A stretch of 64,000 nt of DNA from Macrostomum lignano (taxonomy: Eukaryota): the NCBI GenBank assembly GCA_002269645.1, contig NIVC01000405.1, forward strand, positions 62,001 to 126,000, given 5' to 3'. The number at the start of each line of letters is the position of its first letter. Position 1 is the stretch's first letter. This document shows, piece by piece, positions 1 through 64,000 of this stretch. Under the pieces are notes generated by a model that was not told the DNA's origin, searched no databases, and worked only from the letters and a program-made list of their open reading frames with translations. The translations under genes were made by a program, and so were the position numbers.

Positions 1-578
1 TCTCTTTACTCGGCCCTCAGGTCCTTTAAAACTTAACAATAGCAATCCGGCCTGCTCAGGGTTTGTGTCTCTTCTCAGCTCTCTTATCTCTCTCTCCCAT
101 CTTCTCTCCTCTCTCCCCTCCTCTCCTCTCTTCTCTCCCCTCTTCTCTCCCCTCTTCTCTCTTCTCTTTTCTCTCCTCTCTCCCGGGGCGTCTCCCCTCT
201 TCTCTCCCCTCTTCTCTCCTCTCCTCTCTCCCCTCTCCTCTCTTCTCTCCCCTCTTCTCTCCCCTCTTCTCTCCCCTCTTCTCTCCCATCTTCTCTCCTC
301 TCTCCCCTCCTCTCCTCTCTTCTCTCCCCTCTTCTCTCCTCTCTTCTCTCCTCCCTCCCCTCTCCTCTCTTCTCTCCCCTCTTCTCTCCCCTCTTCTCTT
401 CTCTCCTCTCTTCTCTCCTCTCTCCCCTCCTCTCCTCTCTTCTCTCCCCTCTTCTCTCCTTTATCCCCTCTCCCCTCTTCTCTTCCCTATTCCCTCTTCC
501 CTCCCCTCTCCTCTCTTCTCTCTCCCCTCTTCTCTCCTCACCCCTTTCCTCTCTCCTCTCTGCCCTCTCCCCTCTTAA
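1..578 (+). mobile_element. 3' end of an interspersed (LINE-like) element followed by a CT-rich simple-repeat tail
   Basis: Bases 1-78 align at roughly 75% with 51662-51738 (CGGCCCTC.GGTCC...AGCAATCCG.CC.GCTCA..GTTTGTGTCTCTTCTCAG). Both copies run straight into a (CT)-rich tract. Confidence 0.5.
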
Positions 579-1479
579 GACATCAAGACATGGTACATTG
601 AGTTAAATACTTGCTGTTCATTCTTATCTCCATATGCTCCTGAGGTCGCAAACCTCCAGAAAGGAAAAGAAACTTCAGCTGCCACAATAAATTTAGGTAA
701 CACTGTGCAGACAAACTACTGAAGAAAAGAGTAGACGCTCTGTTTTTTTCACAACTTTAATAGCGAGTGTGACAGAAAAACTAGTATCTCTGCTTTAGTC
801 AACATCTACAGGTCCTTAATTAAGCTGCCACACTGTTAAAATTATGATAATTACGTACAACTGACTTTTTGACAACAAATTATATTTATAATATTCTCAA
901 CGCTCTATTAAAATCATATAAGCGCATGTACACCATTGATTGAAACATGTGCTTTAAAGTATTTACAAATCAAGTTAAGTGATTTAAATCACAGAAACGC
1001 TTGTTTAAACTACTTTTGTTAGTAGTCTGAACAAGCATAACTTTAGTGTAGTAATACTTTCACTTATCTAATTAACACACTCATTACCTCCTTACTCCAC
1101 TATACTTTAAAATTAAATTATTTATTTTTAATTCAATAATTGATTCCAATATAATTTTTATCAAAAATTAAAAAATGCTGCCACAAAAATATCGATATTT
1201 TCTTATCAACATCTATTGATTGTTTTGTTAAAATTTTTATTCAATATTTCAGCCTACGGATATGGAACATTAGGCTACAAAGGTGAAGAAAGTCATTCGA
1301 ATTTATAATATTGCTCTTTAGTTTTAATAAAAGGTGCTCCGTATGTGTGATTTTTAATGTAGCTTTCATCAATTAATGTAGTCTTTATACTAATCTTTAT
1401 TTTGCTCATTATTTCTTGCCTAATGTAATTCACTTTTTCGTGTTGTGCTGGTATAAAGTGTGGTGTGTCATGTATTGTA

Positions 1480-1545
1480 CGACAGACATACAGACAGACA
1501 GACACTAAAACAGACAGGCAGACAGACAGACAGACAGACACTAAA

Positions 1546-1592
<47 letters not shown>

Positions 1593-1632
1593 CTAAAACA
1601 GACAGACAGACAGACACTAAAACAGACAGAAA

Positions 1633-1724
<92 letters not shown>

Positions 1725-1847
1725 CTAAAACAGACAGAAAGACAGACAGACAGACAGACACTAAAACAGACAGGCAGGCATACAGACAGACAGAGAGACA
1801 GACACTAAAACAGACAGACAGACACTAAAACAGACAGAAAGACAGGC

Positions 1848-1936
<89 letters not shown>

Positions 1937-2085
1937 CTAAAACAGACAGACAGACAGACAGACACAGACAGACAGACAGACAGACACTAAAACAGACAGG
2001 CAGGCAGACAGACAGACAGAGAGACAGACAGACACTAAAACAGACAGACAGACAGACAGACACTAAAACAGACAGACAGACAGAC

Positions 2086-2116
<31 letters not shown>

Positions 2117-2240
2117 CTAAAACAGACAGGCAGGCAGACAGACAGACAGAGAGACAGACACTAAAACAGACAGACAGACAGACACTAAAACAGACAGACA
2201 GACACAGACAGACAGACAGACATGCAGATAGATGGACGGA
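1480..2240. repeat. (GACA)n microsatellite with recurrent CACTAAAA interruptions
   Basis: Direct inspection; explains the TDRQ/SVCL ORFs. Confidence 0.95.
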
Positions 2241-2564
2241 CAAAAGCAAATAGTAGTCATATAGATAAACAAATCATTGCATTAGTAGATAATATTATTT
2301 ACAAATATGTTTCAGCAATCATAATTCATCTAATTTTAACGTACTCTAACAGGTAAATAGATAAGCTACTTAGTTATGCTGTTAAAAGACTAACCATAAA
2401 GAAGCTGAGCACAAGTGTACTAACACAATAAAGAGAAACTGCTTCTTTTCAGACTTTTTAAGTATCCGTTACTAACAATCGATAGATTCTTTCGCTTTGT
2501 AAATCAATATAGAAAAGTACAAAGGAATGTACTTTTATTGGTTGTTTGCACTTTTACTCCGCAG

Positions 2565-3267
2565 CCGAGCTGGATAATTCGGACAGCGAAGAGCCGCTGC
2601 TACTGGAGTGGATCGGCTTGGTTAATGAAAGAAATCGACTGTGCCGCGAAGAGCTCTACCTGCTCAGACGGTTAGTTTTCTATGAGATGCGTTCTGCTAT
2701 TCTGTTTATTTTATTTATTATCGGACTTTGTTTAACTAAACTGCTTATATTGCCGATACAATTGACCGCAGATCCGAGGAGCGCGAATTGGAACTGCAGC
2801 ATTCTAGCATTGAATTCGATCTTCGCCGGGTCATGAGCAAACAAGGTTTGCGCAGTGATATTTCTGTATAGATAGATTGGTTAAATCACGCTTGTCTAGT
2901 GTTTTTTAGTTAGGGGCAGGGGTGCTGTGTGACATTGTCACACAACCGGCGAGAGGCATTACTGCCCGTTCTGCCGACTCCTCTGAGCAGGCACACACTC
3001 ACACAGGAGTGTACACCGGCCCTAACTTTATTTATCGTTAGGCATGTACATCTCACTGTGCTTTGGGGGTTGGTCCTCAAGGCCGTTTATTGCACGAGCA
3101 GAGCCAAGCCGAGATTCCAATTTAACCCCAAATTAATGTGACTGCACTTGGAATCGAGCCTGGGCCGCTCGCACATCGGAGCGTCTCGCTAAACCACTGG
3201 GGTCCATTTTTTATAGTTATTATTTTATTGACTGATAGATAGATAGATAGAAAGATAGATAGATAGG

Positions 3268-3319
<52 letters not shown>

Positions 3320-3324
3320 CAGAC

Positions 3325-3355
<31 letters not shown>

Positions 3356-3403
3356 CAGAAAGATAGATAAATAGATAAATAGATAGACAGACAGACAGAT
3401 AGG

Positions 3404-3435
<32 letters not shown>

Positions 3436-3508
3436 CAGACAGATAGATAGATAGATAGATAGATAGACAGAAAGATAGATAGATAGATAAATAGATAGAC
3501 AGACAGAC

Positions 3509-3539
<31 letters not shown>

Positions 3540-3576
3540 CAGACAGATAGATAGGTAGGTAGGTAGATAGATAGAC

Positions 3577-3626
<50 letters not shown>

Positions 3627-3692
3627 GTAGGTAGGTAGATAGATAGATAGATAGGTAGATAGATAGGTAGGTAGGTAGATAGATAGATAGAC

Positions 3693-3755
<63 letters not shown>

Positions 3756-4365
3756 CAGATAGGTAGATAGGTAGATAGATAGGTAGGTAGGTAGATAGAT
3801 AGATAGGTAGGTAGATAGATAGACAGATAGATAGATAGATAGACAGATAGATAGATAGATAGATAGACAGACAGATAGATAGACAGATAGATAGGTAGAT
3901 AGATAGGTAGATTCCAAAACTCAAATCCACTCACCGACCAATGCACTCGCAGAGGCCCTCAAAACCGAGTCAGACCGGGAGCTGGAACGCAGCCTGCTGG
4001 CTCAGCTCACCAACGTGGTGGATCGTCGAGCCCGCATCATCGACCTGATCGACGCCAGCCAGCGCGAGCAGGAGGAGCAGGAGCAGCTGCTGGCTGCCAC
4101 CCTGGCCAGCGCCAGCGCCTCCGTCCAGGAGCAGAAGATTGACAAAAGCAAAAAAGATAAGAAAAAGCAGAAGAAAGAGGAAAGAATATCAAAGTTATCT
4201 TCGATAAAATTGAAAAAGAAGCCAACGTCTCCAACTGAACAGGAGGCTGGAAACAATGATGAAGAGAAGCCCGACCAGCATCGTAAGCATCATCATCGCA
4301 AATTTAAGTTATTCTCCAGTGTCGGATGCGGCGGCAAGAACAAAGAGAAGAAAGATGAAGCTTAG
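2565..4365 (+). CDS. bMERB (Rab-binding, DUF3585) domain protein of the MICAL-like/EHBP1 family; 3' exons only
   Basis: Exons 2565-2670, 2772-2845, 3953-4365 with AG/GT sites and matching phases (2, 1). Joined peptide [96 protein letters not shown] fits the bMERB helices. The basic tail with KFKLF resembles MICAL-L C-termini. Upstream exons not located. Confidence 0.8.
2900..3205 (-). mobile_element. tRNA-derived SINE-like element
   Basis: Minus strand begins GGACCCCAGTGGTTTAGCG (box A-like) ... GGCTCGATTCC (box B-like), followed by a non-tRNA body. No intact cloverleaf or CCA end seen. The 3' boundary is approximate. Confidence 0.45.
3232..3912. repeat. (GATA)n/(GACA)n microsatellite in the last intron of the MICAL-like gene
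   Basis: Direct inspection; source of the IYLS ORFs. Confidence 0.95.
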
Positions 4366-4379
4366 ATGCTTGTCTTTGT

Positions 4380-4560
4380 AGTTAGTTTAACTACTGATTG
4401 TTACGAGCTCACTTGAAGGTCGTGGGTTCGAATTCTTAGATCAGTAAAAAAATTAAGCAGTGTACATTCTCTGTGCTTTGGGAGGTTGGCCATTAAAGCA
4501 TAGATGCTACGACAAGCTTCTAAGACCATCTTTCTTTATCAACCTGTAGGAGGGCTCTGT
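4380..4560 (+). mobile_element. Degenerate SINE-like relic in the 3' UTR
   Basis: Box B-like GGGTTCGAATTC near 4425. Followed by TGTACATTCTCTGTGCTTTGGGAGGTTGGCC, which resembles 3045-3075. Confidence 0.3.
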
Positions 4561-5419
4561 GTACTTTTATTACAGCATTACTTCATTAACTGCCATCTGG
4601 CATATAATCATATGTTTTATTATAAACCACAGTATTATTATTAACTCTATACTGTTGCATATGCTTTGCAACCATCACTGCTTAGAGCTTTGCTATTTTA
4701 TTTGAATTGTTAATCCTGATTCTCCGCTTTTTATTGATTTTTGACAGTTTTGGAATTTGGCATCGGCTCTGTGTGTATATGCTTTTTTATTGGTTTAACA
4801 GCTATTAACTTTTCTATCACGCTACTAACAGTAGCGAGAGGAAACTTGCTGGTTATTTTGTTGTTGTTGTTACAATATAGATAATTTTTACGCTTTGCTG
4901 CCTCTAGTTTGGCTACTGACCGGTAATATTACTGCTCAATTTTGCACGATTTGACAACTAATTAATGTGCCTTCTCAAATCCGCTTCTTGTTTGCTTTGC
5001 TTAAATGAACCTTTGATTAAGTGGTTTTATCAAGTATTTGACTATGTTGCTACTGAAAATAAATATAATTAGTTTTGCTTACCTAATAACTTTTTAATTA
5101 CTCTGCAAATGAAGTAGTATGTATCGCGTATTAAATATGTTGAATTGGCTCAATCTTGATTTTCATCATTTGTTTAAATTATGGGTCAGAATATTTATTT
5201 TTTATCATTTCTATTATACGCTCGTATAACTCGTTAACATGTTGGACTACTTAGTGAGTAGTGTAAATAGGATATAAATAGTTAAGTTTTCGTGATTCGT
5301 TAAAAAACAAAATTGATTTCCTGAATGTATGACTTCCACTTATTTCAGCCATAAAATGTTTGAATAATTTTAATGATGACAGAGATAATTTCCATATATC
5401 TCCGATCTTAAATTGCGCA

Positions 5420-8400
5420 ATGTTTCCTAAGTTCAATTTTCCCCAATTCTGGCCGGAAGACGACGGCCGGGGCCACTACTGTCGCAACTATTTGGCCTCG
5501 GACAGGTCGAAAGCGCCCGCTTTTGGCCAGGCTACCTACGCAGACTTGGGTCACATCGGCGGCCACGGCGAGTCTCTGACCCAGGTAAAGCTATGCCACA
5601 CTCCTGCCGATATGTATAGAAAATACACTTAAGTTGCCGATATGTACACTTTAGTAAAATACACTTTATTTCCGATATTAATTCAAAATACACCTCACTT
5701 GCGATATGTATCGAAGATGCACTTAACTTGCCGATATGTATCGAAAATACATCTAAAAATGCTAATATGTATAGAAAATATACAACTTACCGATATGTAT
5801 CGAAAAAATCTAAACATGTTAATAGGCATCAAAAATACACTTCACTGGCCGATATGTATCGAAAATACACTTAACTTGCCGATATGTATCGAAAGCCTGT
5901 TTTTTCAACCGCACCGGTAGGTTGCCAGTTTCGAACCGCTGCCCTACCGCCTTGTCGGCGCCCCAGTCTGTCTAAGCGCCGAACCGGTGCGCTTCGCCGG
6001 CTCCGGCTGGCCGTGCAGCCGGGAGCGCCACCGTCAGGTCCGACTGGCCTGCGTGGCCGCCTCCACAGCTGGCCGACACTTTGGCGGACGTCCGGCTGCG
6101 TCCAGTCTGACTGGAGTGGAGTCCGCCCGCGACCTACTCCGGGAGATGGCCGAGGCGACCAGTCTGGCCGACTTTCCGCTTGCCAGACTGGCTCGACTGC
6201 CGCTGCACATTACCCAGTTTTTGACTGCGACGCCACCGTCTGACGCCCAGGATGCTGATGCTGGTGAGACAGGGACGACTGCGGCTTTTGTACGAGCCGA
6301 TATGTATCGACAAACACTTTACTTTCCGATATGTATCGAAAGACGTTTCACTTGACGATATGTATCGACAAAACCTTTACTTGCCAATATGTATCGAAGA
6401 TGTTTCACTTGCCGATATGTATCAAAAGACGTTCACTTGCCGATATGTATCGACAAACACTACTTTCCGATATTTATCAAAAGACGTTTCACTTGACGAT
6501 ATGTATCGACAAACCCTTTACTTGCCGATATGTATCGAAAGACGTTTCACTTGAAGATACGAGTCACTTGACGTTTCACCTGACGTTTCACTTGACGCTC
6601 GTATGTATTGAAAAACCCTTACTTGCCTTACATACATGGCTATATGTATATATATGTAGCACAATTCAACCCTTAAGTAATAACTATCTTTAAGAAGTTT
6701 CCGTAAAATTAGTTCCATTCAAAATCTCCATATTTTGTCCATATTTTGTCGAACAAATCTACAGGCGTTGACGCACTCGGTATCGACCCATTGAATCCCG
6801 AGTCCTTGGCCGACCGCATGATCGGCGCGGTCTCTGGGCGTCACTGCGGCAGCGGCACAGTGTGGGCCTCAGCGACTGCCGGATCAGCTCAATCAGATTC
6901 TTTCCTTGTTGCCAACGCTTCCGGTGCCAACCTTGACACTTTGCGCGTGTCGACTCTCAAGCGCGATCGAATGAGCAAACGTCGAAGATTAAGTCGACGA
7001 CGTCAGTCTAGTAGCAGAAACGACGCCTCCTGGAGACTCGTTACTCGTTGGACCTCGGCGTCTTCGGTTACTAGTGGCAACGTCGGCGACAGTGGCGACG
7101 GACAGATCTACGAAATTGTGGGCGACGCTAAGGGCGACGGCGCCGGCGGACTCATGGTTGCTGTTAGGCGGAAAGACCGCTTTCAGGTGGGTGGGTGAGT
7201 GAGTGAGTGGTTAAATGAATGAGTGAGTAAGTGAATGAGTGAGTAAATCAATGAGTGAGTGAGTGAGTGAGAGTGAATGAATTAGTGAGTGAGAGTGAAT
7301 GAATGAGTGAGTAAGTGAGTGAGTGAGTGAGTGAGTGAGTGAGTGAGTGAGTAAGTGAGTGAGTGAGTGAGTGAGTGAGTGAGTGAGTGAGTGAGTAAGT
7401 GAGTGAGTGAGTGAGTGATAAATGAATCAATGAGTAAGGGAATGAATGAGTGAGTGAGGGAGTGAGTGAATGGGTGAGTCAGTGAATGGGTGAGTGAGTG
7501 AATGGGTGAGTGAGTGAATGGGTGAGTGAGTGAATGGGTGAGTGAGTGAATGGGTGAGTGAGTGAATGGGTGAGTGAGTGAATGGGTGAGTGAGTGAATG
7601 GGTGAGTGAGTGAATGGGTGAGTGAGTGAATGGGTGAGTGAGTGAATGGGTGTGTGATAAATAGGCAATTAGATAATAGCATGCACGGTGAGCAATTATT
7701 TAGGCCCTAGACAAACCTACTTGGAGCGTTTGGAGATTTTAAAGCTATTAATCCTAATCGCCTATCGCCGGTCGGCGAGTCCTACCAGTCTTTCTCCAAT
7801 AGCCGCAGGTACAGTACAAGAAAATAAAGAACACGAGGGAACACAAACCGGAAGATTTAGAGAGTGATGATCCTACGTGATACAACTGATAATTGGCTAG
7901 ACGATTTAATTTGATTATTCAAGCTACAGGATTCAAGCAATTTCGCGGCGCAGATAATTAGACTGATGATAACGAATAGTAACGATTAATAATAATGATT
8001 ATATTACGCACTGACAAGCGGATCTCAGCTTGAAGAAGAAGAAGGAGGCACCGAACACAGGACCACGGAGAAGACTCCTAACCCCTGGCCTAAGCCAGAA
8101 CCTACTCTCAAACGAGAGCCCTGCCGAACCGACCGTTCAACGGAGTACCGACTAAATTCTATCGGCACTGCCCTTCAGTGTAACACTGAGGCCCTCGGGG
8201 TCGAGGCCGCGTACTTGATCAGATCCGACAGTCTCTACATGTATCTAACCGCGCTTGATAGCGACGACTTCAGACAGGAATTTGCCGTAGACGTTACGCC
8301 ACAAGACTAAAGCGGTTGGGCGGGAACAAAAATATGGACCGGGGGTGATGAATTCAGAACGCCTCAAAGCGCGAACCAAAGGGAAACAGCTAGGCCACCG

Positions 8401-11400
8401 GCCGGGAAGCAAGACAAGACAAAACCGGGGAAGAGAGGAGAGAAGGAGAGAAGGCGAGATCCGATTGCCAAAACACACTTTCATATATAGTCAAAGTCAC
8501 AACCCCTCAAAACCCCCCTCAAGCCGGGTGGTGGTCGTCTGGCCGGCCGCTTGCTTAAGCCGAATTGCACTGTACCCGCGGCGCCGGGTAGAATTGAAAC
8601 TTGCCGCGTGCCAGGGTCCAGGCCGGTTCTGATTGGCTGGCCGCGCAAAGCTAGGGTTCGCAGACAAAACTCAACCCTCCGCTGAGTCACAAATGGCGTC
8701 TAACTCTAACCTGTTTACGCAAAATTGATTCTAACTAACAAGGAAAAAGTACACCAAAAACGTATGACTAAACTAAAGCAAAATAACAATTCAATAACAA
8801 TAATGCAAAACCTAACTAATAGAATACAAGGCTATCGCAAAAGATGCTCACACTACAGGTGAGTCAGTGAATGGTTGAGTGAGTAAATGAATGAATGATT
8901 GAGTGAATGAATGAGTGGGTGAGTAAATGAATGAGTGTATGAGTAAGTGAATAAGTGAGTAAATCAATGAGTGAGTGAGTGATTGAGTGAGTGAGTGAGT
9001 GAGTGAGTGAGTGAGTGAGTGAGTGAGTGAGTGAGTGAGTGAGTGAGTGAGTAAGTAAGTAAGTGAGTGAGTGAGTAAGTAAGTGAGTGAGTGAGTGAGT
9101 GAGTGAGTGAGTGAGTGAGTGAATGGGTGAATGAATGAGTGAATGAGTGAGTTAATGAGTGAGTGAGTAAGTCAGCGAGTGAAAACGTGAATGAGTAAGT
9201 GAGTTATCTGATGGGTAGCTTCATAAGTGAATCGATTAGTGCGCTCTTACAACATATAAACTAAATAATAAATAAAAACTAGCACTGTTGTAACATCTCT
9301 ATCACATCTCTAGCTAGCTACTAAGAATAAGGATAATAGCAAATAATAGCAAAACTCGATCATCCGCAGCTGTTCCGCTCAGCCGCCATCGATGCAGCTG
9401 AACCCGCCATCGTATCGCCGATCGCAGAATCTTCACCAGCCTCAACAACAAGCTCGTCAATAAGATTGCTATCGACTTCGCTGAATCCTCACATACCTGG
9501 CGAAGTGGTTACTATGGACTCCAATCTGGTTGCTAAGCTGTGGGATACTCGCGGATTCGCAACCACCAGCGCCGCTTGTCGATGGAGCCGGCAGTTTCCA
9601 GCAGATCAGCTGGCTCCGTGGGCGCCAGGAGAAGCCTGGGCCAGCGCCAGCATCGGCGCCCATCATCGCAGCCTGATCTGCGTGGGCGGCCGCCTTGCCG
9701 AGCTCAGCGATCTGCGGTCGCCTCCGACAGCTGCCGCTGGCGTCCGGCTGCTTGAACTGCCGTCGGGCAAGTCGCCTGAGCGGCTTCGCTGTCGAGTCAG
9801 TGTGGGTCCGCACGGGCATCTGATCGGGTCGGAGGGCAACCTGAGACTTGTGGACGATAGAATGACAGGCAACCGGTGTTTGCTGCACACCAGGTGTCCG
9901 TTGCATGGGGCGCCCACCTTTGCCAGATGGCTGTCCGAGCCCAGCGAACTGCTGCTGCTTGGTGCTCAGGTGAGTCAGGCTGGAGTGATTCTCTGATTGG
10001 TCAGGCTGGAGTGGTTCTCTGATTGGTCAGGCTAGAGTGATTCTCTGATTGGTCAGGTGAGTGATTCTCTGATTGGTCAGGCTGGAGTGATTCTCTGATT
10101 GGTCAGGCTGGAGTGATTCTCTGATTGGTCAGGCTGGAGTGATTCTCTGATTGGTCAGGCTGGAGTGATTCTCTGATTGGTCAGGTGAGTGATTCTCTGA
10201 TTGGTCAGGCTGGAGTGATTCTCTGATTGGTCAGGCTGGAGTGATTCTCTGATTGGTCAGGCTGGAGTGGTTCTCTGATTGGTCAGGTGAGTGATTCTCT
10301 GATTGGTCAGGCTGGAGTGATTCTCTGATTGGTCAGGCTGGAGTGATTCTCTGATTGGTCAGGCTGGAGTGATTCTCTGATTGGTCAGGTGAGTGATTCT
10401 CTGATTGGTCAGGCTGGACTGATTCTCTGATTGGTCAGGCTGGAGTGATTCTCTGATTGGTCAGGCTGGAGTGATTCTCTGATTGGTCAGGCTGGAGTGA
10501 TTCTCTGATTGGTCAGGTGAGTGATTCTCTGATTGGTCAGGCTGGAGTGATTCTCTGATTGGTCAGGCTGGAGTGATTCTCTGATTGGTCAGGCTGGAGT
10601 GGTTCTCTGATTGGTCAGGTGAGTGATTCTCTGATTGGTCAGGCTGGAGTGATTCTCTGATTGGTCAGGCTGGAGTGATTCTCTGATTGGTCAGGCTGGA
10701 GTGATTCTCTGATTGGTCAGGTGAGTGATTCTCTGATTGGTCAGGCTGGAGTGATTCTCTGATTGGTCAGGCTGGAGTGATTCTCTGATTGGTCAGGCTG
10801 GAGTGATTCTCTGATTGGTCAGGCTGGAGTGATTCTCTGATTGGTCAGGTGAGTGATTTTCTGATTGGTCAGGTGAGTGATTCTCTGATTGGTCAGGTGA
10901 GTGATTCTCTAATTGGTCAGGTGAGTGATTCTCTGATTGTTCAGGTGAGTGATTCTCTGATTGGTCAGGTGAGTGATTCTCTGATTGGTCAGGTGAGTGA
11001 TTCTCTGATTGGTCAGGTGAGTGATTCTCTGATTGTTCAGGTGAGTGATTCTCTGATTGATCAGGTGAGTGATTCTCTGATTGGTCAGGCTGGAGTGATT
11101 CTCTGATTGGTCAGGCTGGAGTGATTCTCTGATTGGTCAGGCTGGAGTGATTCTCTGATTGGTCAGGTGAGTGATTTTCTGATTGGTCAGGTGAGTGATT
11201 CTCTGATTGGTCAGGTGAGTGATTCTCTAATTGGTCAGGTGAGTGATTCTCTGATTGGTCAGGTGAGTGATTCTCTGATTGGTCAGGTGAGTGATTCTCT
11301 GATTGTTCAGGTGAGTGATTCTCTGATTGATCAGGTGAGTGATTCTCTGATTGGTCAGGCTGGAGTGATTCTCTGATTGGTCAGGTGAGTGATTCTCTGA

Positions 11401-13355
11401 TTGGTCAGGTGAGTGATTCTCTAATTGGTCAGGCTGGAGTGATTCTCTGATTGGTCAGGTGAGTGATTCTCTGATTGGTCAGGTGAGTGATTCTCTGATT
11501 GGTCAGGCTGGAGTGATTCTCTGATTGATCAGGTGAGTGATTCTCTGATTGGTCAGGCTGGAGTGATTCTCTGATTGGTCAGGCTGGAGTGATTCTCTGA
11601 TTGGTCAGGAATTAGTAGAATTAGTAGACTGGTAGAATTAGTAGATTCTCTGATTGGTCAGGTGAGTGATTCTCTGATTGGTCAGGTGAGTGATTCTCTG
11701 ATTGGTCAGGATGGAGTGATTCTCTGATTGGTCAGGCTGGAGTGATTCTCTGATTGGTCAGGAATTAGTAGAATTAGTAGACTGGTAGAATTAGTAGATT
11801 CTCTGATTGGTCAGGTGAGTGATTCTCTGATTGGTCAGGTGAGTGATTCTCTGATTGGTCAGGCTGGAGTGATTCTCTGATTGGTCAGGCTGGACTGATT
11901 CTCTGATTGGTCAGGTGAGTGATTCTCTGATTGGTCAGGCTGGAGTGATTCTCTGATTGGTCAGGCTGGAGTGATTCTCTGATTGGTCAGGTGAGTGATT
12001 CTCTGATTCGTCAGGTGAGTGATTCTCTGATTGGTCAGGTGGGTGATTCTCTGATTGGTCAGGTGGGTGATTCTCTGATTGGTCAGGTGGGTGATTCTCT
12101 GATTGGTCAGGCTGGAGTGATTCTCTGATTGGTCAGGCTGGAGTGATTCTCTGATGGGTCAGGTGGTTGATTCTAATCAGTAAGGTGGTTGATTCTAATC
12201 AGTCAGGTGGGTGATTCTAATCAGTCAGGTGGGTGATTCTAATCAGTCAGGTGGGTAATTCTAATCAGTCAAGTGGGTAATTCTAATCAGTCAGGTGGGT
12301 GATTCTAATCAGTCAGGTGGTTGATTCTAATCAGTCAGGTGGTTGATTCTAATCAGTCAGGTGGGTGATTCTAATCAGTCAGGTGGTTGATTCTAATCAG
12401 TCAGGTGGGTAATTCTAATCAGTCAAGTGGGTAATTCTAATCAGTCAAGTGGGTAATTCTAATCAGTCAGGTGGGTGATTCTAATCAGTCAGGTGGTTGA
12501 TTCTAATCAGTCAGGTGGTTGATTCTAATCAGTCAGGTGGGTAATTCTAATCATTTATTGTCTTTTTTTCCCAAGCCGTGCATGCAATTCGTTTGCTATT
12601 TCAATTAACAGATTAAAATGAGTGCTTGCACCTCTCACCCGCCCCCGCAGACCACAGGTGACATCGCCGCTGTCCGCCTCCAGGCCGCCGACCAGTCGCT
12701 GCCTCCGCGAATCAGCTCGGAGTCTCGACTGCTGCCGCTGCGGCCACCGGCTTCGGGATCTGCCGGCGCCTCACTTGACGGCCTCCGCGGTCTGGCGGCC
12801 GTCCACCGAGACTCTGACGATGGCGATGTACTAATGCTGCGGTTCACCGGCCGTGGCCGGCTGTGCCTTCAACACCTCAAATGCACTACCGATACTACTG
12901 CTACAGAAGAAGAATTAGTAGCTAGAAAAGCTACGATCAAATTAAATAATAAACAATGTCGTAAATCAAGATTGCCAGCTAAACAAGCGGCATCTCTGCT
13001 GTCGTTTAAACTGCCAATCGAAGATGGCGATATTGTTAAAAAGTTGCGTTCAAATATTCTGAATCAGCGGCCGCCGTTGAGTTTGTCGGCTGACCGCCGG
13101 ACGCCTGATTCATTGCCGCATCTTGGCATTAAAGAATATTGCACCGCGGAGGAGCAGGCTGAGCTGGAGCCCGGCTCCCTGGTGCTGGCTAAGCTGTGGC
13201 ACGGCCAGGACCCGACTGCGGCGGTTAAGAAGCGGCTGGCTGCGTTTGAAGCGCTGGAAATTCAGAGGGCTGAGGAGGCCGCCGCTGCTGCTGCCGGCAC
13301 TGACACTCCGGCTGCCGATTCTGACATCTTCAATGCCGACTCTTCTGCTGCTTGA
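5420..13355 (+). CDS. TAF1C: TAF1C-like (SL1/TIF-IB subunit C, Rrn6 family) protein, about 757 aa
   Basis: Exons 5420-5584, 5921-6263, 6765-7186, 9370-9969, 12612-13355 (2274 nt = 758 codons; phases 0,1,0,0). Motifs colinear with vertebrate TAF1C as recalled: NPHIPGEV (SPHLPGEL), GAHHRSLICVGGR (TAHPRVLTVGDR), LRLVDDRM (LYLVDERL), LLLLGAQ (LLLGGQ), LRGLAAV (TIGLAAV), LMLRFTGRGRLCLQHL (LFQLSAAGDVFYQQL). Confidence 0.7.
5605..5895. repeat. Degenerate minisatellite, core TTGCCGATATGTATCGAAAA, TAF1C intron 1
   Basis: About 9 copies with variable AT-rich linkers. Confidence 0.9.
6295..6600. repeat. Same TTGCCGATATGTATCG minisatellite family, TAF1C intron 2
   Basis: About 9 copies; linkers such as AAAGACGTTTCAC and ACAAACCCTTTAC. 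Confidence 0.9.
7187..7652. repeat. (GAGT)n/(GAATGGGTGAGT)n tract starting at the intron 3 donor
   Basis: Direct inspection. Confidence 0.9.
7653..8857. mobile_element. Probable solo LTR (about 1.2 kb) inserted into the GAGT tract
   Basis: Complex non-coding sequence with TG...CA termini (TGTGATAAAT...CACACTACA), flanked by GGTG on both sides (7649-7652, 8858-8861). GAGT repeats resume after it. Confidence 0.55.
8858..9200. repeat. (GAGT)n tract, continuation after the insertion
   Basis: Direct inspection. Confidence 0.9.
9970..12550. repeat. 26/24-bp minisatellite (CTCTGATTGGTCAGGCTGGAGTGATT / CTCTGATTGGTCAGGTGAGTGATT) grading into a 22-bp derivative (CTAATCAGTCAGGTGGGTGATT) near 12170; fills TAF1C intron 4
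   Basis: Direct inspection; explains the SDSLIGQV ORFs. Confidence 0.95.
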
Positions 13356-13357
13356 GT

Positions 13358-14160
13358 GTCAGGCATGAGATTCTCGTATTAGTCTGTTTTAGTCAGGCAT
13401 GAGATTCTCATTTTAGTCTGTTTTAGTCAGGCATGAGATTCTCGTATTAGTCTGTTTTAGTCAGGCATGAGATTCTCATATTAGTCTGTTTTAGTCAGAC
13501 ATGAGATTCTCGTATTAGTCTGTTTTAGTCAGACATGAGATTCTCGTATTAGTCTGTTTTAGTCAGACATGAGATTCTCCTATTGTTAGGTTTGAGTCAG
13601 GCATGAGATTCATGGATTGTTAGGTTTGAGTCAGGCATGAGATTCTTTAATTGTTAGGTTTGAGACAGGCATGAGATTCTTTGTTTGTTAGGTTTGAATC
13701 AGGCATGTGATTCTCATATTGTTAGGTTTGAGTCAGGCATGAGATTCTTTATTTGTTAGGTTTGAACCAGGCATGAGATTCTCCAACTGATAGATTTTGG
13801 TCAGGCATGAGATTCTCATATTGTTAGGTTTGAGTCAGGCATGAGATTCTTTATTTGTTAGGTTTGAACCAGGCATGAGATTCTTTATTTGTTAGGTTTG
13901 AACCAGGCATGAGATTCTCCAACTGATAGATTTTGGTCAGGCATGAGATTCTCATATTGTTAGGTTTGAGTCAGGCATGAGATTCTTTATTTGTTAGGTT
14001 TGAACCAGGCATGAGATTCTCCAACTGATAGATTTTGGTCAGGCATGAGATTCTCATATTGTTAGGTTTGAGTCAGGCATGAGATTCTTTATTTGTTAGG
14101 TTTGAACCAGGCATGAGATTCTCCAACTGATAGATTTTGGTCAGGCATAAGATTCTCATT
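13358..14160. repeat. About 34-bp minisatellite (GTCAGGCATGAGATTCTC...) starting 3 nt after the TAF1C stop
   Basis: Period 34 measured from unit starts at 13358, 13392, 13426, 13460. Confidence 0.9.
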
Positions 14161-14771
14161 CGAAATTATGTGCCAGTCCCATCTGTTAACCGATACTAGC
14201 GTAGTAATTAATGTTTTGTAATACTTTTAAATTTATTATCGGCAAAATTATTTTCTTAAACTTTATTTGTACAGCACTGCGCTTACCGCATCTATTCAGT
14301 CCATTAACCGACGAATATATATAATTTTCTCTTTTTTAACATAGCATTTTAATGCAAAATAAATTGGCATTTAGTAACAACTAAAGCAACTTCAATTGCA
14401 TGACAAATTGCATATCAATTAGTGAGAAAAAAACTTTGAAACTAAGTAGCACATTAAGAAAACCGATGCTTTTATTTATATATTACGATGGAAAGCATTG
14501 ATTATGCATCTAACAATGTGTAGGCATGCAGTGGGCTTATGATTATGTATTAATTCACAAATGAAAATTAACTTGATAACTGTTCATCAGGCACATTGCT
14601 TGGCTAAAAAACAGCTTATATAATTCTTTAAAGACCTCTTCAGTAATGTTCAACATTATTATTTTATTCATATGACGAATCATAGCTAACTTACTTGGTG
14701 TTTAACCTTTGCACCTGTCTGTGTGTCACTGCTTGTATTCGCCTGTCTTTGTGTCCTAAGTGTTCTGTAAT

Positions 14772-14866
14772 GTCTGTCTGTCTGTCTGTCTGTCTGACTG
14801 TCTGTCTGTCTGTCTGTGTGTCTGCCTGTCTGTCTGTCTGTCTGTCTGTGTGTCTGTCTGTCTGCC

Positions 14867-14905
<39 letters not shown>

Positions 14906-15006
14906 GTGTCTGTCTGTCTGTCTGTCTGTGTGTCTGTCTGTGTGTCTGTCTGTCTGTCTGTCTGACTGTCTGTCTGTCTGTCTGTCTGTGTGTCTGTCTG
15001 TCTGTG

Positions 15007-15039
<33 letters not shown>

Positions 15040-15094
15040 GACTGTCTGTCTGTCTGTCTGTCTGTGTGTCTGTCTGTCTGTCTGTCTGTCTGAC

Positions 15095-15141
<47 letters not shown>

Positions 15142-15175
15142 GTGTCTGTCTGTCTGTCTGTCTGTCTGTCTGCCT
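14772..15175. repeat. (TCTG)n microsatellite
   Basis: Direct inspection. Confidence 0.95.
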
Positions 15176-15307
15176 TAGTTCTTATTCTTTTGTGTCCGAA
15201 AATTTTTGCAAAGTGTACTTTAACACACAGACGCAAGTTGTAATCCGCTAGCTGGCTAAATCATAGCCACGTGCAGTTTTCACTCCACCGAGCGGCATCT
15301 GCTCAGG

Positions 15308-16763
15308 CTACTTGGCCACCCCGATGAGTCCATTCTCCATGAGCAGCCGGATTCTGCGTTGAAATTCCCCGTCTCGACTCTGCCGCAGCAGCCCCTGCGC
15401 CTTGTCCGGATCTTCGCGCAGCAGCGACAGCCAGCGCTGCACGTCCGGGTTGGTCAGCGCCTCGCGGACACCCGGCCTGGAGAGAACTTCCGCCACTTCC
15501 GGATCTTCTGGAGGCTGCTGCTGTTGCTGCTCCTGCTCCTGTTTGTCGGCTATCTGAGTGAAATGCTCGCCCAGCAGGGCTGAAAATTTTGCTAGAAATT
15601 CTTGCACTTCAGTGTCGTCCTTGTACTCCTGCGAGGAGGGAGAGACAATCGGTGGAAAAACTAAGTACATGTAGAACCTTGAATGGGTTAATTTACACGT
15701 ACATTAGATCATTATACTGGGCTAATGTACAGTTAAAATTTTCCTGAGTTCAATGCACACGTACATGTAGCTTGTGTTTATGGAGGCCAACTAGGGTTTG
15801 TTTATGGAGGCCAATTTTAGGGTGTTTTATGAGGCCGATTTGGGTACGTTTATGGAGGCCGATAATGGTGTTTTTATAGAGGCGACAAGTGTGTGCTTAT
15901 GGCTGATAAGCACATATGGCTGATATGGCTGTGTTTGTAAGGCTGATTAGGGTGGGTTTAAAAGGCTGGTTAGAGTATGTTTATAGGGCTGATTAGAGTG
16001 TACTTGTAGGGCCCAAACGAGCGCACACAGCCCCCCCCCTCACCTCCATGGCTCCCCGAGGATTAGTCTGGAACTTGGCCAGCGCAGCGGAGAGGCGCGG
16101 ATTGGCCAGGCCTCTCAGCAGCGTCTCGTCGGATTCCACTCGGGCCAGCAGGTCCTCCGTTAGCCAGCCTGATGGCGCTGCCGCAGCCGATGCGCTGGCA
16201 GCTTCCGCCAGGCTGGCCTGGACATCCTCAAGCTGCAGGGATCGAGCCGCGGCTGCCGGGTCGCTGCGGATGTGGGGCATGTCTTCGGCCTGCGGTTGCT
16301 GCTTCTGCTGCTGCTGCTTCTGGCTTGCTGCAGCCGGCTTGGCCGGACCGGCAGTTAAAAATCCCCGACGCATGCCGCCGAAGCCAGAAGAGGCGGACTG
16401 CTGTCGATTTTAATGGTGTCTTATCTTTATGTGGTTGAGGACAGACAGACAGACAGACAGACATACAGACAGACAAGCAGACACTAAGGCAGACAGACTC
16501 TAAGACAGACAGACAGACAGACACTAAGGCAGACAGACTCTAAGACAGACAGACAGACAGACTCTAAGACAGACTACCTTTTTACTCGCTGCTGCACCAG
16601 CCACTTCAGGAGCTGTCTGAGGCGGTTCAGTCTTCTGAGCTGCTGCAGGGAAATGCTTTGCAGTGGTGACCTTTTCCGTCTGGCTGGCCGCCTCCGGCTG
16701 CTGCTTAAAGACGTGGCTCATGTCCTCCAGGGGTGGCACATCTGCTCCTTCTGCTACAGACAT
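15308..16763 (-). CDS. STI1/HOP DP-repeat-like domain protein, about 287 aa
   Basis: Exons 16763-16578, 16400-16044, 15628-15308 (864 nt, all phase 0). Two STI1-like helical repeats: LLRGLANPRLSAALAKFQTNPRGAMEEYKDDTEVQEFL and REALTNPDVQRWLSLLREDPDKAQ. Confidence 0.7.
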
Positions 16764-17758
16764 TTTATTGGATTTGTTTTTACTTTGCTCTGAAATCGGA
16801 AGTGTTATAACGTTAAAGTTTGTTTTTTCAATTAAAATATGTAATTTAAATGCGGTGATATAAGAGTAATAAATCACACTTTTACTGAGAAATTCTTATT
16901 GAAATAAAATAAAGAACAAACGACTTCTAGTTCTGTGAAATAAAAACAATGAATACTCGTATCTTGAGTACTTTTGATTTAAAGTTCATATTTGTCAATA
17001 TACTTAAAGTTTTCAATATTAAAATCTTGGAAGTGATAAGCGTACAATAATAAATTGTACAATTATTCGTACAAGAATTTAAAGGAAGTGTGACAAAGTT
17101 GAAGCATTATAAATAATCTACCAGTGTGAGCGGTTTTCTGACGTTTTGTATTACACTACAAAATAAGATTTTTAAACTTTTAAAACTCATTTGAGCATAA
17201 CAAAGGTACACTAAAATTTTACGCCAAAAATCTTTTTGATTCAAAAGAAACGGGCAAGGAAGAAATTTTAAGGAGGAAAAATACCATCTGTGGGATTGCA
17301 AAACTAAAGGAAGCATTATTTAATTTGTTTTAATTAATAAAGTGATACATGTGAAACTATAGGCAAATTGTAAAAAAATATTGTATAATATATCCGTGAT
17401 TATTTATATAAACATTTTTAAATATAGCCACTTTTAGTGAGCAGGATTAGAAAGCCATTGAATAAAATGTAAAACAGACGGACAATTAAAACAAAATGTA
17501 CTTTCCAAGAAAGCAAACCAGTCGATTTTCTGACACCCTCAAACTGTCATCTTCCAAGGATCACAAATTGTCACCTCCTGCTAGTCACAAAATGTCACCT
17601 TCTGACAACCAAAGCGTCACATTTCTCAGCGAGAGACAAATTCCTATATTCTGACTTCAAGCAGTCAGGCATCACAGCTAGAGTTGACCGAAATTATTCT
17701 ACTAAAAGTAGTGCGAAAACTCGCATTTTAAAATTGAAAGTCAAATAAAATCGAAAGT

Positions 17759-18758
17759 TCACTTCTCGGCCGCAGCGACAGCCGACGGGCCCGACAGCAG
17801 CGGCGCCGGCACGCTGTCGGTTTTCCACACCGGCACCCGACCGAAACGGAACGCGCTGGACGCGGCTCCGCCAGTGTCAGGCGCCGCCGCAGAGGTTGGT
17901 GCCAAGTCGCTGGCATAGTCCAGCAGGGCGCCAAGACTCAACGGCTGCCAGCCGGTGTCCCCGACGTCGTACAGCTGCATCAGCCTGCGTCGGCGTTCTA
18001 GTTGAGTTGTCGGAGCCGACTGCTGCTGCTGTTGAGCCAGCGGTGGCAGCAGCCGTCTGGACGGAGCCTCCAGTGCCGACGCAGTCGCCGCCGCCAACGC
18101 CGACCGCCTTGATCGCGCCTGCCGCCTGTCCTCGTTCTGCTTGACAATCACCGACATCGGGTCGTGGTCGGCGGCGTACTCGGCGGCAAATCGTTCGCTG
18201 AATCGCAGCGACTGATGGCCGCCTTGGCCAGCCAAGCCTCTGGCAGCGTCGGTTTCGTCAACCAGACGGTAGCGCAGGCTGTCGTAGCTGCCGCGCAATT
18301 TCCTTCGACCAGCGCTGTCCATATCCCTCATCAGGTAGGGATTATTTTCCTCTGTGATCGGTTGCAACCGGCTGCCTGCGTGTAGAGCCGCCAGCTCCAG
18401 CTGGTCATATTTTCTAGTCACGTCGAACACCTGATAAGCCTCCGGAGCCGTCTGAGCTGCCGCCTCTCGAGCCGATTTGGACACCAAGAAACGACCGACG
18501 CCCAAGTTGCACCACTCGTCTTCGACTGCCGACTCATTGTTGTCATGGCAGCTGGTGCCGCCAACTGCCAAAGCGGGCAGTGGATTGTTGTGCGTCAGCA
18601 TCTGATAGGTGTCCCGGTGCAGCTGCGCTTGTCGGTACATCACCTGATGGTTCGGTGGGCGGTTTTTGATGAGGAAAATAGAAGGTAGCATGCCTTGGAA
18701 TTATTTTAATTATTAAAGATAACAAGGCAGAAAGCATTAAGATATAGATGGACACAGA

Positions 18759-18838
<80 letters not shown>

Positions 18839-19283
18839 CCACCTCTTTCCTTCGCCGTCTCTCGAGAGCCGGTCGCGATCTCGGATTCGCCAGCATCTTT
18901 CTAAACTCGCCGTAGTCGTCGTCGCCGAACATCCGCGGCACGGGTGCCATTCGCCTGGCGATGCAGTCCCTGGCGTAGGTGTTGTAGGCCTCTCGCAGCC
19001 TGTCCGCCTCCTCCTGGCTTCTCTGAGCCACTCTGGCGCGCGACTCGGCTCGCAGGCTGCCCCAGACGTCGTTGGCATCGGAGGCGACGCTCTTCAGTGT
19101 GGTGGCCGTCTTATCGCGATACATCTGCTGCGTCTGGGTGTCAACCTGCGGCTTTGGGTGCAGAATGTCATCGGCCGCCTGGGCGCCTAAGTACTGCTTC
19201 AGCACCGCGGCGTGGTCCACCGCTGTTCCATCTTCGGGGACGGCGTCGCCTCCTTGATGGGGATCAGCTGGTGCCGGTTCCAT
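17759..19283 (-). CDS. Uncharacterised protein, about 441 aa, 2 exons
   Basis: Exons 19283-18843 and 18643-17759 (1326 nt, phase 0; GAG|GTGGGT donor, CATCAG|GTG acceptor). Long GC-rich non-repetitive ORFs. No family recognised. Confidence 0.75.
18757..18838. repeat. (GACA)n microsatellite in the intron
   Basis: Direct inspection. Confidence 0.9.
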
Positions 19284-21284
19284 GAAAAGGACATTTCATC
19301 TTTGAATTATTCTACCTAGTACATCATTTGACTGAATGAGTACAAAGTAATTACTCTATTTGTTGAATAGCAGTTGGTTTATTTTTTATAATCCTAATTT
19401 AACTGCTCATCAGATACAGAACTAAAGCAATGTATAGTAATTATAGACTGGTTACATGTTCAACCAAAAAATAAATTTTTATCTACTAAATATTATAAAA
19501 ATAAATTTGCTCCATGTTACTAAGCGAATAATCTTATAAAATATTCATTGGCTAAAAAAAGAGTTATTAAAATTTGAATTCGTTAAATCAATTTTTGTAT
19601 TTACTTCTTGATTAATAGATTGCTGTGTCTTGTGTGGCATTAAATTAAAATAAGAATTCTGTAGGACAACTTTTAAATTTATTGTTTGATCAATCAATAA
19701 GACAAATTTATGGTCTATATATGCAAATTGCTAAATATAGTCAGATTAGTGAAACCCAAACTAAACCCAAACTAAAAAGGGATGAAAGCAACTTCGTACC
19801 GAAAAATTCGCATTCTCAGTAATCTCAATGCACTTATACAAGTACCTAAATTTAAAGATTAAGGCAGCTTAATTTTTCCTACATGATACAATTTAAATGT
19901 TTATGGATCGTCGAAGATAGCTTTATATATATGTTTCACCAGGACGAACAACAACCTGAAGATTTTATCGTTGGGTCTAGCGTTAAAAACTTAATGCTTT
20001 TTCACAATCAAAAACATGGAAAATTGAAAATGAAAAAACATGGAAATGGAAAATGGAATGGTGTGAAAAATGGAGCTTTATTCTCCATTTTAAATTTGGT
20101 TGACACTGTCACTTTAAGGTACAATAAAGACAATGATCAAAAGCTCACTCACTATGTATTTTTGTATTTATTAGAGAACTAGACGGATTTATTTAACACG
20201 TTCTAGTTAAATAGGCGATATATAAAAACACATTTGTTTTATTCTGCAAAGCAACATGAACTCAAATTTAAGTGGTTCCGGAAAATTTCTTGACATTTTC
20301 GTAGTGAAAATAATATTAAATTTATTCTACCTGCATTATAAATAAATAATAATAAATAATATATATAAATAATATTATTTCCTTCCTGCATAAAAAATGA
20401 TGCTTTAATAGATGTGTTACCATTTGTAAAAAAATCTATGCCAATCAAAAGTTTTGCGGCTTGGAATGCTACATTGCTTTTTATAGTATAACAAACGAAG
20501 TGCAGAAAATTGTATTGCATGGTTTAGCTAAAATTTAGTTTAATTAAAATTTTACCTTTTTTAAACTTAAGTTTAAACATTATTAAGATACTATGAAATT
20601 ATTTTAGCTGAACTGCTTGTACTAAATTTAACATGGAATATTTCCATAGATTAATTTCAGATTTACGCCGTTGCAGCTTCGATAAAAGCAGCGCGTTTAC
20701 TTTGTGTGATAGTTTAGAGACAACGTTTATTTTAGTCTCCTTTTGTAAGCAAAGTCACTTATTTAGTGACTGATTAGCTCTCTGAGCTTCAAGCTAATCA
20801 AGCATTTATTTTATTTTCTAACTCGCAGCAGCCTAGAAATATATATTGTTGTATGATATCTATTGTATATATTGTTAAATTCTGCTTAAGAAATTCTATA
20901 CTCAATTGGGATCAAAAAGTAGCATAACAGTATAACAGTAGTTCAAAGTTTAAAAAATTTGGAATCTACAATAGCAGTATAGTAACAATATTAAATCATT
21001 TTTGTTAAGGGTAAATTTCTTTTTATATTTTTGGACATCAGGTAAATAGGTATTCAAGGACTGATGTATTGTCAATTTTTATATCTCTTCACAATAACTT
21101 GTCAATCTTTACATAGACATAGACCATTTTCTAATGTCAACTTACTTCTTTATGCATGTTAAAAATAAATTATATAGAACACATGACTTATTTGTTTGCA
21201 TTTAAAAAGTTTCATGCTTCTGTTTTGTTTATGCACGCAAAATAATGATACATTTTCTTTGTTTTTTTCTGTCCATCCAAAAGA

Positions 21285-41873
<20,589 letters not shown>

Positions 41874-42099
41874 TTTTGAAACTAAAGGGACTTGTTGATC
41901 TTATTCTGGGATTAAAGAATGATATTTATTGTTGGTACCAGTTATCATTGAGCTTATCATTGGGTTTCAACCTATAGGTTTTACTGGTGGTTTTTACCTG
42001 TAGGTTTTACCACCGGTGGGTATAACCTGTAGGTTTAACCGGTGGTTTTTACCTGTATAGGTTTCACCGTTATATTTTAAATGTAGGTTTAAACAGTAG

Positions 42100-42410
42100 G
42101 TTTTACCCATAGCTTTCACCGGTGGGTTTTACCGGTGGGTTTTACCGGTAGGTTTTACCGGTAGGTTTTACCGGTAGGTTTTACCGGTAGCTTTCACCGG
42201 TGGGTTTTACCAGTAGGTTTTACCGGTAGGTTTTACCGGTAGGTTTTACCGGTAGGTTTTACCGGTAGGTTTTACCGGTAGGTTTTACCGGTAGCTTTCA
42301 CCGGTGGGTTTTACCGGTAGGTTTTACCGGTAGGTTTTACCGGTAGGTTTTACCGGTAGGTTTTACCGGTAGGTTTTACCGGTAGGTTTTACCAGTAGGT
42401 TTTACCTGTT
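42100..42410. repeat. 13-bp minisatellite (GGTTTTACCGGTA) downstream of the CCDC66 stop
   Basis: Direct inspection; degenerate copies extend back to about 41980. Confidence 0.9.
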
Positions 42411-43489
42411 GTAGACAGGGGTTTAACTGCACTACTTACCTGTTTGGCTAACCGTTGTTTTACCTGTTGGTCAGTCAGGCACTTACCTGGCTGGACAACG
42501 GGAAATTTTACCTGTTTAACAATAATTTCTCCGGTTAAAAATCCTGTCTGCACGAGGTTTATAAAACACCTTTTTCACTCGAGGTCGAAGGCGATGGCAT
42601 TAAGTTGTTTTCAGTCACTGATTTAAGATGTTTTCTCTTGAATTTCACTAACTTTATTGACCCAAACAGTTACTTTGTACTTCGTCTTCAGTTCACAAGT
42701 AATTTTGCAAGATTATTCCCAATGGATCATGACTACTTGATGGTAGCTTTTTGATAACGTGGCTTGATGTCATACTCTATATATGATTGATAATATTTGA
42801 TTGACAAAACCCATGCATATGTTAATAACCTGCCCATTCAGGTCACGTAAAACATTTCTTGTGTTTTTTATCAAACCCCGCAAAATTAAACTTTTTGCGA
42901 TAATCTTGGAATTTTAGTGTATTTTACGCATTGAATTTTTTTGTTATTTTAAATTGTAGCAGTAATATTGGTGAACTTTTGAAAATCCAAGCACGCTAGA
43001 CGCTACATTCCCTTAAAAGTGTATACATAAAAAGTTATAACTAAGTTTTGTTTTTATTTCGATGTAAATAAACTAGAAAAAACGCGTCCTATTACTAAAA
43101 ATGCGGATCTATTAGTAGTATCCAACAAATATTTCTTATGGATGACTTGAATGTTTATATTTTAGCTACATTAGCTCTAGAAATTTGTAAAATTTCTTTA
43201 AAATAACTTGAAACAGATTAACAAATAAGTGGCATATTTGTTATAAGTTTAGATACCATGGATACAAGCTTTTGTCAGTTAAGTTTTTATTTCGTTAGTC
43301 TTAATTACTCGTTGATTTTCGGAACTGAAAAAAATAATTACGGTTAGGAAAAACATTTACAATGGTCTTCAAAAGGGTTTAATCTTAAGTATTTATGCAA
43401 ATTTCAAAACTATTTCACCTGCAACTGCAAAGCTCATAATTGTGAGTTTGTTCCGTAATTTTCCAGCTCCTTATGGTCCTTGCGTGTTG

Positions 43490-43690
43490 GTACCCTAATT
43501 AGCCAGGTGTTTATGATATAATAGCGTGTTGGTACCCTAATTAGCCAGGTGTTTACCATATAATTGCGTGTTGGTACCCTAATTAGACAGGTGTTTACCA
43601 TATAATTGCGTGTTGGTACCCTAATTAGACAGGTGTTTACTATATAATTGCGTGTTGGTACCCTAATTAGACAGGTGTTGGTACCCTACC
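43490..43690. repeat. 42-bp tandem repeat (GCGTGTTGGTACCCTAATTAG.CAGGTGTTTA..ATATAAT.), about 4 copies
   Basis: Direct inspection. Confidence 0.85.
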
Positions 43691-43813
43691 ACATACCCTA
43701 CGCACGATACAATAGTGTGTTGGTACTTTAATTAGGCAGGTATTTACCTTCAAACCAGCTTCCAGGGAAATGCAGCTCTCAATCGGCAAAATGGGCTCCC
43801 TTGATCGGCGATT

Positions 43814-46800
43814 TCACGACCTTGGCGACGCCTGCGCAGCCGCTCTGCGGTTCATGTTGTTCAGAATGCCGGCGCAGAATCCGTCACCCAGAATGTTGAC
43901 CGCGGTGCGCTGATGATCGCTGCAAAGTGTCAGTTTTGAAATTTAAGGAATTCCTATTGTACCTGCAGTAAAAACTCTTACAATACTCAGTAGCTCTGTA
44001 GTGTCAGTAGCTCTGTAGTGTCAGTAGCTCTGTAGTGTCAGTAGCTCTGTAGTGTCAGTAGCTCTGTAGTGTCAGTAGCTCTGTAGTGTCAGTAGCTCTG
44101 TAGTGTCAGTAGCTCTGTAGTGTCAGTAGCTCTGTAGTGTCAGTAGCTCTGTAGTGTCAGTAGCTCTGTAGTGTCAGTAGCTCTATAATGTCTGTAGCTC
44201 TATAATGTCTGTAGCTCTATAATGTCTGTAGCTCTGTAGTGTCAGTAGCTCTGTAGTGTCAGTAGCTCTAACACCAATGTCAATAGCTAGTGTCAGTCAG
44301 GGTTACGAGCGTTAGCAGCTGTGTACTAAAAGCGTCAAATTTTGAAGCAGACTGCACAATCAGGCAGCTTACAGCAGCCAGTCGACCTTTGCTATCAGCG
44401 TGGTATCGTCAATTGGGAGGCCGAGAGCTGACACCACCATCGAAATAGTGGCCAGAGCTCCGCCAGGCAACCCGGCTGTGCCAATTGCTGCCAGGGTAGC
44501 CATCAGGCTGAAGCAGGTGATTAAGATTAAAATTGAAGCATTTCTTCATTCATCACATCCTCTTCAGGTAATTCCTTCTATTATTCTTTTTCCCCTTCTG
44601 TCTGTTCCCTCTTCTCCCCTTTTCTCCCATTTTCTCCATTTTTCTCCCTTTTCTCCCTTTTCTCCCTTTTCTCCCTTTTCTCCCTTTTTCTCCCCGTTTC
44701 TCCTTTTTCTCCCCTTTTCTCCCCTTTTCTCCCCTTTTCTCACCTTTTCTCCCCCTTTCTCCTTTTTCTCCCCTTTTCTCCCCTTTTCTCCCCTTTTCTC
44801 CCCTTTTCTCCCATTTTCTCCCCTTTTCTCCCAGTTTCTCCCCCTTTCTCCTTTTTCTCCCCTTTTCTCCCCTTTTCTCCCCTTTTCTCCCCTTTTCTCC
44901 CCTTTTCTCCCTTTTCTCCCTTTTCTCCCTTTTTCTCCCCGTTTCTCCTTTTCTCCCATTTTCTCCCCTTTTCTCCCCTTTTCTCCTCTTTTCTCCCCTT
45001 TTCTCCCATTTTCTCCCCCTTTCTCCTTTTTCTCCCCTTTTCTCCCCTTTTCTCCCCTTTTCTCCCATTTTCTCCCCTTTTCTCCCATTTTCTCCCCTTT
45101 TCTCCCCTTTTCTCCCCTTTTCTCCCCTTTTCTCCCATTTTCTCCCCCTTTCTCCTTTTTCTCCCCTTTTCTCCCCTTTTCTCCCCTTTTCTCCCCTTTG
45201 CTCCCCTTTTCTCCCCCTTTCTCCCCTTTTCTCCCCCTTTCTCCCCTTTTCCCTTTTTTCAATTTTTCTCCCTTTTTATCACACTTTCTCCCATTTTCCT
45301 CTCGACAGCTTACTTATTTTTCAGTCCTTCCCCAGCTCCTTTCCTACTTTCCCTTCCTCCACGGAAACTTTTTCCGCCTAACCCCCATCCCCACCCACCG
45401 CAAACCACAGATACTAGAATAACTAGATAGGCAACTCAGGCATGTATACTTAGTAAAACAGCATTTTCAGTTCACCAGCAAAGAGGAATTCATAACAAAG
45501 AGGAATAAAGAGGAATTCATTTTATAAAAATAAAGGCAGCTAAAAATGCCTTTGATAAGTTCAGAAGCTCAAAAAGCTTGCTAATTGGTTCAGCAATAAT
45601 GTACATTGGCCAGTCCAACTGAAATGTACATGGCCGCTTTAGGGTGGAATTCCGAGAGAAAGGCAATAAAAATTGGGGCGGGGCGGGAGTGGGTGGAATG
45701 GAATGGAAAGGCGCGGTTGAGGGTTTAAGCTGAAGGTAAGAGCCAATAAAATTAGCCGTGGCTTTAAGATTACATTAAAATGCTTCAGTTTAACTTACTA
45801 CTGAACTGAAAGTAGCTTACACGCAAATGTGCTGAGTGGCCCATCTAGTTATTCTACTTATCTGCGCCTCAAACAGGGCCCCCCAATCGCCAACGAACCT
45901 GACGGCTACGATTTCAAGCGCGCCAAGGGGCACCTCGTTAACCTGAGCGATGAATATCGTCGCTGCCGCCAGATACAGCGCAGTTCCGTTCATGTTCACA
46001 GTGACTCCGATGGGCAGCACGAACCGGGATATTTTCCTTTCAATGCCGTTGTTCTCCTCCAGACAGCGGGAGGTGATCGGAAGGGTGGCGGCAGACGAAG
46101 CCGTGCCCAGAGCGGTTATATAGGCTTGGAAGATGCCGCGAAAGAACTTGAATGGGTTGCTTCTAGCCAGGACAAAGTAGGACACAGCCTGCACTAGGCA
46201 GGAGTGCGTGAAGAGCCCAACTGATACAGTGGCACAGTACAGACCCAGGCTGCGGAGTGTGACACCTGGATCGTCCATTTGAATAGCTTGCTTCCCAATT
46301 AGGGAGAAAATTCCTATTGGCGAGCACCTGATCAAAATTTTTTTTGAAGAAAAATAAAGCAACGCTCGATGTTTAGCGTCACTCTCTTCTGTCACTCCCT
46401 TCCCTTCACTCCCTCCCTCCACTCCCATCCTTTCACTCACTTCTTTCACTCCCTTCCCTTCACTCCCTTAACTTCACTCCCTTCCCTTCACTCCCTCCCT
46501 CCACTCCCATCCTTTCACTCACTTCTTTTACTCCCTTCCCTTCACTCCCTTAACTTCACTCCCTTCCCTTCACTCCCTCCCTCCACTCCCATCCTTGCAC
46601 TCACTTATTTCACTCCCTTCCTTCACTCTCTTAACTTCACTCCCTTCCTTTCACTCTCTTAACTTCACTCCCTTCCTTTCACTCTCTTAACTTCACTCCC
46701 TTCCTTCACTCTCTTAACTTCACTCCCTTCCTTCACTCTCTTAACTTCACTCCCTTCCTTTCACTCTCTTAACTTCACTCCCTTCCTTTCACTCATCACT

Positions 46801-49536
46801 TCACTCCCTTCCCTTCACCCCTCCCTTAATTCCCTTCACTTCACCCCTCCATTCACTCCTTTCCCTTCACTCCCTCCTTTCACTCCCTTCCCTTCACTCC
46901 CTTCACTTCACTCCCTTCCCTTCACTCCCTTCACTTCACTCGCTTCCATTCACTCCCTTCCCTTCACTCCCTTCACTTCACTCGCTTCCCTTCACTCCCT
47001 TCCCTTCATGCACTTCAAATCACTTGCCACATAATAACTTTAACGAAGCGCATCACCACATTGTTAAGAATATTGAACAGGTCAATCACTGGCTGCGCCC
47101 TGTCGCCCATTTGTTTCACAACTAGAGCAAATATTATCGAAATGCACAGCATGCCTAAAAGATTCCGGAACTTGAATAGAAAATTAGTAAATTTATGAAT
47201 ATTAATACATTTTCATTGTCATATTTTCCCACTGGAACCACTCACCCAACACATTAGTTTCACTTTTACCAACAAGCATTGTGTCCAGAGCGAAGACGCT
47301 GTTGAACTTTCGAGTAATAGAAGTAATAGAATTATTTCGAGGTTCAGAAGAATTGTCACTTTCGCTAACCAATTTTGTTTCCACTAGATTAAAGGTGGCA
47401 ACCATAATGTTGTCCGGGAACAAATTACTAAAATGGGGTTACGATATCGCTTTAAAAAGGCTGACACAGTCTGTAGCTTAACCATAGCCAGTTTCACATA
47501 GTACCTATACGAGCTAACTTGGCCATAGACACTCCCTCACACAATGTGGCCTGGCCATAGACACTCCCACATACACTACATTCTGGCCATAGACACCCCC
47601 AACACTACATTCTGGCCATAGACACTCCCGCATACACTACATTCTGGCCATAGACACCCCCAACACTACATTCTGGCCATAGACACTCCCGCATACACTA
47701 CATTCTGGCCATAGGCACTCCCGCATACACTACATTCTGGCCATAGACACTCCCACACGCACTAAATTCTGGCCATAGACACTCCCACGCACACTACATT
47801 CTGGCCATAGACACTCACACACACACTACATTCTGGCCATAGACACTCCCACACGCACTAAATTCTGGCCATAGAAACTCCCACGCACACTACATCCTGG
47901 CCATAGACACTCCCACACACCCATAAGCAATCGGTAATTTAGAACCAGCCCAAAAGTGATTACAAGAATATTACACAGGAAAAATTCCTTACCGAAACAA
48001 GTCAAAAATATGATAAATTGTCCTATTAGAGCCACCGTGAATTCCAAATTCACCAATGTCCAATTGTCGCTTAATTTGGGAATTTCCCGGCTTAATTAGC
48101 ATGACAAACAGGATGCCAATCAGGACAGCTGACCAGTTTGTCAAGAAGCTGTATACCAGCGTGAACACGCCTAGTTTGCTTGAGTTGTTGGTGTTTAGAC
48201 TGCACAATCCTGGTGATTTAGTAATTATAGCTGCATGCACCTATTACTTACGAACTTATAAGCATAAACTTTTAAATACTTAGATGATGTATTTGATAAT
48301 CTGGATGTTGTGGCTGAGGATCTAGGCATTGTGTCCGTGGATCTGGATATTATGTCTCAGGATCTCGATATTGTGTCTGAGGATCTGGATATTGAGTCTG
48401 AGGATCTGGATATTGTGTCTGAGGATCTGGATATTGTGTCTGAGGATCTGGATATTGTATCTAGGGATCTCGATATTGTGTCTGAGGATCTGGATATTGT
48501 GTCTGAAGATCTGGATATTGTGTCTAGGGATCTGGATATTGTGTCTGAGGATCTGGATATTGTATCTAGGGATCTCGATATTGTGTCTGAGGATCTGGAT
48601 ATTGTGTCTGAAGATCTGGATATTGTGTCTAGGGATCTGGATATTGTGTCTGAGGATCTGGATATTGTATCTAGGGATCTCGATATTGTGTCTGAGGATC
48701 TGGATATTGTGTCTGAGGATCTAGGCATTGTGTCCGTGGATCTAGATATTGTGTCTCAGGATCTCGATATTGTGTCTCAGGATCTCGATATTGTGTCTGT
48801 GGATCTATTGAGAAAACTATTGGCCAGCATCAGAAAATAAAACAGATGTTCTTTGAGCCTAACCTGCGACCAAGGAGGACACAACCAGCGGCAGGACCAG
48901 CACCTTGAGCATCCGCATGAACAGTTCGCCTGGGTAGCCGATCAGCAGAACGGCCAGTGGACTTGGGTGAGCAGCTCGAACCAGCCAACCGAACGCTAAA
49001 CCCAGAAGCATTGAAAGCAGAGTCAGGGCTGTCAAAATGCCGACCTTATGCTGAGAGCAGCAAGTCGCGCATCTGTTGAATATTTTTCTACACCGCGATT
49101 GTCGCCGTCTGGATTTTCGTCTCGTTGGGTTGTCGCCGAATCGCCGATCTTGCTTAGGTACAAATAATGTTTTGGGTGTCGTTTGGGTCTCTAATCCAAG
49201 TGTCGTTTGGGTCTCTAATCCAAGTGTCGTTTGGGTCTCTAATCCTGGTGTCTTTGGAGTCTCTAATCCAGGTGTCTTTGGAGTCTCTAATCCAGGTGTC
49301 TTTGGAGTCTCTAATCCAGGTGTCTTTGGAGTCTCTAATCCAGGTGTCTTTGGAGTCTCTAATCCAGGTGTCTTTGGAGTCTCTAATCCAGGTGTCTTTG
49401 GAGTCTCTAATCCAGGCGTCGTCTGAGTCTCTAATCCAGATGTCTTTGGAGTGTCCAATCCCGGCGTTTTTCTTGTCTCCAATCGAAGTTTTGAAGTTAA
49501 TTCGGAAATGTTAAAACTAACTGTTTTTCGTTTCAT
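43814..49536 (-). CDS. SLC1/EAAT family transporter paralog A (divergent), about 622 aa, 7 exons
   Basis: Exons 49536-48864, 48209-47993, 47427-47246, 47154-47028, 46327-45899, 44507-44373, 43919-43814 (1869 nt = 623 codons). Motifs PGELFMRML..LPLVVSSL, DLFRNLFPDN, TASSAATLP, NMNGTALYL, VDWLLDHQRTAVNILGD. Confidence 0.9.
43990..44270. repeat. 17-bp minisatellite (TCAGTAGCTCTGTAGTG), EAAT-A intron 6
   Basis: Direct inspection. Confidence 0.9.
44590..45300. repeat. CT-rich (TTCTCCCC)n low-complexity tract, EAAT-A intron 5
   Basis: Direct inspection; source of the GEK/collagen-like ORFs. Confidence 0.95.
46390..47010. repeat. (CTTCACTCC)-based degenerate repeat, EAAT-A intron 4
   Basis: Direct inspection. 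Confidence 0.9.
47520..47915. repeat. About 32-bp minisatellite (CACTACATTCTGGCCATAGACACTCCC...), EAAT-A intron 2
   Basis: Direct inspection. Confidence 0.9.
48305..48805. repeat. 21-bp minisatellite (GATCTGGATATTGTGTCTGAG), EAAT-A intron 1
   Basis: Direct inspection; gives the DLDIVSE ORF. Confidence 0.95.
49170..49470 (-). repeat. Coding 24-bp minisatellite encoding about 12 x KTPGLETP in the EAAT-A N-terminus
   Basis: In frame between ATG 49536 and TM1. Confidence 0.85.
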
Positions 49537-49854
49537 GTTGACGGGTCAAAAAAATTATTGTTATTCGGTTGTGTAAAATTTTGGAACACTTCAAGCATCT
49601 CGTCGACTATAAAAATTACGCCTTATTTTAGTATTAAAGAGCCACCCCACTACCCCAGCCATTCCATATGTGCGACCATAGACAGTTCTTAAAATATTAA
49701 AATATTTACAATTTCTTCCATCCCGAAAAATCAATTTCATTCTGTGTGCCCAATGATCATATAGATAATATATATAATATATAATATGATATTACACTGT
49801 ATAATATATATTATGAACTATGCGTGTGCTCAATAGCTCGTACAAACCGAACCT

Positions 49855-50335
49855 CTTCATTGTGTGTCCAATACAAACTGGACCTCTTCATTGTGTGTCC
49901 AATACAAACTGGACCTCTTCATTGTGTGTGCCCAATACAAACTGGACCTCTTCATTGTGTGTCCAATACAATCTGGACCTCTTCATTGTGTGTCCAATAC
50001 AAACTGGACCTCTTCATTGTGTGTCCAATACAAACTGAACCTCTTCATTGTGTGTGTCCAATACAAACTGGACCTCTTCATTGTGTGTGCCCAATACAAA
50101 CTGGACCTCTTCATTGTGTGTGCCCAATACAAACTGGACCTCTTCATTGTGTGTCCAATACAATCTGGACCTCTTCATTGTGTGTCCAATACAAACTGAA
50201 CCTCTTCATTGTGTGTCCAATACAAACTGGACCTCTTCATTGTGTGTCCAATACAAACTGAACCTCTTCATTGTGTGTGTCCAATACAAACTGGACCTCT
50301 TCATTGTGTGTGTCCAATACAAACTGGACCTCTTC
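49855..50335. repeat. About 31-bp minisatellite (TGTGTCCAATACAAACTGGACCTCTTCATTG) between EAAT-B and EAAT-A
   Basis: Direct inspection. Confidence 0.95.
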
Positions 50336-50536
50336 AAACTGGACAAATCTGAATCACGAGGTACTTTATTTCATTGTTTCAAAATTCAGCTACAGATTTT
50401 AACACAACAAAACATTAACGATACCAATATAGATTCAATCACAAAAAAAACTTCAATTTCTTCAATAGCAATCATAGATAAAGTGGTTGATACAGTACAT
50501 AAAGTTAAATTGAACGAGAGTCTGTGCAGATCCTGT

Positions 50537-53500
50537 CTAAGCCTCTTCATCATTAAAATCGAGGAGTTCAGAGTCTGCAATAAAAGGGTGTTTGAAACTT
50601 TATCGAATCTGCGCTGTTTTAAAAACAAACTATTGCCTCTTACCTGTCTGTAATTGGTCTGTAGCGTCTGCAGTGACAGCCGCTGACTGTTCAGCTGCAC
50701 GGGTTTTGCACAGGTGATCCACAATGCCTGCTCCGAATGCGTCACCGAGCACGTTCACTGATGTGCGCAGACGGTCGCTGGATATGAAGGTGATCGCTGG
50801 GTCATACAGGTGGTCATGCAGGTGTCTAACAGGTGGTCTAACAGGTGGTCTAACAGGTGGTCTAAAAGGTGGTCTAACAGGTGGTCTAACAGGTGGTCTA
50901 ACAGGTGGTCTAACAGGTGGTCTAACAGGTGGTCTAACAGGGCTTCTAACAGGTGGTCTAACAGGTGGTCTAACAGGTGGTCTAACAGGTGGTCTAACAG
51001 ATGGTCTAACAGGTGGTCTAACAGGTGGTCTAACAGGTGGTCTAACAGGTGGTCTAACAGGGCTTCTAACAGGTGGTCTAACAGGTGGTCCAACAGGGTG
51101 TCTAACAGGTGCTCTTTCAGGTTGTTAAATAGGTGTCTAACACGGATCTAAAAGGGAGTCTAAAAGAGGATCCAACAAGTGTCGAAAAGGGCTTTAACAG
51201 GGGTGTAAAGCTCCTGAACAGGTATATAACAGGTGTCTTACAGGTAATAGTTGTTTCTGACAGGCGTTTATAATATTATCTCGATATAATAGAACTATTT
51301 TAGTATGGCTTATTTTATATTGTCATGGTTAACCATTACTGCCATGTACTAAATAAATTATAATAGCTTTAACGGTCTTACAGCAGCCAGTCCACTGTCA
51401 ATATAAGCGAGATTTCGTTGACTGGCAGTCCAACCGACGACAGCACAATCACCATGGTAACAATGCCGGCACTGGGGATGCTAGCAGCGCCTGTGGCGGC
51501 AAGGGTTGCCGTGAACCTAAATAGTGCATCGGGTGGCAGTTAGCGAACGGCGAGAGGCAACAGTGGCTGAGAGTCTAAAATGTATAAAAAATTATCTAGG
51601 AGGGCTGCAGCCACCTCCGTGGCGCAACGCCTTCGGTGAAATCCACATGCGGCCCACGAAGCCTCTCTATCCGGCCCTCGGGTCCATGAATCTTCACAAA
51701 AGCAATCCGACCCGCTCAATGTTTGTGTCTCTTCTCAGGTCTCCTCTCCTCCTCTCTCCACTCATCTACACTCTCATCTCTCATCTTTAATCTCACCTCT
51801 CTCCTCTCCCCACCTCGCTCCTCTCCCCACCTCGCTCCTCTCCCCACCTCTCTCCTCTCCCCACCTCTCTCCTCTCCCCACCTCGCTCCTCTCCCCACCT
51901 CGCTCCTCTCCCCACCTCGCTCCTCTCCCCACCTCGCTCCTCTCCCCACCTCGCTCCTCTCCCCACCTCTCTCCTCTCCCCACCTCGCTCCTCTCCCCAC
52001 CTCTCTCCTCTCCCCACCTCTCTCCTCTCCCCACCTCTCTCCTCTCCCCACCTCGCTCCTCTCCCCACCTCTCTCCTCTCCCCACCTCGCTCCTCTCCCC
52101 ACCTCTCTCCTCTCATATCCCTTCCCTCCTCTCCCCTTCCTCTCTCCCCTCTCCTCTTTCTTCTCTCCTTTCTCCCCTCATCTTCCCTCTCTCCTCTCTC
52201 CAGTCATACGCTAGATTTTATATCTGGCCCTTACGTTGAAAAAGTTTGCTGACCCTTGTAATCTAAATCGTCAGTCATGTACAATCCAGCTCTGTGCCTA
52301 GGGGGTTCCCACAACAACACCCAGGTTAAATTTCGCGCATTTAGTTGCAGTTGATTCTCTCACGCAATAACGGTTATTTGACCAGCGCTCAGACTGATAC
52401 CGTTAACCTGAGCAATGAAGATGCAGGCCACAGCCTCGTACAGCGCTGTGCCGTCCATGTTGAGCGTGGCTCCGACTGGCAGAACAAACCGAGTGACGGT
52501 CCTGTCGATGCCGTTGTTCTCCTCCAAGCACTTGAACGTGACTGGCAGCGTCGCCGAGGAAGACGCGGTGGCCAGAGCGGTGACCCAGGCTTGGAGCACG
52601 CCGCGAAAGAACACTACAGGATTCTTGCGGGTCAAGGCCAGGTAAATCAGTGCCAAGGTGACGCAGGCATGAACCAACAGACCGGCTGTCACGGTGGCCA
52701 TGTACAGGCCCAAACTCCTCAGCGTAGCCTCCAGATTCTTCGCTTCGAGAATTTTACCCGCTAGTAGAAAGAAAATACCTATTGGCGTGTACCTGTTTTG
52801 GTGTAGTGATCAAAAGAGTTGTGACTTTGATATATATAGCCTTTGGGTTATGAGCACATCCTCATGTTATGATTACGATTACGATTACGATAACGATAAA
52901 ATCATAAAATCATTTTATGATTATGAGCACATCATCATTTGATGATTATGAGCACATCCTCATTTTATTATTATGAGCACATCCTCATTTTATTATTATG
53001 AGCACATCCTCATTTGATGATTATGAGCACATCCTCATTTTATGATTATGAGCACATCCTCATTTTATTATTATGAGCACATCCTCATTTTATTATTATG
53101 AGCACATCCTCATTTGATGATTATGAGCACATCCTCATTTTATTATTATGAGCACATCCTCATTTTATTATTATGAGCACATCCTCATTTGATGATTATG
53201 AGCACATCCTCATTTTATGATTATGAGCACATCCTCATTTTGTGATTATGAGCACATCCTCATTTGATGATTATGAGCACATCCTCATTTTATAATTATG
53301 AGCACATCCTCATTTGATGATTATGAGCACATCCTCATTTTATTATTATGAGCACATCCTCATTTTATGATTATGAGCACATCCTCATTTTGTGATTATG
53401 AGCACATCATCATTTTATGATTATGAGCACATCCTCATTTTGTGATTATGAGCACATCCTCATTTTATGATTATGAGCATTTTCTCATTTCATGATTATG

Positions 53501-56500
53501 AGCAAATCATCATTTCATTATTATGAGCACATTCTCATTTCATGATTATGAGCAAATCATCATTTTATGATTATGAGCACATCCTCATTTTGTGATTATG
53601 AGCACATCCTCATTTGATGATTATGAGCACATCCTCATTTTATAATTATGAGCACATCCCCATTTTATGATTATGAGCACATCCTCATTTTATTATTATG
53701 AGCAAATCATCATTTTATGATTGAGCACATTCTCATTTCATGATTATGAGCACATTCTCATTTCATGATTATGAGCAAATCATCATTTTATGATTATGAG
53801 CACATCCTCATTTTAAGATTATGAGCATTTTCTCACTTTATGATTTTGAGTACATGCTAAACTATTAGTTATGAGCATATAAGATCGGCTATAAAATAAA
53901 CCCAGAAAGATGCACAGATCTGATACTCAATAAACTCACCATATAATGGCTCTCAGCATTAGCATAACCACATCGTTGATTATGTTGAACAATCGAACTA
54001 ACAGCAAAGCACTGTCGCCCATTCGCCTAATGACGATTCCAATAAATATGGACACAGAGACCAAGCCTAAAGTGCAATAATATTATTCATACTCAACATA
54101 TTGCAGCCTAGTATAATAAGATAGGGAAACAGTGAATGCAAAAATTCACCCAAAGCGTTAAATCCATCAACAGTGGTGACCTTAAATGTCTGACTTATTT
54201 CCCATCCAGTAGAATTGTCAGCATTTAAAACAGTTTTATTCTTGGTTGTGACAACTGTGGCGGTCCGCCGGAAGCAGGCTTCCACTAAATTATCCGGAAC
54301 CAAATTTCTGCAACAATGAACCAAGTACTACTCAAATAGAAGGACGGGGCACTACGTTTCTGAAAAAAACTTCGCTGAAAAAGAATCAGGTTTTCGCCGA
54401 AAAATACACTACGGAGATAAGAGCTACGGAGGTAGACCCAATGCTCATCTTTTGATATGCTGTGCCTTTCTTATACCTGGTAGCTCCATTGATATTTATA
54501 AAGCTTTTCGTTCAGAAAATTAGGATTCTATGTTAATTTTTATTCTACGTACAAATTGCATATGTCCCGTGCCTAAAAACCATTAAATGGCACGGCTCGG
54601 CTTATTAGTTTTATGAATCTATTCTGTCATTGTTAGCTCACTGTGTAACAATAGCTATGTGTAACAAAGATGATAAAATTGATTCATAAAACCATAGTCG
54701 AACTTTGCCATGCATTTTAATGATTTTAGGCACAAGAAGTGTATTCATAAATGTATTAATAAATGCATTTAAGAATATCAATAGAGCTATAACAAAGGCA
54801 CAACATATCAAAAGATGAACATTCGTTCTGCCTCCAATCCAAAGCAATAACAATTTTAATATGGAAAAAAGTGAACAGCTATTATGTCCGTAATGTTTTT
54901 TTTTCGGCGAAAACCAGCATCCTTACTCATTTCCCGTCCTCCTACTTGAGTAGTCCATGCATTAAACTTTTAATCAATCTAATTTATTTTGAATCGATTT
55001 ATAAAGCAACATAACGCTAGCTAGACAATTGCGATTACCTCAACAGGTCAAGAATTGCATGCAGAGTATCAGTGTAGGAGCCAATCTCAGTGACAGCGTT
55101 GCTCTGAAGCTTTTCTACCGGACTTCCGGGTTGAATAACCATGACAAATACGATGCCCAAAGCTGTGGCAGAGAATGTGGTCACTGTGTAATAGGCTACC
55201 GTGATCAGACCGATTCTGCCGAATGATCCCGCATTAAGATTTGGTAATCCTGAAATGGAATATTGTTTCTAGTGCGACGCGTCAAGCCTGGCTCTAAAGC
55301 CGGCAGGTACACAGCAATTTTAGTTGAAGGAACCGCAAACTTTTGGGTTGACAATATTTGGTCTCTTGGTGGGCGATCCTGTCTCATTGTGGGCGCCACT
55401 GTCTCATGATGGGCGCCCCTGTCTCATGATGGACGCCCCTGTCTCATAATGGGCGCCCCTGTCTCATGATGGACGCCCCTGTCTCATGATGGGCGCCCCT
55501 GTCTCATGATGGACGCCCCTGTCTCATGATAAGCGCTCCTGGGACTTTTTCAAGTTTAATGTTGATAAAATAGTTTCAATTTTGATAGGATCATAATTTT
55601 GTCTCTAAAGGGGTTTTTGATGGTGCTGATTTCAAATTTGAGCTCCATTTTTAGGTAGCTTTAACCCAATTATATGTAGCTTAAAACCAACCACCGGGGC
55701 ATGAGGAATGGGGGGTTTTAGGGTGGGGAGATTCTTCATGGGGATTGATTTTATCAACATAAACTTGAATAGAGGCATAGAGACCTATTCAAGATTGTGT
55801 TGATAAATTCCAATTCTAATAGGGAGGAGGGTTGTAGCTTAAAACCAACTACCAGGGCATGGGGAATAGGGGGTTTTAGGGTGGGGAGATTTTTCATGAG
55901 GATTGATTTTATCAACATAAACTTGAATAGAGGCATGGAGACCTATTCAAGATTGTGCTGACAAATTCCAATTCTAATAGGGGGGAGGGGTTGTAACTCT
56001 ACGACACGAGAAAAGAGAGAATCCACCAAAGAGTCAACATAATTATGTCAGAAGTTGGTTGAATTCTATAACTTTATCTAAATGAATTTGCTTACCAAAA
56101 TCAGGTGCTGTTACTTCCTTAATACAATAGAATTAGTAATCTAGCCTTGTACAGTAATTGGTTTTGAGGAGCGAAATGCTTTAAGGTTGCGAACATTGCT
56201 TTGGCTGGGTGCAGTGAAAGTGGTAGTGCAAACATTGAGCCGGTCGTGACAGTTTTTAAAAAAAGCAAACAATGACATGGCACTGTCTATGCATTATAAC
56301 TAAATTGAAAAACTATTATCAGCCAACGTAAAAGACAATTGCATGTTAATTTGTAGATATTATTATTCATCTTTAATTGGCCTAATGAAGTTCTAGCACA
56401 TGTGCTATTAGATTAAAATCTAGTGGATACACTTTCAAAAATGTATTCGTGGAAACGTTTTCTCACCGAACGTCATTAAGAGAATAGGGAATCGAGTAAA

Positions 56501-57252
56501 TCGTGATTGCATCAACTATAAAGGTAATTTTCTACACTTCTTTTGCATTTTTATAATTTTGGGTGCCCCATAAGTCTCCAATGCAAGTTTTAGAAAAATC
56601 GAAAAATCAGAAGTATTTTATCAACATAAACTTGAAGAAGTCCCGCCCCTGTCTCATGATGGGCGCCCCTGTCTCATGATGGGCGCCCCTGTCTCATGAC
56701 GGACGCCCCTGTCTCATGATGGGCGCCCCTGTCTCATGATGGGCGCCCCAGTCTCTTGGTTATTGAGTTAAAAATCATCACCGAAAATGTCACAGAAGAA
56801 TGCTTATTGAGGTCGAGGATGAGCAAATGAAATTATGAAATCAGTTTGATTCAATCGATCTCACCAACAATCAGAGACGAAACCACCAGCGGAATGGTCA
56901 TCATTTTAAACATGTTCATCATCAGAACGCCCGGGAAACCAATTATCAGTATGGTTCGATCGCTTAGATTGACATTACGGAGCAGTGCTCCGATCATTGA
57001 GCCAAGCACTACAGCTAGTACGGTGAGCATGGTTAAAATGTTGTCAGTGTTGCGAAACCAGCTGACAACAATTGCTTCTTGAGATTCTGCTGCTTGCTGT
57101 TGCTGCTGATGAGGCGTTTGTCGATGTTGCTGCTGTTCTACCGGCTGCTGCTCAACTTTCCGTTCAGGTTCGCTATCGATGACGAAGTCCTGTCTCTGCA
57201 ATTGCTTCGATTCGCCCGACTGAATGCTTGGACTTTTATCCGGTTCCACCAT
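50537..57252 (-). CDS. SLC1/EAAT glutamate transporter paralog B (canonical TM7/TM8 motifs), about 539 aa, 8 exons
   Basis: Exons 57252-56865, 55249-55039, 54307-54150, 54066-53940, 52792-52364, 51516-51382, 50777-50644, 50574-50537 (1620 nt = 540 codons). Motifs [52 protein letters not shown]. The start ATG is inferred as the first in-frame ATG. Confidence 0.9.
50820..51110. repeat. 12-bp minisatellite (GGTCTAACAGGT), EAAT-B intron 6
   Basis: Direct inspection. Confidence 0.95.
51560..52200 (+). mobile_element. Second copy of the LINE-like 3' end with a CT tail (17-bp CTCCTCTCCCCACCTCG units), EAAT-B intron 5
   Basis: Homology to 1-78; the 5' boundary is uncertain. Confidence 0.5.
52930..53830. 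repeat. 25-bp minisatellite (GAGCACATCCTCATTTTATTATTAT), EAAT-B intron 4
   Basis: Direct inspection. Confidence 0.95.
54327..54954. mobile_element. MITE-like element with imperfect terminal inverted repeats, EAAT-B intron 2
   Basis: ACTACTCAAATAGAAGGACGGG...GGTTTTCGCCGAAAAATACACTACGGA on the left is mirrored by TCCGTAATG...TTTTCGGCGAAAACC...CCCGTCCTCCTACTTGAGTAGT on the right. No clear TSD. Confidence 0.55.
55400..55540. repeat. 20-bp minisatellite (GGGCGCCCCTGTCTCATGAT), left part
   Basis: Direct inspection. Confidence 0.9.
55541..56644. mobile_element. Non-autonomous TIR element (about 1.1 kb) splitting the 20-bp minisatellite
   Basis: Left end GGGACTTTTTCAAGTTTAATGTTGATAAAAT (55541-55571) is the near-perfect reverse complement of right end ATTTTATCAACATAAACTTGAAGAAGTCCC (56615-56644). 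Internal tandem duplication of about 165 bp (about 55675-56000). Confidence 0.7.
56645..56755. repeat. 20-bp minisatellite, right part
   Basis: Same unit as 55400-55540. Confidence 0.9.
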
Positions 57253-60200
57253 TGCGCGGTCCTCTAGCTCGGCAGCTTTTATTTCTTCTCGAGTATCCAA
57301 GTTGGTGTAATGTTAAACAGTATCATACACGAAAAGTAAAACGTATTGTGAACTGAGACTGGATGTGTTTGTGTATTTAAAAAGTCTCACCTATTGCTTA
57401 AGTTTAATGCGACTTACTGCTGCCTTTGGTACGAGTCTATGGTACGAACTCACTGAGATTGCTCTTTTGTCACATGATTTGACGTCCATGAGATGCTTGC
57501 GTTCCTCTTTGAGTCGGGCCAGATCCCCTCAGCACAGATCGTCATCGTTATGACAGATTTCATTAGTTCAAACAGACACGAATCATCTTCAAACTTTAAA
57601 ATTAATCGAGCGAATAGAATCCCTAAAACACATTAGAACTGTTGTCCCCACAGCACATTAAGAGCGTAGAACGAACTCCAAACCAGCACATTTAGGTAAA
57701 GTGTTATAGTTAATTGAATGTTGGGCTTAGTGAGCCATAGTGTGTGATATATAACTTGCATTGCTTTTAGAACACACAGGCTGTACATACGTAAAACACA
57801 TACGTACATATTGAAACTGGCATTGCTTTGCAAAATCGAGTAACTTCATTTTCTTCATGGATGTTTCATATGTCTCACTACACATGTAGTCTACTGTATA
57901 AACGTTAGAAAATGAAGTCAATAAATAACTGCAATTAGCTGACTGTTTTCGGACAACCACAAATTTATATTTGCTTATGATTTTTGTAAATATATATTAT
58001 TAATAATATGACGAACCCAGAGGTATAACAGAGTAAAAAAAGTTTTTTTTCGTAAAAATTTCTGGGCAATATAAAATATAGTGATAGGTGAAAAATAACA
58101 GCATATGATGCACAGAGAGGGCTTCAAATGGCATAAAAGTTTTCTTTGAAAAAAATAGTCTATTGAGGTTGCCGAAAATTTTCTCCGTATAAAAACAATA
58201 ACCAATGAACTAAAATATTACGTAAACACATTGTGAACGGTGATGTGGTGTGAAGATTATAACAATTACAAAATCTGCACTCAGTATGTATTTTAGAAAT
58301 TATTTAAAAAGTATTCACCTTGAAAACTTTTAAAAGCTGATAAATACTTTTTAAATACGAGCTATCTAGAAGATGCAGGTCACAACAAATCGAAGAGTAA
58401 ACAAAATTTACGAACAAAAGCTACAAGAATAGTCAGCTAGGGTCTAATTTTCGTAGTCTAGGATAATAAATAGACATGATTATGCGGGACGGGGGGCTTA
58501 CAAGTATAAAATGTAAAAAGCACAAAACATTTGTTTAACTGGCCGTAATTAAAAGAATAAAACAAATTTAATTGTCCGTGCAGCAATAGAACGCAACAAA
58601 ATTTGACAAATTAGGACCACTGAAAAATGAGGAACCTGCGTATTGAGAGTGGTTAACACAAATTGATGATGATTTTCGATGTATTCGATTTAGATTATGC
58701 GTTAAATATGAAAGAGTGAGAAAATTTTAGTTTTTTTCTAAATTTCGCAATTTAATATATTCGGTTTTAATGATCAGGTTGATATCAGTTTGATTCAAAA
58801 GTTTCTTCAGAAAGATTTGATTAAAACAAATTTTGAGCCGTATGCCTACTTCGATAACGCTTTTAAACCATTGAAAGTATTAAGCAATTAAGGGATTATA
58901 GTTTAAAATAATTTAATAATCTGAATTTTGCTTTCACACTCTTTGTAGGCTTTAAGAATACGGCTCCAATAGCAAGGTGAGAACAATTGACTCACTTTTG
59001 ATTCGACTAAAAAGATGCGTTTAAAGTTTTGTGATTAGAGACATTAGATACATGCAAATTAGCTAACAAAAGAAATTCTGCACCAAACGGAAACATAGCA
59101 TTTGGGCGTTTCATTTATAGTAGCAATAATTTGTAGATTTGTAACACCATATTGCAAGCTGTTTTCTCATTGCACGTTACGTAGCTAAAATTGATGAGCC
59201 TGTTGTGTTACTTACTCAAGAGAGGTGAGTACAAATATAGGCAGTAAAAAATCAAAAACTAATTCATGAAAATATTATACAGCAACAGAAATACACGTAA
59301 CCCTGCAAGGGGGACATTCAATCTCTCAAGTACTCATAGCCGCGTACAGCGATCCGACGTTCCGACAAATATATGTACTTTTTCATCAGCCGATGTAATA
59401 ATGTAAACGCACATATTTCGCTGTATGGGATACCTGCAATTACGAGCTTTGACACGTGTTTTGTTAACACTTGAGACAAACTTACTCGGGAAGTGGCACC
59501 ACGTACTCTCAGAAATTTAGATTGCCGACAGTAAATTTAATATCGTTTGTAGCTCGGTTCGAATGTATTTTTACAGGTGTCACAAAAGCAGGATTTTCCC
59601 TCGGGAGCGGATTTTACCGAGAATTAAACCTGCTGGGATTGATTCTATGCTAATTTCATTTTTCAATTACCAAATGAGAACGCGGTTTATCACTTTGCTC
59701 TTTTGCTACACTCATGGTTGCAGATGATGCGTGCTAGCAAAACGGACTTATACACAATAGTATAAAAATTAAAATATGACGAGGTACACAAGTGCGTTTG
59801 TACATAATGCAGACAAAATAAAAGACGATAAAAAAATGTTTGCCAACATCGAATCAGTTAAAATTCAGACAAAGATGATATAAAAATATCTTGCGAGTTG
59901 CGCAAGCAATATATATGAGACGATAATTCTGGTAAAAAAACTTGTACAATAAAGTTGGTTAAACTGCAAACAGAGGTAACAAAACGAGGTCACAAGTCCG
60001 GATGAATTTCGGGCGTTAAGAAACTAATGAATTTTTATCACGAAGAAAGTATCATAATTATATGTAGGCATGATTCAATCGTGCTTATATGAACGTTGTT
60101 GCAGTCCTTCAATATTGTACATTAAAACAATAGATTACACACAAACTCCTAGCTATTCACAAGTTAAAGAAAGTTTTTGCAAATTTATTGGTGAAGGATA

Positions 60201-61339
60201 GCAGAAGCTAGATTAACAAAGGAACAAAAAGTTCAAAGGTCATCTTAGTGAAAAAACACAAATTTATGCTGGAATTGTTTTGCTTTGTCAACAAGGTTTT
60301 GTGAAGTTTTTTCTTAAAAAAACTCCGATATTTGATTATTACAACTGATATTCCTAACTTATACTTCAGAGTATAGGTTAGGAACTGATATCTGTGACTG
60401 GAAAGGTTCTGCTAAAAATTAATGTCCTGTGTTTCGTCTTTGTTACTGCGGAATGAATGGAATAGTTCCATGCTATTCACAAAGCCGATTATAAAAATTG
60501 TAAAAAAGGACAAACTCACAAATGAAAATGAGTGAAACCAGGACTATAAGCTATATAGGGTTTGTTGCAAGAAACACAAAATCTTTTCTCTCCCTCAGAC
60601 TGGCTCGGTCTCAACTGATATTACTATTGTCTAAGTCTATATACACATGTAATAGCAACTCACTGCCACTTAATCGCCTCCTTCAAACTCTTAGGTAAGC
60701 GACGCCTGGTGCTCGACTCCTGCTCTGCCTCCGTCATGCGGTGCGTCTGCGTTCGCGATAAAATGGGAAAACAAGGGTTGGACGCAGGTGGCAAATAAGC
60801 AGTTGCTATTAGGCGTGCAAGCTAGCGAGCGCGAGCAAAGCCAATAAGCAGCAATTATTAAAGTTTGACAACAAGGGAGCAACATGATCTAGAGTACGCT
60901 GTGTACATGTACTTCTGATAGCTAAACTATGCACTTTTTAAATACTGTATAGTCAAGTCTGTTTTAAATTAAGAATGCAATCCAATCATACTTAGAACAA
61001 GATAATTCATAATTAATTGATTATTTTATCAAATCAGAAATATTACTAAAAAGTTTCAGTGCACCTAATTGCACCGAAAAATTTGCTGATTCGTGCACCG
61101 CTAAAGCGCTTTTTTATACTCTCCTACGATATACATTCTACAAACGAATTGTATAAAAGAATAAGTTATGAACATGCAGTTAGTCATGCAAAAAACAGCA
61201 AATAAAAGTGTTTAAAATCCAAAATAAGTACTACAGTAAATACGTGATATAGATACGGAATTAAAATTCCTGCAAAAAATTGTGCACTAGCTATACTTCT
61301 TACTGGTTTCATGCAACCTAAGCTTAGTTATAAGCCGTT

Positions 61340-61480
61340 CAAACACTGCAACATCAGCCATCCAATTCTGCAACATCAGCCATCCAATTCTGCAACATCA
61401 GCCATCCAGTGCTGTGCAGCCATCCAGTGCTGCAACATCAGCCATTTAATGCTGCAACATCAGCCATCCAACTTTGCAAC
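61340..61480. repeat. About 22-bp degenerate tandem repeat (CTGCAACATCAGCCATCCAATT)
   Basis: Direct inspection. Confidence 0.8.
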
Positions 61481-62691
61481 ACCAGGTATTGAGCTGTATA
61501 ATAATAGCTCATCTATATACGTTGGCTTATTAGTCCCTCAAGTACACATAATAACAACTGGTGCAATATTTTTTAACGTAAATGTAACTATTCAACATTA
61601 GCATGGGTATTTAATTCACTGTTTTTCGATACTGAAACCAATTTTAATGCTAAATTAATGGTGTATTTTAATAAATTAACAATTATGGGATGAAGTGTCG
61701 CTGACTAAGACAGTCACTCCAAATGTGTGCAGTTAAACAAATATTTTGCGAAAAGATATCGGAATGGCAGTTAGCAACAATAATCCGGTATTGTATCGGT
61801 TTTTAATCAGCACAGGGCATCAAGGTATTTACTAAACTTTCTTAACTGGCTACTTATTATAATAAATTTCAAGTAGCATCTATCGGTTTTCGTGCTTAAA
61901 TTTTAGGATAAGGGTCTCGATTAACTAAACAAAAGATCTGAAGGAGGAGAGAGAAATAAAGACTGTGTGTTCCGGACACTCATGTAATATATAATGCCAT
62001 GAATTAAATAAGATTAATTTGTTTATCGGTATCCAGTTTGTGCAGCTAATTGAATTATAATTTGGTTACGGTTAGCCTCAAAATAAACAAGTTATTCAAA
62101 AATTCGTGATAGCTGAAAACTATATAACAAAAACCGTGCTTATCTAGAATAGTTTTAACAAAGGGTTCATTGATGAATATATAATTCATTCAATTCGAAT
62201 GAAAACACACATGGTCATTTGAATTGTCAATAGATATTATAAAACAGTGACAATATCATGCAGCCAATGAAACCTTAAACTTGAACTTGGATGATTTCTT
62301 AGCTCAGATAACAACTCATATTATTATTGCATTCATGCGATTAGCTAATCTTAGCAATATGACCTTTCTTGTTCTTGTTGATCTCTAAAAGAGTCCGTGC
62401 AAAAATGAATTCAAATTTTTCTTTACACTTTTAACGTCCCTATATTTATGAAGTCACTTTTTATAGTTTCGTACTTTCGGGATTAGTTTGGTAAAAATTA
62501 CGCATCATCATCCAGGTATTTAATTAATCCCTAATTAAGAGATCCTATCATATAGATATCAATATTAATTAAAGATCCCAAATGTACTCGTACTTTCGAC
62601 GATGTATACCAAAGTGTCATTCACGTAAAGTGACTCCCTGTGTATGAACATTCTCTAGTTACTATTGTCCCTATACATTCATTCGCTACAC

Positions 62692-63076
62692 TCAATACAT
62701 TGGCTGCTCAACTCGCAGCTCGTTGCCTAGCGACCGCTGCCTGCCAGAATTGGTGGCCGGCGCCGTTTCTATGGCTACGGCCGGGTACAAACCTCTCTGA
62801 TGGTGCTGCTCGTTGATCTGCAGAGCCGCGGCCACGCTGAGTCGGCGAGGCTGTCGAGAGTCGCTAGGGCGTCTGGTGCCACCGGCGCTGCTGCCGCCGC
62901 CTCCGCCGCCGCTAAACGAAGCCGTTTCCATGGCAACAGCGGCAGCTTCCATCGCTTCGCGAGCCTCGGCGGCCGCTTCGGCGTCCTGCTTTTGCAGCTC
63001 GCCCCGGCAGAAATGGTCCACAATGCCAGCACCGAAGGCGTCGCCCACAACGTTGATTGACGTCCTCATCCGGTCT
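62692..63076 (-). CDS. SLC1/EAAT paralog C, terminal exon only (rest beyond the window)
   Basis: Acceptor CCCCAG|A then [23 protein letters not shown]...*. Same phase-2 intron position as in paralogs A and B. Confidence 0.85.
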
Positions 63077-63239
63077 CTGGGGGTGCGTTGGGCAAGTTTT
63101 AATGAAACTAAATTGACAAAACCAAAGGAAATTTAATTTTGTTTTAGAAAAAAGGAAAATTGTATTCCTAAACTCTCGAAAAAGTGAGTAAAATACTTTT
63201 TGTCATACATAGAGTAACGCTTATGAGGGGGATTTAATG

Positions 63240-63545
63240 TTCGGGGATGGATTTGATTCTTGGGGAGGATTTGATGTTTTGGGGAGAGAACTAGATGTTT
63301 TAGGGTGAATTTGATGTTTGGTGTAAGGAGTTAATGCTTGGGGAAGTATTTGATGTTCGAGGGAGGAGTTGATGTTGGGGGAGGTTTAAGGTTGAGAGAG
63401 GATTTTATGTTTGATGTGAGGGGTTGATTTTCGGTGTGAGGATTTGATATTTGGGGAGGATTCGTGGTGGTAGGATTTGATGTTTGGTGCGAGGTTTTTA
63501 TGTTTGGTGTGAGGGGTTGATGTTGGGAGGATTTGATGTTTTAGA
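63240..63545. repeat. Degenerate G/T-rich repeat (GAGGATTTGATGTTTGG), EAAT-C last intron
   Basis: Direct inspection. Confidence 0.8.
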
Positions 63546-64000
63546 TTAATAACCCACTTGTAAGAGCTCTGGCTAACGCTGCTTTTAAGAAACAGAGTCC
63601 GTCGGAGAGGCGATTCAAGCTCCTGGGACTTTTTACCCATCGCTCCCGTAAGGATATTTTATAAAAGTTACATCCGCAATCCGATTAATCCTTCGAGGAT
63701 AATGAGGGAACTATACGAATGTCTCAGTAGCTGGATAAATGCAACATGACTACAGTTCCGCGTTCATTATTAGTTTCGTGCAGACAAAACATCGCGACCT
63801 GGGCTCTAATTAACGTCTCAGATCTGCTCTGGACACCAAAGTTCTTCCAGCATCGCCTTAGGGGATTGTGCTTCTTCACAGCGGGGGAGGAGGGTTAAAA
63901 CTTTACATGTAGCTAGCCAGAAATATTCCTTAGCTTTTCGAGAGAAAAAAATCAGGACCGCGAGACTGACAAAAAAACCAACGCGGCACAAGCCTCACTG

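What the first reader, a model, noticed from the sequence alone, without database searches (positions are those of the whole stretch)
43814..49536. Intact EAAT paralog that has lost the Na+ and H+/K+ coupling residues while keeping the acidic-substrate site
Seen: a full 7-exon ORF with no lesions. TM7 reads NMNGTALYLAAA, whereas neighbour B has [14 protein letters not shown]8 reads DHQRTAVNILGD (B: DRLRT; C: DRMRT). HP2 is remodelled (GTAGLPGGAL vs GAASIPSAG). Established: the NMDGT Asp (GltPh D312, rat EAAC1 D367) binds Na+; the downstream Glu (EAAC1 E373, GLT-1 E404) is the proton acceptor needed for K+ countertransport; EAAC1 R445 influences cation coupling; the side-chain-carboxylate Arg (EAAC1 R447, GltPh R397) and the TM8 Asp residues are retained here. 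Inference: three simultaneous substitutions in an otherwise preserved gene suggest a neofunctionalised SLC1 - an uncoupled exchanger, a glutamate-gated anion channel or sensor, or a regulatory subunit of heterotrimers with its neighbours.
Basis: partly seen in the sequence, partly recalled or inferred. Interest (0 to 1): 0.8.

Follow-up and report, generated by a model that had tools for sequence, protein, structure and literature searches.

The report
Divergent flatworm glutamate-transporter paralog, coupling residues lost
A transcribed, intact but fast-evolving extra copy of a glutamate-transporter gene in the flatworm Macrostomum lignano has replaced the residues that normally tie glutamate uptake to one sodium ion, a proton and potassium, so it probably does not work like a standard glutamate pump, although whether it has a new job or is drifting towards loss cannot yet be told.

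Summary
On the minus strand, 49536-43814 holds a 7-exon, 622-aa SLC1 (EAAT-type) gene. It reads NMNGTALYL in TM7, DHQRT in TM8 and IGTAGLPGGA in HP2. Tandem neighbour B and the last exon of C are canonical. The window is Macrostomum lignano contig NIVC01000405.1, and the gene is GenBank Mlig009731.g2, a "hypothetical protein" whose model derives from transcripts.

Two further near-identical copies in the assembly carry the same codons, so these are not sequencing errors.

The gene is not "otherwise preserved". It is the fastest-evolving of the paralogs: it differs at 25 of 121 positions invariant in 43 other animal EAATs, spread evenly over both domains. Further changes include a second Na3 ligand (T249N), Y245S, A508V and a unique Lys583.

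Selection evidence is mixed:
- Long-term dN/dS against B is about 0.3 or less.
- The three recent copies differ by 6 nonsynonymous and 1 synonymous change.
- One copy has a frameshift.

D-to-N at NMD recurs naturally in bacteria, Acanthamoeba and a rotifer, but never with E-to-L and R-to-H.

Best reading (about 0.5): an expressed, lineage-specific SLC1 that still binds acidic amino acids, keeps Na1 and Na2, and is H+/K+-independent. Main rival: relaxed constraint.

The parts
48864..49536 (-). Exon 1 of paralog A. It holds the ATG at 49536, a disordered N-terminal tail with a TPGLETPK repeat, then TM1 and TM2. The donor is AG|GTTAGG.
   Evidence: The AF2 model gives pLDDT below 50 for the first ~110 residues.
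49175..49461 (-). Coding 24-nt minisatellite with 12 units here. Copy number differs among the three genomic copies, giving proteins of 622, 590 and 694 aa.
47993..48209 (-). Exon 2, containing TM3. The Na3-site motif YSFLTN lies at 48153-48136, where canonical EAATs read YY..TT. It carries Y245S and T249N.
47246..47427 (-). Exon 3, the TM4 extracellular-loop region.
47028..47154 (-). Exon 4 (TM4c and TM5 start). It is followed by a GC-AG intron with donor TG|GCAAGT at 47027-47022.
   Evidence: The same donor is present in copies L002 and L003. The transcript-derived protein reads VIMWCSPIG across this junction.
45899..46327 (-). Exon 5: TM5, TM6, HP1 (GTASSAATLP) and TM7. NMNGTALYL lies at 45996-45970. 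It carries A508V, N513 in place of the Na3 Asp, and L519 in place of the proton-carrier Glu.
44373..44507 (-). Exon 6: HP2 and the start of TM8. The HP2 tip GTAGLPGGAL lies at 44482-44453. Lys583 is at 44389-44387 and D585 at 44383-44381.
43814..43919 (-). Exon 7, the rest of TM8. DHQRT lies at 43918-43904, with H590, R592, N596 and D600. A short C-terminus follows, with stop TGA at 43816-43814.
50630..57252 (-). Paralog B: 7 exons, 531 aa, with the same exon phases as A. All coupling residues are canonical ([29 protein letters not shown]). It is not in the GenBank annotation.
62695..63090 (-). Last coding exon of paralog C (Mlig001421.g4), a canonical EAAT reading DRMRT. The rest of the gene lies beyond the window end.

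Best explanation
Paralog A is a real, transcribed SLC1 gene restricted, as far as the searchable data show, to Macrostomum. It arose within the local tandem array C-B-A and then evolved about three times faster than its canonical relative.

It keeps the EAAT fold. It also keeps every side chain that binds an acidic amino acid (D585, D589, R592, T593, N596, HP1 SS motif), the Na1 Asp (D600) and the Na2 Met (M512).

It has neutralised the two buried carboxylates that make an EAAT a 3Na+/1H+/1K+ pump:
- The Na3 Asp is now Asn513. The neighbouring Na3 ligand Thr is now Asn249, and the Tyr that aligns with GltPh Y89 (whose carbonyl ligates Na3) is now Ser245.
- The proton-carrier Glu is now Leu519.

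Electrostatically the transport domain looks like an EAAT with Na3 and the proton permanently bound.

Inference: the protein still binds glutamate or aspartate with one or two Na+, but it cannot couple to H+ or use K+ for the return step. It would then act as a low-stoichiometry carrier or obligate exchanger, possibly with a substrate-gated anion conductance, and not as a concentrative pump.

What is shown: the sequence anatomy, the transcript-derived gene model, the fold, and the accelerated but ORF-preserving evolution. What is inferred: the transport mode.
For: - Gene model and family.
- Identity with GenBank PAA83797.1 (Mlig009731.g2), whose annotation pipeline used only RNA-seq-derived transcripts.
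- The same codons occur in three genomic copies.
- All six introns keep their splice signals in all three copies.
- The AF2 core has pLDDT 80-96. Foldseek gives TM-score 0.93-0.94 and rmsd 2.0-2.1 A to EAAT3 and ASCT2 intermediate outward-facing structures.
- Long-term A-B divergence is dN 0.45 against dS about 1.5 (saturated), with no stop codon in about 500 codons despite about 54% amino-acid divergence.
- Codons 327-622, which include the transport core, are identical in all three copies. Clean columns of the flanking introns 3-6 show 10 changes in 2410 nt, giving P=0.025 for zero exon changes.
- Binding-site residues are retained while Na3 and H+ residues are replaced.
- Functional meaning of D367 and E373/E374: PMC2151618 and PMC10160106.
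- D-to-N at NMD recurs in apparently intact natural homologs from Nitrospirales, Planctomycetota, Acanthamoeba and the rotifer Seison. In those proteins it covaries with a change at the same TM3 Tyr that is altered in A. An NMN transporter is therefore a viable natural form.
Against: - No functional assay exists.
- No ortholog outside M. lignano could be retrieved, so lineage-specific dN/dS could not be computed.
- Among the three recent copies the variable codons are 6 nonsynonymous to 1 synonymous. This fits neutrality (P=0.44) and is marginally inconsistent with omega=0.3 (P=0.046). B shows 8:9.
- One copy (g3) has a +1 frameshift in exon 1.
- Changes at conserved positions are as frequent in the transport domain as in the scaffold domain (30% each). 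B spares the transport domain (12%). This is the pattern expected from a general loss of constraint on transport.
- In mammalian EAATs, D367N and E373Q each abolish net uptake.
- Expression is inferred from the annotation method. It was not seen directly in reads or expression tables.
Confidence: 0.5

Rival explanations
1. Relaxed constraint. A is a redundant duplicate in a neopolyploid, highly duplicated genome. It has lost its transport function and is drifting. It is still transcribed and still open, but is on its way to becoming a pseudogene.
For: - A has the longest branch of the paralogs (0.57, against 0.38 for B and 0.19 for C).
- It differs at 25 of 121 columns invariant in other animal EAATs.
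- Changes are spread uniformly over the scaffold and transport domains.
- The recent copies differ by 6N:1S.
- Copy g3 is frameshifted.
- Residues essential for net uptake in mammalian EAATs are replaced.
- The assembly has 180-312 Mb of duplicated sequence (PMC5730564).
Against: - A roughly 500-codon ORF and all six introns' splice signals survive about 54% amino-acid divergence from the nearest paralog. That is not expected without long-term purifying selection; long-term dN/dS is about 0.3 or less.
- Every substrate-contacting side chain and the Na1 and Na2 residues are intact.
- The C-terminal 296 codons are identical in three copies (P=0.025).
- The g3 frameshift could be a PacBio indel error.
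- Changes cluster on one ion site (Y245S, T249N and D513N all at Na3). This looks like coordinated remodelling.
Confidence: 0.27
2. A is still a Na+-coupled concentrative acidic amino-acid transporter. A neutral Na3 site built from Asn249, Asn511, Asn513, Thr248 and a backbone carbonyl still binds Na+. A prokaryote-like HP2 (IGTAGLPGGA, compared with GltPh IGTAGVPGAG as recalled from memory) lets the empty carrier return without K+, as in GltPh.
For: - Na1 (D600, N596) and Na2 (M512) are intact.
- Archaeal homologs lack the Glu (they carry Gln) and cycle without K+ or H+ (PMC10160106).
- NMN-type homologs are widespread enough to be functional.
- The T-to-N change adds a carbonyl ligand at the site where the carboxylate was lost.
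Against: - Leu cannot make the hydrogen bond to HP2b that Gln or protonated Glu makes to close the gate.
- EAAC1 D367N mainly lowers Na+ affinity of the empty carrier and stops cycling.
- No natural NMN homolog seen here also lacks the Glu or Gln, apart from single clusters reading NMNGTALFA and NMNGTALYQ.
Confidence: 0.13
3. A is a non-transporting partner. It would be a regulatory protomer in heterotrimers with B or C, or a substrate-gated anion channel or sensor.
For: - The genes lie in tandem and share exon structure with B.
- EAAC1 E373Q keeps substrate-activated anion current while net uptake is lost.
- The substrate site is retained.
Against: - The trimerisation (scaffold) domain is as diverged as the rest (21/68), which does not favour conserved heteromeric contacts.
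- There are no co-expression data.
- B is not even in the transcript-derived annotation.
- Nothing here tests anion conduction.
Confidence: 0.1

Closest known systems
Animal excitatory amino acid transporters (SLC1A1-3/6/7; human EAAT2 is the best PDB sequence hit, EAAT3 the best fold hit)
   Same: - Pfam SDF.
- 42-45% identity.
- Same fold (TM-score 0.93).
- HP1 SS motif, Tyr518, the DxxxDxxR motif, Thr593, Asn596, Asp600 and the Na2 Met are all present.
   Different: - NMD is NMN.
- YE is YL.
- The TM3 motif YY..TT is YS..TN.
- DR(F/M/L)RT is DHQRT.
- The HP2 tip AAS(I/V)PSAG is TAGLPGGA.
- Lys583 and Val508 are present.
- A differs at 25 of 121 positions invariant in 43 other animal EAATs.
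Engineered EAAT mutants: EAAC1 D367N, EAAC1 E373Q (GLT-1 E404D recalled from memory), EAAC1 R445 mutants
   Same: A carries natural equivalents of all three positions at once. The single mutants lose net uptake but keep substrate binding, exchange and anion current (PMC2151618; PMC10160106).
   Different: - A has Leu, not Gln or Asp, at the Glu position.
- A has His at position 445. R445E has only a modest effect (PMC2151622).
- A has many additional background changes that could compensate.
ASCT1/ASCT2 (SLC1A4/5) obligate Na+-dependent exchangers
   Same: The proton-carrier Glu is neutral. In ASCT2 it is Gln (NMDGAALFQ), recalled from memory; one search printed no ASCT alignment. The outcome predicted for A is H+- and K+-independent exchange.
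   Different: - ASCTs keep the NMD Asp.
- ASCTs replace the substrate Arg447 with Thr or Cys (from memory), giving neutral substrates. A keeps the Arg, implying acidic substrates.
- A is phylogenetically an EAAT-type Macrostomum paralog.
Prokaryotic Na+-uncoupled and H+-coupled glutamate-transporter homologs (AncInt/ExtInt and ExtH clades; PMC12668577)
   Same: They set a precedent that members of this family lose Na+ coupling and afterwards lose Na+-binding residues.
   Different: The H+-clade signature ([T/S]92 to hydrophobic, M311L, D405N) is absent from A, which keeps T248, M512 and D600. A is an animal gene that lost a different site (Na3: D312N and S93N in GltPh numbering).
Natural NMN-type SLC1 homologs (Nitrospirales and Planctomycetota MAGs, Acanthamoeba castellanii XP_004336040, rotifer Seison nebaliae KAI3381182)
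   Same: Asp-to-Asn in the NMD motif, accompanied by a change at the second Tyr of the TM3 YY pair. That Tyr is Phe in 16 of 19 NMN-type proteins, against 16 of 102 NMD-type proteins.
   Different: They keep the Glu and, in 15 of 19, the first TM8 Arg (Met in the other 4); the second TM3 ligand is Thr/Ser in 16 of 19 (Met in 3). None has Lys583. A does not belong to their clade. It groups with Macrostomum paralogs, so the D-to-N change is convergent.

Membership tests
SLC1 / DAACS (Pfam PF00375, sodium:dicarboxylate symporter family) | Profile match above the curated cut-off over the full domain | tested here: met
   328.5 bits against a cut-off of 27.9. Residues 168-609 match profile positions 1-386 of 387.
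SLC1 / DAACS | 8-TM plus two re-entrant hairpins elevator fold | tested here: met
   The AF2 core has pLDDT 80-96. Foldseek gives TM-score 0.93-0.94 and rmsd about 2 A to EAAT3 and ASCT2.
Concentrative EAAT (3 Na+ / 1 H+ in, 1 K+ out) | Arg in TM8 that binds the side-chain carboxylate (EAAC1 R447), plus D444, T448 and N451 | tested here: met
   R592, D589, T593 and N596 are present.
Concentrative EAAT (3 Na+ / 1 H+ in, 1 K+ out) | Na3 site: the Asp of the NMD motif and the two TM3 hydroxyl ligands | tested here: not met
   N513 replaces the Asp. T248 is kept but the second ligand is N249. The adjacent Tyr is S245. All three genomic copies agree.
Concentrative EAAT (3 Na+ / 1 H+ in, 1 K+ out) | Proton-carrier Glu of the YE motif (EAAT3 E374) | tested here: not met
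   L519 (CTG), two nucleotide changes from GAG. Role of the Glu per PMC10160106.
Concentrative EAAT (3 Na+ / 1 H+ in, 1 K+ out) | Na1 Asp (EAAC1 D454/455) and Na2 Met of NMD | tested here: met
   D600 and M512 are present.
Concentrative EAAT (3 Na+ / 1 H+ in, 1 K+ out) | Measured stoichiometry and K+-dependent return step | not testable with these tools
   Needs flux and electrophysiology measurements.
ASCT-type neutral amino-acid exchanger | Substrate Arg replaced by Thr or Cys, with the NMD Asp retained | tested here: not met
   A keeps R592 and has NMN.
Prokaryotic H+-coupled clade (GltP/GltT/DctA type) | Signature [T/S]92 to hydrophobic, M311L, D405N (PMC12668577) | tested here: not met
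   A has T248, M512 and D600.
Processed or unitary pseudogene | Stops, frameshifts or lost splice sites | tested here: not met
   There are none in the window copy or in copy g1. Copy g3 has one +1 insertion in exon 1, which may be an assembly error.
Processed or unitary pseudogene | dN/dS about 1 and no transcripts | tested here: inconclusive
   - Recent copies differ by 6N:1S, with low power.
- Long-term dN/dS is about 0.3 or less.
- The gene model is transcript-derived, but reads were not inspected.

The most novel reading that the evidence does not exclude
A would be the first animal SLC1 protein that has naturally shed both the Na3 carboxylate and the proton/K+ switch while keeping the glutamate site. 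That would make it a facilitative or 1-2 Na+ glutamate/aspartate carrier or exchanger, or a glutamate-gated anion channel. It would have evolved by permanently mimicking the Na3- and H+-bound state, and it would parallel an unstudied, recurrent NMN class in bacteria, amoebae and rotifers.
Probability: 0.25. Interest if true: 0.7.

Novelty: new variant of a known kind. Interest (0 to 1): 0.45.

Why it matters
How ion coupling is wired into glutamate transporters, and how it changes in evolution, is an active question. PMC12668577 traced the loss of Na+ coupling in prokaryotes. PMC10160106 attributes eukaryotic H+/K+ coupling to one Gln-to-Glu change.

A natural animal paralog does the following at once:
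- It neutralises that Asp together with a second Na3 ligand.
- It replaces the proton-carrier Glu with Leu.
- It keeps the acidic-substrate site.

It sits next to two canonical paralogs that can serve as internal controls. This makes it a ready-made natural experiment for testing which residues set stoichiometry. If it turns out to be decaying, it is an ordinary by-product of the heavy gene duplication in M. lignano.

Tried and rejected
- **Orthologs.** A full-length search returned nothing between 100% (the three M. lignano copies) and 51% identity. A search with the C-terminal 124 aa returned no fragment above 59% identity.
- **Control for that search.** The same C-terminal region of canonical paralog C also returned no M. 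lignano fragments. This part of the database therefore does not sample M. lignano transcripts, and the negative result says nothing about expression.
- **Gene IDs in the literature.** Mlig009731, Mlig001421 and Mlig005305 were absent from full text and from the supplements of three M. lignano expression papers.
- **dN/dS from the three genomic copies.** There are too few differences (7 variable codons). Apparent intron divergence of 2-9% in introns 1-2 is largely misaligned tandem repeats. Only introns 3-6 (about 0.3%) are usable.
- **Sequencing error at the key codons.** Rejected, because three copies agree.
- **Alternative donor AT|GTGGCA for intron 4.** Rejected. It would delete the conserved Trp, and the transcript-derived protein reads VIMWCSPIG.
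- **Membership of the H+-coupled prokaryotic type or of the ASCT type.** Rejected on signature residues.
- **Position of Lys583 relative to the ion sites.** Could not be examined, because the structure tool returns no coordinates.
Full report
**What is there**

The minus strand between 49536 and 43814 contains seven open exon segments. Joined at their splice signals, they give a 1869-nt CDS encoding 622 aa. The exon coordinates are:
- 49536-48864
- 48209-47993
- 47427-47246
- 47154-47028
- 46327-45899
- 44507-44373
- 43919-43814

Five introns are GT-AG. Intron 4 is GC-AG, with the strong donor TG|GCAAGT. Paralog B has TG|GTGAGT at the same position.

The protein matches Pfam SDF (PF00375) at 328.5 bits. 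It matches human EAAT2, EAAT1 and EAAT3 structures at E=1e-107 to 3e-116.

The first ~130 residues form a tail with no family match. The tail carries a 24-nt coding minisatellite of TPGLETPK units at 49175-49461.

Upstream on the same strand lies paralog B (57252-50630). It has seven exons with the same phases and encodes 531 aa. Further upstream is the last exon of paralog C, near 63075.

**Where it comes from**

The window is identical to Macrostomum lignano assembly Mlig_3_7, contig NIVC01000405.1, positions 62001-126000.
- A is GenBank PAA83797.1 (BOX15_Mlig009731g2, "hypothetical protein"; UniProt A0A267GEC6, "Amino acid transporter"). That model equals mine except for four fewer repeat units.
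- C is Mlig001421.g4.
- B has no GenBank protein. The accessions for A and C are consecutive.

The GenBank annotation of this assembly was built only from RNA-seq-derived transcripts (StringTie/TACO plus a de novo transcriptome; PMC5730564). The A model, including the GC-AG junction, therefore rests on transcript evidence. I did not see the reads themselves.

**Check of the quoted residues**

TM7 reads NMNGTALYLAAA, TM8 reads DHQRTAVNILGD and the HP2 tip reads GTAGLPGGAL. B reads [17 protein letters not shown] and [10 protein letters not shown] reads DRMRT.

Alignment to human EAAT2 gives these equivalences:
- N513 = D399 (EAAC1 D367)
- L519 = E405 (EAAC1 E373)
- H590 = R476 (EAAC1 R445)
- R592 = R478 (EAAC1 R447)

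D585, D589, T593, N596 and D600 are retained.

The literature supports the assigned roles:
- D367 is involved in Na+ binding to the empty carrier (PMC2151618).
- E373 is the protonation site, and E373Q abolishes net transport while exchange and anion current remain (PMC2151618).
- E374 pairs with R447 in the apo and K+-bound states. When protonated it hydrogen-bonds to HP2b and closes the gate (PMC10160106).
- R445E had only a modest effect on uptake (PMC2151622).

A is not otherwise preserved.
- Against 121 EAAT-type relatives, A differs at 60 of 197 columns that are at least 95% conserved. B differs at 37 of 200 and C at 2 of 198.
- Against 43 taxonomically broad animal EAATs, A differs at 25 of the 121 columns invariant among them.

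Several of these changes bear on ion sites or gating:
- Y245S and T249N lie in the TM3 motif that supplies Na3 ligands (GltPh Y89 and S93).
- A508V lies next to the Na1 and Na2 backbone ligands.
- Six HP2 positions are changed.
- A583K puts a Lys into TM8. It was not seen in any of roughly 250 sequences compared.

The Na3 site has therefore changed at three positions at once, and the transport core has lost two buried negative charges.

A's changes are spread evenly: 21 of 68 conserved scaffold columns and 39 of 130 transport-domain columns. B spares the transport domain, with 16 of 130 against 19 of 68.

**Evolutionary position**

In a neighbour-joining tree on 446 ungapped columns, A and B pair with 76% bootstrap. 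This pairing may be long-branch attraction. Together they sit next to C and its paralog Mlig005305, inside the flatworm group. Terminal branch lengths are 0.57 for A and 0.38 for B, against 0.19 in total for C.

No sequence between 100% and 51% identity to A exists in the protein collection.

**Is it under selection?**

Long-term evidence. Over 437 aligned codons, A against B gives dN=0.45 and dS about 1.5, which is saturated. The reading frame and all six introns' splice signals are intact. This cannot be reconciled with long neutral decay.

Short-term evidence. Two further copies exist. Copy g1 is on NIVC01000362.1. Copy g3 is about 150 kb away on the same contig, in inverted orientation.
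- All key codons are identical in all three copies.
- After the repeat, the three copies differ at 7 codons, 6 nonsynonymous and 1 synonymous. All 7 lie in codons 161-326.
- Codons 327-622 are identical. Clean columns of introns 3-6 show a total of 10 changes in 2410 nt, giving P=0.025 for zero exon changes.
- The 6:1 ratio fits neutrality (P=0.44). It is marginally inconsistent with omega=0.3 (P=0.046).
- B shows 8:9. The difference between A and B is not significant (Fisher P=0.17).
- Copy g3 has a +1 insertion in exon 1, CTGC[G]CGCTGG. This could be a real lesion or an assembly indel.

Overall, the long-term evidence says the gene has been functional. The recent evidence is underpowered and slightly worrying.

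**Structure**

An AlphaFold2 model of the annotated protein, built with 43 homologs, has pLDDT 80-96 across the SDF core. The HP2 tip falls to about 69, and the first ~110 residues are below 50. Foldseek places the model on EAAT3 and ASCT2 intermediate outward-facing structures at TM-score 0.93-0.94 and rmsd 2.0-2.1 A.

**Natural precedents**

NMNGT variants turned up among fragments sharing words with A. An exhaustive search with one of them found NMN in 21 of 148 cluster representatives.

Named members come from Nitrospirales and Planctomycetota MAGs, Acanthamoeba castellanii and the rotifer Seison nebaliae. One fragment sits in a bacterial gene neighbourhood.

These proteins keep the Glu and, in most cases, the first TM8 Arg (Met in 4 of 19). 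They covary at the second TM3 Tyr, which is Phe in 16 of 19 NMN-type proteins against 16 of 102 NMD-type proteins. A has changed the same position, to Ser.

The D-to-N change is therefore a recurrent and presumably viable variant. The combination seen in A is unique here.

The signature of prokaryotic H+-coupled homologs (T92 to hydrophobic, M311L, D405N; PMC12668577) is absent from A.

**Mechanism proposed (inference)**

Neutralising the Na3 Asp and the proton-carrier Glu makes the transport domain electrostatically resemble an EAAT with Na3 and H+ already bound. A complete acidic-substrate site and intact Na1 and Na2 determinants remain.

The expected behaviour is Na+-dependent binding of Glu or Asp, without H+ co-transport or K+-driven return. 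That corresponds to exchange or low-stoichiometry carriage, possibly with a substrate-gated anion conductance.

I put this at about 0.5. The rivals are:
- Relaxed constraint or incipient pseudogene: about 0.27.
- A still-concentrative Na+ symporter with a neutral Na3 site and prokaryote-like gating: about 0.13.
- A regulatory or channel-only protomer: about 0.1.

**Verdict**

This is a new variant of a known kind. It is interesting as a natural experiment in SLC1 ion coupling. That interest is tempered by four points:
- It is known from a single species.
- It is evolving fast.
- Evidence for recent constraint is weak.
- There are no functional data.

Noticed in passing
window 50630-57252 (-): Paralog B is an intact 7-exon SLC1 gene of 531 aa with all canonical coupling residues. 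It has no protein in the GenBank annotation. Its three genomic copies differ by 8 nonsynonymous and 9 synonymous changes (omega about 0.3). Its scaffold domain is much more diverged than its transport domain.
   Followed up: partly
window 49175-49461 (-), and the same region in L002 and L003: A 24-nt coding minisatellite (TPGLETPK) lies in the cytoplasmic N-terminus of A. Its copy number differs among the three genomic copies, giving proteins of 622, 590 and 694 aa. The GenBank model for this locus (590 aa) has four fewer units than the genome sequence encodes.
   Followed up: partly
window 47022-47027 (-): Intron 4 of A uses a GC-AG splice pair with donor GCAAGT, conserved in all three copies. 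The homologous intron of B uses GT.
   Followed up: yes
L003 about 9310-9320 (contig NIVC01000405.1, copy g3): Copy g3 of A has a one-base insertion, CTGC[G]CGCTGG, in exon 1, inside the conserved LPLVVSS motif of TM2. This explains why GenBank annotates only a 362-aa product there. It could be a real frameshift or a long-read indel error.
   Followed up: partly
contig NIVC01000405.1: A g2 at 105814-111536 (-) and A g3 at about 256984-262860 (+; annotated CDS from 258530): The B-A pair, and by annotation order also C, is present twice on the same contig in inverted orientation about 150 kb apart. It occurs a third time on NIVC01000362.1. This fits the known large-scale duplication of the DV1 genome, or an assembly of homeologs.
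   Followed up: partly
window 43987-44269, 44607-45298, 46392-47016, 47520-47920, 48299-48806: Five of A's six introns (all but the 91-nt intron 3) are largely filled with tandem arrays of period 10, 14/82, 17, 21 and 32 nt. These create long spurious ORFs on both strands and inflate apparent intron divergence between copies.
   Followed up: partly
window 55250-56864 (B intron 1): B intron 1 is 1615 nt in the window copy but 485 and 425 nt in the other two copies. This is an insertion or expansion of about 1.1 kb specific to this copy.
   Followed up: no
window about 32956-35495 (-): Two large open segments match the SID-1 dsRNA-gated channel family (PF13965; E=4e-60 and 4e-53). A SID-1-like gene lies downstream of A.
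   Followed up: no
proteins P0249, P0265, P0316, P0388, P0409 and others (not in the window): A recurrent natural class of SLC1 homologs reads NMNGT instead of NMDGT. It occurs in Nitrospirales, Planctomycetota, Acanthamoeba and the rotifer Seison. The change covaries with Tyr-to-Phe at the second Tyr of the TM3 YY pair. The few literature searches run here did not come across a description of this class, though none of them targeted it.
   Followed up: partly
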